Shown here piece by piece: positions 1-64,000 of a stretch of DNA of 64,000 bases. The position numbers and the translations under genes were made by a program. How positions within the stretch are numbered: position 1 is the first letter of the stretch; the number at the start of each line of letters is the position of its first letter. The notes under the pieces are model-generated. The model made no database searches, had not been told where the DNA came from, and worked only from the letters and a program-made list of their open reading frames with translations. The DNA is taken from contig CAWHCF010000044.1 of assembly GCA_963827655.1 (NCBI GenBank), positions 192,001-256,000 of the forward strand. The letters are read 5' to 3'. The DNA comes from an uncultured Acidobacteriota bacterium (GTDB lineage Bacteria; Acidobacteriota; UBA6911).

Positions 1-1
1 G

Positions 2-169
2 TTCTACTTCGTTGTGCGCGGCCACGCGGAATTCACGGTCGGCGACTCAACCGTGCAGGCAAGGACCGGCGAACTGGTGCTCTGTCCCGCCGGGACGCCG
101 CACGGGATCAAACGAGCGCTCGTCCGGACGACGATTCTCGTGGGGATTGCCCCGTGGCAGGCGAAGTAA
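2..169 (+). CDS. Cupin-domain protein, C-terminal fragment (5' end outside window)
   Basis: Frame 2 translated by hand: FYFVVRGHAEFTVGDSTVQARTGELVLCPAGTPHGIKRALVRTTILVGIAPWQAK*, containing cupin motif 2 (G-x-L-x-x-x-P-x-G-x-x-H). Not in the ORF track. Confidence 0.7.
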   Translation, partial: FYFVVRGHAEFTVGDSTVQARTGELVLCPAGTPHGIKRALVRTTILVGIAPWQAK

Positions 170-234
170 GCGCTGCGAAACAACTACCGCCAGGACACGA
201 AGAAACACCAAGAATTTTTCCAAATCAGCATCGT

Positions 235-598
235 CTAACGGCTCTTCTCGACCAGTATGACCTGCCCGTCGCGGAGCTCCACAGGAAGGGGCTCGAGCGC
301 CTCGCCATAACAAGGTCCCGAGAAACAGATTCCGCTTTCGGGAGAGTACACGGCGCCGTGGGTCTTGCAAATCAGGGCACGGTAGATCAATGGTAAAGAA
401 GTCATTGTCCTCGAGGTCGAGCGTGAGCGCCATGTGGGCGCAGCGGTTCTTATAGGCGTAGTACCGGCCGGAAAACCTGATAAGAAAGGCTTCAATGGCG
501 CGTCCTTCCTCGAGGATCCGAAACTTCAACGAAGTGCTGTCCGATAGCTCCTCTATCGGGCAAATCGGATCGCCCGGCTGAATCAATCGTAGCTCCAT
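235..598 (-). CDS. Rieske (2Fe-2S) ferredoxin-type protein, frameshift near 385
   Basis: ORF 47..616 gives N-terminal ..AYKNRCAHM (CxH). ORF 235..495 supplies ..LICKTHGAVYSPESGICFSGPC (CxxH). The two halves join at one indel. Confidence 0.8.
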
Positions 599-809
599 AG
601 TCAATGCCGCCTGCACGACTCGCCGAGGGCTTCCGGCTTGAAGTATCCATCTGAATCAACTCATATGGAAGCCACCGGTTATTGTAGAATTCTATCCCAG
701 CATGTCTTCGGAATTGATCCCTCTCCGCGTACGTCAAGAACGAGGATCGAGAGGCGATCTGGTCTGAAACAAACCATCAATTCCGCTTTCCACGAGGAGG
801 AGACGAATC

Positions 810-1241
810 ATGATCATGGCACCTAGACTTACTCTAAGCGATGCAAAGACAGTCGTGCAAGGGGCGGAGGCGAAAGCGGCGGAGATCGGGGTCGACATGG
901 ACATCGCTGTCGTCGATGACGGAGGCCATTTGCTGGCTTTCGTGCGCATGGACCAGGCGCGAGTGACCAGCATCGACGTAGCCATCAATAAAGCTTTCAC
1001 CGCAGCCTGTGCCCGCAAAGCCACCCATGAATACGCGAAGGTCGCCGGAGCCGGAGGTCCGGCGTTCGGAATACAGTCCTCTAACCAGGGGCGCTTCATG
1101 ATCGTGGGGGGCGGCCTGCCGATCTTCATCAAGGGGACCATCGCGGGTGGGGTCGGCTGCAGCTCCGGATCTCCCGAGCAGGATCGCGAGGTCGCCCAGG
1201 CCGGCATCGATCGGTTGATGACCACGCTGGGAGAGCCGTAA
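810..1241 (+). CDS. GlcG/HbpS family heme-binding protein (DUF336)
   Basis: IAVVDDGGHL..RMD, A.NKAFTA, GGGLPI..G.IAGGVGCSSG..EQD motifs; GAGGAG RBS upstream. Confidence 0.85.
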   Translation: MIMAPRLTLSDAKTVVQGAEAKAAEIGVDMDIAVVDDGGHLLAFVRMDQARVTSIDVAINKAFTAACARKATHEYAKVAGAGGPAFGIQSSNQGRFMIVGGGLPIFIKGTIAGGVGCSSGSPEQDREVAQAGIDRLMTTLGEP

Positions 1242-1364
1242 GACCCGCGCACTACGACAAGAACCACCCGCCAACGCCAGGAAAACAGCGACCGAATACA
1301 AATCCGGCGTGTCATCGCTTGATTAACCATTCTTGACCAAGTATTCTTTGCGAGTACAGGACTC

Positions 1365-2323
1365 GTGCCCGAAATCGTAAAGCCCCAAACCACTATGCGA
1401 CCTTCGTTGTTAAACCTGCTGGTTTCCCCTGATGCCGGAGCCCCGTTCACACTGGTAGATCCTATCTATCAGGACGATGAGATCTTTGAAGGGTTTCTGC
1501 TCGCCGACAGAACTGGGCAGAAATTCCCGATCAAGAACGGAGTACCCTACTTTGCGCCCCAGGCAGTCAATTTCAATCCTACCGCGCAGCGCTTCGGCTA
1601 CCAGTGGAAACGTCAGGCAACCGGCGCGTTTGAGAAAGAGACGATCTATGGGCAATCCGCCACTCAAGAGTTGGAGGGTTTTCTGCAGGCAACGCGTCTT
1701 TCGATAAAAGACCTTCCTGGTTTGCGAATAGCAGATATTGGGTGCGGCAGTGGCAGATTGTCAAGCAACCTGGCGGAAGCCGGCGCCGAGGTCGTCGCCA
1801 TCGACATCAGCGCCGCGGTCGAAGTGGTCCGGGCAGAAAGAGGTCATCTTCGCAATCTGCATGTAGTTCAGGCGGATTTGTTTCACCTGCCGTTCCGCGA
1901 CCGCTCGTTCGATGTTATCTGGTCGGATGGCGTGATCCACCACACGCCGAACCCTGCAGTAGCAGTCTCGGCGCTGGCGTCAAAGGTGGCAATGGGTGGC
2001 CGGCTCGCCATCTATGTTTACCCTCACGAAACGTCGATTTACAAGCTCGTTCGACGTTGGACGCCAGGGGTTAATCGCTGGCCAATTCCCATAGTGTCGG
2101 CCTACAGCGCGGTAACGGCCCCGTTCATCTATTTTCTCCGCATCCTGCCGGTAAGCGACAGCCATATCGCCAAGTCAAGTTTCACCTCTTCGACACGCTT
2201 GCCTGTCCCTACCTGTCAATGCACTCTCCGGCTGAAGTGACAAACTGGTTTGAGAGCAACCAGTTTTACAACATAACTATGATGCAGCCCCCGATAACTG
2301 CGCTCGGCATCAAACGAGGGTGA
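1365..2323 (+). CDS. Class I SAM-dependent methyltransferase with N-terminal Trm112-like domain, frameshift near 2160
   Basis: LLVSP..FPIKNGVP (Trm112-like), IADIGCGSG motif I, SDGVIHHTP. An alternative frame continues PYRQVKFHLFDTLACPY..EVTNWF..GIKRG* to 2323. Confidence 0.75.
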
Positions 2324-2451
2324 CGGATCCCCCGCTTGTACCGCCGATCTTGTCGCTTTCACCGCGAAATACTTGGTAGTCGCCGAATTTTAATCACCTG
2401 ATAAGACGCAGACGAGGATCGCGCCAGTCAGACCAGACGTAGTGAGCAATC

Positions 2452-2847
2452 GTGCATTCTCGAAGCGACCTCACAGAAGCGCTTCTCAATCTCATTCGAG
2501 GCAGCGGAGTCAGGCGCGGTTCACATCAGCTGCTCCTCGACGAGACTGACGCCACTCCCCTTTTCATCGAGTTATTGCTTGAAGAGAAATTTGAGCTTGC
2601 GCGAATCGAGGAAATCGCGATCGAGCCCGGAGAGAGGGTTCCGGCTTTCTACCTGGAAAAGGGCACCGCTCACTTCGGATGGGTCTTTTGGGAAGCGTTC
2701 TTTCCCGGGCGGATGCGGAAGATCTTCGGATCCGTTCATCGAAACGAGAAGGGAGATTGGACAATCATGTTAGGTCGAAAACAACAGGTCTATGCGAACC
2801 TGATTCTCAAGGAAGCGATGGACCTCGATCATCCCTCCGAGTTCTAA
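2452..2847 (+). CDS. Hypothetical protein
   Basis: 131-aa ORF with globular composition; no motif recognised. Confidence 0.55.
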   Translation: MHSRSDLTEALLNLIRGSGVRRGSHQLLLDETDATPLFIELLLEEKFELARIEEIAIEPGERVPAFYLEKGTAHFGWVFWEAFFPGRMRKIFGSVHRNEKGDWTIMLGRKQQVYANLILKEAMDLDHPSEF

Positions 2848-3324
2848 CCCGTAGCTACCTGCCGCTTTGTTCTTCCGTCGGTGCGGCTTGAGCCTTTTTA
2901 GCAGACAGGTGCCTAATAGCCTATAATTGATCGCTGCATTCAACAACAGCATGTAGCTTCCACTGGTTTCCATGCGCCAGAAGGGATTGTTGGTACAAGG
3001 GAAATTTGTCCTCGTATCCGTAAAGTAACCGGGCTCGTCCTGTCAGCGACCACCGAGTTCAAGATGCTCCCTCGAACCTGCAGCTGGCGCGTCTGAGTAA
3101 TGGAAAGCCCCGAGACCAGGCCATAGTCAAGGGGAATGGCACTGACTCCCGCCAAAGACTCCGTGGTTCGTAAATTGAATCGTTCCTTCCTCAGCGCCCA
3201 AAACGTCTTCGCAGCCGCGGGTCTGATCGCCACACCACATACCAGAACTGGACCCGAGCTTGATTTGATTTCACCGTGTTTCTATATTCTAATCATCAAC
3301 CGCCTTGGAACAGGGAGACCAGGG

Positions 3325-3723
3325 ATGCCTCTTCGGATCAATAATGAATCTTTTTGGGAGATTTCGGCAGCCTTTTTGCTCGATAGCCGCTTCCGCTTCG
3401 GCGACCGCCCAGCCGTCACCAAATTCGTATATCTCCCAACGGATGACGTGCTGGTCCTCGGAAGCGGGCGCGAAACCCCCAGCCACAAGGCATTGATGTC
3501 CTCTTACAAGGCCAAAGAGCTGACCGATACCACTCACTGGGTTCGAGGCATTGTTCTGAGGGACAAAAGAATCATCTACTATCGCCAGGGAGTCCAGGAT
3601 CTTGACTGGTACGCTCAGACAACCGAGATGTTAAAGCGAAACGGTCTGCCCGACAGCTATTCGATAGCCTGGGGACCCGATGCCAAGCAAAAGTTCAAGG
3701 ATGAACTAGCCGGATTTCCCTAG
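3325..3723 (+). CDS. Hypothetical protein
   Basis: Protein-like part of ORF 3136..3723 starting MPLRINNESFW; GGGAG upstream. Confidence 0.5.
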   Translation: MPLRINNESFWEISAAFLLDSRFRFGDRPAVTKFVYLPTDDVLVLGSGRETPSHKALMSSYKAKELTDTTHWVRGIVLRDKRIIYYRQGVQDLDWYAQTTEMLKRNGLPDSYSIAWGPDAKQKFKDELAGFP

Positions 3724-4124
3724 GATCGATCTTCGCGCCTTCGCCCTAGATGTGGTTTGCCCAGAATCTCAGGAAGATTGGCAGAGAATTTCGACCTTGG
3801 CACCACGTGATCACACCCGGCTTGAAGGGCCGCCTGCTCCAGTTCTACCTGGACGTGGGAGAAGAAGCCGAGGACCGGGGTATCCCTGAACTTCGGATCT
3901 GACTTGATCCGCCGGATCGCGTCCAGGGGCGAACAGGCTCGGCTGTTAAGATCCAGGATGATGAGTTCAGGAGTGGACGCTGCGAGTTTTTCCGACAGCT
4001 GCCCCGCATCGAGAGCCTGAATCAGTCGCACGCCTACCCTTTTCGCGACCTCCTCAATCTTGGCCGAGAAAAAGATATCGTCTACGGCTGCAAGGACAAT
4101 ACGATCAGTAGTCGGCTGGCTCAT
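3720..4124 (-). CDS. Single-domain response regulator receiver (atypical)
   Basis: AVDDIFF, PELIILDLN, IRRIKSDP..TPVLGFFSH, ALQAGCDHVVPRS. The canonical Lys-Pro is absent. Confidence 0.8.
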   Translation of the reverse strand: MSQPTTDRIVLAAVDDIFFSAKIEEVAKRVGVRLIQALDAGQLSEKLAASTPELIILDLNSRACSPLDAIRRIKSDPKFRDTPVLGFFSHVQVELEQAALQAGCDHVVPRSKFSANLPEILGKPHLGRRREDRS

Positions 4125-4241
4125 GATTCGCATTATAGCGCACAAGCAAAAGCAGCGAGACTCAGGATCCGCCAAATGAATTGCAGCTTGCCGCCTCGTG
4201 AAGCGGCTGATATAAGTAATACCCTTTCCAGTTCGAGACGA

Positions 4242-4937
4242 ATGCTGCGAGCCATTATCTTCGACTTCAACGGAATAATCTTGAATGACGAACCGCTGCA
4301 TTTCAGCTCCATGCGCGACGTCGTCGCCGCCTTCGGAATCACGCTTTCGGCGGAGGATTACTGGAATCGCTACCTTCCCTTCAACGACGAACACTGCCTC
4401 AAAGCCGTTTGCCAGGACCGCGGCCTCGAGCTGACCAGTCTCCAGCGCGACCAGGCTCTGAAAGAAAAATCGCGGCTTTACCACGAGCGGCTTCAGAATC
4501 GGTATCCACTCTTTCCCGGGGCAGCCGACTTTGTCCGGGCCGCGTCGCAACAATACCCGCTGGCTATTGCATCCGGCGCGCAAAAGGCCGACATCGAAGA
4601 GACCTTGCGGGTGACCAACCTCCGAGATTGCTTCCGCTGCGTCGTCGCCGCCGAAGACTTCAAGCTGGGCAAGCCGCATCCGGAAAGCTTCCTCACGACG
4701 CTCGAGCGGCTCAACATTCACCTCGATGGACTTGTCTCTCCCATCCAGCCGCGCGAGTGCCTGGTCATCGAGGATGCCGTGGCAGGTGTCCAGGGAGCCC
4801 GCGCCGCGGGAATGGTATGTCTCGCGGTAAGTAACAGCTACTCACGCGAGCGTTTGTCTCAAGCTGATCGCGTGGTGCCTTCTCTGGAGGAACTCGATCT
4901 GGCTAGCCTGCAAATTCTTTTCGAGGATAAGAAGTGA
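4242..4937 (+). CDS. HAD-family phosphatase (beta-PGM/CbbY-like)
   Basis: IIFDFNG (motif I, DxN variant), IASG, GKPHPE, VIEDAVAGVQGARAAGM. Confidence 0.85.
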   Translation: MLRAIIFDFNGIILNDEPLHFSSMRDVVAAFGITLSAEDYWNRYLPFNDEHCLKAVCQDRGLELTSLQRDQALKEKSRLYHERLQNRYPLFPGAADFVRAASQQYPLAIASGAQKADIEETLRVTNLRDCFRCVVAAEDFKLGKPHPESFLTTLERLNIHLDGLVSPIQPRECLVIEDAVAGVQGARAAGMVCLAVSNSYSRERLSQADRVVPSLEELDLASLQILFEDKK

Positions 4938-5776
4938 TTGCATCCGCCCTGCGCGCAAGGCAGACCTTTGCGGACCTCGCTTCTCTCGAGGAAAGCGTGT
5001 TCCCGCTGGACCGGGTAGCGCTGGCCATCGCGCTCGGAGAGTACCCGGACCTGGATTTCGAACATTACTTGCGCCATCTGGATACCCTTGCGGCGCGAGC
5101 GGAGGTCCTGTTCGGTGAGGACCGCACGGCCATCAATGTGGTGGAGAGTTTGAACGAAGTGCTTTTCGTTCAGGAGGGTCTCCACGGCAACACTCAAGAT
5201 TACTATGATCCGCAAAACAGCTTTCTAAACCGCGTCCTGGATTCCAAGAATGGGATCCCGATCTCGCTGTCCGTGATCTACATGGAAGTGGCGCGGCGTA
5301 TCGATTTCCCCATCGAAGGCGTGGGCCTTCCGGGCCACTTCATCGTGAAACACACAGACAGGGAACGCGTCATCCTGCTGGACCCCTTCAACCAGGGACG
5401 TATCCTCACAATGGATAATTGTCAGGAGCTTCTCGACCGTGTCTATGGCGGTTCCGTGACTATGAATCCGACGCACCTTCACGCTATCACCAAGAAGGGA
5501 ATCGTCTCGCGCATGCTCTTCAATTTGAAAGGCATCTACTACCAGAAAGAGGAGTATCACAAAGCGCTGGACACCGTGGAACGCATCCTGCTGCTCAATC
5601 CGGGAACCCTCTCGGAGATACGCGACCGGGGCTTGCTCTTCATGCAAACGAGTCTCTTTTCCAAGGCTCTGGCCGATCTCGAGTATTACATGGCGCACGC
5701 CAGCGCGCCTGAGGACGGCACCTACATCGAAGGACATATCAAGACGCTGCGCGCCATCGTCTCCTCGAGCAATTGA
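4934..5776 (+). CDS. SirB1-family transglutaminase-like protein with C-terminal TPR
   Basis: YYDPQNSFLNRVL..GIPISLS, GVGLPGHF, DPFNQG, EIRDRGL. Confidence 0.9.
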   Translation: MIASALRARQTFADLASLEESVFPLDRVALAIALGEYPDLDFEHYLRHLDTLAARAEVLFGEDRTAINVVESLNEVLFVQEGLHGNTQDYYDPQNSFLNRVLDSKNGIPISLSVIYMEVARRIDFPIEGVGLPGHFIVKHTDRERVILLDPFNQGRILTMDNCQELLDRVYGGSVTMNPTHLHAITKKGIVSRMLFNLKGIYYQKEEYHKALDTVERILLLNPGTLSEIRDRGLLFMQTSLFSKALADLEYYMAHASAPEDGTYIEGHIKTLRAIVSSSN

Positions 5777-5799
5777 GCGGAGCCGCGTGTAACTGAAAG

Positions 5800-6807
5800 T
5801 TACTTCAGCGGAAGCGCCACAACTTCACCCGGGCGCGTTGCGTCACCATAAGCCACTTCTACAGGAGTACCGGGCTTGAGGAATTCCGTCTTCACTACCG
5901 CGAGCGCCAGCGGCTGCTGCAACCTTGGAGAAGCGATGGCGGAAGTAATCGCTCCGATTTTGCTGCCGCCTGAAAAAACCTCGGCGCCTCCGGCCGGGAT
6001 GTCCTGATGCCTGATTGTGATCGCTCCTAACCTGCGGTCGAGATGCCCGCGATGCGTGATCCGGGCGACGATTTCCTGGCCGCGATAACATCCCTTGGTC
6101 ATGCTGATGGCATGATCGAGACCCATCTCCATGGGAAGCGTCTTCTCGTCCATGTCAACTCCGTACCATGGGATTCCCGCCTCCGTCCTGAGCCAATTCA
6201 GTGCCTGGAGTCCCACGGGAGGAATCCTGCCGCTTTCAAGCCAGCGAGGCCATAAATCCGAGACCTCACCGGCCGGAACCCAAAGATCATATCCGTCGCA
6301 ACCCGTGCGATCACGGCGGACCACGACCCAATCACCTGACGAACGGGGGATCGTCCGATGCTCGAGAGTCGAAAGCGATGCCAGCGATATGCCGGCGACC
6401 TCCTCCATCCTTTCTCTCGCTCGTGGTCCCTGCAGGGAGAGAACGCCGAGTTTCTCCGTCCAGTCCTCAACCGTGACAATGTCGGAAACGATGTACTTTG
6501 TCAGAGTCTGGAACAGGCGGTCCTTGCCTGCAAGCGATGATTCCAACCACAGCTCTTCAGCAAAAGCGAGCGCGTATGCATCCGCTTCCATTCGGCCCTG
6601 GTGGGTCAAAAGAGCGGCGTAACAACCCTGCCCCTCTCCAAGTCCCTTGATGTCGTTGGACAGCATGTTGTGAAGATAGCGGACGCGATCCCGCCCCGAA
6701 ACACGCAGCTTTCCGAGGTGGCCCAAGTCCAGTCCCCCGACATCTTCTTTGACCGCACGGTACTCCTTCAGCGGGTCTTCTCCGTATTGCTCCACGACCG
6801 GCCGCAT
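5800..6807 (-). CDS. ygfZ: YgfZ/GcvT-family folate-dependent aminomethyltransferase-like protein
   Basis: KGCYRGQEIVARI signature (KGCY-x-GQE); VSGRDRVRYLHNMLSND. Confidence 0.8.
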   Translation of the reverse strand: MRPVVEQYGEDPLKEYRAVKEDVGGLDLGHLGKLRVSGRDRVRYLHNMLSNDIKGLGEGQGCYAALLTHQGRMEADAYALAFAEELWLESSLAGKDRLFQTLTKYIVSDIVTVEDWTEKLGVLSLQGPRARERMEEVAGISLASLSTLEHRTIPRSSGDWVVVRRDRTGCDGYDLWVPAGEVSDLWPRWLESGRIPPVGLQALNWLRTEAGIPWYGVDMDEKTLPMEMGLDHAISMTKGCYRGQEIVARITHRGHLDRRLGAITIRHQDIPAGGAEVFSGGSKIGAITSAIASPRLQQPLALAVVKTEFLKPGTPVEVAYGDATRPGEVVALPLK

Positions 6808-6823
6808 GATTTTCCCCCTCGAG

Positions 6824-6903
6824 AATCAGGGACGTCCCCCTGGTCCTGGTTTCCTCGACATTAGCTTGAGCAAAACAGGGAAACTAGGGGGACGTCCCTG
6901 ATT
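6824..6903. repeat. 18-bp perfect inverted repeat (REP-like) between divergent genes
   Basis: AATCAGGGACGTCCCCCT (6824-6841) / AGGGGGACGTCCCTGATT (6886-6903). Confidence 0.75.
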
Positions 6904-6939
6904 TTCCCTGCTATAATTTTGCGCTTGGAGTTCACGAAA

Positions 6940-7305
6940 ATGGGACCTTTTCAAAAACATGTTTTCGTCTGCACCAGCGGCGCCACCTGTCCCGTAGAGG
7001 GCAACTCCCAGAGCGTACATGCCCGGCTCAAGGAGCTGGTAAAAAATGCGGGCCTGAAAACAACCATCCGCGTCAATAACTCCGGGTGCATGGATCAGTG
7101 CGGGAACGGCCCCATGATCGTGGTTTATCCCGAAAACGTCTGGTACTGTCATGTGCGGGTCGAGGACGCCGATGCGATCTTCGAGGAACATCTGGTAGGG
7201 GGCCGGCCGGTCGAAAGATTGATATACCGTCCTCTGAAGCCAGGCGCCAACAAGATCTGCAAAGAAGAACCTCCGACCTCCGACAGTTCAAACCGGCAGC
7301 CTTGA
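6940..7305 (+). CDS. Thioredoxin-like (2Fe-2S) ferredoxin
   Basis: HVFVCTSGATC...SGCMDQCGNGPMIVVYPENVWY...EHLVGGRPVERL. Confidence 0.9.
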   Translation: MGPFQKHVFVCTSGATCPVEGNSQSVHARLKELVKNAGLKTTIRVNNSGCMDQCGNGPMIVVYPENVWYCHVRVEDADAIFEEHLVGGRPVERLIYRPLKPGANKICKEEPPTSDSSNRQP

Positions 7306-7449
7306 GGCTGCAACCAGACGAGATCTTCTTCGTGTCTTCGCGTCTTAGATCCTATGTAGGGCGGCAGCTCGCAGGGTCGAAAGAGCGGGCCGTTCTTGGT
7401 AAGCTCCTTTTGGGTTTAGTTGTCTAATCCAAAACAAAAAGGAGAAACT

Positions 7450-8605
7450 ATGACCAAGACGACCCGCAACCAACAGTATAGCGATATTCGACCGACATTG
7501 TTTATGGCATTTGAGCTAGGGATGTCGGAATGGAAACTGGGGTTCACGATTGGGCTGGGGCAGAAGGCGCGAAGGCGCACGGTAACAGCCGGCAACCTTG
7601 AAAAAGTACAGAGGGAGATCGTGGCCGCCAAGAAACGGTTCCAACTTCCGGAGACGGCCGAGGTGGTGAGCTGCTACGAAGCAGGGCGGGATGGGTTTTG
7701 GCTGCATCGATACTTGACGCAGTCTGGGATCGGGAACCTGGTGGTGGACTCAGCGAGCATTGAAGTGAACCGGAGAAAGCGGCGAGCTAAGACGGATCGC
7801 ATGGACGTGGAGAAGTTGCTGACCATGCTGATTCGGTATCAGTACGGAGAGCACAGGGTCTGGAGCGTGGTGCGAGTACCTTCGCCCGAAGAGGAAGATA
7901 ACCGGCAGTTGAATCGAGAGCTGCGCAGCCTGAAGAAGGAGAAGACGCGGACCACCAATCGCATCAAGGGACTACTGGCGAGCCAGGGGGTCAGGCTTGA
8001 GCCTGGGAAGGAGCTGTCGGACAAGAAACTGGACTCGATCAGGTTATGGGATGGCTCGCCATTGCAGCCGGGGTTAAAAGGCCGCCTGCAGCACGAGTGT
8101 GCGCATGTGGTGTTTTTGAAGCGACAGATCCTGTCGCTGGAGGGGGACCGCAGGCGCGAACTCAGAGAGGGAGAGAACCCGGACCTGGACCAGGTTCGCC
8201 AGCTTGCGTCTTTGCGCGGCATTGGTGTCAACGGCGGTTGGGTGCTGGTGCGAGAGTTCTTCGCCTGGAGGGAAGTTTAACAACCGGCGCGAAGTGGGGT
8301 CGCTGGCGGGCCTGACGCCGACCCCCTATCAGAGCGGGGAATCGAGGCGGGAGCAAGGGATTAGCAAAGCCGGCAACCGTCACGTCCGGGGGGTAATGAT
8401 TGAGCTGGCCTGGTCTTGGGTGCGCTTCCAGCCCAAGAGCAAGCTTACTCAGTGGTTCGAGGAGCGTTTCGGCGGTGCGGGCAAGCGCGTCCGTAGGGTT
8501 GGAATAGTGGCTGTGGCACGACGCCTGCTGATCGATATGTGGAAGTTCCTCGAGACCGGAGCTCTGCCCGAGGGCGCGCAACTGAAAAAAGTAGTAGTCG
8601 CTTAG
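7450..8605 (+). CDS. IS110 transposase/recombinase, frameshift near 8273
   Basis: RuvC-like LFMAFELG..CYEAGRDGFWL..KTDRMD. The second frame gives FNNRREVGSLAGLTPTPYQSG (catalytic Ser) and ISKAGN..IVAVARRL. Confidence 0.92.
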
Positions 8606-9044
8606 ACGGAGAGAAACCAGAACGTGAGAACGTTCGAGACCTAAACAGCCTATGAAACCTCAGGTGTTGTTTTCCTCTTGCGGCCATTGTGCTCCGGCCG
8701 GCCCCAGCGGCGTCAAGGCTAAACCCTTTGGGCGCGCTGTGCGCGGCCTTGACCCCGCGGGCCGACCGGAATTTTTGGCCGCTAAGAGGAAAACAACGGA
8801 GAGTAAACCAACTTCTCGGCATGGTGGGACTGCCCGAAAATACCACTGGTATCCGTTTTGGAACCGGTTCCTAGATGGGGCGTCCCGAAAGCGCTCGCAC
8901 ATTTTTCGCCACCGCGCGAATACAGGATTGGGTGTCCGATCACTACACGATCGGCACGGATAGAAGTTTCATTCGGGGTCTATCCCCGAATCAGACACCG
9001 AGCCACCAGCTGCAGACGTAACCAAGGAGGTCAACCGAAGGAGC
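8606..9044 (+). ncRNA. Putative bridge RNA / seekRNA in the IS 3' non-coding end (exact ends unknown)
   Basis: Long hairpin 8666-8797. Stem with internal loop 8826-8886 carrying the target match AAATACCACT. Stem with internal loop 8917-8975 carrying the donor match ATAGAAG. Confidence 0.8.
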
Positions 9045-9068
9045 TTGACACCCAAGACTACATAGAAG
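9045..9068 (+). promoter_or_regulatory. Outward-facing -35 (TTGACA) at the IS right end; candidate circle-junction promoter
   Basis: TTGACA at 9045-9050. On circularisation it lies 17 nt from GATCCT (9068 plus 7349-7353), a weak -10-like hexamer upstream of the transposase. Confidence 0.6.
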
Positions 9069-9102
9069 TGGTATTTGTTCCGCAAGCAAGCTTGCGCCAG
9101 TC

Positions 9103-10119
9103 CTACGTTTGAATCCGAACCTTGCGCTTCGCCCTGGCATCCGCAGTTCTGGAGCCGATTTCCAAATGCGCTCGCCCCACCGACCGGAAGATGTTGGGAG
9201 GTTGCCGGGGAGCGCGAAAACGGACGCTGCAATCGGCGCGATCTGTATGATGGCAGTAGACCGCGCGTCCCGATGGCTCTTCGTACTTCGCAAGCACCAT
9301 CTCGGCCCACGGGAGCGTCAGAGCGACAACGACCTCTTCTTCTCCGAGACTCCCTTTCCACTCCCAGGGACTCTCCCACCGCTGTCCCCATGACGTCTCA
9401 GGCCGAAGCTGAAGATGTTTTTCCTTCCAGACCAGATGACCGAAACTCAAGCGATTCATTAGAAAATTCCCGACCAGATGCGGCTGGGCGATCAGTCCGG
9501 TGACGTAGGCCGCCAGGGGATCGCTTCCCTGCTCGAGAAACGAGCTGCAGTGAAACCAGACCCACTCGGCGGGATACCGCCTTCCCCAGGCGTGAATCTG
9601 CTGCCCGGTATCATTGTTGAGGATGAATGAATGATCGCGGATCTGGATCTTCCCCCCGATCGACATGAAGGGATGAGGTGTCAGCACTTTTGAACCAATC
9701 ATGCCCGTCTTGTAGAAAACCTCGGGCAAATAGTGCAGCGGATCAGTCACCGGTTCATAGACCAGGTCCCAGGTTACAGGCGTGCCATTGGCCTCGATCA
9801 TACCGGTCATGCGTCCTGATTGGAGGCTGCAGGGACCCATTTTCAACAGAAAAGGGTAGGGCTCCGCAAAGAACTGGTTCGCAGGGTATATCTGAGCCAC
9901 GGCCACATTCGCATCTCCTAAATCCGGAACATACGACGTAAACAAAACCTGGACGCTGATCTCTTCCCGGCGAGGCACCAGCAGCGAGTACTGAATCCAA
10001 AAGCCTGCTCCCGAGGTCAGCTGGTTCATGGTCGTAGACCAGGTCTCGAAATGAGAACGAGTATGGCCGTCCCAGCGCAGCCGTTTTAGCGGATCCAGTC
10101 GGGTGGCATCATCTTCCAT
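9103..10119 (-). CDS. Hypothetical beta-rich protein (tocopherol cyclase/lipocalin-like fold, tentative)
   Basis: RWDG..HFETW..GFWIQYSL, WDLVY, GQQIHAWGRRYPAEWVWFHC resembles the G-x-x-x-H-N-W-G motif. Start uncertain. Confidence 0.55.
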   Translation of the reverse strand: MEDDATRLDPLKRLRWDGHTRSHFETWSTTMNQLTSGAGFWIQYSLLVPRREEISVQVLFTSYVPDLGDANVAVAQIYPANQFFAEPYPFLLKMGPCSLQSGRMTGMIEANGTPVTWDLVYEPVTDPLHYLPEVFYKTGMIGSKVLTPHPFMSIGGKIQIRDHSFILNNDTGQQIHAWGRRYPAEWVWFHCSSFLEQGSDPLAAYVTGLIAQPHLVGNFLMNRLSFGHLVWKEKHLQLRPETSWGQRWESPWEWKGSLGEEEVVVALTLPWAEMVLAKYEEPSGRAVYCHHTDRADCSVRFRAPRQPPNIFRSVGRAHLEIGSRTADARAKRKVRIQT

Positions 10120-10189
10120 GCTCGTAGAATCGTCCGTCCTGTATTTCTTTCTTAGCGGTGGCTTCTTTGCCGGAGCGAGAATGGTCTGC

Positions 10190-11917
10190 TCAGTCGATTC
10201 TGCTGTACGATTGGATGGCAACCAGACGTAACCCGAGCCCCACCGCAGCCACTCCCAACAAGACCCCCGTCGGGGAAAACATTCCGGTGCCGCTTGCCAG
10301 AATTGCGTACCATACGACCCTCCATCCCAATTCCAGTCGCGCCGCGCACCAGATAACAAAAGTGTAAAAGACCATGCCGGAAGCCCCAATCCAGATGCGG
10401 TTTCCGACTCGCCCTCCGGAACCCTTGCCAAGTCCAGTCAAACCCCAAATCCATGCCGGCAGTGCTAGAAAAGTCACCGTCCAGTAACGGTTGTGCCCAA
10501 GCCCAACGACGATTACTCCCAACAAGACGGTCATCAGGAGTAATTTCGATACAAAGAAATCGGGCCGGGCCAGATTTCGGGTTAAGGGTTTCCCGGCAAA
10601 ATAAAGGACCACGGCGCTCACGATCGCCACTCCCAGAATTCCGCTTACCACTCCCCAGGCCGGATTCTGCAGAACCGGATCTTTGACCGGGGCCGGATAG
10701 AGAGTGTAGCGAGGGATGAGACGCAGAATTCGGAAGAGCGCAATCGAGAAGTATGCCAGCGCGAATGGAAGCGTAGCTGCCAATAACGCAAGCGCTTCTC
10801 GCGCGACGCGCGCCAGATTCAAGTATTTCCGATGGTTTGCAAAATGAAACCAGAGCATCGCAAGAAACGGAACAAAGCTGGCATATTGCAGGCCGGCGAT
10901 CCACGACGGCGCAAGATAACGATCACTTCGCACCCTGAACCATTCCATCGATTCTTGCTCAACCGACGAGAGTGCATCGATCGTTCTCAATATTCCTTCT
11001 GCAGTCTGGCCGAATGTCCTGATACTCCCAACGTTCATGTTTTCGATCAGGTCGCTCTCGGAATGATAAACGGCGCGCTCGCGCCAGCGGTCCTGCGACC
11101 CGCTCCCGAGGTTGATGGCAGGAGTTCCCTCTCGGAGGAAAGGACCCTGGTCGTTCCAGGAGATGAGAAGCGCCCGCTCCAGGTGCTCCCTGAAGCTGGA
11201 CGGTTCTCGCACAGCAAGACCACTCTGACCGGCTGCGCGCCGGGCGATATCCCGCAACCAGGGAGGCGCGTAGCCTCCCATCTGCCCTACGGTGTTAAGG
11301 CGAAGCTCGGCGATTTCGCCCACAGCGACGTAATCAAGCGATATTACTGCCACAATGCGGCCCCGTTCCGAGTAGCTGCGAGCTATGTCCAGCGCGCCCA
11401 GCATCCCCCATTCCGCACCATCCGACGCGACCAGCAGAAGGGTGCGCCGGGGAATCTCGGTCGAAAAAGCGCGCGCCAACTCCAAGAGCGCGCCGATACT
11501 CGAACCATTGTCCATGGCTCCCTGCCTGGTAGTGGGGGCGGTATCGTAATGGGCCATCGCAGCTAGAATCTCGTGGCTTCGCCCCTCTTTGATGGCCAGG
11601 ACATTCCTCCCTACCTGGCGCCGGCTCGCAATAATGGCATCAAAATGTGTATAGCCGACCTCGTAGCCCAATGACTCAAACTGCTGCTTGAGGTATCCCG
11701 TCGATTGCCGGGATTCGATCGAACCAAGCACCCGGCGCGGAAACCTGGTAACGAATTCCCGCGCAAAGCCAAGGGCTTGCGCAGCGTCGAACCGCGCAGG
11801 AGATTGAACAAGTGGAAGAGGGTCTGCCCTGGATTGCACAAACAGGATGCTTGCCAGCCAGCTCAAAAAAACGGCGGCCATCAGGACCATAATGACTCGG
11901 GTTTGTTGTCGATCCAT
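10190..11917 (-). CDS. M28-family peptidase homologue with C-terminal multi-TM domain
   Basis: AHYDT, GAMDNGSS, SDGAEWGMLG, SLDYV, YHSESD; hydrophobic C-terminal half. Confidence 0.8.
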   Translation of the reverse strand: MDRQQTRVIMVLMAAVFLSWLASILFVQSRADPLPLVQSPARFDAAQALGFAREFVTRFPRRVLGSIESRQSTGYLKQQFESLGYEVGYTHFDAIIASRRQVGRNVLAIKEGRSHEILAAMAHYDTAPTTRQGAMDNGSSIGALLELARAFSTEIPRRTLLLVASDGAEWGMLGALDIARSYSERGRIVAVISLDYVAVGEIAELRLNTVGQMGGYAPPWLRDIARRAAGQSGLAVREPSSFREHLERALLISWNDQGPFLREGTPAINLGSGSQDRWRERAVYHSESDLIENMNVGSIRTFGQTAEGILRTIDALSSVEQESMEWFRVRSDRYLAPSWIAGLQYASFVPFLAMLWFHFANHRKYLNLARVAREALALLAATLPFALAYFSIALFRILRLIPRYTLYPAPVKDPVLQNPAWGVVSGILGVAIVSAVVLYFAGKPLTRNLARPDFFVSKLLLMTVLLGVIVVGLGHNRYWTVTFLALPAWIWGLTGLGKGSGGRVGNRIWIGASGMVFYTFVIWCAARLELGWRVVWYAILASGTGMFSPTGVLLGVAAVGLGLRLVAIQSYSRID

Positions 11918-12088
11918 GAGGACTTTGCGTGTCTTCGCGCCTTCGTGGTGATGCTCGTCAAGGCGCGCTACCAACGGACGCCGAGGAAAGCCGGAAGCGA
12001 CGGGCCGCCAGAGTCTAACACAGGATGCTCATGTGCTATCATCCTTCAGCATTAAACACATTTATCCTGGCGTCCTGGAGTCTTCGCG

Positions 12089-13828
12089 GTGAGTAAAACC
12101 GATCCATTCCACAGGGGAAAGAAGCAGGTAGCCGAAATCCTGGAAGAGATCGCCGCTCTGCTTCAAATCAAAGGAGAGAATCCATTCAAAAGCCGTGCCT
12201 ACACCAACGCGGCGCGTGCGATCCGAACGACCCAGGAGGATCTAACCGAACTGGTAACCTCGGGCCGGCTTCAAGAAATCAAGGGAGTTGGCGGCGCGCT
12301 CGAAGAAAAGATAGCCGAAATCGTAACCACCGGGCAGTGCAAGTATCACCAGGAACTGCGAGCTCCCTATCCGCCGGGCTTCATGGAGATGTTGAAGATA
12401 CCGGGATTAGGAACCGGCAAAATGAGGGTGCTCTGGGAAAAACTTGGAATCAGCACGATCGGTGAACTGGAATATGCCTGCAACGAGAACCGGCTTGCGC
12501 TGCTGGAAGGCTTCGGCGAAAAAACCCAGCAGAAAATTCTGAAGGGAATCGACTACATCAAGCGGCATCGCGGCCAGTATCTCTCAAACTTCGCGCTCAG
12601 GGAGGCGACTGCTCTGCTCGAATCTCTGGGCGAGTCGCCTGACGCCCGACAAGTGAGCCTGGCCGGCAGCTTGCGCAGACGCAACGAAATCGTCAAAGAC
12701 ATTAATATCATCGCGAGCTCCCCTGACCCCCGAGCTCTGGTCACGCATTTCGTCGCGCTCCCTCAGATCGAAGCCATCGTGGAGCAGGACGAGACCAGGG
12801 CCACCGTTACCCTGATTTCGGGGATCAAGTCCGACTTGCAAGTGGTGAGTGAGAAAGAATTCCCTTACGCGCTGCGCTATTTCACGGGATCGAAAGAGCA
12901 CAATGCCGCCATGCGCAGGCGTGCTGAATCAATGGGTTTGAAGCTGGATGAGCGCGGCCTGTTTCGCGGAGACGATCTCGTGGCCTGCAGAGACGAGGAC
13001 GAGCTCTTCGCCAGGCTTGGCTTAGCCGATATCCCTCCCGAACTGCGCGAAGATATGGGTGAGATCGAGGCGGCCGAGAAGAACTCGCTCCCCGGCCTTG
13101 TCACGGAAGATGAGCTTCAGGGAATTCTGCATGTCCATTCAACCTATAGCGACGGCACCGGCACGCTGGAAGAGATGATCGTGGCCGCTGTTCGATTGGG
13201 ATACAAGTACATTGGTATTTCAGACCACAGCAAATCCGCCTTTTACGCCCGCGGACTGAGCGAATCGGACATCGCCCGCCAGCAGGAAGAAATCGCGGGA
13301 ATTCAGAAGAGGTTTCCGGAGATCAGGATTTTCAAGGGGATTGAATCCGATATACTGGCCGATGGTTCTCTGGACTATGATCGATCGACCCTCGCGGCCT
13401 TCGACTTCGTGATCGGCTCCATTCACAGCCGTTTCAACATGACGGAACCGGAGATGACTGCGCGCGTCATTCGGGCGATTGAAAATCCTTTCCTTACGGT
13501 ATTGGGTCACCCCACGGGCCGGCTTCTTCTGTCTCGCGACAGCTACCCGCTGGACGTGCGTAAGGTCATCGACGCGGCCGCTGCCAACCACGCCGCCGTC
13601 GAGATAAACGCGCACCCGCACCGCCTCGAGCTCGATTGGCGTTTCGGCAGGTACGCCGCTGAAAAGGGGGCCATGTTGTCGGTGAACCCGGACGCCCACA
13701 ATCCGGCAGCGCTTTCGGACGTGAATTACGGAATAGGAATTGCTCGAAAATCGTGGCTCGGGCGCGCCCAGATCCTGAACTGCCGGGATGCCGACGGCTT
13801 CCTGCAGTTCAGTCTCTCCCGCCGCTAG
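12089..13828 (+). CDS. polX: DNA polymerase X / PHP 3'-5' exonuclease
   Basis: GENPFKSRAY, GSLRR, YFTGSKEHN, IPPELRED; PHP motifs HVHSTYSDG, SDHS, GIESDI, HPTGR, NPDAH. Confidence 0.93.
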   Translation: MSKTDPFHRGKKQVAEILEEIAALLQIKGENPFKSRAYTNAARAIRTTQEDLTELVTSGRLQEIKGVGGALEEKIAEIVTTGQCKYHQELRAPYPPGFMEMLKIPGLGTGKMRVLWEKLGISTIGELEYACNENRLALLEGFGEKTQQKILKGIDYIKRHRGQYLSNFALREATALLESLGESPDARQVSLAGSLRRRNEIVKDINIIASSPDPRALVTHFVALPQIEAIVEQDETRATVTLISGIKSDLQVVSEKEFPYALRYFTGSKEHNAAMRRRAESMGLKLDERGLFRGDDLVACRDEDELFARLGLADIPPELREDMGEIEAAEKNSLPGLVTEDELQGILHVHSTYSDGTGTLEEMIVAAVRLGYKYIGISDHSKSAFYARGLSESDIARQQEEIAGIQKRFPEIRIFKGIESDILADGSLDYDRSTLAAFDFVIGSIHSRFNMTEPEMTARVIRAIENPFLTVLGHPTGRLLLSRDSYPLDVRKVIDAAAANHAAVEINAHPHRLELDWRFGRYAAEKGAMLSVNPDAHNPAALSDVNYGIGIARKSWLGRAQILNCRDADGFLQFSLSRR

Positions 13829-13854
13829 ACCTGGCGTCTCTTTCGTGGTTAAGA

Positions 13855-15193
13855 ATGAAAGACCTTGAAGCAAACCGCTTCCGTCAGCAGGCGGAGGATG
13901 GTTGGTGGTCGCGTGAGCGGGTGCTGGTCCTCGCTCTTTTCATCGCCACGGCGCTCGCCTTTTATCTCTGCTATCTCCTGGCCTACCCATTTCTGCCGGC
14001 GCTCGCCTGGGCCCTGACGCTTGCTGTCGTTGCTCATCCGCTTCACGACTGGATTGCGCGCCGGATTTTTCGTCCCAACCTGGCGGCCGTGCTGGCGGTT
14101 CTCCTGGTTGCGACAACCGTCGTGGCTCCCGGGCTCTTTGTCACGCAGCGTCTGGTGCGCGAGAGCATGAAAGTCGTGGAGACAATCGAGACCGAGGCTG
14201 TGAGCGGGCGGTGGCAGGCTATTATCCAGCGCAACCCTCAGCTCGCTCCGATACTGAAACGGATCGAAGCCCAGATGGACCTGCGCAATGCCGTTGAGGG
14301 CGCCGCTAACCTGGTCACAGAGCGCTTTTCATCTTTCGTGGGAGGATCGGTCTGGTTTGTGGGGGAGTTGCTCATTACCTTTTTCTTTCTTATTCTATTT
14401 CTTGCGCGACCGCAGGCTGGCGCTTAACGCTCTCAAATCAATCATCCCTCTCTCAGACGCCGAGAACGAGCAAGTTTTCCAGCGCGTTGCCGAGACGATT
14501 TACGCGACTGTCTACGGGACACTCGCGGTTGCTTTGGTCCAAGGTTTTTTGGGGGGCATGGTCTTCTGGTGGCTGGGGATAGCCACGCCGTTCCTCTGGG
14601 GTGTCGTGATGGCGCTGCTGGCTGTCGTCCCAATGCTCGGCGCCTTCGTCGTCTGGTTGCCGGTCGCCGGTTTTCTTGCCCTGGAGGGAAGTTGGGGCAA
14701 AGCCTTGTTTCTGATAGCCTGGGGTGGAATCGTGATCGCCCTGGTTGACAATCTGCTCTATCCCGTCCTGGTCGGGAAGCGGCTGCGGTTGCATACGCTC
14801 CCTGTTTTCGTCGCGATGCTGGGAGGTCTGGTGGTATTTGGAGCCTCGGGAATTATCCTGGGCCCGGTCGTTCTGGCCATCACGGCCGCGCTGATTGAGG
14901 TCTGGCGGCGACGCACCGCCGGCGGTCGCGCCGCCGAGGGTGGTATCAAGGACTTCTTTAGGCGCTTAGCGAAACGTTCAAACCAACATGTTGTCGTTCC
15001 GAAGGGGCCTTTCGTTCGGGGCGAAGTCCCCGGACGAACCTTGGAGTCTTCCGAGTCTTCGCGGTTAGTGAGACGGACGGGATTGCGAGTCACTTCAACT
15101 CTGTCACCACAAGCTGGAACGCCATCCCCTTGCTGTCGTGTGACGTCGGTCCCGCGCCTACCGGGCAATAGACTTTGTATGTTCCCGGCTTGA
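13855..15193 (+). CDS. AI-2E family transporter, frameshift near 14390 (3' end uncertain)
   Basis: PFLPALAWA..PLH, LFYFLRD, VALVQG, LVDNLLYPVLVG, GLVVFGASGIILGP. The last ~75 codons run through a repeat and look non-coding. Confidence 0.82.
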
Positions 15194-15563
15194 GGTCAAC
15201 CTGAAGCTCGCCGGTTTCCCCCGGTTTCAGATTCTTGCTCAACGCTTTCTCAAGACCCTGCCCCTGGATTTTCAGGTTGTGAGTTTCCGTGCCGCTGTTT
15301 GTGATCTTGAGAGTCCTCGCTCCGGCTTGGAGGGAAGTCGGCATCTCGATCTTCCATTCTGTCAGATTGACAGTCACAGGTTGTCCGGCTGCCACGCTGC
15401 TCGAAGAAGCAGGCTCAACCCGGTTTTGAAGCGAAGCAGTGGTGGGAGGAGTAGCGATATGTTGATCCATCGCGGCGCATGCGCAAATCAGCAACAGGAC
15501 GCCGGCGCTCAGCGAGGCTCTCAGAACCGGGAGCGTCAGTGCCTTAGATCGATAGAAATACAT
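15090..15563 (-). CDS. Secreted/lipoprotein cupredoxin-domain protein
   Basis: Hydrophobic N-terminus with Cys; TNSGTETHNL..LKPGTYKVYCPV..SHDSKGM (type-1 Cu ligands H, C, H, M). Confidence 0.8.
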   Translation of the reverse strand: MYFYRSKALTLPVLRASLSAGVLLLICACAAMDQHIATPPTTASLQNRVEPASSSSVAAGQPVTVNLTEWKIEMPTSLQAGARTLKITNSGTETHNLKIQGQGLEKALSKNLKPGETGELQVDLKPGTYKVYCPVGAGPTSHDSKGMAFQLVVTELK

Positions 15564-15954
15564 AATCCCTCCTTGACACGTCCAGTAAGCCGGCTTGCTG
15601 GTGATTTGGGCGTTGCGAGCCGGGCGGTGAAGCCGGATCCTTTTACGAAGGATCTTCCATGGTAAGGCAATTTGTTAGCCACAATCGCCGTGCGGAAACT
15701 CTCAGCTGGCAGTCGAATCGGGTTTCCAGCTGGATTGCAACAAATAGAAGGCTTCCTGACGGGAGCTAACAAACAGTGACGACGTAGTAAGTAAGGACCC
15801 CTCGGCAGGGAAAAACACCCTCTTGAGAAGTGAGAAGTCCTCGAGATATTTCAATATTTTCGTTTCTTCAAGGCCGCGACGCCAGTCATCATGTCAGGGG
15901 CGGGGATTCTTTGGAGTGCGCCAGTACTCCAAAATAGGTCACCGTAATTGTGAA

Positions 15955-17669
15955 ATGCGCTACTTAGTTTTTGCGCTGATCTCAATCTCCTTTGCGTCCT
16001 TGTGTCCTGGCGGTTTATTGATCGACTGCAGCTGCCCAATCTTCGGATGGAATCCGTTTCACCAACGTAACGGCCCAAACCGGCATCACCTTCAAGCACG
16101 TATCCTCTCCGGAGAAAAAATTCATCATTGAGTCGATGAGCGGAGGGGCCGCTCTCTTCGACTACGACAACGACGGTCTGCTCGATATCTATTTGATCAA
16201 CTCCCCCACTGTCGCCACAGCCGCGAATCCTCGCAGCGCCCGCAGCGAGCTGTGGCGCAACAAAGGGAACGGCACGTTCGCCGACGTAACCGAAAAATCG
16301 GGGCTGGGATATCCGGGGTGGGGAATGGGCGTTTGCACCGGCGACTTCAATAATGACGGCCGGGAAGACGTCTATGTCGCATGTTTCGGGCCCGATCATC
16401 TCTACCAGAACAACGGCGACGGAACTTTCACCGACGTGACCGAAAGAGCCAAGGTGAACGACTCTCGCTGGTCCACAGCCGCGGCCTTCGCTGACTATGA
16501 CAATGACGGCTGGCTCGACCTGTTCGTGGCAAACTATGTCGATTTCAAGCTCGACAATCTTCCGGAGTTCGGAAAAGGACCAACCTGCCAGTACCGCGGA
16601 ATCGCGGTTCAGTGCGGACCGCGAGGCCTCCCTGGCGCCGGAGACGCCCTCTATCGCAACAACCGGGATGGGACCTTCAGCGAAGTCTCCGGGGCAGCCG
16701 GAGTATCGGATCCGGCCGGACATTACGGTTTAGCAGTTCAGTGGTGCGATTTCAACGAAGATGGCTACGTCGACTTGTATGTCGCAAACGACAACCGGCC
16801 CAATTATCTCTACCGGAACAACGGTAACGGAACGTTTAGCGACATCTCGTTCCAATCCGGTGCGGCACTCACCGAAAACGGGTCGGAGCAAGCCAGCATG
16901 GGGGTGACAATCGGAGACTACGACCATCGCGGCCGCTGGAGTATCTTCGTCACCAATTTCTCCGGCGAGTACGACACGTTGTATCGCCATGAGAAGGATT
17001 TTCGCTTCACCGATGTCTCCCTGGCTTCGGGGACGGCGCTGTCCAATTTCCCCTTCGTAGGTTGGGGAACAAAATTCTTCGATTACGACAACGATGGATG
17101 GCTGGACCTTCTGGTCGTCAACGGCCACATTTATCCCCAGATGGAGAACGCGAATCTCGGAACCACCTATCTGCAACGCAAGCTGCTTTACAGGAACAAC
17201 CGCAACGGCACTTTCGCTGAAATCGGCGAGAGCCTGGGACCGGCGCTGACCGAAAGGACGTCGAGCCGGGGAGCCGCCTTCGGCGATCTTCGACAATGAC
17301 GGAGATATCGATGTCGTGGTGAACAACATCGATGGGGCTCCGACCGTTCTGCGCAACGACGGCGGAAAGAACAATTTCGTGACGATCCGGCTGATCGGCA
17401 GCGAGGGAAATCGTAATGCTTTCGGCGCCCGCGTGAAGGTCGTCTCGGGAGACCTGGCACAGATCGACGAGTGCCGCAGCGGCGGCAGTTACATCTCTCA
17501 GAACGACACGCGCCTGCACTTCGGCCTGGAGGGGAGACCGAATATCGACCGGATCACAATCCACTGGCCTGGTGGAAAGATCGAGAACGTAACCGGTGTT
17601 CCGGCGAATCGCTTCGTGACTATCACGCAAGGGCGCGGCATCACGGCAATCAGGCGCGCCAACAGGTAA
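15955..17669 (+). CDS. CRTAC1-family (FG-GAP/VCBS repeats + ASPIC/UnbV) protein, frameshifts near 16025 and 17292
   Basis: Repeated DYDNDG.LD motifs; C-terminal [25 protein letters not shown]. Confidence 0.88.
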
Positions 17670-17677
17670 CAGGCTTT

Positions 17678-17709
17678 AGAAGCCAGAAGTCAGAAGCCAG
17701 AAGTCAGGA
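17678..17709 (+). repeat. Heptamer tandem repeat (AGAAGYC)n
   Basis: AGAAGCC AGAAGTC AGAAGCC AGAAGTC AGGA just after the stop codon. Confidence 0.75.
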
Positions 17710-17757
17710 TCAAGAATATCATTGAGACAGGCCCGGAGTGTGGCCAATTCGCAGGTT

Positions 17758-18021
17758 GCGGCAGCAAGCTGCCGCCTGGAATTTGGACATTTCGCAGGCT
17801 CGGCGGCGCGCGTGCGGTTACCAGGGCCGAAGGCCCGGCAGTGGATAGCCCCGCCCGCTAGGGCGGGGACTTGCACGACCTCGAGTCCGAGGTCCGAAGG
17901 ACCGGCACTCCGACTGTGTCGCACCTTCGGCGCTCGTTTTAAACCTGAACTCTTTTCCCCGGCCTTACGGCCGGGCCTACGCACTGCCCGCCCTTCGGGC
18001 CTTGCGGCAGCTTGCTTCGCG
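17758..18021. repeat. REP/REPIN-like multi-hairpin cluster
   Basis: GCGGCAGCAAGCTGCCGC palindrome; hairpins GGGCCGAAGGCCC, CCCCGCCC..GGGCGGGG, GGTCCGAAGGACC, CCCGGCCTTACGGCCGGG. Partial inverted copy at 33581-33662. Confidence 0.75.
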
Positions 18022-18048
18022 GAGCAGCCTACTCGGCGGCGATAACCG

Positions 18049-18935
18049 TCACCGAGACTTCAGTAACTCCTGCGCGATCTTGAACTCGCGTTCGGCGTCA
18101 TCCGCTCGCCCCAGACTCTGGTAGGTTTGGCCAAGCATATAGTGGGCGTTCGAATTCCTGGGATCGAGTTTGATCGCCTGTTCCAGCATCTGGGCTGCCA
18201 GGTTGTGAACCCCTTTGGTCTTGAGTATCTTCCCGAGCAGGAGATAAGGTCCGGTGAAATTAGAGTTGAGCCAGATCGACCGCTGCAACGCGGCCACAGC
18301 CTCGTCTAACTTCTGCAAACGTTCCAGCGCCTCCCCCAATCTAAAATGTGCCAGCCACAAGCCGGGGTTGATCGCAATCTCGGCCTGATACTGTGTGACC
18401 GCCTGCTCGAAATTACTCTTGCCCATGGCGGCCTCCGCCAGAACCAGGTGTCCCTGGGGAATACGCGCATCGGCCTCGAGGCTGCGCTTTGCTTCTCCCT
18501 CCGCGTGGTTCCATATTCCCTGCCGCAGAAACATCTGCGCATTGATCAGGAACCCTCGGGCGGAATTCGGCTCCACGCCGAATATCTTGCCGAACAGGAT
18601 TCTTGCCTTTTCCACAGCCGAAGTCTGGATGTAGGAAAGGCCGAGGATGTTTTGATAATTGACGTTGTCGGGGAACCACTGCACACTTTGCTCGAGATAC
18701 GGTATCGCCTCGGAGAGTCTTCCCATGAAGTAATGGGAGAGCCCGGTGAGCTGGACAGCCTGCTTGTCCTCAGGATTTTCTTGAAGCACAGGCCGGAGCG
18801 TTTCGAGTACCTGAGCGTACTCGCGCGCATCATACAGCCGCGACGCTTGCTTGATGCGGTCTTCTTGGTCTGAGGGGCGGCCAGAACCAGCCCGGCGCAC
18901 AGACCGAGTGGCAGCAGGCACGCTAAGATTCTCAC
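18049..18935 (-). CDS. TPR-repeat protein with signal peptide, frameshift near 18872
   Basis: Multiple TPRs (AHFRLGEAL, PYLLLGKIL, AHYMLGQTY). Signal peptide VRILACLLPLGLCAGLVLAA lies in the adjacent frame. Confidence 0.8.
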
Positions 18936-18936
18936 A

Positions 18937-20403
18937 ATGCCGTTACTATACACAGCCGCAAATCTGATTGTCACCGTCCTCCTGAGCTTTCTTCACGCTC
19001 CAGCCGAAAACGGCTATGCAGGTTCTGAAGCCTGCGCGACCTGCCATGACGCGATATTCAAGGTTCAATCCGATAGCCGCCATGCCCATTCGTGGAGGGC
19101 TCCGGGCAAAGAATTTCCGGCTGACTACCAGGTCGAGCTCGAAGGCAACGAATCACTGTCCGTTCCGGTCGGGGCCATACTTGGAGGAGACCGATTCGGG
19201 TTCAGTTTTATTCTGGAGTTGGACAAACTTGGAGGAGTCTCGCTTCCACGAAAGACTCTGATCGAGGGACGTTACTTGCACAGTGTCCGAACCGGAAAAC
19301 GAGCCCTCTCACCCGGCCTCCCCGCGGAAACCCCTGATTCATATGGTACGGCTGCCGGCCGGGTTTTGAGTCCGGCCTTTGCAAAGAAATGCCTGGGATG
19401 CCACGGCTCCCCCTCCGAGACTACTCCAGATACCGGGGTCCGCTGCGAGCGCTGTCACGGTCCGGGACGACAGCACATCGGCGCCGTGGGCGCGAAGTCA
19501 AAGGAGCTTGCAATCGTGCACCCGGGAAAGCTTCCGGCTGGAAAGCTGCTCGAAATCTGTGGGGAGTGCCATTCCGGCTTCTTCCCTCTTCAAGAGCCAC
19601 GTCCGGAGGATCTGCTGATTTCGAACCAGGTGACGGCGCTCAAGAATTCAGCCTGCTATACCAGGAGCAACGAGGGCATCACCTGCCTGACCTGCCACAA
19701 TCCGCATACCAACGCGCAGCATGAGGATCCGGCTTACGAGCGCGCGTGTCTCTCGTGTCATGCGCGCGAGGCTGCGCCGCCCAGGGGTCGGCGCCCTGCG
19801 GCCAGGGCCCAGAAACCGAACGAGACACTCGGGCCCCCGAAGACAAAGCCTTGTTCCGCTCACAAGACTACGGGATGTGTGACCTGCCATATGCCGGTCA
19901 CGAAACGCACCGACGCTTTTCCGCTGGTGGATCACTGGATTCGAGTGGTCGAGCGTCCGATGCCTGAGAATATTCGCGGGAAGATCACGCGCGCGGTTTC
20001 TCTGGCCGAACGGGGAAACAAGAATGACGCCATCCGATCGCTCGAGGCGCTCCTTGCAGACGGCGCCGGCGAACCCTCATTGCATTACAACCTGGGACTC
20101 GCCTACGAGGAGAGCAACCGGTTGGAGGATGCCCTGAAGTCATATCAGGAGGCGATAAAGTTGGAGCCCGATATGGTGGCCGCGCATATTAATCTCGGTT
20201 CCCTGCTTCTCTCGCAGGCGAAAGTCGACGAGGCGATCGCAGTTTTCCAGAAGGCGGCGCAGATCAATCCGCTGGAGGTCACGGCTCATTACAACCTGGC
20301 CATCGCCTACCAGCATAAAGGGGATGACCAACGGATGCAGCGCGAGCTTCAGCTCGTGGTTGCCATCAACCCGAGGATGAAGAAAGTATTGACGCCGCGC
20401 TGA
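18937..20403 (+). CDS. Multiheme (7 CxxCH) c-type cytochrome with C-terminal TPRs
   Basis: YAGSEACATCH, CLGCH, GVRCERCHGPG, CGECH, ITCLTCHNPH, CLSCH, CVTCHMP..DHWI, then TPRs. Confidence 0.9.
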   Translation: MPLLYTAANLIVTVLLSFLHAPAENGYAGSEACATCHDAIFKVQSDSRHAHSWRAPGKEFPADYQVELEGNESLSVPVGAILGGDRFGFSFILELDKLGGVSLPRKTLIEGRYLHSVRTGKRALSPGLPAETPDSYGTAAGRVLSPAFAKKCLGCHGSPSETTPDTGVRCERCHGPGRQHIGAVGAKSKELAIVHPGKLPAGKLLEICGECHSGFFPLQEPRPEDLLISNQVTALKNSACYTRSNEGITCLTCHNPHTNAQHEDPAYERACLSCHAREAAPPRGRRPAARAQKPNETLGPPKTKPCSAHKTTGCVTCHMPVTKRTDAFPLVDHWIRVVERPMPENIRGKITRAVSLAERGNKNDAIRSLEALLADGAGEPSLHYNLGLAYEESNRLEDALKSYQEAIKLEPDMVAAHINLGSLLLSQAKVDEAIAVFQKAAQINPLEVTAHYNLAIAYQHKGDDQRMQRELQLVVAINPRMKKVLTPR

Positions 20404-20475
20404 GCGGCTGCGCCCTTTCGGGTCCACCGCAATGACGCGAAGACGCTTATAACTTGATGTTGGGGCAGGAGGGAT

Positions 20476-20698
20476 ATGAAATACCTTGGCAGGGTGAAAC
20501 GACAAGGCAGCGATCTGAAGATGCCTGATTCCTTTCGGGAAGTGGCAAAAACGGAAGTTTATGAGGCCATCAGTCGTCGAGGGCGACATTCTACTTCTTG
20601 CAACTCCACTCGATCGCGAGCGGGTGAAACAAATTCAGGATCTGACAGATCGCTCAATACAAGAGCACCGGCGCACACTTGAGGGACTGGCCCGGTGA
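20476..20698 (+). CDS. Probable antitoxin (AbrB-like) of the Doc toxin, frameshift near 20572
   Basis: MKYLGRVKRQGSDLKMP.. joins VVEGDILLLATPLDRERVKQIQDLTDRSIQEHRRTLEGLAR*. Its TGA overlaps the toxin GTG (GTGA); GGAGGG RBS. Confidence 0.65.
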
Positions 20699-21084
20699 AC
20701 TGGCTGACTCTTCGTGAGCTTCTGATCATTCACGAACGAGTAATCGCCGAAACCGGAGGTTTAGCCGGTGTCTCGAATCCTGCGGGCCTCGATTCGGCCC
20801 TGTCGCGGCCTTTCACTGCTTTCGGCGGTGTTGAACTCTTTCCAGATATTGTTACGAAAGTCTCGGCGCTGATCCACAGTATCATTTCATTTCACCCCTT
20901 TGTCGACGGGAACAAACGCGTCGCTTTGGTCGCCGCCGATGTAACGCTTCGCCTGAATGGCTCTCGCCTTGTCCCGTCGATGGAGATCGAACCCTTCTTT
21001 TGGTCAATAGCGAGGGGCGAAAGGGACGTTGAGGCCATTGCGGAATGGCTGAAGCATCAGATCGAGCCTTGGCATCAGTCTTAG
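20695..21084 (+). CDS. Death-on-curing (Fic/Doc) family toxin
   Basis: IHERVIAETGG..G, LDSALSRP, HPFVDGNKR. Confidence 0.9.
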   Translation: MNWLTLRELLIIHERVIAETGGLAGVSNPAGLDSALSRPFTAFGGVELFPDIVTKVSALIHSIISFHPFVDGNKRVALVAADVTLRLNGSRLVPSMEIEPFFWSIARGERDVEAIAEWLKHQIEPWHQS

Positions 21085-21213
21085 CCCACTCGTCACTTCG
21101 CTGCGTTATCCGCGTCTGAAAGCATCCGCGACACGTTTCGATTGTCTCGGTTAGCGGAGCTTGGCGTCTTCGGGTCTTGGTGGTAAAAACGGGGTCTAGC
21201 CCATCTGTAACCG

Positions 21214-21242
21214 AGGGGCGGAGGTTTCGGCTCTCCGCCCCT
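21214..21242 (-). terminator. GC-rich hairpin downstream of the TonB receptor
   Basis: AGGGGCGGAG..CTCCGCCCCT stem; no clear U-tract on the minus strand. Confidence 0.5.
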
Positions 21243-21253
21243 TTCGTCGGGCT

Positions 21254-24200
21254 CTAGAACACAAACCGTAGAGCCCACTGGATGCGCCGCATCGGCAGGA
21301 AAATTCCCGTGATCTGTCCGGCCGTCGGGCTGTCCACGGTCCCGTTGGGATTGGAGAGGTTGGCGCTGTTGAAGAGGTTGAAGAACTCGGCCCGGAATCT
21401 GAAGCCTGGCTGATTCCGACATATCGAAGTTCTTGAAAAACGAAAGATCCAGCGTCGCGACCCCAGGACCTCGCAGCGAGTTGCGCGCGGCGTTGCCGAA
21501 GAGCAGCGGCGCCGGAATGCCCCAGACCGTCCCGATGGTCGAGGGTCCCGCATTGAACCATTTGTCACGAGTCGGATCCTCGAGTTCAGGATCCCCCAAT
21601 ATATCGGGCCGGTATGCAAGGTCCGGCGTATTCAAGGGGGCGCGGCTCGACAGTCCCGGCGAAAAGGGCAGCCCCGATTCGAGGGTCAAGACATTGTTGA
21701 TGGACCACCCTCCCAGTAACTGCGAAGCCACCCCTTCAGTCAGCATCTTCTTTCCCCGGCCCAAGGGTAACTCCCAAATCCCATTCAAAACAAAAACGTG
21801 CGTCCGATCGAAATCGGTAGCGGCGTACTCGAGCCGGCGGTTATAGATGTTGCCGGTGCCATTGAGACCGGTGTCTAATCCCTTCGCCCATGTGTAATGG
21901 CCCAGGAACCAGAAATCATTTGCGAACCGCTTCTCGAGCTTGGTCTGCAGCGAGTGGTAGTTCGAAGAAGCGCAATTGCACTGGCGGGACTCGATTCCTT
22001 GAGTCCAGCCGAACTTGTTGAAAAATGGGCGGCGCGGGTTTACGGGGCCAGGTCCCACCCTCGGAAGATTGAAGTTGAGATAGGCAACGCGATGGACTCC
22101 CTGATTACCGACATAAGCAATATCAGCCGCCAATGTTGGTGTGAGCTGATGTTGAATGCTCAAATTCCAGTTTTCGGCAAACGGAAGTTTTAGACGTGGT
22201 TCGATGTAGAACATCCGGATTCCATCAGGGAGTTTGAAACGCCATTGGAGTCGGGTGTGGGAAATACCGGCGCGGGGGGCCCGGACGCAAGATTGAAGAC
22301 GGAGCTGAACGGACTTGGCGGAGCCAGGTCCTGGCTGGCCAACACCGGCAAATTCTGGGTTACCGTGTGGCCGAAGGCAGCCCCAAAAGTGCCGATGTCG
22401 TAGCTCCTTCCGTAGCCCATTCGCAACACGGTCTTTTCCGAGAGCTGGTATGCGACGCCCAACCGAGGCGCAAAATTATCCAGGCTTCCCTCGATTCCGC
22501 CATCGAGCGGCACCGGCCCGACGCCATAAACGACAACTTCTCCCGTATTGATATCAACGTTCGCGCCCTTGCCAGGGCCGCTCACCGTTTCCGGCGCGTA
22601 GTATTCCCAGCGCAACCCCAAACTCAGGGTGAGCTTCTGGGTCACGCGCCAGGTATCCTGGCCATAGAGGAAGTATCGATTCTGTCTCTCGCCGGCGTCC
22701 AGACTCTCGCTGACGTAGCGGCGGAAATCCGAAACGTCGCCAAGCAGGAACGACGCGAGCCCCAGCCCGGAGTTGGCGACGCCCGCCCCGGCGGTGTACT
22801 CGGGATTAAAAGAAAGTTGGCCGGATCTATGCTGGTCGCTGGGCACGCGCAGGTTGATCGCACGCCGATAATCCACACCAAATTTCAAAGAGTGGTTCCG
22901 GACTATTTTGGTCCAGTTGTTCACGAACTGATATTGATCCTCGGTCTGGTCCAGTGGGCAGTTGCACTGGTTGACGCCAAGCGAGTAACCGAAACGGAAG
23001 GTACCAACGCCGTTGATCGTAAACGCCGGCATGTCCGCAGTGAAATCGTCGACGTTGAGGCCCGGAATTCCAGCGTCACGGGCCGGGGTCTTCCCTTGCT
23101 CTCCGGGACGCACCCGCACCAGGTATCGGAAATAGCCGAAGCGAAAATCTGTCAGAAACGACGGGTTCAGGGTGTAGTCAAAGCCGGTTGCCACACTCTG
23201 ATTCCGAACGTGCGATCTCCCGGCGAAATTGATGAAGTTCAAAGCGGGGCCACCCACCCCCTCCCCAAATGCGCCGGGAGCGAATTTATTGAAGTTGGCA
23301 AAGCTGTACCGGCCAAAAAGATGGAAGTTTTGCGTCACATAGACATCACCGCGGCCTCCTACCTGGTCCGAATCGAGTTTCTCCGTCCCCCCGGCAGCGT
23401 AATTGTTCTCGATGGCGCCGGCGGCTCCCGTATTCGAAAACGGTATCAGTTTCAGAAGGTTCTGGGCTTGAGAACTCAATTGGTTTGCCGGAATGATGCC
23501 CCCCGAAAACTGAGTTCGACCTGAGCCGTCGGTGCTCCCGGTCCTGGGATTGAAGATAGGCCGGCCGTAGGCTGAAAGATCTCCTGCACGCGCCGCGGCA
23601 GTCGGCACGGTGGTAAGGACGGACGAGCCATTGCGCTGCCGCGTGCCTTCGTAGTAGCCGAAGAAGAACGCTTTGTTCTCAACAATGGGTCCCCCGGCAG
23701 TCGCTCCAAACTGGTTCCAGCGAGCCGACGGGATACGCTTTCCCCCCAATGTTTCCGGCGACTCCGAGAACGGGTTGCGGGCGTTGGTCGCGCTGTTGCG
23801 GTGAAACTCGTACACGCTGCCGTGCAGTTCGTTTGTTCCGGACCGGGTTTGCGACGTGATAACGGCCGACTGAGCGTTGCCGAACTCGGCATCGAAGTTC
23901 ACGGTCGTCATCTTGAACTCCTGCACCGAGTCAAGCACAGGGTTAATCACAATGATCCCCAGAATCGGATCTCGATTGTCGGTGCCGTCCAGCAGGAAGC
24001 CGGTTCCGAAGAAGGGCTGCCCGTTGACCATGATCTGGGTGCTCCCCTGCGGATTCTCGCTCGAGGCATGCTGCCAGGTCTGCTTCGAGGTTCCGGGCGC
24101 AAGCAACTGCAGTTCGGTGAAGTTGCGGTTTAGCAGCGGCAGCTCGGTCACGGCTTTGTTCTCGAAAACCGTGCTGACGTCGGCCCGGTCGGACTTCAGG

Positions 24201-24586
24201 AGCGGAGCTTCGGCCGTGATTACGACCTGTTCGCTGAGCTGGCCCACTTCGAGCGCCGCGTCGACGCGAGCCGCTTCGTCCGCGCGCACGATAACGTCGT
24301 CCTGCACGAAGCTCTTGAATCCGGTGAGCCCGATCTTTACCTGATACCTTCCCGGAACCAGCCGAGTTTTCGTGTAATTCCCGGACTCGTTGGTGATGAC
24401 GGTAAAGATCGTTCCTTTGTCGAGGTCTGTGATGGTCACTTCGGCCCCCGGCACTGCGCCGCCGGAGGAATCTCTCACAGTTCCAAATATCTGACCGTAA
24501 ACCGCCTGTGCCAGACTTCCCTGGGGAAACGCAAGCAGAACAGTCAAAGCCACGGACAACGATAATATGAGGCGCCCATCTGACAT
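21254..24586 (-). CDS. TonB-dependent receptor, Oar-like, with carboxypeptidase-regulatory N-domain; frameshifts near 22235 and 21398
   Basis: GTVRDSSGGAVPGA, ELPLLNRNF, SVQEFK, SGTNELHGS, QDTWRV..LGLRWEY, NFAPRLG, FRAEFFNLFN, C-terminal RRIQWALRFVF. Confidence 0.92.
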
Positions 24587-24611
24587 AAACACTCCTCCGA
24601 ACCGCAAGGCT

Positions 24612-24680
24612 GCTTCGTGTCTTCGTGGTTAGAGCTGCCTAACAAATACCGCTAAGACTCAAAGAAGGAACACCAAGAAT
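24612..24680. repeat. 8-nt-period extragenic repeat family (representative inverted pair)
   Basis: CTTCGTGTCTTCGTGGTT..AACAAATACCGCTAAGACTCAAAG. Related copies near 185, 11923, 12065, 13830, 15040, 15990, 21160, 26614, 27980, 31330, 33548, 36504, 37615, 39265, 41090, 54715, 60980 and 63768. Confidence 0.85.
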
Positions 24681-24840
24681 CTTTGCCAAAAAAGCAAGAA
24701 GCTACGACTAGTAATAAACGTTCTTACGGCGGGGGAGACCCGGGAAGGTACGAGAGGTTCTCAGGAAGGAAGGGGGAACCCGAGTGGCGCCTAGTGCCCG
24801 AGACTCACTAACGCGCCGGACCTCCTTCTGTTTGCGGTCC

Positions 24841-24893
24841 CTGGCGCAACAACTAGCACCATGGATTGACAAAGTCAAACCAATTGTTAAAGT
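24841..24893. promoter_or_regulatory. Candidate overlapping divergent sigma70 promoters / TTGAC-N3-GTCAA palindrome
   Basis: Plus strand: TTGACA (24866) N16 TAAAGT, with extended TG. Minus strand: TTGACT N17 TAGTTG. Lies between the divergent TonB receptor and CRTAC1 genes. Confidence 0.45.
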
Positions 24894-24932
24894 TCACTCG
24901 CTGCAAAGGCGCAAAGGCGCGAAGGAAATCTC

Positions 24933-26609
24933 TTGATTCGCTTTGCGATTGGCTTGTTGCTCCTGGCCGCCGCGATGCAAGCATCCGCATCGCTAGACCA
25001 GTCCACGCCCGCTGGGTTCTCACTGACCAACATCTCCGCCTCAGCCGGCCTCAACGCCATCACTGTGTACGGCGGCGAAAAACAGAATCGTTACCTGCTG
25101 GAAACTACGGGATGCGGCGTCGCCCTCCTCGACTTCGACGGCGACGGCTGGCTCGATATCTATCAGGTCAACGGCTCGCGCTTCGAGTCCCTTCCCGCTC
25201 CCAAGCCCCAGTCCCATCTCTATCGCAACAACAAGAACGGGACTTTCACCGACGTGACCGCTCGCGCCGGCGTTGGCAAATCCGATTGGGGTCAGGCCGT
25301 CTGCGCCGGAGACTATGACAATGATGGGTTTCCGGACCTGTTCGTGACGTACTGGGGAAACAATGTCCTGTATCGCAATCTTGGCAACGGCACTTTCGCG
25401 GATGTGACCCGCAAGGCAGGCCTGGTTCAGCCGGCGCGCCGCTGGAATTCAGGCTGCGCCTTCCTCGACTTCGACCGGGATGGAGATCTCGACCTCTTCG
25501 TGGCGAACTACATCGACTTCGAACCCGAGACGACGCCGACCCCTGACTCCGGCCTCTGTCTCTACAAAGGCGTTCGCGTCGCATGCGGCCCTCCCGGACT
25601 CACGGGCGGCAAAAACCTTCTGTACCAGAACAACGGAAACGGCACTTTTACCGACATCTCCCAGGCCTCGGGCATTACCAAGGCGCACGGAACCTACGGA
25701 CTTGGCGTCCTGGTGTCCGACTTCGACAATGATGCCTGGCCCGACATCTATGTGGCCAACGACTCCAATCCGAGCGCGCTTTATCGCAACAACCACGACG
25801 GCACGTTTACAGACATTGGAATTCTCGCCGGCTGCGCCTACAGCGCGGACGGAAAGCCGCAAGCCGGAATGGGAGTCTCCGCGGGCGATTTCAACCACGA
25901 TGGTTGGATGGACATTTTCAAGACCAACTTCGCCGGAGACACTTCGAACCTGTACCAGAATAACGGCAGGGGTGGTTTTGAAGAGAGCACGTTCGCCGCC
26001 GGAATCGGGCTCAACACGCGATTTCTCGGTTGGGGGTGCGGATTCGTCGACCTGAATCACGATGGCTGGATCGATATTCTGCAGGTCAACGGCCACGTCT
26101 ATCCGGAAGTCAATCAACTCAAGACTGAAGCTCAGTATCGCCAGCGAAAGATTCTCTACCTTAATCGGGAAGGCAAACGGTTTGACGATGTCACCGAGCA
26201 GGTCGGCGGCCCGCTGCTCGAACTCCGCGCCGGCCGCGGCTGTGCGTTCGGTGACGTGGATAACGACGGCGACATCGATATGGTCGTGAATAACGTCAAC
26301 CAGACGATGGATCTCTACCGGCAGGATCGAAACAATGACAACCACTGGACCACGATCCAGCTTGCAGCCGGCCACTGCAATCGCAGTGCAATCGGAGCCC
26401 GCGTCCGCATCGTGGCGGGCGGCATCACCCAGATCGATGAGGTAAGAAGCGGCGGCAGCTACTATTCTCAAAGCGATTTCCGGATTCACTTCGGCCTGGG
26501 GAAGGAAAGCAAGATCGATCTTCTGGAGGTGCGGTGGCCCGACGGGAAGACGGACACACACCGCGATCTCGCGGTCGATCGCATGCTCAAGATCGAGGAA
26601 TCCAAGTGA
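24933..26609 (+). CDS. CRTAC1-family (ASPIC/UnbV) protein, second paralogue
   Basis: Signal peptide, DFDGDGWLD repeats, SAIGARV..RSGGSYYSQSD.RIHFGLG..VRWPDG. Confidence 0.92.
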   Translation: MIRFAIGLLLLAAAMQASASLDQSTPAGFSLTNISASAGLNAITVYGGEKQNRYLLETTGCGVALLDFDGDGWLDIYQVNGSRFESLPAPKPQSHLYRNNKNGTFTDVTARAGVGKSDWGQAVCAGDYDNDGFPDLFVTYWGNNVLYRNLGNGTFADVTRKAGLVQPARRWNSGCAFLDFDRDGDLDLFVANYIDFEPETTPTPDSGLCLYKGVRVACGPPGLTGGKNLLYQNNGNGTFTDISQASGITKAHGTYGLGVLVSDFDNDAWPDIYVANDSNPSALYRNNHDGTFTDIGILAGCAYSADGKPQAGMGVSAGDFNHDGWMDIFKTNFAGDTSNLYQNNGRGGFEESTFAAGIGLNTRFLGWGCGFVDLNHDGWIDILQVNGHVYPEVNQLKTEAQYRQRKILYLNREGKRFDDVTEQVGGPLLELRAGRGCAFGDVDNDGDIDMVVNNVNQTMDLYRQDRNNDNHWTTIQLAAGHCNRSAIGARVRIVAGGITQIDEVRSGGSYYSQSDFRIHFGLGKESKIDLLEVRWPDGKTDTHRDLAVDRMLKIEESK

Positions 26610-27970
26610 CAATTCACCACCAGGACGCGAAGACGCAAAGTATTCTTTTGTTCCTGGCTTCCTGGTGCCTTTGCGTCTTTGCGGTGAGGGCGCAATCGGT
26701 CGAGGAACATCTGCGGCGAGGATTCGAATTCGGCCGCGCGGCTCAATATGCCGAGGCGATTCGCGAGTTCGAAGCCGCCGTCCGCCTGAACCCTTCGTCT
26801 CCAGAAGCGCACTACAGCCTGGGCGTGGCCCGCTGGTGGACCAAGGACCTGGATGCCGGAATCACCTCTCTAGACACGGCGCTCAAGCTGAAGCCCGACA
26901 TGGCAGAAGCTCACTACTTTCTTGGCCTCGCATTGCAACAGAAGGGAGAGCTGAAACGCGCTCTGACCGAGGTGGAATCATCCATCCGGCTGAGACCGAA
27001 ATTCGCCCAGGGTTACAACAGCCTCGGACTGATCCGGCAACAAATCGGCGATCGCGACGCCGCCACTTCTTCCTTTCGAACGGCGGTCGAGTCGGAACCC
27101 GATTTCCTCGAGGCGCGTAACAACCTGGGTCTCGCCCTGATGCAAGCCTCGGATGCGGACGGCGCGGCAGAGCAGTTTCGAGCGATCATTCAGCGTAAGC
27201 CCGGCAACATCGATGCGCGCAACAATCTCGGGCTGGCATTAATGCAGAAGGGGGATCTGCAGTCGGCCGTCGAAGTTCTGCGCGAGCTCTTGCAGCTGGC
27301 GCCGGATCATCCGGAAGGAAGATACAATCTGGGAGTGGCTCTCAAGCAGAAGGACGATTTTGCCGGCGCTACCACCGAGCTGCGTCACGCCATCAAGATA
27401 AAACCCGACTTTCCCGACGCCTACTACACCCTCGGCATCACTCTCTGGCAGCAGGGAGAGATCGACCCTGCCGTCGAGGCCATGAGAAACGCCCTGCGCT
27501 ATCGACCGGAGTACGCGGAGGCCAGCTTTGCGCTCGGGACTCTGCTTAAAGAAAAGGGAGAGCTCGAAGCGGCCAAGGAGGCGTTACAGAACTCGCTTCG
27601 CGTCAAACCCGAATACCCGGAGGCACACTATGCGCTGGCTTCGATCTTCAAGCAGCAGGGGAAACTGGGCGAGGCGGCGGCTGAACTGGAACGCGCTGAA
27701 GCCCAGCGCCGGTTGAAGCAAAGCCGGGAAACGGCAACCTTCGCTACACACACCGCCCTCGAGCTGGCGCGCAAAGGGGACCTCGATCAGGCCATGCGCC
27801 GGCTGCGCTCGGCCATTCAGACAGCCCCGGACTACGCGCCGGCTCACTATCACCTCAGCCTCCTGCTCCGAAAAACCGGCCGGACCACGGAATCGGAAGC
27901 AGCTCTGAAACGGGCTCTCGAGCTTGATCCGCAAGTCGAGAGCGCGTCATTGCGGCCCGTGGTCCGTTAG
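26606..27970 (+). CDS. TPR-repeat protein (about 11 TPRs)
   Basis: EAHYSLG, EAHYFLG, EARNNLG etc.; GTG start overlapping the upstream TGA. Confidence 0.88.
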   Translation: MTIHHQDAKTQSILLFLASWCLCVFAVRAQSVEEHLRRGFEFGRAAQYAEAIREFEAAVRLNPSSPEAHYSLGVARWWTKDLDAGITSLDTALKLKPDMAEAHYFLGLALQQKGELKRALTEVESSIRLRPKFAQGYNSLGLIRQQIGDRDAATSSFRTAVESEPDFLEARNNLGLALMQASDADGAAEQFRAIIQRKPGNIDARNNLGLALMQKGDLQSAVEVLRELLQLAPDHPEGRYNLGVALKQKDDFAGATTELRHAIKIKPDFPDAYYTLGITLWQQGEIDPAVEAMRNALRYRPEYAEASFALGTLLKEKGELEAAKEALQNSLRVKPEYPEAHYALASIFKQQGKLGEAAAELERAEAQRRLKQSRETATFATHTALELARKGDLDQAMRRLRSAIQTAPDYAPAHYHLSLLLRKTGRTTESEAALKRALELDPQVESASLRPVVR

Positions 27971-28092
27971 AACAAAATCAACCACGAAGCCGCTAAGGCG
28001 CGAAAAAACGTCTAAGAATCTGAAGCGCGCCGTGTTACGCCCTTGCACCGGTTGAAATCTTTCGCCGAACAGGTTAGCCTTCTCCTGCGTCT

Positions 28093-28620
28093 ATGAAGAA
28101 CGCACGGACCATTCCTGAAAACCACCCGCTCAAGTCGCTTTTTCGCACCCTTGCAGAAAGGGGTCTCAATCAAGCCAACCTCCGCGATCGAGATATTCTC
28201 CTCTATCTCGCCGATCTTCTCGTCGAATTCATGTTCATCGAGAATCTTTACCGGCTGAGAGACGCCGAGGGAAAACGCCTGGAATACCTGGTCGACATGC
28301 TGGGCCAGGCGGTGGAAACCGATATGCCCGATAAGAAGGAATTCTACAGGCATATCGGTGACTACAGCCTGTTCATGCTGGGTATGTTTCCCGAGTTTCT
28401 CGTCCGGCGCAGAAGCAGACTTTCACCGTCGTATTATGCCGATACAGGCCGCATCGGATATCAGGTCGCGGGAGAACTGGAAAGCGATTGGTGGCAAATC
28501 ATGGTCTTTCGCAAGCTCGCGGACAAATTCGAGCATTGCGTGATCTCGCTGAACTGCGTGCGGGAGTACACTTCCGATCCGTTTTACCAGTTCATGTTTC
28601 GTGAATTCGACATTACTTGA
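28093..28620 (+). CDS. Conserved hypothetical protein
   Basis: YLADLLVEF..RHIGDYSLFMLGMFPE..Y..GR..Y pattern; 175 aa. Confidence 0.75.
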   Translation: MKNARTIPENHPLKSLFRTLAERGLNQANLRDRDILLYLADLLVEFMFIENLYRLRDAEGKRLEYLVDMLGQAVETDMPDKKEFYRHIGDYSLFMLGMFPEFLVRRRSRLSPSYYADTGRIGYQVAGELESDWWQIMVFRKLADKFEHCVISLNCVREYTSDPFYQFMFREFDIT

Positions 28621-28637
28621 TGAAAGAAGGAGGCCCT

Positions 28638-29045
28638 ATGGTTCGCAACTCGCGAAGATTACTGGTTGCATTCATGATTATCGCTATCGGTCCCCTGCTT
28701 GTGCCCGCTCAGGTTCAGGCGGCCGAAGACCACATTGTCAAGCCCGTCGAACTTCACAACGCCATCGTGGCGGCTTCAGAGGCAAGGCAAAACGACATAG
28801 CCAAGATCCGCACACTCCTTTCGTCCGACGCCGGGAAAAAGGCTCTCGGCTCGGTGAAAGTCGATTCGCGAAAAATCGAAACCGCGGTCACACTCCTGAA
28901 TGACGAAGAATTGGCCCGGCTGGCAGCGCGAGCTGAAAAAATTCAGGGCGACTTTTCCGCGGGAGCTTTGAGTAACCAGGAGCTTACTTACATCGTGATT
29001 GCGCTCGCAACCGCGGTCATCATCCTCGTCATTGTCGTGGCGTAG
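28638..29045 (+). CDS. PA2779-family protein (signal peptide, C-terminal TM tail)
   Basis: AGGAGG RBS; V.LLNDEELARLA..AG followed by a hydrophobic C-terminus; adjacent to a C39 peptidase. Confidence 0.7.
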   Translation: MVRNSRRLLVAFMIIAIGPLLVPAQVQAAEDHIVKPVELHNAIVAASEARQNDIAKIRTLLSSDAGKKALGSVKVDSRKIETAVTLLNDEELARLAARAEKIQGDFSAGALSNQELTYIVIALATAVIILVIVVA

Positions 29046-29094
29046 CGAAGAGAAGATCCAGGGCGAAAACGCTGCGTCATCGAGGAAAAAACCG

Positions 29095-29628
29095 GTGATA
29101 TCCCACACTCTCGCAATCCTTCTTTGGATGGTGGCCCTTTCGGGCCCAGCGGACGGGACCCGGATCTGGCTCGACGTTCCATTCGTTGCGCAAACAGGAA
29201 ACGGCTGCGGCGCTGCTTGCGTGTCGATGGTGATGCGTTACTGGGCCCATCAACCAACCACCTCAGCGCCCGCCGGCGCCGATCCCGGCACGGTCATGTC
29301 CAACCTGTATTCCACCACGGGCGGCGGCATTCTCGCCTCGCAGATGAAGGAGTACTTCGAGAATCAAGGTTTCCGCACCTATGTCTTTGCCGCTGAGTGG
29401 AGTGACTTGAATCACCATCTGGCCAGAGGCCGTCCGGTTATTGTTTGCCTCAAAGAAGACACCCTCCACTACGTGGTCGTGGTCGGCATCGACCCGCACA
29501 ACGATACAGTGATTGTTAACGACCCAGCCAGACGAAAACTTACCCAGATCGATCGGCCGAGCTTTGAGAAGAGCTGGAATACCTGCAAAAACTGGACGCT
29601 TTTGGCCCTTCCGCCCTCGCGGGAGTAA
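29095..29628 (+). CDS. C39-like (PA2778-type) cysteine peptidase
   Basis: LDVPFVAQTGNGCGAACVSMV..YW, GRPVIV, HYVVVVG, VNDPA (Q/C/H/D). Confidence 0.88.
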   Translation: MISHTLAILLWMVALSGPADGTRIWLDVPFVAQTGNGCGAACVSMVMRYWAHQPTTSAPAGADPGTVMSNLYSTTGGGILASQMKEYFENQGFRTYVFAAEWSDLNHHLARGRPVIVCLKEDTLHYVVVVGIDPHNDTVIVNDPARRKLTQIDRPSFEKSWNTCKNWTLLALPPSRE

Positions 29629-31316
29629 CGGCGCTCGATTACTCCTCGGGTTTTTCACCGTTTCCTTCCATGCCTGGGACGGCCGGTCCCAGGACGCACG
29701 TCCCGGCACCGCCAATCCCTCTGAAAAAATAAGAATTCTCTTTGTCGAGAAAAAATGGGACGCCCTCCTTCAACTGGCGCCCGAAGGGGAGCATTATCCC
29801 CCCGACCTTGACTACTATCGAGGGATGGCGCTGGCTTCCCTGGAGCAATGGCAGGAAGCTGAACGATCCTTTCGGAAAGGCCAGATCAAGGCGCCCCACG
29901 ATAAGAGGTTTCCCCTCGAATTGGCCGGTATCGCTTTCAGGCAGGGAAACCGTTCGGAGGCGCGAACACTTGTGCAGGCAAGCCCTGCGCCTGGACCCAG
30001 ACGATTCTTATGCAAACGACTTCCTGGCCACGCTCTACTTCCTGTCGGGCAATGTGGAAGCCGCCCTCAAATACTGGAACCGGATTGGAAAACCTAACAT
30101 CGAAGAAATCCGCAGCGATCCGCATCCGCGCGTCAACCCGGTACTCCTCGATCGAGCCTTCGCGGCGGCGCCTGCAAGCCTCTTGCAATTGGATGATTTC
30201 CTTCGAACCAGGGACCGAATCGGCTCCCTCGAGATCTTCTCGCCCTATCGCCTCGAACTCGATCCCCGCCGGGATGGGAAGTTTGATCTGGTTTTTCGGC
30301 CTCATGAGAGAAATGGCTGGGGCTCAACCAGTACCGAAAGAATGCTCCACCTCGCGCGAGGAATACCGTATCAGACCCTGCATCTCGAGGTCTTCAATCT
30401 GAAGAGGTCTGCGGTTAATTCTATTTCTCTGATTCGCTGGGACGCGGAAAAGCGGCGGGCTTTTACTTCCCTGTCGGGACCTCTCGAAGGAGATCCAAAG
30501 TGGCGCTTTCGAATCCACCTCGATGGCAGAAGAGAGAATTGGGATTTATCCCAAAACATTCGGGAAGTGACTTTGCCGGCCACGGAATTCAATCTCCAGA
30601 AGCTGGAAGCCGGCGCCGAGCTTGGCTCCAGGACTAACGGGCGATGGGAATGGAGCAGCGCGGCTGAAGTATCCCACCGGCAGTTCATGAATCCTCCGGA
30701 GCAATCTACGCTGTTCACCGAGGGATTGGCATTGAAGTACCGGTTTCAGGTAAATGGCCGGATACTCGCGACTCCCGAGCGCCGGTTGACAATCGCACCC
30801 TTTGCCACCGCGGAGATGGCAAAAATCTTTGCCGCGTCCGGCAACACCTATTCCAAAATACAAGGCGGTCTCGGCTGGCGCTGGCACGCGCGTGCTCAGG
30901 GTGACGACTATCTCATGACCGGTCAATTTCGCGCCGGTAAGACTGCGGGCGAGCCCCCCTTCGATGAACTCTTCAACCTGGGTCTGGATCGTGACCAGGA
31001 GTTCTGGTTCCGTGGCCACCCAGGAACACACAACGGCAAGAAAGGGAGCGGACCGCTCGGGCGCGACTACCTGCTCGTGAATTTCGAGTTCGACAAAGAG
31101 ATTTACAACAATGGAATATGGAGACTCAGTTCAGGTCCCTTTCTCGACGCCGGGAAGGTCTATGATCGGCGCACAAGTTTTGGGTTCGAGAAATGGCTCT
31201 GCGATGCAGGGATTCAAGCGAAGATTCGTATACTGGGCGCTCTGACTGTCGTCTTCCTCTATGGAAAAGATCTTCGTTCCGGTGGAAATACCTTCTATTT
31301 CGATACCGCTCGATGA
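29625..31316 (+). CDS. TPR + probable outer-membrane beta-barrel protein, frameshift near 29970, start uncertain
   Basis: N-terminal TPRs (YYRGMAL, ELAGIAF, ANDFLATLY), a POTRA-like segment, and amphipathic strands ending GPFLDAG..DAGIQ..YGKDLRSG.NTFYF. Confidence 0.65.
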
Positions 31317-31468
31317 TTCATGAGAAAATTCTTGGTGTTTCTGGGTGTCTTCGAGTCTTCGTGGTATTTGTTTGACGGCTCTAACCACAAAGATACGAAG
31401 AAACACTGAGAGCACTTCTTTCGCCAGTTCCAGCTCAGCTGTTACACTCCAGCTGTCGCCGAGGAAAC

Positions 31469-32644
31469 ATGCCTACGTCATGCACCGCCGTTGTTGCCGG
31501 GCACATCTGTCTGGATATTATCCCGACCCTGGCCAGTGACCGTTTCGCCTTTTCACCGGGCCAGCTTCTGGAGGTAGGTCCGGCGATTCTAAGCACCGGC
31601 GGTCCTGTCTCCAACACCGGTCTTGCTTTGCATAAGCTGGGCATCCCGACACGATTGATGGGTAAAGTAGGGGATGACTTCTTTGGCCGGACCATTCAAA
31701 GAATCATTGAAAAGTACGGCGTCAACCTGACCGAAGGAATGATTGAAGTTCAGGGAGAAACCAGCTCTTACTCCATCATCCTGAGCTCTTCAGACGCAGA
31801 CCGCATGTTACTGCATTGCCCGGGTTGTAACGATACCTTCGGGTCGGACGACATAGACTACGAATCGGTGTCAGCAGCGCGGCTCTTTCACTTCGGCTAT
31901 CCGCCCGTGATGAAGCGGACCATCGAGAGCAACGGCGCCGAGTTGATCGAACTCTTCAGAAGGGCCAAAGCCACGGGAGTTACAACTTCGCTCGATATGT
32001 GTATGCCCGACCCGCAAGGCGTCTCGGGCCGAATTGACTGGCGCGCGGTCGTCTCCGCCACCCTGCCTCATGTCGACATTTATCTGCCCAGCCTGGAGGA
32101 AACGCTCTTCATGTTGTACCCGGAGAAGTTCCGCAATTTCTCCCTCACTTCCCTGACACCGGAACTGCTAAGCTCCGTTGGTCATGATCTCGTGTCGATG
32201 GGGCCGATGGTAGTTGGTCTGAAACTGGGGGCGCTAGGGTTTTACTTGCGAACCGCGGATGCGAAAGCCTGGAAATCACCAGGCCGCGCCGCCCCCGAAA
32301 ACCTTCAGCCGTGGCTGGGCCGCGAGCTATGGTCTCCCTGCTTTGACAGCGCCGTCGTCGGGACGACGGGTGCCGGTGATGCCACGATTGCCGGCTTCCT
32401 CGCGGCCCTGTTGCGAGGCCACGGCCCCGAGGAAAGCGTGACCCTGGCCTGCGCTGTAGGTGGCTGCAACGTAGAGGCCGCTGATGCGCTGAGCGGATTG
32501 CGAACCTGGGACGAGACTCAAGCGCGGGTCCGGGCTGGATGGTCTCGCAAGCGGCTGCCGCTGGATTCGAGCAGTTGGGAGTTTTGCAAGACCGCCGGCG
32601 TTTGGTACAGTCCACAGGACCGACGATTGACGATTGACGATTGA
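31469..32644 (+). CDS. PfkB/ribokinase-family carbohydrate kinase
   Basis: GGPVSNTGLAL.KLG, GKVGDD.FG, TTGAGDATIAGF. Confidence 0.9.
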   Translation: MPTSCTAVVAGHICLDIIPTLASDRFAFSPGQLLEVGPAILSTGGPVSNTGLALHKLGIPTRLMGKVGDDFFGRTIQRIIEKYGVNLTEGMIEVQGETSSYSIILSSSDADRMLLHCPGCNDTFGSDDIDYESVSAARLFHFGYPPVMKRTIESNGAELIELFRRAKATGVTTSLDMCMPDPQGVSGRIDWRAVVSATLPHVDIYLPSLEETLFMLYPEKFRNFSLTSLTPELLSSVGHDLVSMGPMVVGLKLGALGFYLRTADAKAWKSPGRAAPENLQPWLGRELWSPCFDSAVVGTTGAGDATIAGFLAALLRGHGPEESVTLACAVGGCNVEAADALSGLRTWDETQARVRAGWSRKRLPLDSSSWEFCKTAGVWYSPQDRRLTIDD

Positions 32645-32750
32645 CGATTGTCGATTGGAAGCGTCGCGAGGGCGCGGCGTATGAGTTCATGGTAATGGTA
32701 AATAGACCTCTTCATTCAATCGACAATCGTCAATCGTAAATCGTCAATCG
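32621..32750. repeat. Inverted pair of (GATTGAC)n heptamer arrays
   Basis: About 5 units GACGATT at 32621-32657 facing about 5 units CAATCGT at 32717-32750. Confidence 0.85.
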
Positions 32751-32765
32751 GGAGGGGGTTGAGTG

Positions 32766-33536
32766 ATGGCGCGCGCACAAGCAAGCCCACGTTTACTTTC
32801 GATCATGTCCCACCCCGACGATTCTGAAATGCTCGTCGGCGGAACTCTTTTTCATCTGAAGTCTAAAGGTTGGAAAATAGGAATTGCGACCATGACGGCC
32901 GGGGATTGCGGATCGAGCCTGCATTCGCGCGAAGAGATCTCCCGCATCCGGCTGGCCGAGGCGGCAGCGGCGGCCGAACACCTGGATGGTTGGTATTCCT
33001 GTGTCGGCCTGAATGACGTCGAAATCTTCGCTAACGCGGAAAATCTCCGCAGGGTCGTCGAGGTGATGCGGACGTTCGACCCGGATGTGGTTATCACCCA
33101 CTCTCCGGTCGACTACATGGTAGATCACGAGGAAACTTCACGCCTGGTCCGGTCCGCCGTCTTCGCCCTCGCCATACCCCTTTACCAGACGCGGGCGCCG
33201 GTGTCCCGCTCGACCCCTGCTCTCTATTATTCGGATCCGGTGGAGGGTATTGACCCGATGGGGAACAGGATTTATCCGCAGTTCTACGTCAATATCGAGT
33301 CTCAGATCGAGAACAAACGGCGCATCCTGAGTTGCCACGAATCGCAGCGCGATTGGTTGCGCCGTCACCACGGAATGGATGAGTATCTCGATCGCATGCT
33401 GGCGTGGGCGGAAAAGTTCGGGCGCGAAGCGGGATTTCGCTACGCGGAAGGGTTACGCCAGCATATGGGACATGGCTACCCGCACGAGCCGCTGTTGCAG
33501 ACGGAGTTAGGACCGCTGGCGTCGCACAGAGTGTAG
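32766..33536 (+). CDS. PIG-L/LmbE family deacetylase
   Basis: SHPDDSE, TAGDCGS, PDVVITH..DY.VDH, HESQ, YAEG. Confidence 0.9.
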
Positions 33537-33580
33537 GAACTTCCCGTTTCTTCGCGTCCTCGCGCCGAGGTTGAGAAATC

Positions 33581-33662
33581 CGACACAGCCGGAGTGCCGG
33601 TCCTTCGGACCTCGTCTCAGGGGCCCTTTGAAAACCCCGCCCTGACGGGCCTTCGGCCCTGG
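33581..33662 (-). repeat. Internally deleted inverted copy of the 17.8-kb REP-like element
   Basis: 33581-33614 is the reverse complement of 17888-17921 (33/34). It ends in CGGGCCTTCGGCCCTGG, the reverse complement of 17821-17837. Confidence 0.8.
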
Positions 33663-33763
33663 GCGACCACAATAATTTATCCTTGCATCTTCCGGATTCC
33701 GGCAATATGGTCGTGCGATTCCCCCTAACTCGGACGCATCCCGTTCCTGGTAAGGAGCACGCC

Positions 33764-35291
33764 ATGAAGAAAGTACTCACGCACGTTTGGCGCTCGATCT
33801 TCATCGCCGCGGTCGTTTCCATTCTTAGTTGTTCGTCGGGTTCCCAGAAAGAGACAGACCTGAAATCCTCGGCGCCCGGTCCGACGATTGGTTCGAACTC
33901 CTCGACTGTTCCGGTGGATGTAAGCAATCCGACCAACCCATCGCAGAACGATTGGTTCAATCTTGCCTGGCAGACCTTCATCGCGATTAACTGGCCGGCC
34001 GTGGCGCCTACCCCCTCGACCAATCTGGGCCAGCCCGACACGACCAAGACCATCGGCGCGCAAGCGTCCAACGGTGCGATGATTCCCACCGTCTGGGTGA
34101 CCTACCGGGGTCTCAACACCACCATGCTCGCTCAGGGAAAGGATCCGGGGCCGTGGAACAGCGGCATGCCGCAGCCTCCCGCGGGCTGCGCCGCGGCTCC
34201 TCCCAATTCCGTCGCGCCGGGCTTCCAGCCAATCGTCCTTGACATGTACTCGAAATTCTCCAAGGCGCCTCTCAATCAGGACGACATCAATGAGGCGTTT
34301 GCGGGTCCGCTCGTCGACCAGATGGGGTGGTACGTGATCTATGACATCCGCCTGGACCAGTCCGAATACACCTACATCCAGCAAAACGGCTACTTCGACG
34401 CCGCCACGCAAATCAAGATCTATCAGGGAGGCGGCACAATTCAGCCTTTCCCGAGGACCGGCCAGGAGTCTTACTTCAAGACTCCGCTGCCCTCCTACGC
34501 CCAGTATGGCGCGCTGGAAATCAAGGCCGCATGGCGGGTGTTGAATCCGCAAAAGGACATCTTTTCGCGCTACTACACACAAACGGGCTACTTCATACAG
34601 CCGGACGGTACAACTTGCCAGGGCCCGGTGACTTTCGGGCTGGTGGGCCTTCACATTCTGCGCCTGACACCGACAACGCCCAGCACGTGGTTCTGGGCAA
34701 CGTTCGAGCAGGTGGACAACACCACGGTTCCGGCAGGCATCACGAGACCTGACGGAACTCCACTGACGCCGTCGTTCGCAGCTCCTAACACTCCCAACGG
34801 CAGCTGCACGAGCAGCTACAATGTGAAGCCCTCTCCGATCAGCGGCGAATATCCCATGGGGTCCTACCAACACGCCGGTCAACGTGTGTCAGGTCGTCTA
34901 TCCGTTGCCCGGCGACGTTTCGAACTCGAATAAGTTCTGGCAGGGGCAGCTTCAGGGGACGGTTTGGTCCTTCTACCAGCTCGACTACACGATAAACCCA
35001 ACAGTAAAGGGAGCGACTGGATTCACCTTCCCTCCCATCAAGGATCCCAGCAACACCGTGAACACGAATACGCTCTTCAACACCACGATGGAAACTTACT
35101 TTCAGGCTCAAGGGGCGAACTGCATGAACTGCCACGGCTCCGCGGCTCCGCAGGGGGCGCCCACGCCACTGACAGCCACCAACCAGATCTTCACCTTTCT
35201 GCTGCGTAATGCGGACAGTTCCGACCCCAGTCTGAAGCGCCAACGAGTCCCTCGGCTGTTCGACCAGTTCGCGCAGGCAAAGAGCAGATAG
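33764..35291 (+). CDS. Lipoprotein with C-terminal single CxxCH (uncharacterised cytochrome c-like), frameshift near 34847
   Basis: AAGGAG RBS; lipobox ILSC; AWQTFIAINWP, IKAAWR, LVGLHI, WFWATFEQVDN; second frame NTTMETY..NCMNCH. Confidence 0.75.
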
Positions 35292-35466
35292 GGTACCCGG
35301 TAGCGGCTTGACGCCGGCATGATGGCAGGCGCGAAGTGTTCCCGGACCCGGTTGCAGCCGGTCCGCCCTTTCTTGGCCGTCCCTGCCATCTTTGTGGTAA
35401 AACGGGGAACGGAAACGGGAACGTGTACGAGAAGGGAAGTTAGAGAGGGAGAAAGAGAAAAGCGAA

Positions 35467-36441
35467 ATGAAGGCGATGGTCGTGAACCAGTGGGGCGAAC
35501 CCCGTGACATGAAACTGGTAGAACTCCCGGATCCCCGCCCGGCGCCGGGTCAGGTTGCCATCGACGTGCGGGCGATTGGATGCAACTTCTTCGACATCCT
35601 CATGGTCCAGGGAAAGTACCAGGTCCGCCCCGCCTTTCCCTTCTCTCCGGGGAGCGAAGTCGCGGGCGTCATCCGGGAGGTTGGATCGGGAGCGGACGGC
35701 TTCGCCCCCGGGGATCGCGTCCTGGGCATGCTCGGCTGGGGTGGTTTTGCGAGTGTGGCGGTTGCGCCCAAGTCAGTGATTGTTCGAGTGCCGGAGTCGA
35801 TGTCATTCGACCACGCCGCCGCATTTCCGATCGTCTATCAGACCTCGTATTTCGGCCTGGTTTACCGGGCCCGTCTTCAGCCTGGCGAGACCCTGCTGGT
35901 TCATGCAGCCGCAGGCGGGGTCGGCCTCGCCGCCGTCCAGATCGGACGCGCGCTGGGCGCGCGCGTACTCGCGGCTGCCGGCTCTCCGCGGAAGCTCGAG
36001 ATCGCCGGCGAACATGGGGCTGGCGACACCATTGACTATAGCCAGCCGGGTTGGGACAAGCGAGTCATGGAATTGACTGAAGGCCGCGGCGCAGACGTTA
36101 TTTACGACCCCGTCGGCGGAGATATTTTCGATCTGTCCACCAAATGCATTGCCTTCGGAGGGCGGTTGCTGGTCGTGGGTTTCACGTCCGGACGCATCCC
36201 TTCGATTCAGGCCAACCGGATTCTGCTGAAAAACATCTCCATCGTGGGCCTGCATTGGGGCGCTTACCGCCAGCACGAACCAGCCTTGATTGACCGGACT
36301 TTCAAGGCTCTCTTCGATCTGTATGAGAAGGGCGGGATTCGACCTGTAATTTCTGCCAGCTACCCTCTTTCGGACGCCGCCACGGCGCTGGAGGAAATCG
36401 GATCGCGGCGCAGTTTTGGCAAAGTCGTGCTTCACCCGTGA
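35467..36441 (+). CDS. NADPH:quinone oxidoreductase (MDR/QOR family)
   Basis: PFSPGSEVAG, LVHAAAGGVG, YDPVGG, GKVVL. Confidence 0.92.
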   Translation: MKAMVVNQWGEPRDMKLVELPDPRPAPGQVAIDVRAIGCNFFDILMVQGKYQVRPAFPFSPGSEVAGVIREVGSGADGFAPGDRVLGMLGWGGFASVAVAPKSVIVRVPESMSFDHAAAFPIVYQTSYFGLVYRARLQPGETLLVHAAAGGVGLAAVQIGRALGARVLAAAGSPRKLEIAGEHGAGDTIDYSQPGWDKRVMELTEGRGADVIYDPVGGDIFDLSTKCIAFGGRLLVVGFTSGRIPSIQANRILLKNISIVGLHWGAYRQHEPALIDRTFKALFDLYEKGGIRPVISASYPLSDAATALEEIGSRRSFGKVVLHP

Positions 36442-36578
36442 CCACAGCCTTGCCTTTGAGCACCACGGCAGATAGCATGATCGCGTCGGTGGGACTGCGA
36501 AACTAACCACGAGACGTCACGAAGAAACACCAGGAATCGTTGCCCAGTAAAGCAAGGAAGCAATGAGCGACCCGATCG

Positions 36579-36980
36579 ATGCAGGCAACACTTGAATGGA
36601 CAGCGGGTCTTCGCTTCAACGCCGCCGCAGGTGAAAATAAATTGATCCTGGACGGCGACCGGAAAGAAGGCTGCTCTCCCATGGAAACGCTGATGCTGGC
36701 CCTGGCGGGGTGCATGGCGATCGATGTCGTCGACATCCTGGGCAAGATGCGGACATCCCTGCGCGCCGTTCGTGCTCGGATCAACGGGACTCGCGCCGAT
36801 AGCCCGCCCCGGCGCTTCACGCGGCTCGAACTTCACTTCGACATCGCCGGAGCCAGCGTCGATGAGGCGCAGGCCGAGCGCGCAATTGCGCTCTCCCGCG
36901 AAAAGTACTGCTCGGTGTGGCACTCGCTTCGTCAAGACATCGAGCTGAAGGTAACTTATCACCTGGAGAAATACCCATGA
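36579..36980 (+). CDS. OsmC family protein
   Basis: SPME..ALAGCMAIDV, LSREKYCSV. Confidence 0.9.
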   Translation: MQATLEWTAGLRFNAAAGENKLILDGDRKEGCSPMETLMLALAGCMAIDVVDILGKMRTSLRAVRARINGTRADSPPRRFTRLELHFDIAGASVDEAQAERAIALSREKYCSVWHSLRQDIELKVTYHLEKYP

Positions 36981-37612
36981 GCATCTTCCGCCAGCTGCCG
37001 CTTATTGCGCTCCTGTTATTCCCCCCGGCAACAAGCCCCAGCGCCTGGTCATCGCCGGATGAGAGCGAACCCGGCTTCGTCCCTCTATTCAACGGAAAAG
37101 ATCTCACCGGCTGGGAAGGCGATCGAACGCTGTGGCTGGTGGAAAACGGGATGATTGTGGGACGCTCTGCAGGCATCAAACACAACGACTTTTTCAACAC
37201 CACTCGTACCTTTGGCGATTTTGAGCTGCGTCTCTCGTTTCATCTGGTCGGAGGGAAAGGTAACAGCGGCATTCAATTCCGCAGCAAGAAAATACCAGGC
37301 CATGTCTCCGGGTATCAGGCCGACATCGGCGAGAAGTACTGGGGCTGCCTCTACGATGAAGCTCGGCGCAATAAGGTACTGGTGCAGGCCCCGGCCGAAT
37401 TAGACTCGGTCCTGAAGAAGGAAGGGTGGAACGACTACGTCATCCGCGCCCAGGGAGATCACATCCAGCTCTGGGTCAACGGACTCAGAACGGTTGATTA
37501 CCGCGAAACCGACCCTGCGATCGAGCGCAATGGAATCATTTCGCTGCAGCTCCATTCGGGAGGCCCACTCGAGGTCCAGTTCAAGAATCTACGGATCAAG
37601 GAACTGAAGTAG
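36977..37612 (+). CDS. DUF1080 (3-keto-disaccharide hydrolase) protein
   Basis: LFNGKDLTGW, GNSGIQFRS, GYQAD, WNDY.I, G.I.LQLH, FKNLRIK. Confidence 0.9.
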   Translation: MSIFRQLPLIALLLFPPATSPSAWSSPDESEPGFVPLFNGKDLTGWEGDRTLWLVENGMIVGRSAGIKHNDFFNTTRTFGDFELRLSFHLVGGKGNSGIQFRSKKIPGHVSGYQADIGEKYWGCLYDEARRNKVLVQAPAELDSVLKKEGWNDYVIRAQGDHIQLWVNGLRTVDYRETDPAIERNGIISLQLHSGGPLEVQFKNLRIKELK

Positions 37613-37688
37613 AATCTTCGGGGCCTTAGCGTTGGTTGCGTAAAGAAGCACTAACCCCAAAGACGCAAAGACACGAAGAAAGGGGGGG

Positions 37689-39272
37689 ATGTTGGCGGAT
37701 TTCAAAAACGAGCCGGTGCTGAATTTCACCGAAGCCTCGAATCGCAACGCCCAGCGGGAGGCGCTTGAACGAATCCAGAGTCGACTCGGGCGTGAATACG
37801 ACCTGATCATCGGCGCCGAGCGTCTGAAGTCGCCCCAGACCTTCACCTCGATCAACCCGGCCAGTAAGTCTGAGGTCATCGGCATCTTCCAGAGCGCCAC
37901 GCCCGAGCAAGCCAACCGCGCCGTCGAGTCCGCCTATGAAACCTTTCATTCCTGGAAAAAAGTCCCTGCCGAAGAGCGCGCCAATATTCTCTTCCGCACA
38001 GCCGACTTGCTGCGGAAGAAACGATTCGAAAACAATGCCTGGATGATCCTGGAAGTGGGTAAATCCTGGGCCGAAGCCGACGCCGACACCGCCGAGGCCA
38101 TCGATTTCTGCGAATTCTACGGGCGCGAGGCGCTTCGCTACGCTGGCCCTCAGCCGTTGACCCGCATACCGGGCGAAAAGAACGAGCTGAAGTATATTCC
38201 CCTTGGAGCAGGAGCCGTGATCCCGCCGTGGAATTTCCCCAGCGCCATCATGGTCGGTATGACCACAGCCGCCATTGTGACGGGAAATACGGTCGTCTTG
38301 AAACCTTCATCGGATTCACCGGCGGTCGCGGCTTTTTTTATGGAAATCCTGCAAGAGGCAGGACTCCCTCCGGGCGTGGTCAACTTTATCACCGGCGACG
38401 GTAAGACCGCGGGAAACACGCTGGTAGAGCATTCCAAGACTCGCTTCGTGGCTTTCACCGGATCGAAGGAAGTCGGACTGCGCATCACGGAAGAAGCCTC
38501 GCGTCCACGACCGGGCCAGGTCTGGATCAAGCGCGTCATTGCCGAAATGGGAGGCAAGGATTTCATCATCGTGGACGAGGACGCCGATCTTGAATCCGCC
38601 GTGGATGGCGTGCTGGCGAGCGCCTTTGGTTTTCAAGGACAGAAGTGCTCCGCGTGTTCGCGAGCCATCGTTCATGAACGAGTCTACCCGAGCTTTCTCG
38701 AGAAACTGGTCCAGAAAGCGAGGGACATCAAGGTCGGACCGACAACCGAGCCGACCAGCTACATGGGCCCCGTCATCAACGAACGCGCGCTCAGGAACAT
38801 CTTGAACTACGTCGAGATCGGCAAGCGAGAAGGCCAACTCCTGACCGGGGGACAAGCGCAGGCCGGGGACGGATTCTTCATGAACCCCACCGTCATCGGG
38901 GATGTAGATCCTAAAGCCCGGATCGCGCAGGAGGAAATCTTCGGTCCGGTGCTCGCCGTGATCCGGGCCCGAGATCTGGACCACGCCATACAGATCGCCA
39001 ACGACAGCGAATATGGCTTGACGGGATCAGTCTATTGCTCGAATCGCGAGCACATCGATCGAGCCAAAGAGGAGTGTCACGTCGGCAATCTTTATGTCAA
39101 CCGCAAGTGCACCGGCGCTCTCGTGGGAGTGCATCCCTTTGGAGGATTCAATATGAGCGGCACGGACTCCAAGGCCGGCGGCCGCGACTATCTCCTCCTG
39201 TTTACCCAGGCGAAGTCAATCTCGGAAGCGGTCAGTAACCCACCACTCACACAAGAACAAAAGCACCACTAA
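37689..39272 (+). CDS. pruA: L-glutamate gamma-semialdehyde (P5C) dehydrogenase
   Basis: FKNEP, EAIDFCEFY, IPPWNFP, AEMGGK, GFQGQKCSACSR, EEIFGP, PFGGFNMSGTDSKAGG.DYL. Confidence 0.92.
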   Translation: MLADFKNEPVLNFTEASNRNAQREALERIQSRLGREYDLIIGAERLKSPQTFTSINPASKSEVIGIFQSATPEQANRAVESAYETFHSWKKVPAEERANILFRTADLLRKKRFENNAWMILEVGKSWAEADADTAEAIDFCEFYGREALRYAGPQPLTRIPGEKNELKYIPLGAGAVIPPWNFPSAIMVGMTTAAIVTGNTVVLKPSSDSPAVAAFFMEILQEAGLPPGVVNFITGDGKTAGNTLVEHSKTRFVAFTGSKEVGLRITEEASRPRPGQVWIKRVIAEMGGKDFIIVDEDADLESAVDGVLASAFGFQGQKCSACSRAIVHERVYPSFLEKLVQKARDIKVGPTTEPTSYMGPVINERALRNILNYVEIGKREGQLLTGGQAQAGDGFFMNPTVIGDVDPKARIAQEEIFGPVLAVIRARDLDHAIQIANDSEYGLTGSVYCSNREHIDRAKEECHVGNLYVNRKCTGALVGVHPFGGFNMSGTDSKAGGRDYLLLFTQAKSISEAVSNPPLTQEQKHH

Positions 39273-39644
39273 GGCACGAAGACACAAAGAAACGCGCAGC
39301 CGCGATTAGCGGCATGGCTCGCCTTCGACGGCACCCATTACTCTCCTGCTTTTTCGCATAGTTTCTTCGTGTCTTTGTGTCCTGGCGGTTGGGCTTTCGC
39401 TATCCGCACTGAGCAGGCGAGAAAAAACATGAAACGCTTGGCCTGTTAACCGCACAAACCTCCAGAACGATAACCAGGTGCGGTCAGATTCCCAGGCCTG
39501 ATCGTATCTCACCTCTTTATTGGTGACGGTGAAACTCGGCGGTCTGTAGGAGCGTGGGATGAAACACTTCACGCTGACGGGTCCTGGTCATTTCTTTTAT
39601 CCGCAACAGTCTGTTCTACAACTAACGTCAAGAGGAGGGTCTCA

Positions 39645-41057
39645 ATGAACATGCTGATCAGATTTTCAAGAAGAGTCAGAGTTACCGGTTTCCTGTTCCT
39701 CTTTGTCTTGTCAGGAGCGAACTTGGTTCTCCCCCAACCCAGAGCCGACCAGATAGAGCCGCGCGCCGGCACCTGGAAGACCTGGGTGCTCTCATCGGGC
39801 AGCGAGCTTCGTGTGCCGCCCCCGCCCAATCAGACCGTCACCGGCTTCGAGATTGAGTGGCTGCGATCGCTGGACACGGAACGAAACGAGATCGCGCTCA
39901 AGCACGCCCACCACTGGAACGCCGGATCACCCGCCTACCGGTGGGTCGAACATGTGATCAAACGCATCGTCGAAGGGAGAGCCGGCGCGGTCAACATGAT
40001 TCGCATGTGGACCTACGTGACCATGGCCATGCACGACGCTACGATCGCGGCCTGGGACTCGAAGTATTTCTACAACCGCCCGCGCCCAAGTGAGGTCGAT
40101 CCGACCCTGGCGACTATTTTTCCCAACCCGCGAAGTCCTTCTTACCCATCCGAGTACGGCGCTGCGGCCGGCGCGGCTTCGGCTGTCCTCGCCTATCTCT
40201 ATCCCGGTGAAGCGCAGGCGCTCGCAGTACTCGCCGAGGAAGCCACCCGATCCAGACTGTACGCGCGCGTTGAATACCCAAGCGACTACTTTGCCGGCCT
40301 CGAACTCGGGCGGGCCGTGGCCGCAAAGGTGATCGAGCGCGCCCGCGCGGATGGCAGCGATGCGGTGCCGAATCTGACGGTTCCGACCGGACCCGGCTTC
40401 TGGATAGGCACCAATCCGATCGGTCAGACAATCCCGAACTGGAAAGCCTTTCTGCTCTCCGCCAACAACGAATTCAGGCCCCCTCCTCCTCCCGCTCATG
40501 ACTCGCAAGAGAAGGCGGACGAGTTAGCCGTGGTCCGAAACCACCCTCGGGCCGCCGGTAGTCCGGCGGCTTTCGAGACCAGCTGGAGAGCGATGCTCAC
40601 CGAGTCGGGCGAAGGCGTACGCACCTCCTGGCACCACCTGGCCAGCCAAAAGATTTTCGAATACCGGCTGGAAAACAATCCACCTCGCGCGGCCCGTGTG
40701 TACGCGCTGGTAAGCGTCGCTCAGTTCGATACTCAGATCGCGTCCTATGACGGGAAGTTCACCTATTGGGCCCCGCGTCCTTCGCATCTGGACAGCAGCA
40801 TCACCCCCCTCTTTCCAGTACCGAACCACCCCTGCTATCCATCCAATGGCGCCGCCTACTCGCGAGCTCCGGCGGAAGTTCTAGCCTATTTGTTCCCACA
40901 AGACGGCGACGCTATTCTCGCCAAAGGCGTGGAACAGGGCATGTCACGGATTTGGGCGGGTATCCATTTCCCGAGTTGCTTCAATGCCGGCCGAGCCATG
41001 GCCTTGAGGGTGGCCCAGAAGGTCATTGCCTGGGCGGAAAACGATGGCTCGAGATAA
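39645..41057 (+). CDS. Tandem PAP2 / vanadium haloperoxidase-like secreted protein
   Basis: KYFYNRPRP..PSYPSE..SRLYARVEYPSD and KFTYWAPRP..PCYPSN..SRIWAGIHF; GAGGAGG RBS. Confidence 0.8.
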   Translation: MNMLIRFSRRVRVTGFLFLFVLSGANLVLPQPRADQIEPRAGTWKTWVLSSGSELRVPPPPNQTVTGFEIEWLRSLDTERNEIALKHAHHWNAGSPAYRWVEHVIKRIVEGRAGAVNMIRMWTYVTMAMHDATIAAWDSKYFYNRPRPSEVDPTLATIFPNPRSPSYPSEYGAAAGAASAVLAYLYPGEAQALAVLAEEATRSRLYARVEYPSDYFAGLELGRAVAAKVIERARADGSDAVPNLTVPTGPGFWIGTNPIGQTIPNWKAFLLSANNEFRPPPPPAHDSQEKADELAVVRNHPRAAGSPAAFETSWRAMLTESGEGVRTSWHHLASQKIFEYRLENNPPRAARVYALVSVAQFDTQIASYDGKFTYWAPRPSHLDSSITPLFPVPNHPCYPSNGAAYSRAPAEVLAYLFPQDGDAILAKGVEQGMSRIWAGIHFPSCFNAGRAMALRVAQKVIAWAENDGSR

Positions 41058-41150
41058 GTAGCGAGGTGCTGGCGCCCGACAAGATTGCTGGCGTTTCTTC
41101 GAGTCTTTGAGTCTTAGTGGTTGGTTTTGTTCGCCGCACCAACCACTAAG

Positions 41151-41390
41151 GGTTCGCGCAGAAATAAGTTCGCATTCTGCTGCAGGCCCCCAGGCCCGCT
41201 GGCGAGGCGCGAGCGACGATGCGTACCCGGCGCGGTACGTGAGGAGCGAGCAACAAAGCCAGCGGGCTGCGGGCCGCAGCCCGAAGGGGCGCGCTCCTCA
41301 AGGTGCCAGGCTGGGTTGCTGACAGAAACCTCGGTTCAAAATGACCCACGGATTCTCGCGCCAGAATGTGAAGTTATTTCTGCGCGAGCC
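41151..41390. mobile_element. 240-bp MITE with 29-bp terminal inverted repeats and target duplication
   Basis: GGTTCGCGCAGAAATAAGTTCGCATTCTG / CAGAATGTGAAGTTATTTCTGCGCGAGCC (26/29). Flanked by CTAAG direct repeats (41146-41150, 41391-41395), which can also be read as a TAA duplication with GGG/CCC ends. Confidence 0.85.
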
Positions 41391-41422
41391 CTAAGACGCG
41401 AAGACACCAAGAAACGCCAAGC

Positions 41423-42733
41423 CTACGATTTCGCGATCTTCATCTTCATGAACACCAGACCGGTCAGAAGCTTGGGGTAGAAGTCCGTCGACTTCTGGGG
41501 CATGCGCTCGCCAAGAACGGCGATCCGCTGCACTTGCTCCACGCTGGTCGGGTTGAGAAAAAACGCGGCCTGGTAACGTTCATCGTCCACTCGCCGGATA
41601 CAAGCCTCCCGGTCGCGAGCGTAATCCACGTGAGCCTGGGCTACCAGCTTACCCTCATCGATCCCAAGCAGACGATTGAGAACCAGGGTATGCAGAATGC
41701 TGACGTCCAGGTGGCGGTACGCCTCCGGATGTGACAGCATGAACGGATCGACCTTGGCTTCTTCCTTCAGGCGAAGCAGAGAAAAGCTTCGCGTGTCTCC
41801 GGGGTAGAAACCAAAGACATGGGAGGAACTCCGCCCCGCCATCATCTTTTCCCAGAGAAGCGCGCTCGATGCCACGGATTCGATTTCAAAGAAGCGCCTC
41901 GCCTCGCCCAGAAAGTTGCGTGAATTGAATTCAGGCAGATCGCGAATCAACCGGTGTGTTGGAAGTATCGTGATGCCCCGATCGGCGCTGTTGAAGCAGG
42001 CTACCAGCCGCTTGTCGAAAGATTCAATGCCCGCCGGTTTGAAACCGCTGGCCTCGCATTCCTTCATGAAATTGACCGACGTCTCGAAACGATGGTGTCC
42101 GTCGGCGATGAAGAGTTCCTCGGGAACCATCGACTCGGCAATTTTCTTTATCACCGCGGGATTGGTGATAATCCAAACCCGGTGTTTGACTCCGAAATCA
42201 TCACTGACGTCGATCTCGGGATGGGAAAGCGAGGCAGCTTCATCAAGCATGCCGTTGACCGCCACCTTATCGTCGGTATACAGCATGAAGATGAGGTCCT
42301 CGTTACATTCGGTCGCCCGCATGAGGCGCAGCCGATCCTCTTTGGGTTCCGCCATGGTGCGTTCATGCGGCAGAACGCCCGAGCCCGAGTGCTTCAAGTC
42401 CAGCAGAGCCATAAAGCCCCGCCTCACTTTCGCCTTACCTTCCACTTCATAGTACTGGTAGTAGACGTAGATCGCCGGCTCAGGGTCCTGGATCAGCACT
42501 GAATCGCGGATCCAGCCTTGCAGCGTGGAAGACGCTTCAGAATAATCCGTGTCGGGATTGACGGTTTTTTCCAGGCTCTTGGTAATGCGCGCCACATTGT
42601 AGGGCGAGCGGCGATAGTAATCCTGCTGCAGCTCCGGAGAGATCTTGTCGTAGGGTTGTGTGACCAGCCGATCGAGGTCGCCGGCCTGCGTCCTGTTGTA
42701 GCGATATGCCCGGAATGGATGTAACTCAGCCAA
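41423..42733 (-). CDS. DUF1015 family protein
   Basis: PFRAYRY, PYDKI, LPHERT, IADGHHRFET, MPQKSTDFYPKLLTG. Confidence 0.9.
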   Translation of the reverse strand: MAELHPFRAYRYNRTQAGDLDRLVTQPYDKISPELQQDYYRRSPYNVARITKSLEKTVNPDTDYSEASSTLQGWIRDSVLIQDPEPAIYVYYQYYEVEGKAKVRRGFMALLDLKHSGSGVLPHERTMAEPKEDRLRLMRATECNEDLIFMLYTDDKVAVNGMLDEAASLSHPEIDVSDDFGVKHRVWIITNPAVIKKIAESMVPEELFIADGHHRFETSVNFMKECEASGFKPAGIESFDKRLVACFNSADRGITILPTHRLIRDLPEFNSRNFLGEARRFFEIESVASSALLWEKMMAGRSSSHVFGFYPGDTRSFSLLRLKEEAKVDPFMLSHPEAYRHLDVSILHTLVLNRLLGIDEGKLVAQAHVDYARDREACIRRVDDERYQAAFFLNPTSVEQVQRIAVLGERMPQKSTDFYPKLLTGLVFMKMKIAKS

Positions 42734-42751
42734 GCCTAACCACCGATGGTT

Positions 42752-43588
42752 TTACCGCAGCAAATCCTCGAGCTGGATCCTGCTCTCCGTTTTCGAATCC
42801 CGGTACTTGACGATAATGGGAGTATAGATCGAGAGCTGTTGCTCTTTCCCCCACCCATCGGAAACGGCTCGGGTCCCGGGGACCACCACTGCCTGAGCCG
42901 GTATTTCGAGGGGGCGATCGTCCTGGCGCCGATAAAGCGTCTTTCTCACGAGATCGTAAACCGGCGTGCCCCCGGTGAGGATCGTCCCCGCACCGAGGAC
43001 CGCACCCTCGCGAATAATAGTCCCTTCATAAACACCGCAGTTACCGCCGATCAAGACATCGTCTTCAACTATGACGGGGAGCGCCCCGACCGGCTCGAGC
43101 ACTCCGCCGATCTGGCTGCCGGCGCTCAAGTGAACGCGCTTGCCGATCTGCGCGCATGAACCAACCAGGGCGTGAGAGTCGATCATGGTGCCGTCATCCA
43201 CGAACGCCCCGGCGTTGATGTACATGGGAGGCATGCAAGTCACTCCTTTTCCCATGTGGACTCCATCCCGTATCGAGGACCCGCCGGGAACGACCCGGAC
43301 CCCGTCATCGATGGTAAGGCGCTTCAACGGAAAAGTATGCTTGTCGAAAAAGCGGAAATTATCGTCCACCGAAAAATTCTTCAAGCTTCCCATCTTGAAG
43401 CCCAGCAGAATTCCCTGCTTGACCCAGAGATTAACGGTCCAGGTGGCGTCTCGCCTCGCGGCGGCACGGATCTCGCCTCTGTTGAGCGCGTCCTTGAACT
43501 CTTCGAAGATTCGAAAGTCCTCGCGCGAGTATCCTTCCTGCGGCGGGTCTCGGAAAAGACGGCTAATCTCCTGTTCGAGTTCTTTCAC
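42752..43588 (-). CDS. dapD: Tetrahydrodipicolinate N-succinyltransferase
   Basis: WVKQGILLGF, FFDK, RVVPGG, VGSCAQIG..HLSAG.QIGGVLEP. Confidence 0.95.
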   Translation of the reverse strand: MKELEQEISRLFRDPPQEGYSREDFRIFEEFKDALNRGEIRAAARRDATWTVNLWVKQGILLGFKMGSLKNFSVDDNFRFFDKHTFPLKRLTIDDGVRVVPGGSSIRDGVHMGKGVTCMPPMYINAGAFVDDGTMIDSHALVGSCAQIGKRVHLSAGSQIGGVLEPVGALPVIVEDDVLIGGNCGVYEGTIIREGAVLGAGTILTGGTPVYDLVRKTLYRRQDDRPLEIPAQAVVVPGTRAVSDGWGKEQQLSIYTPIIVKYRDSKTESRIQLEDLLR

Positions 43589-43616
43589 GGCAGTTCACAG
43601 AGAAGGCGTGACAGTC

Positions 43617-44507
43617 TCATGGCACGAGCTGAAGTTCCCGTAGGACTGCGGAAAGCTTGGTCCGCGCGCCCTCGGAGATCGGTACCAGCGGCAACCGGTA
43701 GACCTCTGCGATTTTTCCCATCATGGCAAGCGCCGCCTTCACCGGTATGGGACTGGACTCGACAAAGTTGACCTTCATGAGCGGATAAAGCTTTCGGTTC
43801 CATGCGCGAGCCTCTTGCCAGCGCCCCTCCAGGCATGCGGTCGTGAACTCCGCCATCATGCGCGGCGCCTCATTCGAGGCTACCGAGATGACCCCACGCC
43901 CTCCGAGAGCAATCAACGGCAGGGTAACGGCATCGTCGCCTGAAAGGACGGCAAAGTCTTCAGACGCTCGAGTGCAGAGATCGCCGATCTGCGAAATATT
44001 CCCGCTCGCTTCCTTCACTGCCACGATGTTGGGTATCTCGGCCAGGCGAAGTAACGTTTCGGGTTCGATATTACTCGAGGTCCGGCCGGGAACATTATAG
44101 ACAATGATGGGCAGGTCCGTAGAACGCGCGATTGCGCGGAAGTGCTGGTAAATCCCCTCTTGAGTTGGCTTGTTGTAGTACGGGGAAACCGAGAGAATCG
44201 CGTCGACCCGGAGCCTCTTCAGTTCCTCGATCAGTTCGATCACCTTGGCTGTATTGTTGCCTCCCGCTCCGGCAACAACGGGAACACGCCCCGCGGCTAC
44301 CTGGACTGTTACCTTTACGACGCAGAGGTACTCCTCATGGGTCAGGGTCACGCTCTCTCCTGTCGTGCCGCAAGGAACCAGGAAATGAATGCCCTCTTCG
44401 ATCTGCCAGTCAACAAACGAGCTCAGAGTTCGTTCATCGAGGCTTCCGTCTTTCTGAAACGGCGTAACCATCGCCGTTCCGCAGCCGCGCAGAGCCAGTT
44501 TGCTCAT
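43617..44507 (-). CDS. dapA: 4-hydroxy-tetrahydrodipicolinate synthase
   Basis: GTTGES, PYYNKP, YNVPGRT, VKEASG. Confidence 0.96.
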   Translation of the reverse strand: MSKLALRGCGTAMVTPFQKDGSLDERTLSSFVDWQIEEGIHFLVPCGTTGESVTLTHEEYLCVVKVTVQVAAGRVPVVAGAGGNNTAKVIELIEELKRLRVDAILSVSPYYNKPTQEGIYQHFRAIARSTDLPIIVYNVPGRTSSNIEPETLLRLAEIPNIVAVKEASGNISQIGDLCTRASEDFAVLSGDDAVTLPLIALGGRGVISVASNEAPRMMAEFTTACLEGRWQEARAWNRKLYPLMKVNFVESSPIPVKAALAMMGKIAEVYRLPLVPISEGARTKLSAVLRELQLVP

Positions 44508-44520
44508 GACATCTCCTTTG

Positions 44521-44663
44521 GATTTACGATTGACGATTTACGATTGACGATTTTAAAAGCAACCGACAGCGGCGCTTCAAACGTCAAACCTGCAATCGCG
44601 CCCTGATAATTGACTAATGACGAATAAAATCAATCGTCAATCGTAAATCGTCAATCGTCAATC
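44521..44663. repeat. Inverted pair of (GATTGAC)n heptamer arrays between dapB and dapA
   Basis: GATTTACGATTGACG.. at 44521-44552 and ..AATCGTCAATCGTAAATCGTC at 44628-44663. Confidence 0.85.
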
Positions 44664-45367
44664 CTGTTGATTCCAATGATTTCGCGGAAAACGTCTCGAA
44701 AATCGTACAAGCCCTTCTTACCTTTGATCCAGCGCGCGGCGAGTATCGCCCCCTCGGCAAAGCCCTGCCGGCCACGGGCGCGATGTTCCAGGATAATAGT
44801 ATCCGATTCGCTATCATATCCCACGGCATGGTTCCCGGGAATGAACCCAGCGCGAATGCTGGCAATTCCAGGAGACGTTTCTTTCACGTGTGGCTTCAGC
44901 AGTTCGAACAAGTTTAACGCCGTTCCCGAAGGGGCGTCCTTCTTGGTGCGATGATGTTCCTCGACGATGTACGGATCGTATTGAGGAACGTTGGCGATGA
45001 TCCGCGCCGCGTGAGCTACGATCTCGAAGAAAAGGTTCACCCCGACCGAGAAATTGGAAGCATAGATCAGCCCGATCCCCGACTCACGAACGGTTCGCTC
45101 GACTCCGTCCCGCGCTTCAAGCCATCCTGTAGTCCCTACCACAAGGTTCACCCCGGCTCGCGCTGCGGCCTCGATGTTGGGCAACACCGCATCGGGTTGA
45201 GAGAAGTCCATGGCTACGTCGACGCCTGCCATCGACGCGGAGGTAATGCCGCTTCCGCCGGCATTGTCGTCGATGTCGAGTTTGGGAGAAACTTCCCATC
45301 CTTCGCGCAGAGCCAGAGTTTCCACCAGCCTTCCCATCTTTCCGTAACCTAACAGCGCGACTCGCAT
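44651..45367 (-). CDS. dapB: 4-hydroxy-tetrahydrodipicolinate reductase
   Basis: GYGKMG, VVGTTGW, ASNFSVG, EEHHRTKKDAPSGTA. Confidence 0.95.
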   Translation of the reverse strand: MRVALLGYGKMGRLVETLALREGWEVSPKLDIDDNAGGSGITSASMAGVDVAMDFSQPDAVLPNIEAAARAGVNLVVGTTGWLEARDGVERTVRESGIGLIYASNFSVGVNLFFEIVAHAARIIANVPQYDPYIVEEHHRTKKDAPSGTALNLFELLKPHVKETSPGIASIRAGFIPGNHAVGYDSESDTIILEHRARGRQGFAEGAILAARWIKGKKGLYDFRDVFREIIGINRIDD

Positions 45368-45380
45368 CCTCACACCCTGG

Positions 45381-46754
45381 TTACTCAAAAATTCGCCTGT
45401 CGAGCTTTTGAAAGAACACGTCGTGCAAACCCCTCACCGCCGCGGGCAGCCTGTCTTCATCGATGACGAACGTGATGTTAATCGCGGACGCGCCCTGTGA
45501 AATCATATGTACGTTGACATCCTGCAGCGCGCTGAACACAAGATGCGCCACTCCGGGAATATTGCGCAAATGGTCGCCCACGCAACAGACTATGGCCTTC
45601 CCCCCGTCCACGTTGACTTCGCCGATTTTCTTCAATTCCGTGACTACGTCAAACAGGGTTGACGTGTCGTCCAGCGTCAACGATACGCTCACCTCCGATG
45701 TGGAAACAACATCAACCGGGGTCTTGTGCAAATCGAAAATCTCAAAGATTTTCTTCAGGAAGCCATGGGCCATCAGCATTCGGGTTGACGCGATGTTAAC
45801 GATCGTGATCCCCTTCTTATACGCAATCGACTTCACGGGATTCTCGCATGGAGGAGTTTCGTCCGTGATGAGGGTGCCATCCTGGTCCGGCTTGTAACTG
45901 TTCAGCACGTGCACTGGAATCTTCTTACGGACAGCCGGCAGGATCGTCGCGGGGTGGAGGACACGGGCGCCGAAATACGCCAGCTCCGCGGCCTCATCAA
46001 ACGAGATGACTTTCACCCGGCGCGCTTCAGGTACCATGCGTGGATCCGTCGTCATGATGCCGTCCACGTCGGTCCAGATCTGAATGTCATAGGCATCAAG
46101 GGCCGCGCCTACGATCGCAGCCGTATAGTCCGAGCCGCCTCGCCCGATCGTGGTCGTGATTCCATTGCGCGTCGAGCCGATGAATCCCTGGACGACCGGA
46201 ACCCTGCCGTTCTTGACCGCCGGGCCGAGCTGTTCCCGAATCGCAGCCTCGGTGAGTTCGAATAAAGGCGCGGCCCGGGTGAAGTTCTCGTCGGTGATGA
46301 TGCACTGGCGCGAATCCATGAGCTGGGAGCGAATACCGCGTTCTTCGAACACGTGCGCCAGAATCAGCGTGGAGAGCCTCTCCCCGAAGCTCGCGATCGT
46401 ATCCATGCTGCGCGGCGTCAGTTCTCCGAGGACAGCCAGGCCCCTCATCAAGGTGCCAACTTCTTTGAAGTGAAGGCTGATTGCGTCCAGCACGTCGCCC
46501 CTCGAGCTGCCCGAGAGCAACTTTTGCGTTTCACGCAGGTGCTTCTCTTTTAGCCGGGTGACCTGCTCGAGCGCTTCCTGCTTCTTCCCATCAGCGGCCA
46601 GCGACGCCGCCTTGAGCAACCCATCCGTGGTTCGCCCCATGGCGGAGGCCACCACAATCGGCTTCTGCTTCAGGCGCTGCTTGATGACGCAGGCCACCCG
46701 TTCCATCGCCTCGGCATCCTGGACGGATGTCCCGCCAAACTTGCAGACGATCAT
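45381..46754 (-). CDS. lysC: Aspartate kinase (lysine-sensitive type)
   Basis: KFGGTSV, GRGGSDYTA, WTDVDG, two ACT domains. Confidence 0.95.
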   Translation of the reverse strand: MIVCKFGGTSVQDAEAMERVACVIKQRLKQKPIVVASAMGRTTDGLLKAASLAADGKKQEALEQVTRLKEKHLRETQKLLSGSSRGDVLDAISLHFKEVGTLMRGLAVLGELTPRSMDTIASFGERLSTLILAHVFEERGIRSQLMDSRQCIITDENFTRAAPLFELTEAAIREQLGPAVKNGRVPVVQGFIGSTRNGITTTIGRGGSDYTAAIVGAALDAYDIQIWTDVDGIMTTDPRMVPEARRVKVISFDEAAELAYFGARVLHPATILPAVRKKIPVHVLNSYKPDQDGTLITDETPPCENPVKSIAYKKGITIVNIASTRMLMAHGFLKKIFEIFDLHKTPVDVVSTSEVSVSLTLDDTSTLFDVVTELKKIGEVNVDGGKAIVCCVGDHLRNIPGVAHLVFSALQDVNVHMISQGASAINITFVIDEDRLPAAVRGLHDVFFQKLDRRIFE

Positions 46755-46756
46755 GG

Positions 46757-47803
46757 TCAGTCCAGGAAACCCTGCGCCTTGAGCAACTCGGCGTTCAGGA
46801 TAGATGCTCCCGCTGCTCCGCGGATGGTATTGTGACCCATTACGGTGAATTTGAAATCGAGCACAGGACAGGGACGAATCCGCCCCACCAGGGCGGCCAT
46901 CCCGCCCGAATGGTTCACGTCGAAGCGCGGCTGGGGCCGGTCTTTTTCGGGCATGACGATCAGCGGGTGTTCGGGCGCGCTGGGCAATCGAAGCCGCTGC
47001 GGCGGACCTGAAAAGTCCTGGAGCGTCTCGGCTATCTCCTCAACCGTGGTCTTGCGGGCGAACTTCACCGAAACGGATTCGGTATGACCATCCTCTACCG
47101 CCACCCGATTACATTGAGCGCTCACGGCAAAGTCGGCGAGCTGGATCGACTCACCGTTAAGCCGGCCGAGGATCTTGCGGGTCTCGATCTCCATTTTCTC
47201 TTCCTCGCCTCCGATAAATGGAATGACATTCCCCAGAATGTCGAGCGACGGAACTCCCGGATAGCCCGCCCCGGAGATCGCTTGCATCGTGGTCACGAAC
47301 ACCTTCTCAACCGTGAAGGCGCGGTGTAAAGGACCGAGAGCCATCGCCAGAAACATCGTGGAGCAATTCGAGTTGGTAATGATATAGCCGTGGCCGTCGC
47401 GTCTCCGCCGCTGCACCGGAATCAGGCCAAGGTGATCATGATTCAATTCCGGAATAACCAGCGGGACATCTGCGTCCATCCGATGGTTTCTCGAGTTGCT
47501 CAAAACGACGTATCCGGCGCGCGCGAAGTTTTCTTCAACTTCTCCAGCTACCGACGCATCCAATCCGGAAAAAACAATCTTGCAATCGAGCTGGGGCGTG
47601 CACGGACGGACTTCCAGGTCGCGCACGGTCTCCGGAATCGGCGTATTCTGTTTCCATGAAACCGCGTCTGCGTAACGCTTTCCAGCCGATCGCTCCGAGG
47701 CCGCAACTTGAGTCACCTCAAGCCAAGGGTGAGATTCGAGCAGCTTGATAAACTTCTGGCCCACCGCGCCGGTAGCGCCCAACACGCCGACAGGTATTCT
47801 CAT
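46757..47803 (-). CDS. asd: Aspartate-semialdehyde dehydrogenase
   Basis: GATGAVGQ, NSNCST, QAISGAG, CNRV, HNTIRGAAG. Confidence 0.96.
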   Translation of the reverse strand: MRIPVGVLGATGAVGQKFIKLLESHPWLEVTQVAASERSAGKRYADAVSWKQNTPIPETVRDLEVRPCTPQLDCKIVFSGLDASVAGEVEENFARAGYVVLSNSRNHRMDADVPLVIPELNHDHLGLIPVQRRRRDGHGYIITNSNCSTMFLAMALGPLHRAFTVEKVFVTTMQAISGAGYPGVPSLDILGNVIPFIGGEEEKMEIETRKILGRLNGESIQLADFAVSAQCNRVAVEDGHTESVSVKFARKTTVEEIAETLQDFSGPPQRLRLPSAPEHPLIVMPEKDRPQPRFDVNHSGGMAALVGRIRPCPVLDFKFTVMGHNTIRGAAGASILNAELLKAQGFLD

Positions 47804-47900
47804 GATCCTCCATCCTTCCCAAACAGCACTCTCGTAGAACTTGCGAGAAAAAGGCCGGATATTTTCTCACATCGTCTCGAGCGCAACAAGCCATTAAGAC

Positions 47901-48064
47901 ATTGACGATTTAATTGACGATTGATATTAAACACAAACGAAACATCGGCGCTTCAATTTCGATTTGTTACATAACACAAACAGACCTGCCGGAACTAGGA
48001 CCTCCCCATTTGAGATTGAGGCGATACTGTCTCGTCAATCGTCAATCGTCAATCGTCAATCGTC
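47901..48064. repeat. Inverted pair of (GATTGAC)n heptamer arrays
   Basis: ATTGACGATT..ATTGACGATTG at 47901-47923; (CGTCAAT)4 at 48033-48064. Confidence 0.8.
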
Positions 48065-48087
48065 ATCCGTATGCTAGAGTGTTCCCC

Positions 48088-50136
48088 ATGCCCTCCAACA
48101 GAATCCGTGAATTTGCGGCGCTCCTGTTGCTTCTGCTCGTGGAATCGTGGCTCTTCTCCCAGTCTTTCGACAAATTCTTCAATCTCGATAGCCTGTTCTA
48201 CCTTATCCACTACCCGCGCTCCTTCGACGACTTGATCCGCGCCTTCAGCGCGCCCGATCCTGCGCTTCAGTTTCGGCCCGTCTCGCTTGCGATCATGGGA
48301 TTGCTGGTTCCCATTCTGGGACATGACCCCGGTCCGCACCACTGGGTCCCCTTGATTCTTCATCTGCTCAATACACTTCTTTTCTATCGCTTCGCGCGGC
48401 GCCTCATGCCCGGCTGGACCAGCGCCTATGCGGCTGCCGCGTTCTGGGGAGTGCACTCAGTCGCCGGATGGATTACTTACGACATCACCTGCATTTCCGA
48501 TCTGCTTCTGGCTGGTTTCGTACTCGCTTCCCTGATTCTCGCAGTAGACGGTCGAACAAGGAATTCGCGACTCCGTGTGGCCGGCTCGCTGGTACTTTTT
48601 GTCTGCGCGCTCCTGACTAAAGAAGCGGCCACGACCTTTCCCCTTGCGCTTCTGCTGAGTCTCATCCTTGTCGACCTGAGCAGCGCTGGAGAATCATTAT
48701 CGGTGACCGCAGTCTGGAAATCATTCCGCAAGGCTCTTCCGCTCACCAGTGTGTATCTGGTCCTCGCCCTGGTCCACGCCGGGCTTCTCATACACTGGCT
48801 CCGGACCGGGCTGCTGTACGCTCAGGGAGGGAGCGCTGCCTACGATATCAACCCCTGGGCTAATCTGGCGGCGAAGACGAAGTACCTGTACTGGGCCCTG
48901 AACCTGCCCGATGCCCTGCATGTCGCTCGGGCGAATTCGGTTCGCATTCTGGTGATGATCCTGATAGGAACCGTGCTCCTGCTCTGGCTGCTGGATGTGA
49001 TGGCGCGCAGAGGCAAGCTCGCGCCGGTAGAGTGGGCCGGCTTGATCTGGCTGGTCGGGCTCAACCTTCCAGCACTCATGCTTTCGGGCCGGTTAGCGAA
49101 GTGGTACCTCTACGTCCCGCTCCTCGGCCTCGCCCTGGCATTTGGAAGCCTGGCGGCGCGGATGCAGGCACGGCTTTCGCGCTTCGGCGCTACCGTGGCA
49201 AGCACCGCGACGATGTCGGTCCTGCTATTTCCCTTCCTTTTTTCATCGATGGTCCAGACACGCAGCTACCTGGTTTCGTCCGATGCGGCGTATACCTCCG
49301 GAATTGTCGAGAGTTGTATACGAGGCTTTCAGGAAGCTAACCCTGCGCTCCCCCGCGCCGTCACGCTATTTTGGCTCCCGTTTCCGACGTTCGAGAAAAA
49401 CGTCGCGGATCTGCTAAAGGCTCCACCCGTCGGCGAAGGCCAGTTGTTCGAGCTCTTCTACCCCGGGACCGAAGTGCAGATGTTGTTCGCTGACAAGGGA
49501 GATCGACTGCCGGAGGTGTATTCCAGACCCGCGGACGTCAGGATTCTTCAATACATGCTGGGCCACCTCAATGACGTTACTGAATACTACAAGGGGAGGC
49601 GCTGCGATAGTTCTTCACGACGGGTGATCAGCCGGCTGGAGGATGTCAAAGCCAGTGTCAGCCGCGATGAATTCTATCCTTCGTACGACAGCTTCCTCAC
49701 TCCCGGAGGAACTCCGGTCTTCTACTTGACCCCGGAGAGAGATGTCGTGACCCAGATCGGCGGATCCACGGTGGTCGTTCCCCTCCCCGCCATTGAATCA
49801 GGAACAACCTTGCGCTCAGATGTTTCATGGATGTTCGACGGCGGAGATGGCGGATGGGCGGAGTTGAGCGTCCAGGCGCCAGGAAGAAAGTCGGTGCTCT
49901 TCCGCGAATATCTGAATCCCAATCGCCGGAGCGGCGCGCTGCGCTGGAAGGAACTCAATCTGGATCTAGGACCTTTCGCCGGACACACGGCCGAACTGGT
50001 TCTCAGATGTTACAACGACCCCGGGAAAACTACGGTGGCCGATTGGTTGAGCTGGCGCGACATCGTGCTGGACTACCGGGAGAATGCAGTCACCCTTGCG
50101 CCGCCGGCCGCGCTTCCAGCTAGTTGCAACCCGTGA
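48088..50136 (+). CDS. Polytopic membrane protein, GT-C (PMT-like) glycosyltransferase fold probable
   Basis: Early acidic loop (LDS), FRPV, LHLLN, ALLTKE, about 12 TMs, soluble C-terminal domain. Confidence 0.65.
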   Translation: MPSNRIREFAALLLLLLVESWLFSQSFDKFFNLDSLFYLIHYPRSFDDLIRAFSAPDPALQFRPVSLAIMGLLVPILGHDPGPHHWVPLILHLLNTLLFYRFARRLMPGWTSAYAAAAFWGVHSVAGWITYDITCISDLLLAGFVLASLILAVDGRTRNSRLRVAGSLVLFVCALLTKEAATTFPLALLLSLILVDLSSAGESLSVTAVWKSFRKALPLTSVYLVLALVHAGLLIHWLRTGLLYAQGGSAAYDINPWANLAAKTKYLYWALNLPDALHVARANSVRILVMILIGTVLLLWLLDVMARRGKLAPVEWAGLIWLVGLNLPALMLSGRLAKWYLYVPLLGLALAFGSLAARMQARLSRFGATVASTATMSVLLFPFLFSSMVQTRSYLVSSDAAYTSGIVESCIRGFQEANPALPRAVTLFWLPFPTFEKNVADLLKAPPVGEGQLFELFYPGTEVQMLFADKGDRLPEVYSRPADVRILQYMLGHLNDVTEYYKGRRCDSSSRRVISRLEDVKASVSRDEFYPSYDSFLTPGGTPVFYLTPERDVVTQIGGSTVVVPLPAIESGTTLRSDVSWMFDGGDGGWAELSVQAPGRKSVLFREYLNPNRRSGALRWKELNLDLGPFAGHTAELVLRCYNDPGKTTVADWLSWRDIVLDYRENAVTLAPPAALPASCNP

Positions 50137-50233
50137 AACGGCGCATTGAGCCCGACTTGCGTCCGCCGGTAAATCCTTGCTGCCGTAATCTTCCGCCCGG
50201 GTCCAACGGGTGCTATAACTACTCCGAATCGCT

Positions 50234-53101
50234 ATGTCATCTGCAGAGAAGTCTCAATCTCGCAAGCTGCTGATTCTGGATGGGCACTCGCTTGCCTTTC
50301 GCGCTTTCTACGCTCTGCCCGAAGACCTTCAGACCTCGGATGGGACTCGAACCAACGCCGTCTTCGGCTTCACCTCGATGCTGATCAAGCTGCTACAGGA
50401 GCAGAATCCCGATTACATCGCTTGTTGCTTCGACCTCGGCCGGCTCCTTGAGCGAACCGAGCTATTCGCCGGCTATAAGGCAAATCGGACCGCGGCTCCG
50501 GAAGCATTTTCGTCCCAGCTCCCCCTGATACGTGAGGTGCTCCGCGTGCTGCGCATTCCCATTTACGAACTCGCCGGTCACGAAGCCGACGACATCATAT
50601 CCTTTCTCGCCAAACGCGCCGCAAGCGAGGGGGTCGAGGTGCGAATTGTCACCGGCGACCGCGACTTCTTTCAGCTCGTGGACGATAGCATCAAGGTTCT
50701 CTACAACCGGCGCGGCATCACCGATATCATCCAGATGGACGCCCGTGCCGTGGAAGAGCGCTACGGTGTGCCTCCCTCGAAGTATGTTGACTTGAAAGCC
50801 CTGGAGGGAGACTCCTCGGATAACCTTCCGGGTGTTCCCGGAGTTGGAACGAAAACCGCGGCCAAGCTGATTCTGAAATATGGCAGCGCCGAGGAGGTAG
50901 TCGCGCACGCCTCAGAGCAAACTCCCAAGCTGGCTCAAAGCCTGGCGGCTAGTGCCGAACAAGTCTCCATCAACAAACAGCTATCCACACTCATCGAGGT
51001 GCCGCTCAACGATGTCGGGTTGGATGATTTGAAGATGGGAATGTGGGACTTGAACGAAGTACGGGAGCTGTTCACGTCGTTCGAGTTCAAGAGTCTCCTC
51101 GAACGGCTGGTAACGGAACTGCCCGATGCCGCCAAGGGCGGAGGCAAGCCTTTCGAGTTGCGCACGCGCGTCTTTCATACGTTGAGCGACCTCGAGGCGC
51201 TGGCACAAGAGCTTCGCGTCTCCGGCGGTTTTGCGATTGACCTCGTTTCGGCTTTGCCGGGAAGCGCGCCGCGCAGCCTTGCGTTTTCCTGGGGAGCCGG
51301 CGAGGTCGCCTTTGTGCCGGTGGGCGGCCCGGGATTAACCGAATTCCAGGTAGCCGACGTTCTGCGCCCGTTGCTTGCGGACTCGTCCTTGCCCAAGGTC
51401 GTACATGGCGGGCGCGGTGTAGTGCTGGGACTTTCTGCCATCGGAGTGGAACTGGCGGGCTTGAAACTCGACACGCGGGTCGGCGCATATTTGCTCGACC
51501 CTGGCGCAGCCGGATACCATCTGGCAGAGGTCGCCCTCAAGTATTCAGGAAGAGAGCTCAAGGCCGCTGGTCCGCCGAGCGACGGCTCAAGCCCGCAAGG
51601 CACCCTCGCCTTCCAAACGACGGACGGGACCCGGAACTCTGAGACCGAAGATGACGGCGACGATTCCAGCGTGCAGGGCACCCTCACCTTCGACGTTGCG
51701 GACCGGCAACTGAACTCCGACGCCGAAGATGACGGCGACGATTCCGGCGGGCAAGGCACCCTCGCCTCAGCCCCAGGGGAGGAGCCAGGACATTCCGAGG
51801 CCGAAGACGCCTGTTTGCGAGCGCTCGCCGTCGCCGAAGCCGCGCCGAAAATGGAACAGGAGCTGGAGCGCCTCGGCATGGCAAACCTGTATCGCGCGAT
51901 CGAGCAGCCGCTGATACCGGTTCTGGCGCGCATGGAACGAGTCGGTGTCAAAATCGATCTCGACTATCTTTCCGCCATGGCGCGTGACATCGACCAACGA
52001 CTCGCGCAGCTCGAGACCGACTGCTACGAACTTGCCGGGGAACGCCTGAACCTGGGCTCGCCGACTCAGCTGCGAGTTCTGCTTTACGAGAGACTCGGGC
52101 TGAAGACCAGACGCCGCACCAAGACCGGCATGTCCACCGACGCGCGCGCCCTGCAGCAGCTGGTCGATCAGCATCCTTTCGTCGCCAAGTTGCTCGAGCA
52201 TCGCGAGCTGGCGAAGCTCAAGAACACTTATATCGATGCCCTGCCGCCCCTGGTCGATCCGCGCGAGGGGCGACTGCATACCACCTACGACCAGACTGTT
52301 GCGGCGACCGGCCGGCTGTCGAGCGTCAATCCCAACTTGATGAACATTCCGATACGGACAGAGCTCGGCAAGCAGATTCGGCGAGCCTTCATTCCCGAAC
52401 CGGCCCACTTGTTCGTATCCGCGGACTACTCTCAGATCGAACTGCGCATCATGGCGCATCTCTCCGAGGACCCGATTCTTCTGGAGATATTCCGCAAGAA
52501 TGAAGACGTCCACAGCGCCACGGCTTCCCGCGTCTTCCGGGTCGATCCGAAGGAGCTGAGCACCAAGCACCGTTCGGTCGCCAAGATGGTGAACTACGGC
52601 CTGGCCTACGGAATGGGCGCCCCGGGACTGGCCGAGCGTCTCAACGTCCCGTTTGCCGAGGCCAAAGAAATCATGGACGCTTACTTCGAGCAGTTTCGCG
52701 GCGTGCGAGAATTCCTCGATGCCATTGTTACTCAGGCCAAGGCGGACGGCTTCACCACCACGATGTTCGGCCGGCGACGCTATCTCCCCGAGCTCGGGAG
52801 CGGCAATCCGCGCGTGCGCGCCATCGGCGAACGGCAGGCCCTCAACGCCCCGATTCAGGGCACGGCAGCCGATATCATGAAGCTCGGGTTGATCAACGTC
52901 GATCGCGCTTTGCGCGACCAGGGGCTCGGCACGCGCGTTATCCTCACGGTGCACGACGAGCTGGTCCTGGAGGTGCCTGAACGCGAGCGGGAGGTAGCGG
53001 CCCTGATAGTGGAACGTGAGATGACCGGCGCGGCGGACCTGAGAGTTCCGCTGATGGTGGATGTTTCCTTCGGGTCGAACTGGGCGGAAGCCAAGGGATA
53101 A
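50234..53101 (+). CDS. polA: DNA polymerase I
   Basis: 5'-3' exonuclease (LDGHS..RAFYA, EADD, GDRD, GDSSDN.PGV.GVG.KTA); TGRLSS..PN, ADYSQIELR, NAPIQGTAAD, VHDEL. The 3'-5' exonuclease motifs are degenerate. Confidence 0.97.
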   Translation: MSSAEKSQSRKLLILDGHSLAFRAFYALPEDLQTSDGTRTNAVFGFTSMLIKLLQEQNPDYIACCFDLGRLLERTELFAGYKANRTAAPEAFSSQLPLIREVLRVLRIPIYELAGHEADDIISFLAKRAASEGVEVRIVTGDRDFFQLVDDSIKVLYNRRGITDIIQMDARAVEERYGVPPSKYVDLKALEGDSSDNLPGVPGVGTKTAAKLILKYGSAEEVVAHASEQTPKLAQSLAASAEQVSINKQLSTLIEVPLNDVGLDDLKMGMWDLNEVRELFTSFEFKSLLERLVTELPDAAKGGGKPFELRTRVFHTLSDLEALAQELRVSGGFAIDLVSALPGSAPRSLAFSWGAGEVAFVPVGGPGLTEFQVADVLRPLLADSSLPKVVHGGRGVVLGLSAIGVELAGLKLDTRVGAYLLDPGAAGYHLAEVALKYSGRELKAAGPPSDGSSPQGTLAFQTTDGTRNSETEDDGDDSSVQGTLTFDVADRQLNSDAEDDGDDSGGQGTLASAPGEEPGHSEAEDACLRALAVAEAAPKMEQELERLGMANLYRAIEQPLIPVLARMERVGVKIDLDYLSAMARDIDQRLAQLETDCYELAGERLNLGSPTQLRVLLYERLGLKTRRRTKTGMSTDARALQQLVDQHPFVAKLLEHRELAKLKNTYIDALPPLVDPREGRLHTTYDQTVAATGRLSSVNPNLMNIPIRTELGKQIRRAFIPEPAHLFVSADYSQIELRIMAHLSEDPILLEIFRKNEDVHSATASRVFRVDPKELSTKHRSVAKMVNYGLAYGMGAPGLAERLNVPFAEAKEIMDAYFEQFRGVREFLDAIVTQAKADGFTTTMFGRRRYLPELGSGNPRVRAIGERQALNAPIQGTAADIMKLGLINVDRALRDQGLGTRVILTVHDELVLEVPEREREVAALIVEREMTGAADLRVPLMVDVSFGSNWAEAKG
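51596..51810 (+). repeat. In-frame 78-bp tandem repeat (about 2.7 copies) inside polA
   Basis: CA(A/G)GGCACCCTC at 51596, 51674 and 51752, encoding QGTL..NS..EDDGDDS units. Confidence 0.85.
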
Positions 53102-53183
53102 TCGGAATCCACTTGCCACACAAAGGATCGGGATCGCGAACCGCGCTGACATTGGGCCGGTTCAGGCGCCAGCCAATCTCAAA

Positions 53184-54305
53184 TCAATGAACTAATCCTT
53201 CGATTTTATCCGCAACAAAATTGGCCTTTATGGTCTCCCCCTCTTTGCGAAGATGGCAGTGATCAAAGAAGTACTTCAGTGGAATCGTTTCAGGCGGGAT
53301 TCGAATGAAAGGAACGTTGTGGCGCCTGGCCAATCGCTCCATAACGTCTACGTTTTTTTTCCAGCCGATAGCCACAGCGTCATAAAGACGTTTCCCGCCA
53401 TCAAGGCCTGGCTCGACGGTTCTGAATATTTCCGGTTCGGCTAGATAAAACGGGAATAGTACAGGCGTGGCTTTATCCGCCAGGACCATTTTGATCAACG
53501 CATCTATGTTCCTCTCAAAGCCGACGGGCTCGTTCTTGGTCACATTCTCGATCGCCTTGGCGAGAGGCAACTGTTCGACAGAATGAGGTTGAGCGATAAA
53601 GCTGTCGATCCCCATATCGGAGCGCACTAGCCACCACCCATAGATAATCCGCATCAGACGCAGTCTTAGTAGATAACCTTCGCCGGCCCTACGACCAAAT
53701 GGCGGGGTCGTCCATCCCCGAAAGAAGCTGTAATCTGGACTGTATTCTTCGAAGAGTAGCGGTACCGAATCATTGCCTCCCTCGTGTATGATGACAATGC
53801 TCGCTCCAAGATGCCGATCTCTATACAGGTAATGTGATAGCAGTTCAGAGCTCAATCCGAAGGGTAACCCCGCGTTAATCACTTCCACATGAAAGTCCAA
53901 GCGTTCACTCAGGATGGGGCCCAGTTGGGCTGGCCATGACGATTGGAATCTCTTGAGCAAATAGCCATACGTTGTCGATCCGCCAAGCGCCAGGATGCGT
54001 TTTGTTCCGGGCTGCGGCAGCGGAGTGATTTCGGGCCCCCGATGTCCATATGAGTTGTGCTGCCTGATTCCGTCGTCTTCCCAACCGGGTCGGTTCACAT
54101 AGAGCATATACGGATGGCGCTGAATGCTTAGCACATCATCCAGTTGCACTTCGCCCAGGAGTAACTCAACGAATTTTCGACTTCTGGCTGTGGTCAGTCG
54201 GTCGTAGAAAGCTCTAGCACAGACTTCCAATACTGCGATAGAAAGAGCGCAACAGACTATGGAGGCGCTAAACCGTATTAGTAAACCGCGCAGGTTCCTG
54301 TCCAT
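53184..54305 (-). CDS. SGNH/GDSL hydrolase family protein with N-terminal TM anchor
   Basis: HNSYGHRG, LALGGSTT, INAG, GGND, FFDHCH; more AT-rich than its neighbours; start uncertain. Confidence 0.82.
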   Translation of the reverse strand: MDRNLRGLLIRFSASIVCCALSIAVLEVCARAFYDRLTTARSRKFVELLLGEVQLDDVLSIQRHPYMLYVNRPGWEDDGIRQHNSYGHRGPEITPLPQPGTKRILALGGSTTYGYLLKRFQSSWPAQLGPILSERLDFHVEVINAGLPFGLSSELLSHYLYRDRHLGASIVIIHEGGNDSVPLLFEEYSPDYSFFRGWTTPPFGRRAGEGYLLRLRLMRIIYGWWLVRSDMGIDSFIAQPHSVEQLPLAKAIENVTKNEPVGFERNIDALIKMVLADKATPVLFPFYLAEPEIFRTVEPGLDGGKRLYDAVAIGWKKNVDVMERLARRHNVPFIRIPPETIPLKYFFDHCHLRKEGETIKANFVADKIEGLVH

Positions 54306-54781
54306 TTTGAATGAACCGTGAAGCATGTCGACTCCAACTCTCACCCAATGAAAGTCGGGCCAAGGGTCAACAATGTTCGGTGCCGGTTTTTTCTCTTCGC
54401 GGCAAGCCGAGGTTCTTTCTTTGAGACGGGATAAGGATTGAACGCTGATAGAATGCAGGCCGACGGAAAGCAGACGGGATCTTGGCCAGAAGCCCCCGAC
54501 AAGGTACCCGCGCAAGCGGTTAATTGCAAGACCTTTTTGAGGTGTCCCCCCTTTCTGCGGATAAAATAAACCCAGCCTGCCAGCAATACGCCTTTCCGAT
54601 GGTGGCTCCTTTCCAGGAAGATCTCGCCTCCTCATGGACCTGGCCGCGCAGATTTCTGTCCGTTAAACCGATGTGGACAGCGATTGACGACCGATCAGGC
54701 AATCGCTTGGCGTATTCGTGTCTTGGCGGTAGTCTTTGTTCGGCGCTGCGAGGCCGCCGGGCGTCATGGACGAACAACTGA

Positions 54782-56848
<2,067 letters not shown>

Positions 56849-56912
56849 ATCAGCCGTCTCGTCCGGCGGCGGCCGCGAAACCCCGGATCCAAAACCCGCC
56901 GGCAGTCTGGCC

Positions 56913-56954
56913 TTGACCAGGGCGATCCCATAGATGTATATAGATGTACATGGG
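56913..56954 (+). promoter_or_regulatory. Candidate promoter/operator of the vapBC operon
   Basis: TTGACC at 56913; direct repeat ATAGATGTA at 56930 and 56940 (10-bp period) overlapping the -10 region and start. Confidence 0.5.
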
Positions 56955-57207
56955 GAACAAGACACGCACTCAACTTTATCTCGAAATCCGCCAGCGGGCC
57001 GCGCTGGAACAACGCTCCCGGCTTACAGGAAAATCGGTAGGACAGCTGGTCCGCGACGCCGTCGATGAAGTCTATTTGAAAGACCAGCCGCTGGAGAAAC
57101 CTATTTCAAAGAAGGATCCGTTGTGGAAGTTCGTCGCGGCAGGTAGCCCCAAAGAAACCGACATCTCCGCCCGGCACGACTATTACATCTATGAACTCGG
57201 GAAATGA
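56944..57207 (+). CDS. RHH/CopG-type antitoxin (VapB-like)
   Basis: RTQLYL..L...S...GKSVGQLVRDAVD; DISARHDYYIY C-terminus; ATGA overlap with the toxin. Confidence 0.85.
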   Translation: MYMGNKTRTQLYLEIRQRAALEQRSRLTGKSVGQLVRDAVDEVYLKDQPLEKPISKKDPLWKFVAAGSPKETDISARHDYYIYELGK

Positions 57208-57605
57208 AACTTTTCGTGGACACCAGCGCCTGGTTCGCGCTCAATAGCTCGACCGACCAGAACCATGCCGCCGCGATTGAATTCATCAAGACGTTTCAAC
57301 GCCACGCCGTAATCTTGTACACGACCGATTATATCGTTGATGAAACAGTTACGTTGATTCGAGTCAAGGTATCCCACAAGCAGGCGATCAACTTTCTGAA
57401 CTCCGCTCTTCGCAGCAAGAACGTGATTCGATCACAGGTTTCGCGCGATCTCATTATGCGAGCGGAGCAGATCTTCCGTAAGGCTGACAAGCTCTGGAGC
57501 TATACCGATTGTGTCTCCTTTGCCTTCATGGACGCGCAAGGGCTCTCGGACGCGTTCGCCTTCGACCAGAACTTCTCACAATATGGGAAGTCTGTTCACC
57601 CTTGA
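57204..57605 (+). CDS. vapC: PIN-domain toxin (VapC)
   Basis: LFVDTSAW, IVDET, SYTDCVSF, FAFDQNF. Confidence 0.9.
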   Translation: MKLFVDTSAWFALNSSTDQNHAAAIEFIKTFQRHAVILYTTDYIVDETVTLIRVKVSHKQAINFLNSALRSKNVIRSQVSRDLIMRAEQIFRKADKLWSYTDCVSFAFMDAQGLSDAFAFDQNFSQYGKSVHP

Positions 57606-57772
57606 TGCCTCCCCGCGAGTTTGCCGCAAGATTAAGTCAAATTTTTGTTTCGTCGGCTCACCACCTGGCCTGGAAGTATCTGGTTGGCTACTTCAATGAC
57701 GTGCTCGGAATCGCTTGAAGGAACCATAACCGCACATACCGCAAACGCTCCAGGTCCGATAGGCGAAAGCAT

Positions 57773-58258
57773 ATGGCAATGCTTCTAGCCAAGGTCGTCA
57801 TCTTCACAGTGCTAGTGCCCGGCACGATCGCTGTTGCGATACCATATTCTTTGCTCACCGAAGAACCCATGCCACACACCGGCCCCCTTGGGCTGCTGGG
57901 GTTGCTGCCGCTCACCCTTGGAGTGGCGTTCTATCTCTGGTGCGCGTGGGACTTCGCATCCGCCGGCCGGGGAACGCCGGCGCCGATCGACCCGCCCAGG
58001 ATGCTGGTAGCCAGAGGCTTGTATCGGGTAGTCAGGAATCCCATGTATGTTGGCGTTCTCTTGATTCTGATTGGCGAAAGCATAATCTTTTCATCCCTGG
58101 CCATCCTGCAATACGCGCTCTTCGTGTGGCTGATGTTCCACCTCTTTGTGGTCTTCTACGAGGAACCGACGCTGAGAAAGAAGTTCGGCGCCACGTACGA
58201 TGAATACCGCAAGAGCGTCTCCAGGTGGGTTCCTCACCGGCCGATTCCGGCTCGCTGA
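57773..58258 (+). CDS. Isoprenylcysteine carboxylmethyltransferase family protein
   Basis: GRGTPAP.DPP..LV..GLYR.VRNPMY, YEEP.L..KFG..Y..Y...V.RW. Confidence 0.9.
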   Translation: MAMLLAKVVIFTVLVPGTIAVAIPYSLLTEEPMPHTGPLGLLGLLPLTLGVAFYLWCAWDFASAGRGTPAPIDPPRMLVARGLYRVVRNPMYVGVLLILIGESIIFSSLAILQYALFVWLMFHLFVVFYEEPTLRKKFGATYDEYRKSVSRWVPHRPIPAR

Positions 58259-60975
58259 TGCCCCCCGAAGCCGCTCTTGTTACGCCCTCTGACCAGCACG
58301 AAAGCCATTCCGGCGAGAGTAAGCAGACTTACCACAAGTCCCCATTGAAAGGTCCCGGACCTGAATCGGACCTCGATAGCATGGGTACCCGCTTGCACCG
58401 GAATTGCTCGCAAGATGTAGTTCCCCCTTAGTAGAGGCGCCGGGCGGCTCGTCGACAACGGCTTCCCATCCCGGATAAAAGACCTCGCTGAGCACTACGA
58501 ACGCGGGCCGGTCAAGCTCGGCATGCAATGTGAGGCTGTTCGGCAGGAAAGATGTGATGCTGACACGTCCTGCATGGCCGGCATTCAAAGCCGATCGCGC
58601 AATTCGAAGCGAATCGATGTTCGCGGAGCAATCCGGCGTTTTTATGAAGGATAACCGGTATTCAACCGCGTCCAGTCGTCCCAGGTCGACCGCGACCTGC
58701 TGTAGATCGCCGGTCGCCGGGTTCCCGACAAGGTCTGCAGCCACATCAACCTCGGACTCGGGCCCTTTCAGCCGAAGCTTGATCGGCGACGAAGCCGAGC
58801 CGGCCGCGTAGAAACTCACTACGGCAAAACAGGGCATCCCCGGAGTTCTTGGGCGGAACGAGATCTCCATCTCATCCCCCGCGCTCCATCCCCAGGGAGG
58901 CTGTAAGATAGTCAATTTGCGATATGCTTCTTCATCGGTCAGTCCTTCGGCCTTTTTTTCAGCGGCGGTGCGATGAGAAAGAATGTGAGCTTCGATCTCA
59001 TCATCATCGTCAACGATCCCGCTCCGAAACGGAGCCAGTCGCTGAAGGTCGCCCTTCCTGAAGAGAACTGTTTCCCGGGTGGACATGGCCGGGCTTCGCT
59101 ACCCAGCGCAGGATTTCCAGGTCGGATGCGAAGCTTCGATAGCTTGAAGCCAGGAAGGCTCTCGGGACTGCCCGTGGATTCCGGTAGATCGCTTCGGGAC
59201 CCTCGAAGACCTTTTCCATCCATGGCACCGGGGTCCGGCTGACGAAGTAGCGCAGGCTCAGAAGGGCAGAGGCGTTTGAAGCGGGTCCCCAATCGGTGCC
59301 GCGAAAATCGAGATACCGGACCAACCCGGTCGCCCCGTGTCCCATGGCAGATTCCAACCGCCAGGCGTCACCGAAATTGGGAGGGAAAATCTGCTCCGGA
59401 TCCTCGACGCGAAAGTATTCCCGGTCGCGCTGCGACCTGAGGAACTCCGCTGCAGGAGGTATTCTCCAGTAACTCTGGATAGAAGGGTTCGGTTCCCCGC
59501 GCGGGCGGTTCTTGGTGCGAATGCCGGCCGAAACCTCGGACGCAAGATCTACTACCAGGACAATGATGATCAGATATCGAAATACAGCCGGCCTGACCCT
59601 TCCGGTGTGCAGAAGAAAGAGCAGGAAACCCAGGAGCGTGAGGTAGGCCGCCAGCCCGGCCAGGCCTCGGATATACCGATGGGACAAGGGACAGGCTCGG
59701 GTTCGCCGCGATCAGGATTCCGCAGCTCACGACCAGGAAAGCCATGCCCCAGCCGGCGCGCCGGACAAAGATCCGGAAACTCCGGTCGGGCGACGCCCGT
59801 GTAAGCTTCAACCAGGTAGTCGAGCCCCCAACCTACGAGCAGCGCGAGACACAGCTGAAAGGGAACCAGGTAATGAAATACCTCGCGGGCGAACCAGACG
59901 CCCGGGATGAAAGTGTTGACCCACCCATGCAAAACCGAAAACTTCCCCCAGCTCAGGAAAAAATAGAGAAAGAGAGCGCCGCCGAAGAAGTAAGTTTCAC
60001 TGTTTCGTACGAAGAGGAGCGCAACCAGAGCGAGAAAAACAACCGTGGCTCCGACATAAATATTGGCTCCGCTCCCGGCGTAAGGGAGCAGGAGCGAGAT
60101 CGCATCTTCAGGCGTCAGGTTCCCTGTGTTCCCGAGCACCGAATATGGAATTCTCTCGCCCCACCGAATCGGGTCTCCTTCTCCGACCCACCGATAAACC
60201 TGGCGCGCCCACTCTATGGAAGGGAGCCACTGAACCGCCGTCAGACAGCGCCGCAACCAGCGCTACACCTCCCAGCGCCAGGAGAGGGACGATCCGGGCA
60301 CTCCACGGCGATTGCTTCCAATCTCGAAAAAGTGTGAAAAGCGCGTAGAAAAAGAGCAGCAGTCCTGCGTGCACCGGCGGCACATGGTGTCCGGCAAGAA
60401 AGGAAAGTCCGAGGCAGGCTCCGCACCACAGGCTCCAGCGCAGGCGAGCTCTGGACGTTTTCTCCAGAAGAGCCCGGCGGAAAAGCAACAAGACCAGAGG
60501 CATCCAGATAAAGCCGCTCAGGATGTTTACAAATCCACTGAACCTGGATCGTGTATCCCCCGAGCGCAAACGCAACCCCGGATGCGGCGGCGCCCCAGGG
60601 GGTGATCGCGAAGGAGCGGGCCAGCAGATAAGTAAAACCGCCCGCCAGAAAATAGTTCAGTATCAAGAGCGCCTGGAGCCCTTCGAGATTGATTCCGCCG
60701 CCACTCGCCGGAAGCAGCATGAAAAGCCAATTCAGGGGATAGAGGACGCCGGGCTGAAGTTCACCCAGGTTGGCCTTGCCCGAATAAACATAGGGATCCC
60801 AAAGTAGAAGACTCCCTTTCTTGAGCCAGTAAGCGGCAATGTTGAACCAGGGGAAGGTCTGGCTGCACATGTCCCCTCCGGTAAGAAGCGTGAATTCCGG
60901 ATGGAAGAGAACCTTCCAGAAAGCAAGGAGCATTACAGCGGCCAGGAAAACAAGCGGACGAATCTTACGGAGCAC
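58234..60975 (-). CDS. YfhO-family (GT-C-like) membrane protein, paralogue 1, several frameshifts (about 60540, 60245, 59770, 59100, 58450)
   Basis: LLWDPYVYSG..QPGVLYP; PRAFL; VVLSEVFYPGWEA.VD..RGNYILRAIPV.AG.H; spread over 5-6 ORF pieces. Confidence 0.8.
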
Positions 60976-61014
60976 AAAACCTCACCGCGAAGACGCAAAG
61001 ACGCAAGGCCCGCG

Positions 61015-63740
61015 CTACCTGTCTCTGGTCAAGAGCAGGAACAGGGCCGCGCCGATCATGGATGTAAGGCTGACAACCAGTCCCCAGAGAAGAGTCTTCG
61101 ACCGAAAATGGAGTTCGATGGTGTGCTTCCCCGCCGGAACCGGAATCGCGCGCAAGACCAAGTCGCCACGGATTATCGGGGCCGGGCGGCCATCCACGAA
61201 GGCCTCCCATCCGGGATAGAACACCTCGCTCAAGACAACGAACGACGCCCGCCTCAGCTCCGCGACCAGCGTCATCCGGTTCGGTTCGTACGATGTTATC
61301 CCGACCGTGCCAGGTTCCGGTTCTTCCTGAGGAAGCGATTTGGCAATGCTTACGGAATCGATCCAAGGGCCGACACGCCTCCGTCTTCTCGAAAGAGAGA
61401 TGATAGTCAGCGCGATCGACTCGACCCAGGTCCAGAACGGCGCTTCGCGGCCTCTCGGGTTCCAGCTCCTGGTTCAACGATGCGGCGAGCTCTACTGGAA
61501 TCGCGTCACCCCCTGCGGACCTCGCAGGGTCAGGGTTAGACCGCACTTCTCTTCGGGCGCTGCCGGACAAGCTGAAGATCACGAAGCAATGCTCCAGCGG
61601 CTGGTCGGGGCGGAACAGGATCGCTAGTTCATCGCCGGCGCTCGCACCCCAGGCCGGACGAAACACATTCATTTTGTGACGCTCCAGCTCATCCTTGAGC
61701 AGCAGAGCCTTTTTTTCTGAAGCGCTCCGCTGGTCGATGCGTCGTATTTCGATCCCATCACTCTCGTTTCTTGCCTCCTTCCAGAACCAATCGGGAATCA
61801 GGCTCAAGTCCTGTTCGCGCAGAAGGACGGTTTCCCGCGGGGACAGAAGCGGGCTCGCCAGCCAGCCGAGGATTTGTTCCCGGCTGGAAAAGACTCGGTA
61901 GCTGGAGGCGACAAAAGCCCTGGGGACGGCCTTCGGGTTCAGGTAGACGGCATCTCCATCCTCAAAGATCTTTTTCATTCCGGGAATAGCAACCGGGCTG
62001 GGAAAATATCGGACATTCAGCAAGGCGGAGGCGTTGGATGCAGGCCCCCAACCGGTCCCGCGAAAAGCGAAATAGTCCACCAGCGCCGTGGCGCCGTGGC
62101 CCATGGTAGATTCCACTCTCCAGACGTCACCGAAGTTGGGAGGAAAAACCAGCGCGGGATCATCGACTCGGAAATACTCCACCTTCCGCCTGGCTCTGAG
62201 AAATTCCGCGGCCGGACGCTTCTTCCAGGTATTGCGCACATAGGTGTTCTGCTCTTCGGGCTGTCGCCCCTTTCCTGGAAGCGTAGCTGGAAAGCTGCGA
62301 GGAGAGATCCAGGACAACCAGAGCCACAATCAAGCCTCGAAAAACGGGAGGCCGGATCGACCCCGTGTGCAGCATAAAAATCAGAAAGCCCAGAACCGTA
62401 AGGTAGGTTGCCAGCGCGGCCATGCCCGTAATGTATGGATGATCCATCCCCATACCGAAGCGAAAGTGGAGCAACACCATGAGCATTCCTGAAAACAAGA
62501 CGAGAAGGGCGATCCCCCAGCCGGCCCGCCGGACGAACACCCTGAAGATCTCGGCCGGAGCGCCGGAGTATTGGTCTACCAGGTAGTCGAGGCCCCAGCC
62601 CGCCAGCAGGGCAAGGCTCAATTGAAATGGAATCAGGTAGTGAAACACCTCCCGGGCAAACCAGACGCCTGGAATGAAAGTATTGACCCAGCCGTGCAAC
62701 GCGGAGAAAAAGCCCCAACTCAAGAAGAGGTAGAGAAACACTGCGCTCCGAAAGAACCACGCTTCCCTCTGGCGCGCAAACAAGAGCCCAACCAGCGCCA
62801 GAAAGAGCACAAAGCAACCGACGTAGATGCTTGTCCTGGCGCCGAAATAGGGTATCAGCAGGGAAACGACGTCCTGGGGAGCGATGTTGCCCCCGTGCTG
62901 GAGCTCTGAGTACGGCACCTTTTGCCCCCAGACCACCGGCGGAGCACTTCCAGTCCATCGATAAACGCCGCGGGCCCATTCCGACGCCGGCAACCACTGT
63001 AAGGTAGTAATCAGAACTCCGGTGATAGCTACGACGGCCAGCGCCAGAAGAATTCCGGTTCTCGCCTTCCAGGGGGATTTCCAATCTTGCAGGAGGGTGA
63101 AGACAGCATAAAAGAAAAGGAAGAGCCCGGTGTGGATGGCCGGGATATGATGTCCGGGAAGAAAGGTCAGCGCCAGTCCGATCCCGCCCCAGACTCCCCA
63201 GCGAACGCGCGCCTTCCAATGCTCCGACAGAAGCGCGCGACGGAAGCAAAGAATGACCAGCGGCATCCAGACAAAGCCGCTCAGCTTGTTCACATAGCCG
63301 AAGATATGAACGGTATAGCCGCCCAGCGCAAATGAAACTCCCGCGACTGCAGCGCCGTAAGGCAAAAGACCGATAGACCGGGCCAGCAGGAAGGTGAAAC
63401 AGGCCATAAGGAAGTAGTTGAGGATCAAGAGGGCCTGCATGCCGTCAAGGTTGATTCCCCCTCCCCGCGCCGGCAGCAGCATGAAGATCCAGTTTAGAGG
63501 ATAAAACAACCCCGGCTGCGGTTCTCCCATGAAAGGCTTGCCGGAGTAAACATACGGGTCCCAGAGAATGAGTGTTCCCTTCTTGAACCAGTACGACGCC
63601 ACATCGAACCAGGGGTAGTACGCGCTGGCGACATCACCACCGATGAGAAGGGTGAATTCACCGTGGAAGATTACCTTCCAGAACGCCAGCATCGTCACGA
63701 TAAGAAAGAAGACTGGCGGATATAGTTTCCGGCCCATCAT
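61015..63740 (-). CDS. YfhO-family membrane protein, paralogue 2, several frameshifts
   Basis: Colinear with paralogue 1 (WDPYVYSGK, PGVWFAREVFHYL, FPPNFGD.WR.ES.MGHGAT, VLSEVFYPGWEAFVDG). Confidence 0.82.
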
Positions 63741-63802
63741 CGTTGATCGGGAAATAACAAATGGATGCTTCGCGTTTCTTGGTGTCTTCGAGTCTTTGCT
63801 GG

Positions 63803-64000
63803 TTAGTGCGGCGGAACAAGGCTCGACCACCAAGACTTAAGGACTCGAAGAAACGCTAAGTGCTTTCTCAGTCTGGTCGTGCTCCCACCCTGGGCCGCAA
63901 GCAGTTGAGCCAGCCATTGACTCTTCTTCTCGAACTCTTCCTCAACAAACACCAGACGCATGTATTCCGTGAGCAACGGGACGAACCAATCACCCATGCG
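63803..64000 (-). CDS. C-terminal fragment of a gene entering from the right edge
   Basis: RMGDWFVPLLTEYMRLVFVEEEFEKKSQWLAQLL.. is helical and protein-like; its tail runs into a repeat. Confidence 0.4.
   Translation of the reverse strand, partial: RMGDWFVPLLTEYMRLVFVEEEFEKKSQWLAQLLAAQGGSTTRLRKHLAFLRVLKSWWSSLVPPH

Follow-up and report, generated by a model that had tools for sequence, protein, structure and literature searches.

An insertion sequence within a host repeat

The window, that is, the whole stretch of 64,000 nucleotides from an uncultured Acidobacteriota bacterium that was analysed, contains a 1,720-bp insertion sequence (IS) that sits in an array of octamer repeats. Its limits, flanks and gene are listed below.

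7326–7348, plus strand: left target flank, an octamer array TTCGTGTC TTCGCGTC TT followed by the core AG (7347–7348)
7349–9068, plus strand: insertion sequence, 1,720 bp, with the same limits in five genome copies
7349–7359, plus strand: left end ATCCTATGTAG, including the sub-terminal inverted repeat CTATGTAG at 7352–7359
7450–8605, plus strand: transposase/recombinase gene, frameshifted (frame 1 at 7450–8280, the continuing frame ending at 8605)
7513–7515, plus strand: codon of Glu22, the putative first catalytic acidic position, with Glu instead of Asp
8666–8797, plus strand: 132-nt imperfect palindrome between the gene stop and the guide RNA
9045–9050, plus strand: TTGACA, a likely −35 element
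9058–9068, plus strand: right end CTACATAGAAG, including the sub-terminal repeat CTACATAG at 9058–9065 and the core AG at 9067–9068
9069–9079, plus strand: right target flank TGGTATTTGTT, the reverse complement of guide 8838–8845

The ends are ambiguous by 2 nt, with the AG core present at both. AG is found at both junctions in every copy as well as in relatives, and target-site duplication is limited to this short core. The sub-terminal inverted repeats measure 8 bp and lie within the 7–17 bp that Durrant 2024 (PMC11208160) gives for the IS1111 group, and the AT-N3-ATG pattern of the left end is kept among relatives. Non-coding sequence is short on the left (101 nt ahead of the start codon) and long on the right (463 nt past the stop). 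An original prediction, made from the letters of this DNA, had described the sub-terminal repeats, AG cores, flanks, a first RNA stem and the guide segments, and all of them lie where it placed them. It had also called the element complete, which does not apply to the gene, as this is frameshifted in the window copy.

Both flanks belong to host repeats. The octamer array on the left, whose last bases before the element read GCGTCTT-AG, is part of a genome-wide repeat, and the right flank is a frequent end of the host repeat, with GTGGTATTTGTT counted 181 times. In one relative (G007) the same two flanking genes enclose about 150 nt of related repeat without the IS, as judged by synteny.

Two further features lie in the long right end. 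The 132-nt palindrome has a fold energy z of −7.2; it was considered as a separate repeat and rejected, being present only within the five IS copies of the genome. Further downstream, TTGACA would be followed by 17 nt and then G|ATCCT once the ends are joined in a circle, and of 62 distinct right ends, 46 have TTGAC at a distance of 18 nt from the terminus. By analogy, this motif is likely the −35 element of a promoter that would be completed only by circle joining.

The recombinase and its putative catalytic glutamate

The gene of the window copy carries one extra base near 8270–8275 that the other four copies do not have. Three of these have an open gene, namely C37 and C10a (384/385 aa) and C10b (open frame), the intact 384-aa form being encoded by C37. 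The NCBIfam model NF033542 'IS110 family RNA-guided transposase' matches residues 65–370 with 177.8 bits against a cut-off of 140, and the C-terminal Pfam domain PF02371 (Transposase_20) scores 66.8 bits. The protein contains GLAPTPYQSG, which fits the G(L)-P----SG motif, and all 19 aligned homologs keep Ser295. For the N-terminal RuvC-like DEDD domain that defines the family, Pfam's PF01548 reaches 27–28 bits, under its cut-off of 29 bits, in a match that begins at residue 58 and leaves the first 57 residues unreached. A structure model of middling confidence (mean pLDDT 72.7, pTM 0.43) predicts the strand-helix order of the RuvC fold, and its top fold matches in the PDB are the ISCro4 and IS621 recombinases, at E of about 2e-11.

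In this model Glu22 is predicted at the end of strand 1 and Glu77 at the end of strand 4. Comparisons of the N-terminus with IS621/ISCro4 (HMMER) and ISEc45 (hhalign) gave no alignment reaching the first strand, so Glu22 is equated with the first catalytic Asp indirectly: the motif pattern, the predicted strand position and the way Asp and Glu alternate among clade members all suggest that the two correspond. The glutamate noted in the original prediction is real, but it does not mark an uncatalogued clade, since the catalogued element ISRel9 also has Glu. Glu at this position is in fact the norm in a large clade that includes ISRel9. A literature search found no published description of the variant, and the supplementary lists of the 2024 papers may include the clade.

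A conserved RNA in the 3' non-coding end

The region between the palindrome and the right end holds the following elements of a bridge RNA, or seekRNA.

8825–8998, plus strand: bridge RNA/seekRNA region, 174 nt, covariance-model match of 104.6 bits
8826–8886, plus strand: predicted target-binding loop, with an outer stem (8826–8835 with 8878–8886) and an inner hairpin at about 8845–8868
8838–8847, plus strand: 5' target guide AAATACCACT, complementary to the gene-sense strand of the right flank
8869–8874, plus strand: 3' target guide TCCTAG, followed by AT and equal to the gene-sense strand of the left flank (TCTTAG) at 5/6
8905–8920, plus strand: short hairpin TTCGC/GCGAA (8905–8909 with 8916–8920), helix 4
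8924–8928, plus strand: left-donor guide AGGAT, complementary to the left end ATCCT
8932–8957, plus strand: hairpin between the donor guides, helix 5
8960–8966, plus strand: right-donor guide ATAGAAG, the same sequence as the right end with its core
8971–8991, plus strand: 3' hairpin ATTCGGGG/CCCCGAAT, helices 6 and 7

A covariance model (R1) built from homologs, the check that the original prediction had proposed, finds this RNA at 79 out of 80 loci of relatives from other phyla and in all five copies of its own genome (86 matches in 90 sources). Across the helices 88.4% of cells are paired, compared to 77.3% when shuffled and 40–50% with partners slid, and compensatory changes occur in 28 of 38 pairs. 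They are found in two of the four pairs of helix 4 (93.9% of cells paired), in six of the nine pairs of helix 5 and in large number in helices 6 and 7. Pairs of the G-U type are frequent (e.g. GU:13 at pair 1-107 and UG:18 at pair 33-75). With a plain MAFFT alignment, RNAalifold found no more than a single hairpin, because bulges shift the register, and the R1 alignment was therefore made from a hand-given structure with covariance-model realignment; it is biased towards that structure, and the slid-partner and shuffle controls serve as the safeguard. No model of Rfam release 15 matches positions 7000–9400 at E <= 1.

The second stem that had been proposed around the donor guides, CGAAT (8917–8921) with ATTCG (8971–8975), is not supported. 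Both pentamers are present, but only 32.6% of cells pair in the register first suggested, and the consensus register (66.9%) compares with 64.2% in shuffles. Helix 4 takes up the CGAA of the first pentamer, and the hairpins that compete with the proposed helix carry compensatory support.

Guides and flanks change together

If the RNA specifies the target, guides and flanks should vary in concert, and they do so at two levels. Among relatives, the 5' guide agrees with its own flank at a mean of 5.12 of 7 positions (48 distinct guides, 67 rows), compared to 2.12 +/- 0.18 for shuffled pairings with a maximum of 2.94 in 5,000. For the 3' guide the mean is 4.52 of 5 (32 guides, 58 rows) against 1.54 +/- 0.20, and the observed agreement lies above all 5,000 shuffled pairings. 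Covariation between the left-donor guide and left ends is weaker (3.76 versus 3.34 of 5; 9 of 5,000 shuffles reach the observed value). Variants of the right-donor guide (ATAGAGG, ATGGAAG, ATAGGAG, ATGGGAG, ATAGACG) are mirrored at the right ends of relatives, and variant cores, GG or CG, have been taken up jointly by the donor guide and the 3' target guide at three loci.

Within the genome, the five copies form two sub-lineages with shared ends. The guide of the window copy, AAATACCACT, agrees at 10/10 with its right flank AG|TGGTATTT, and the guide of the C10a, C10b and C20 copies, AAGAAACACT, agrees at 10/10 with their right flank AG|TGTTTCTT. Three substitutions, at 8840, 8841 and 8843, separate the two versions, and a C>T change at 8871 turns TCCTAG into TCTTAG, the left flank of C10a. 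Together with the shuffle test, these sub-lineage substitutions place the matches beyond chance. The agreement is not perfect: the 3' guide of the window copy fits its own left flank at 5/6, the left flank of C10b fits its guide at 4/6, and the C37 copy, which has window-type guides, agrees with its right flank TGTTTGATCGG at 3/7 only. C37 is the one copy of the five that departs from the pattern.

The copies also differ in their state of preservation. C20 is without about 250 bp at its 5' end, and C10b has a 1-nt deletion at its right end, inside the stretch read by the donor guide. The deletion joint of C20 resembles the target. The window and C37 copies, differing at about six positions, are nearly identical, which indicates recent copying.

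Could these observations be explained without a guide RNA? One might suppose that the protein alone picks the target and that the identities between 3' end and flanks arose by chance or from target DNA carried along by imprecise excision. The matches are indeed short (5–10 nt), the 3' guide of the window copy is imperfect and C37 disagrees with its guides. Yet the matching segments occupy fixed unpaired positions of a covarying fold in 79 of 80 relatives, they vary with the flanks over 48 and 32 distinct guides far above shuffles, and the three substitutions within the genome follow the change of flank exactly. RNA guidance has moreover been shown experimentally for members of the IS110 family reported in PMC11208160 and PMC11187229, so that targeting by protein alone appears very improbable. 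Just as improbable is that the conserved 3' structure works in transposition as folded single-stranded DNA rather than as a transcript. A scan of the plus strand upstream of 8825 found no sigma-70-like promoter site, as such a role would lead one to expect, but relatives with solved structures employ RNA, according to the titles of their PDB entries and to PMC11208158, the frequent G-U type pairs suit RNA better, and metatranscriptome contigs span 8553–9070 and 8656–9075, although these could stem from DNA carry-over.

A more serious alternative, though still an unlikely one, is that the window copy has lost its mobility, possibly along with all other copies in the genome, and that the matches between guides and flanks record past insertions. 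The frameshift in the window, the truncation of C20 and the damaged right end of C10b fit such a fossil state, as does the count of only five copies in a genome with hundreds of near-matching target sites. The covered parts of contigs from four public runs contain no joint of an empty site or of a circle junction. On the other hand, C37 and C10a combine open genes with intact ends, the frame of C10b is open, and the near-identity of the window and C37 copies speaks for recent copying. The frameshift itself lies within a G run and could be an assembly error. Furthermore, this alternative concerns present activity and not the identity of the element.

Relation to known elements

The layout is that of the IS1111 elements guided by seekRNAs. 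As described in PMC11187229 (Siddiquee et al. 2024), IS1111 transposases have 330–350 aa and cluster with IS1111 in trees, and the seekRNAs of ISEc11, ISPa11 and ISKpn4 lie at the 3' end. Like these, our element has a long stretch of non-coding sequence after its gene, sub-terminal inverted repeats, the GL-P----SG motif and short segments complementary to both target strands, of which the one for the top strand comes first in the 5' to 3' direction. The same paper reports natural reprogramming for the closely related pair ISEc11/ISXne4. Unlike these elements, the one described here has a recombinase of 384 aa and Glu as its putative first catalytic residue, and its retargeting took place between two lineages in one genome and two junctions of one repeat. 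The enterobacterial family members found share about 30% sequence identity with the recombinase. A locus on a Klebsiella plasmid (L099) is unannotated. Given the difference in protein length, we call the element IS1111-like in its layout without assigning it to the IS1111 group.

IS621 and ISCro4 (PMC11208160; PDB 8WT6, 9T56), the best structural matches of the predicted protein model, offer a second comparison, in which sequence alignment covers the C-terminal domain only. Their published descriptions share with our element a two-part RNA with target guides followed by donor guides, target guides of unequal length, each extended by the core and each on a different DNA strand (7–8 nt for the 5' guide, 5 nt for the 3' guide), and a core dinucleotide read by the guides (CT on the other strand); for IS621 the target is also a host repeat, in its case REP. 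In contrast to their 5' RNA, the RNA here lies at the 3' end, Glu replaces what would be the first Asp, and the donor guides lie between three hairpins with no closing helix supported.

The nearest named element is ISRel9 of Rhizobium (NCBI annotation of NZ_CP013504.1), with 39.6% identity over 95% of the protein, which is too distant to be the same IS. Its 388-aa protein has Glu at the same place (VSLELS), its left end reads AG|ATCCCATG, and its 3' segments, read by eye, match its own flanks and right end. Model R1 does not match it at E <= 0.001, and a literature search found no paper mentioning its name. ISPpu9 and ISPpu10 of Pseudomonas putida (PMC12288879; bioRxiv 10.64898/2026.03.19.712850) are reported as IS110-family elements that reside in repetitive extragenic palindromes and whose transposase gene is followed by one for a small RNA. 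Unlike ISPpu9, for which these reports describe extra stand-alone copies of the RNA gene (ssr9), our genome has covariance-model matches only inside the five IS copies.

How the element may move

Taken together, 7349–9068 is very probably a copy of an IS110-family element with IS1111-like layout that moves by RNA-guided recombination into a host repeat. The original prediction of an RNA-guided IS110/IS1111-type recombinase whose 3' RNA encodes a host-repeat target is supported by the covariation of guides and flanks, in this genome and clade-wide, and by the conserved, covarying RNA. The limits of the element, its family membership, the RNA structure and the guide/flank covariation are shown by the analysis; RNA binding, the circle intermediate, the junction promoter and the chemistry are carried over from IS621 and ISEc11.

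By this analogy, the recombinase would bind the roughly 174-nt RNA from the 3' non-coding end, and the element would move as a circle. The two target guides would act within one internal loop: the 5' guide AAAUACCAC(U) would pair with the strand bearing AG-TGGTATTT, right of the insertion point, and UCCUAG with the strand opposite TC(C/T)T-AG in the left flank. Further 3', AGGAU and AUAGAAG would recognise the element's own joined ends, CATAGA-AG-ATCCT, at the circle junction CATAGAAG|ATCCTATG, and exchange would take place at the AG core. The programmed target would be one junction of the abundant octamer-based host repeat, and the sister lineage in the same genome, with the mutated guides AAGAAACACU and UCUUAG, would occupy a different junction of that repeat. 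Since its gene is frameshifted, the window copy would be mobile only with recombinase from an intact copy.

One may go further and ask whether the element belongs with its many soil relatives, which come from phyla such as Acidobacteriota, Chloroflexota, Gemmatimonadota and Planctomycetota, to a separate branch of the bridge recombinases. Such a branch would be defined by a Glu-Glu-Asp-Asp active site, a compact 174-nt 3' RNA with donor guides between hairpins rather than in a closed internal loop, and guides drifting stepwise along the registers of octamer repeats. We regard this as tentative and on balance doubtful. If true, the two co-resident lineages, sharing donor ends and differing in targets, could swap RNA in trans, which would account both for the poor fit of C37 and for the resemblance of the C20 deletion joint to the target.

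What the element adds to the family

The guiding principle is not new: papers of 2024 (PMC11208160, PMC11187229) already describe RNA guidance, a 3' position of the RNA, the targeting of repeats and natural reprogramming, and the element is a well-supported further member of a known RNA-guided family. What it provides is a clean natural example of target change in bridge-RNA elements. With three substitutions in the 5' guide and a single one in the 3' guide, the element shifts between junctions of a host repeat, both guide versions being kept in one genome and the donor ends shared. A second contribution is the record of a large clade, for the most part uncultured, in which a 174-nt 3' RNA is conserved and Glu stands at the putative first catalytic position; this clade could be searched for new programmable recombinases.

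The element, its copies and their host repeat

The original prediction had placed a complete IS110-type element here, and direct reading of the stretch agrees with it exactly:

7349–9068, + strand: the element
7347–7348, just outside the left end, and 9067–9068, the element's final two bases: AG core
7352–7359 (CTATGTAG) and 9058–9065 (CTACATAG): 8-bp inverted repeats, each three bases in from its end

The gene begins at 7450 rather than 7451 and carries one surplus base near 8270–8275, so that frame 1 stops at 8280 and frame 2 continues to 8605. Its first part matches PF01548 weakly (28 bits, cut-off 29) and its second PF02371. Between gene stop and guide RNA lies a 132-nt imperfect palindrome (8666–8797; fold z = -7.2) restricted to the IS copies of this genome; in relatives just ~85 nt separate the stop codon from the RNA. 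The IS starts ~43 nt past the stop codon of the gene directly upstream (6919–7305), whose 128-aa product weakly resembles a thioredoxin-like [2Fe-2S] ferredoxin (22.6 bits, under the 24.8-bit cut-off).

The assembly (8.18 Mb, 53 contigs) contains five copies, which form two lineages about 97% alike: the window copy with C37, and C10a, C10b and C20. The surplus base is absent from the other four.

Copies of the element, named after their contigs, with their right flanks
Window copy: C44, window 7349–9068; gene frameshifted; TGGTATTTGTT
C37: 40573–42297; about six positions differ from the window copy, gene open, 384 aa; TGTTTGATCGG
C10a: 24132–25865; gene open; TGTTTCTTCGT
C10b: 27327–29056; gene open; TGTTTCTTGGT
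C20: 14346–15817; without the first ~250 bp; TGTTTCTTCGT

The two copies on C10 are direct repeats either side of 1.46 kb encoding a DAHP synthase (PF00793 and PF18152), a composite transposon-like arrangement (24132–29056); the right end of C10b has a 1-nt deletion (CTACATGAAG). In C20 the joint of the 5' deletion, GCTCTTAG|TGAAAAAGT, resembles the usual CTTAG|TG target junction of the element.

While the left flank ends in AG in every copy, the right flanks vary. These flanks are part of an abundant, octamer-built and often palindromic host repeat, roughly gATTCTTgG TGTTTCTT CGTGTCTT tGnGTCtT nG TGGTATTTGTT, often with its inverted copy after it; TGTTTCTTCGTGTC occurs 254 times and GTGGTATTTGTT 181 times in the genome. 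The window copy sits in the last junction of the repeat unit, and C10a, C10b and C20 in the first. Sites within one mismatch of the ideal 14-mer number 19 for the window lineage and 219 for the other, many of them with GG instead of the AG core. Within the window, repeat sites include 7326–7348, 24614, 37668, 39271–39375, 41393–41410, 54715 and 63779–63796, and TTCGTGTCTT is found 21 times at up to one mismatch, against 3.6 expected. G007, a relative from a different genus, lacks the IS: there the two genes that flank it in the window lie ~150 nt apart instead of ~1,850 nt, and the gap holds a related repeat (..GCGTCTTAG|CGGTGAGG..).

A guide switch inside one genome

Only about a dozen positions distinguish the 3' non-coding ends of the two lineages, and five of them fall in the target loop: 8840 A>G, 8841 T>A, 8843 C>A, 8856 T>C and 8871 C>T. 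The changes at 8840, 8841 and 8843 turn the 5' guide AAATACCACT into AAGAAACACT, the exact reverse complement of AG plus TGTTTCTT, which is the right flank of C10a, C10b and C20 (10/10 each). The window guide matches its own flank at 10/10 and that of the other lineage at 7/10. The change at 8871 converts TCCTAG to TCTTAG, the left flank of C10a. The guide/target covariation that the original prediction proposed as a test is thus present within a single genome, the substitutions mirroring the changed flank.

The exception is C37: its guides are of the window type and its left flank is a proper repeat, with a right flank that matches its own guide at only 3/7. This flank fits the guide of either lineage poorly (3/7 and 5/7); the misfit could reflect off-target insertion, guidance by RNA from the other lineage, or rearrangement after insertion.

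A conserved RNA whose guides follow the flanks

The intact protein has thousands of metagenome relatives at 60–94% identity. From species genomes we took 80 loci at 53–62% identity, spanning Acidobacteriota, Chloroflexota, Gemmatimonadota, Planctomycetota and others. The ends seen in multi-copy relative genomes, left AG|AT-N3-ATG and right CATAGAAG|, are the same as in our element. A covariance model of the guide RNA (R1), built from a hand-checked structure on a 51-sequence alignment, matched 79 of the 80 loci and all five copies of this genome, with 86 matches in 90 sources, in the loci directly 3' of the gene every time; a search of the own genome gave no match outside the five IS copies. 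The RNA reads as follows:

8826–8835 with 8878–8886: outer stem, enclosing in order the 5' guide, an inner hairpin, the 3' guide and AU
8905–8909 with 8916–8920: short hairpin
8924–8928: AGGAU segment
8932–8957: hairpin
8960–8966: AUAGAAG
8971–8991: final hairpin

In the model-fitted alignment 88.4% of cells are paired, compared to 77.3% when shuffled and 40–50% with partners slid, and compensatory changes occur in 28 of the 38 pairs. The second closing stem that had been proposed, CGAAT 8917–8921 with ATTCG 8971–8975, competes with two hairpins of this RNA. In the relatives, 32.6% of its cells are paired in the original register; in the consensus register the figure is 66.9%, versus 64.2% shuffled, with little covariation. 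We reject this stem as unsupported. Two loci, L022 (109–277 and 2695–2863) and L052 (1907–2074, + strand, and 2731–2898, - strand), each hold two RNA-model matches within 4 kb, one pair tandem and one inverted, which suggests clustered insertions.

Guide columns were taken from the model alignment, complete in 81 of 86 rows, and each element's ends were located. The seven 5' guide bases 5' of the core match the right flank at 5.12/7 (67 rows, 48 distinct guides), against 2.12 ± 0.18 for shuffled pairings (maximum 2.94 in 5,000), and the five 3' guide bases 5' of AG match the left flank at 4.52/5 (58 rows, 32 distinct guides), against 1.54 ± 0.20. The covariation predicted for homologous elements is hence far above the shuffled level. 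On the donor side, five variants of AUAGAAG occur, each repeated at its own right end, and in three loci (L058, L064, L070) the core is GG or CG, with 3' target guide, right-donor guide and right end all changed in concert. Covariation of the left-donor guide with the left end is weaker (3.76 vs 3.34 of 5, a level reached by 9 of 5,000 shuffles).

Among the relatives, too, insertions lie in short host repeats, such as GCTKTCAG arrays or GGGTCAG beside a palindrome (L035–L039, all from one Acidobacteriota genome; L077/L079; L092/L097), so repeat targeting looks common in the clade.

The recombinase and its glutamate

The intact protein passes PF02371 and the NCBIfam model 'IS110 family RNA-guided transposase' (177.8 bits, cut-off 140). 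Its AlphaFold model (mean pLDDT 72.7) finds the ISCro4 and IS621 recombinases as best solved folds (E ~2e-11, TM 0.4–0.5). Glu22, within AFELG, is invariant in 19/19 aligned homologs. A motif search of the 80 loci gave Glu in 73 and Asp in two; in the five loci it missed, inspection by eye added three Glu and one Asp. The tally for 120 database homologs is 105 Glu and 11 Asp. In the predicted structure strand 1 ends at Glu22 and strand 4 at Glu77, with Asp116 and Asp119 just before a helix. Because of the occasional Asp at the same place and its strand position, Glu22 is probably the first acidic residue of the RuvC-type site; sequence alignments to IS621 and ISEc45 did not extend to this residue.

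The original prediction took this Glu as a possible sign of a distinct clade. The residue itself holds up. The nearest named element, ISRel9 of Rhizobium (39.6% identity), has Glu at the same place, and Glu is therefore the trait of a clade that already includes catalogued elements. We found no mention of the variant in the literature searched.

A proposed mechanism

Given the observed element limits, family, RNA fold and guide/flank rule, the most likely mechanism is one in which circle, RNA–protein complex and chemistry are carried over by analogy from IS621 and ISEc11. Excision as a circle would join the ends to CATAGA-AG-ATCCT. In complex with the 3' RNA, the recombinase would recognise this junction by AUAGAAG and AGGAU and the repeat junction TC(C/T)T-AG-TGGTATTT by UCCUAG and AAAUACCAC(U), with strand exchange at AG. 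The window copy would need recombinase supplied by an intact copy. Contigs of two metatranscriptome runs span 8553–9070 and 8656–9075, a weak hint at transcription of the 3' region; no joints were seen among the contigs of the public runs examined.

Junction promoters have been described for the family (PMC11187229). Of 62 distinct right ends, 46 carry TTGAC(A) at a distance of 18 nt from the terminus, and joined ends would read TTGACA-17 nt-G|ATAAT. Our element may likewise form such a promoter, with G|ATCCT as a weaker -10.

Relation to known systems

The 5' guide consists of 7–8 bases and the core, the 3' guide of 5 bases and the core, and the two address opposite DNA strands. Both lengths and arrangement agree with those reported for IS621 (8–9 and 4–7; PMC11208160), and IS1111-type seekRNAs have the same order, top-strand complement first (PMC11187229). 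By eye, ISRel9 shares the left end, and its 3' segments match its own flanks. The element has the layout that defines the IS1111 group, whose proteins are stated as 330–350 aa versus 384 aa here. On layout and protein length we therefore call it an ISRel9-related member of the IS110 family, IS1111-like in its arrangement, and do not place it in the IS1111 group.

RNA-guided recombination with separate target and donor guides, a 3' RNA in IS1111-type elements, host-repeat insertion and natural reprogramming are all in print (PMC11208160, PMC11187229, PMC12288879, 10.64898/2026.03.19.712850), so the element adds a member to an established kind. Its value lies in a tidy case of natural retargeting, from one junction to another of the same repeat within a single genome, and in the access it gives to a large soil clade whose active site is of the Glu type.

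Follow-up and report, generated by a model that had tools for sequence, protein, structure and literature searches.

The insertion studied here lies in the window (the whole stretch of 64,000 nucleotides that was analyzed, from an uncultured soil bacterium of the Acidobacteriota) between two convergent genes, a PAP2 superfamily gene that ends at position 41057 and a DUF1015 gene that ends at position 41423 (Table 1). The space between them contains a palindromic repeat of an octamer type. The 5' arm of this palindrome (41089–41125) pairs with a 3' arm that is interrupted by a MITE, such that the 3' arm is now found in two parts (41138–41149 and 41395–41419). The junctions read ACCAC TAA / GGGTTCGCGCAG...CTGCGCGAGCCC / TAA GACGCG, and in wider context CCAACCAC TAA / GGGTTCGCGCAGAAATAAGTTCGCATTCTG ... 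CAGAATGTGAAGTTATTTCTGCGCGAGCCC / TAA GACGCGAAGACACC.

Table 1. Features at the MITE insertion and at another copy of the repeat, which carries an IS110-family element. Positions are those of the window.
Feature	Positions	Strand	Basis and remarks
Left flank of the IS110 element (a repeat arm)	7326..7348	+	Flank reading; ends in CGCGTCTTAG
IS110-family element in another repeat copy	7349..9068	+	1720 bp; BLAST, flanks, domain search
Upstream gene, PAP2 superfamily	39645..41057	+	Domain search; convergent with the DUF1015 gene
Host palindromic octamer-type repeat, 5' arm	41089..41125	+	Inverted-repeat pairs, folding, BLAST
3' arm, inner part (ACCAACCACTAA)	41138..41149	+	Sequence reading, inverted-repeat pairs, folding; severed from the remainder of the arm by the MITE
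TAA target-site duplication, left copy	41147..41149	.	Sequence reading and family flanks; C before
MITE, noncoding	41150..41391	+	242 bp; sequence reading, end matching, BLAST, consensus comparison, folding
Left terminal inverted repeat of MITE, GGGTTCGCGCAGAAATAAGTTCGCATTCTG	41150..41179	+	Inverted-repeat search and end matching
Right terminal inverted repeat of MITE	41362..41391	-	27/30 identical to left end
TAA target-site duplication, right copy	41392..41394	.	Sequence reading and family flanks; G after
3' arm, outer part (GACGCGAAGACACCAAGAAACGCCA)	41395..41419	+	Sequence reading, inverted-repeat pairs, BLAST
Downstream gene, DUF1015	41423..42733	-	Domain search; end 4 nt past the repeat arm

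The length of the inserted element is 242 bp, or 240 bp when its outer G and C are assigned to a 5-bp duplication. A repeat finder returned inverted arms that include flank bases (41146–41179 and 41362–41395; 34 nt, 88% complementary), and the 30-nt end of the element matched the window at only two places, with 0 and 3 mismatches, where 0 matches are expected. Folded as single-stranded DNA, the element forms one long hairpin (-77.2 kcal/mol, z -7.95). It has no coding capacity, 242 bp being too short for a transposase. The element is a MITE, that is, a nonautonomous element of the TIR/TSD type, with the TAA duplication and the GGG/CCC ends that the original prediction had given as one of two readings. 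When the MITE and one TAA were removed in silico, a 95-nt hairpin (-54.1 kcal/mol) containing ACCACTAAGACGCG was recovered, and hence the restoration of the repeat that had been claimed to follow excision holds.

The repeat is abundant. A BLAST search with its arm yielded 632 hits over the 8.18 Mb of the genome, and these have the consensus ACCAC-N-AAGAC-N-CGAAGACACGAAGAAAC. The first N of this consensus is T in 30% of the hits, G in 32%, C in 20%, and A in 15%, and so about a third of the arms hold CTAAG. Eleven arm pairs with a wider spacing were compared in this genome, and no cargo is common to them.

An empty allele of the locus was sought in related genomes, as had been suggested, and in soil sequencing runs. 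No such allele was found in 30 relatives (none of these 30 being of the same genus) or in four soil runs. Only the downstream gene is conserved among the 30 relatives (67–71% identity). Contigs of the four soil runs cover the flanks at 5–13x, and of the two MITE junctions only the occupied left one is bridged, in runs X1 and X17, either of which may be the source sample. Joints in the soil contigs that skip 258–271 bases were considered as an empty allele and rejected; they carry other loop letters, which assigns them to other copies of the palindrome and not to this locus.

The MITE has many relatives in the genome. BLAST with the element yielded 86 alignments of ≥200 bp, 62 of 60–199 bp, and 35 shorter ones. 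The genome-wide count of terminal inverted repeats that the original prediction had called for gave 261 ends over the 8.2-Mb genome, which form 104 paired elements and 53 solo ends. Seventy-four of the paired elements are 200–259 bp in size, 27 are 120–159 bp, two are 160–179 bp, and one is 280–299 bp. Compared to a 233-bp consensus, 75 long copies have a median identity of 97.0%, with the best copies at 99.6%, and by these identities the 233-bp form looks to have been recently amplified. The copy in the window is 89.3% identical to this consensus, as against the family median of 97.0%; its left 145 nt are nearly identical to the consensus, and its right side is diverged and has a 9-nt insertion. 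It is an older, diverged member of the family with no sign of present activity.

A perfect duplication of TAA or TTA is found in 65 of the 104 paired copies, within flanks that are unrelated to one another, and the proposed TWA duplication is confirmed at the level of the family. Forty-eight of these 65 lie inside CTWAG. Flank bases were counted in the 68 of 86 long copies that have canonical ends (the remaining 18 were excluded), and among these 68, C is at position -4 in 57 and G is at position +4 in 61. The same flanks can be read as a 5-bp duplication of CTWAG around a 240-bp element with GG...CC ends, instead of TWA around an element with GGG...CCC ends, and for the 48 perfect cases within CTWAG the two readings are indistinguishable. 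The other 17 of the 65 lack the outer C or G, the mismatch occurring exactly at the outer positions, which favors a 3-bp over a 5-bp duplication. The longer duplication also disagrees with flanks of the form CTTA/../TTAA (four copies) and TTAA/../TAAG (two copies) in this genome, with CCTAA..TAAAT or GGTAA..TAAGG cases in other phyla, and with the 3-bp duplications that relatives of the Zator group make, as given in the available part of PMC12905397. We consider the 5-bp reading very unlikely. At one place in this genome, an esterase-like gene and an ORF of 169 residues lie between two MITE copies that are inverted relative to each other (G000, contig C10:29110–31605; L105 5311–7806). Both copies have a duplication of their own, which indicates two independent insertions rather than a composite transposon.

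In the IS110-family element of the window, a single additional G at 8270 disrupts the transposase frame, as compared with the copy on contig C37. Four further copies occur in the genome at 96.7–99.6% identity, on C37, on C10 (two copies), and on C20 (a truncated element). The intact protein encoded on C37 has the DEDD domains of the family, matching PF02371 at 2.4e-18 and PF01548 with 27 bits, just below the cut-off of 29. Subterminal inverted repeats are located at 7351–7360 and 9058–9065 of the window element, and its 3' part of ~460 nt is noncoding.

The window IS110 element is flanked by CGCGTCTTAG and TGGTATTTG, and from these flanks the empty site is the reverse complement of the 14-mer at the MITE site. 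All five genomic copies are inside or at the edge of a repeat arm, with the flanks CGYGTCTTAG / TG[GT]T (left, CG[CT]G..TTAG or a closely similar sequence). Read in the direction of the arm, the target sequence is A[AC]CA-CT-AAGAC[AG]CG (A[AC]CA-CT-AAGACNCG, also written A[AC]CACTAAGAC), and the CT is found both in this target and in the end of the element. The window and C37 copies are positioned at the inner start of the arm; the motif recurs at the arm's outer edge, and the other three copies are found there. Free matches to the 14-mer number 46 in the genome, and those listed are in repeat arms. The IS110-family element is site-specific for this 14-mer of the repeat arm. Its exchange, ACCA/CT/AAGACGCG, overlaps the C[TAA]G of the MITE by one base, and the two elements do converge on the same motif, as the original prediction had stated. 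One palindrome on C10 carries both: an IS110 copy is present at the outer edge, and the 3' arm contains a MITE.

Several short features were seen in the noncoding 3' part of the IS110 element. The segment AAATACCAC at 8838–8846 is a 9-nt match, on the other strand, to the element's own target flank, and CTAAGA occurs at 8782–8787; these two are possible guide segments of a putative seekRNA-like transcript. A long inverted repeat (GTTGTTTTCCTCTTGCGGCC ... GGCCGCTAAGAGGAAAACAAC) at 8670–8800 may be part of the IS110 RNA or a nested small element. An Rfam search of the noncoding 3' part gave nothing at the gathering score. The sole Rfam family in the window is the Acido-Lenti-1 sRNA, at 17823–17868 on the minus strand (44.6 bits, gathering score 37).

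The convergence of the two elements had been interpreted as evidence that the repeat is a shared landing pad. The pentamer CTWAG is rare in this genome, with 3153 occurrences versus 12225 expected from base composition (~0.26 of the expected number, a four-fold depletion). The tetramer CTAG is at 0.12 of its base-composition expectation over the whole genome. Pentamers at the arm position were identified by a weight matrix on the 24 arm positions outside the pentamer. By this score, 11 of 104 MITE-occupied sites (10.6%) are at the arm position, compared to 236 of 2949 free CTWAG sites (8.0%), giving an odds ratio of 1.36 (p 0.36; 95% interval ~0.7 to 2.6 by hand arithmetic, the enrichment test being of low power). 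Outside long ORFs, the values are 5/29 versus 113/976 with a first crude mask (odds ratio 1.59, p 0.37) and 7/53 versus 162/1519 with a second crude mask (odds ratio 1.27, p 0.50). A 68-copy count places 9 of 68 occupied and 237 of 2988 free sites at the repeat. When the repeat was defined more loosely, by the presence of an octamer unit within 30 nt, the occupied fraction is 17/104 (16.3%) and the free fraction 517/2949 (17.5%; p 0.90). Measured against random DNA, MITE copies show a strong concentration in the repeat; measured against the availability of the pentamer, they do not.

Were the repeat a true hotspot, the MITE transposase would be recruited by more than the mere presence of CTAAG, namely by the hairpin or cruciform structure of the repeat or by a protein that binds there, and the repeat would be a safe pad shared with the IS110 element. 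In keeping with this, a motif that makes up only a minute fraction of the genome has 11 of 104 copies at a single position; the C10 palindrome occupied by both elements and the point estimate above 1 also agree with it. In addition, three more MITE copies are at the arm position and score low through indels (C4:77545, C21:78886, and C22:128484); including these brings the ratio to ~1.8. The excess over free CTWAG is not significant, however, and the looser definition of the repeat removes it. Moreover, 93 of the 104 paired copies are in CTWAG contexts other than the arm position, and the same ends occur in CTWAG in other phyla, the repeat not being required. A hotspot is therefore an unlikely explanation, and the tabulation of insertion sites, with 93 of 104 elsewhere and no significant enrichment in the repeat over free CTWAG sites, gave the outcome that the original prediction had named beforehand as contrary to it. 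The MITE does not prefer the repeat as a landing pad, and the convergence consists of two target motifs that overlap on an abundant repeat: the IS110 element and the MITE share a landing spot because the rare pentamer CTWAG sits inside the site-specific 14-mer. In 'type 1' targeting of REP sequences (Tobes and Pareja 2006), all copies are at one position of the repeat; here, this position holds 11 of 104 MITE copies, and the IS110 copies are divided between the inner (two) and the outer (three) occurrence of the 14-mer.

TWA duplications are typical of PIF/Harbinger and some IS5 groups. An IS5-like mobilizer had been proposed for the MITE, and an IS5 or PIF/Harbinger-type transposase would account for the TWA duplication and could be sought among the six PF01609 matches of this genome. 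No MITE end, however, is located within 2.5 kb of any PF01609 locus of this genome, and the six matches were rejected as mobilizer, as they have other ends. PF13359 and PF13586 were both not found in this genome, and PF13359 is present in none of the 51 genomes of the bacterial family. Likewise, no MITE end was seen, at ≤4 mismatches of 18, beside 30 PF01609 loci taken from five MITE-rich genomes that belong to other groups. PF01609-like proteins of 520–590 residues, which are common to four of the five MITE-rich genomes (G063–G066), were also considered as candidates; they are absent from this genome. Elements that carry the ends encode ISAzo13-family proteins instead, and we regard a transposase of the IS5 or PIF/Harbinger type as extremely unlikely to be the mobilizer. 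A different PF01609 element, of 1.25 kb, is present in two copies that are 96.9% identical (G000 C9:54213–55460 and C4:55296–56534), and many short dispersed repeats of 47–60 bp were noticed beside it.

Pairing of ends in this genome, as a search for an autonomous partner, gave MITE-sized pairs only; two wider pairs are separate copies. Metagenomes were scanned with the 22-nt MITE end, which yielded at least 118 loci, and among the matches listed (118), 50 end pairs are MITE-sized and three are of ~1.9 kb. The search for an autonomous transposase with the same ends, which the original prediction had recommended, was successful here. The metagenomic element L200 is 1907 bp in length, has the MITE 22-mer at both ends, and matches PF07592 at 2.2e-114 (382.1 bits, cut-off 26.9). 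Its orfB scores 398.7 bits on NF033519, the model of the ISAzo13 family transposase (cut-off 200), and the model is covered by the tail of orfA (model positions 3–77) together with orfB (70–387). A second metagenomic element, L168, is 1916 bp and matches PF07592 at 3.9e-22, and L160 (metagenome) is a further ISAzo13 case with these ends. The 1926-bp element L275 comes from a genome of the same bacterial family; its two ends are of the MITE type, and its layout is one of two ORFs in a -1 relation.

The genome under study has one ISAzo13 element of this kind (G000 C41:62586–64543, 1958 bp). Its left end, GGGCCCGCGCAAAAATAAC, agrees with that of the MITE in 18 of 22 positions, and its right end is diverged. 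TTA is present on both sides, and the element abuts a MITE copy, with one TTA being common to both. Pieces of its transposase score 214.1 and 114.4 bits on PF07592, and there is one frame break beyond the shared shift between orfA and orfB. This copy may be dead, or the extra break may be an assembly error.

The C41 element, L200, and L168 all have orfB shifted by -1 against the frame of orfA, and in each of them a run of eight A (A8) is located just before the orfA stop; L275 has no run of seven or more A. The two-ORF transposase has an extra N-terminal part of ~195 residues. PF07592 is present in 13 of the 51 genomes of the bacterial family, many of these cases being elements of ~1.3 kb with one ORF of ~400 residues and other ends, unlike the two overlapping ORFs seen here. 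We infer from the location of the gene between the ends in L200, L168, L160, L275, and the C41 element that an ISAzo13 transposase moves elements with these ends. The flanks of L200 and L275 are not direct repeats, the left one being CTAA and the right one TTAG (TAA versus TTA); such flanks would result if an inversion took place between two copies in opposite orientation.

We put at about 0.8 the probability that the element at 41150–41391 is a MITE derived from an insertion sequence of the ISAzo13 family, that TWA is duplicated within CTWAG, and that the spot is shared with the IS110 element through overlap of motifs. The source of the transposase would be elements of ~1.9 kb, in which two overlapping ORFs would require a -1 shift for the full ISAzo13 protein; this shift is probably a programmed one, and in three of the elements it coincides with the A8 run. 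Judging from the flanks, the transposase would recognize the GGGYTCGCGCAGAAATAA... ends, insert at CTWAG, and duplicate the central TWA. Because of the GGG...CCC ends, CTWAG is re-created at both junctions whenever the element inserts. The presence of this MITE copy in the hairpin repeat is explained by ~30% of the arms reading ACCAC-T-AAGAC with CTAAG, the pentamer being rare otherwise. The repeat itself does not attract the MITE, and the CT exchanged by the IS110 element overlaps the duplicated TAA by one base.

These properties relate the MITE family to known systems. Zator has been paired with ISAzo13-like transposases (PMC5718144), and Zator-1 makes 3-bp duplications of TAA or TTA (PMC12905397), as stated in the available portions of these reports. 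Elements with the MITE ends resemble this group in two respects: they exceed the curated cut-offs of PF07592 and NF033519, and they have the 3-bp TAA/TTA duplication of Zator-1 as it is described there. The available text on the Chunjie MITE of Geobacter uraniireducens (PMC3184786) describes a bacterial MITE of similar size that also has a hairpin fold, but its direct repeats are of 9 bp and its ends of 21 bp, and it belongs to a different family.

For the IS110 element, the closest precedent is the targeting of REP sequences, which the available part of Tobes and Pareja 2006 (PMC1525189) attributes to five IS families, IS110 and IS5 among them. Similarly, the IS110 element here is at the repeat in 5/5 copies; its host repeat, however, is an octamer-built acidobacterial hairpin and not a proteobacterial REP of the kind treated in that text. 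The element also resembles ISPpu9, ISPpu10, IS621, and the IS1111-type seekRNA elements, which the available portions of the literature describe as IS110-family elements that are site-specific in intergenic palindromes. Its layout is like that of the seekRNA elements in these same portions, with a long noncoding part downstream of the gene and short subterminal inverted repeats, and the hint of a guide RNA is only the 9-nt match at 8838–8846.

In the literature, the MITE end sequence was not found as text; supplements with MITE lists, such as those of PMC11602168, may contain the family. No paper was found that ties a MITE to ISAzo13, and the two terms co-occur only in a general survey. An ordinary MITE insertion is known already, as is this kind of target choice by IS110 elements, intergenic palindromes having been reported since PMC1525189, in its available part. 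New are the assignment of the MITE family to ISAzo13, the CTWAG/TWA target, and the two-ORF transposase.

The MITE ends are widespread. The exact 22-nt end was found at no fewer than 63 loci of the genome collection and in at least six phyla; among the matches listed, the assemblies are from Acidobacteriota, Desulfobacterota-type, Myxococcota, Fermentibacteria, Kiritimatiellae, and Verrucomicrobiota. Perfect TWA duplications are present in 22 of 36 paired elements of other phyla among these listed matches. The 63 listed loci were rejected as an autonomous source, the homology being MITE-sized in all of them and the ORFs beside solo ends not being transposases. The contiguous relative G034 has 18 end matches, all of which are MITEs or due to chance. 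PF07592 was not found in some of the MITE-bearing genomes, such as G007 and G034 (the latter being 100% complete), which indicates that copies can outlive their transposase or travel without it. The plasmid collection gave no MITE match, and the viral contigs gave 0.

A broader reading, which we advance tentatively and at somewhat less than even odds, is that the ends belong to one ISAzo13 lineage across at least six phyla. This lineage would have a two-ORF transposase made by a -1 frameshift (with A8 in three of four elements) and a near-invariant 22-nt end, and its MITE families would persist without the transposase gene. Its choice of CTWAG/TWA would be shared with eukaryotic Zator, and in a genome with a four-fold depletion of CTWAG, in which the remaining pentamers are concentrated in hairpins between genes, this choice would steer insertions to harmless places.

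ISAzo13 is a little-studied family, and it gains from this analysis a defined end, a CTWAG/TWA target, a transposase that is likely to be controlled by frameshifting, and a large MITE progeny in several phyla. The TWA match with Zator supports the link that has been proposed between the bacterial and eukaryotic groups. A practical use is in the annotation of soil genomes, in which MITE copies break assemblies and split genes. IS110-type and MITE sequences are also found together outside this genome: on the metagenome contig L170, two MITE ends located 1895 bp apart (79–1973) enclose an IS110-family transposase (PF01548, 3.7e-20); here an IS110-type element has become nested within a MITE of the present family.
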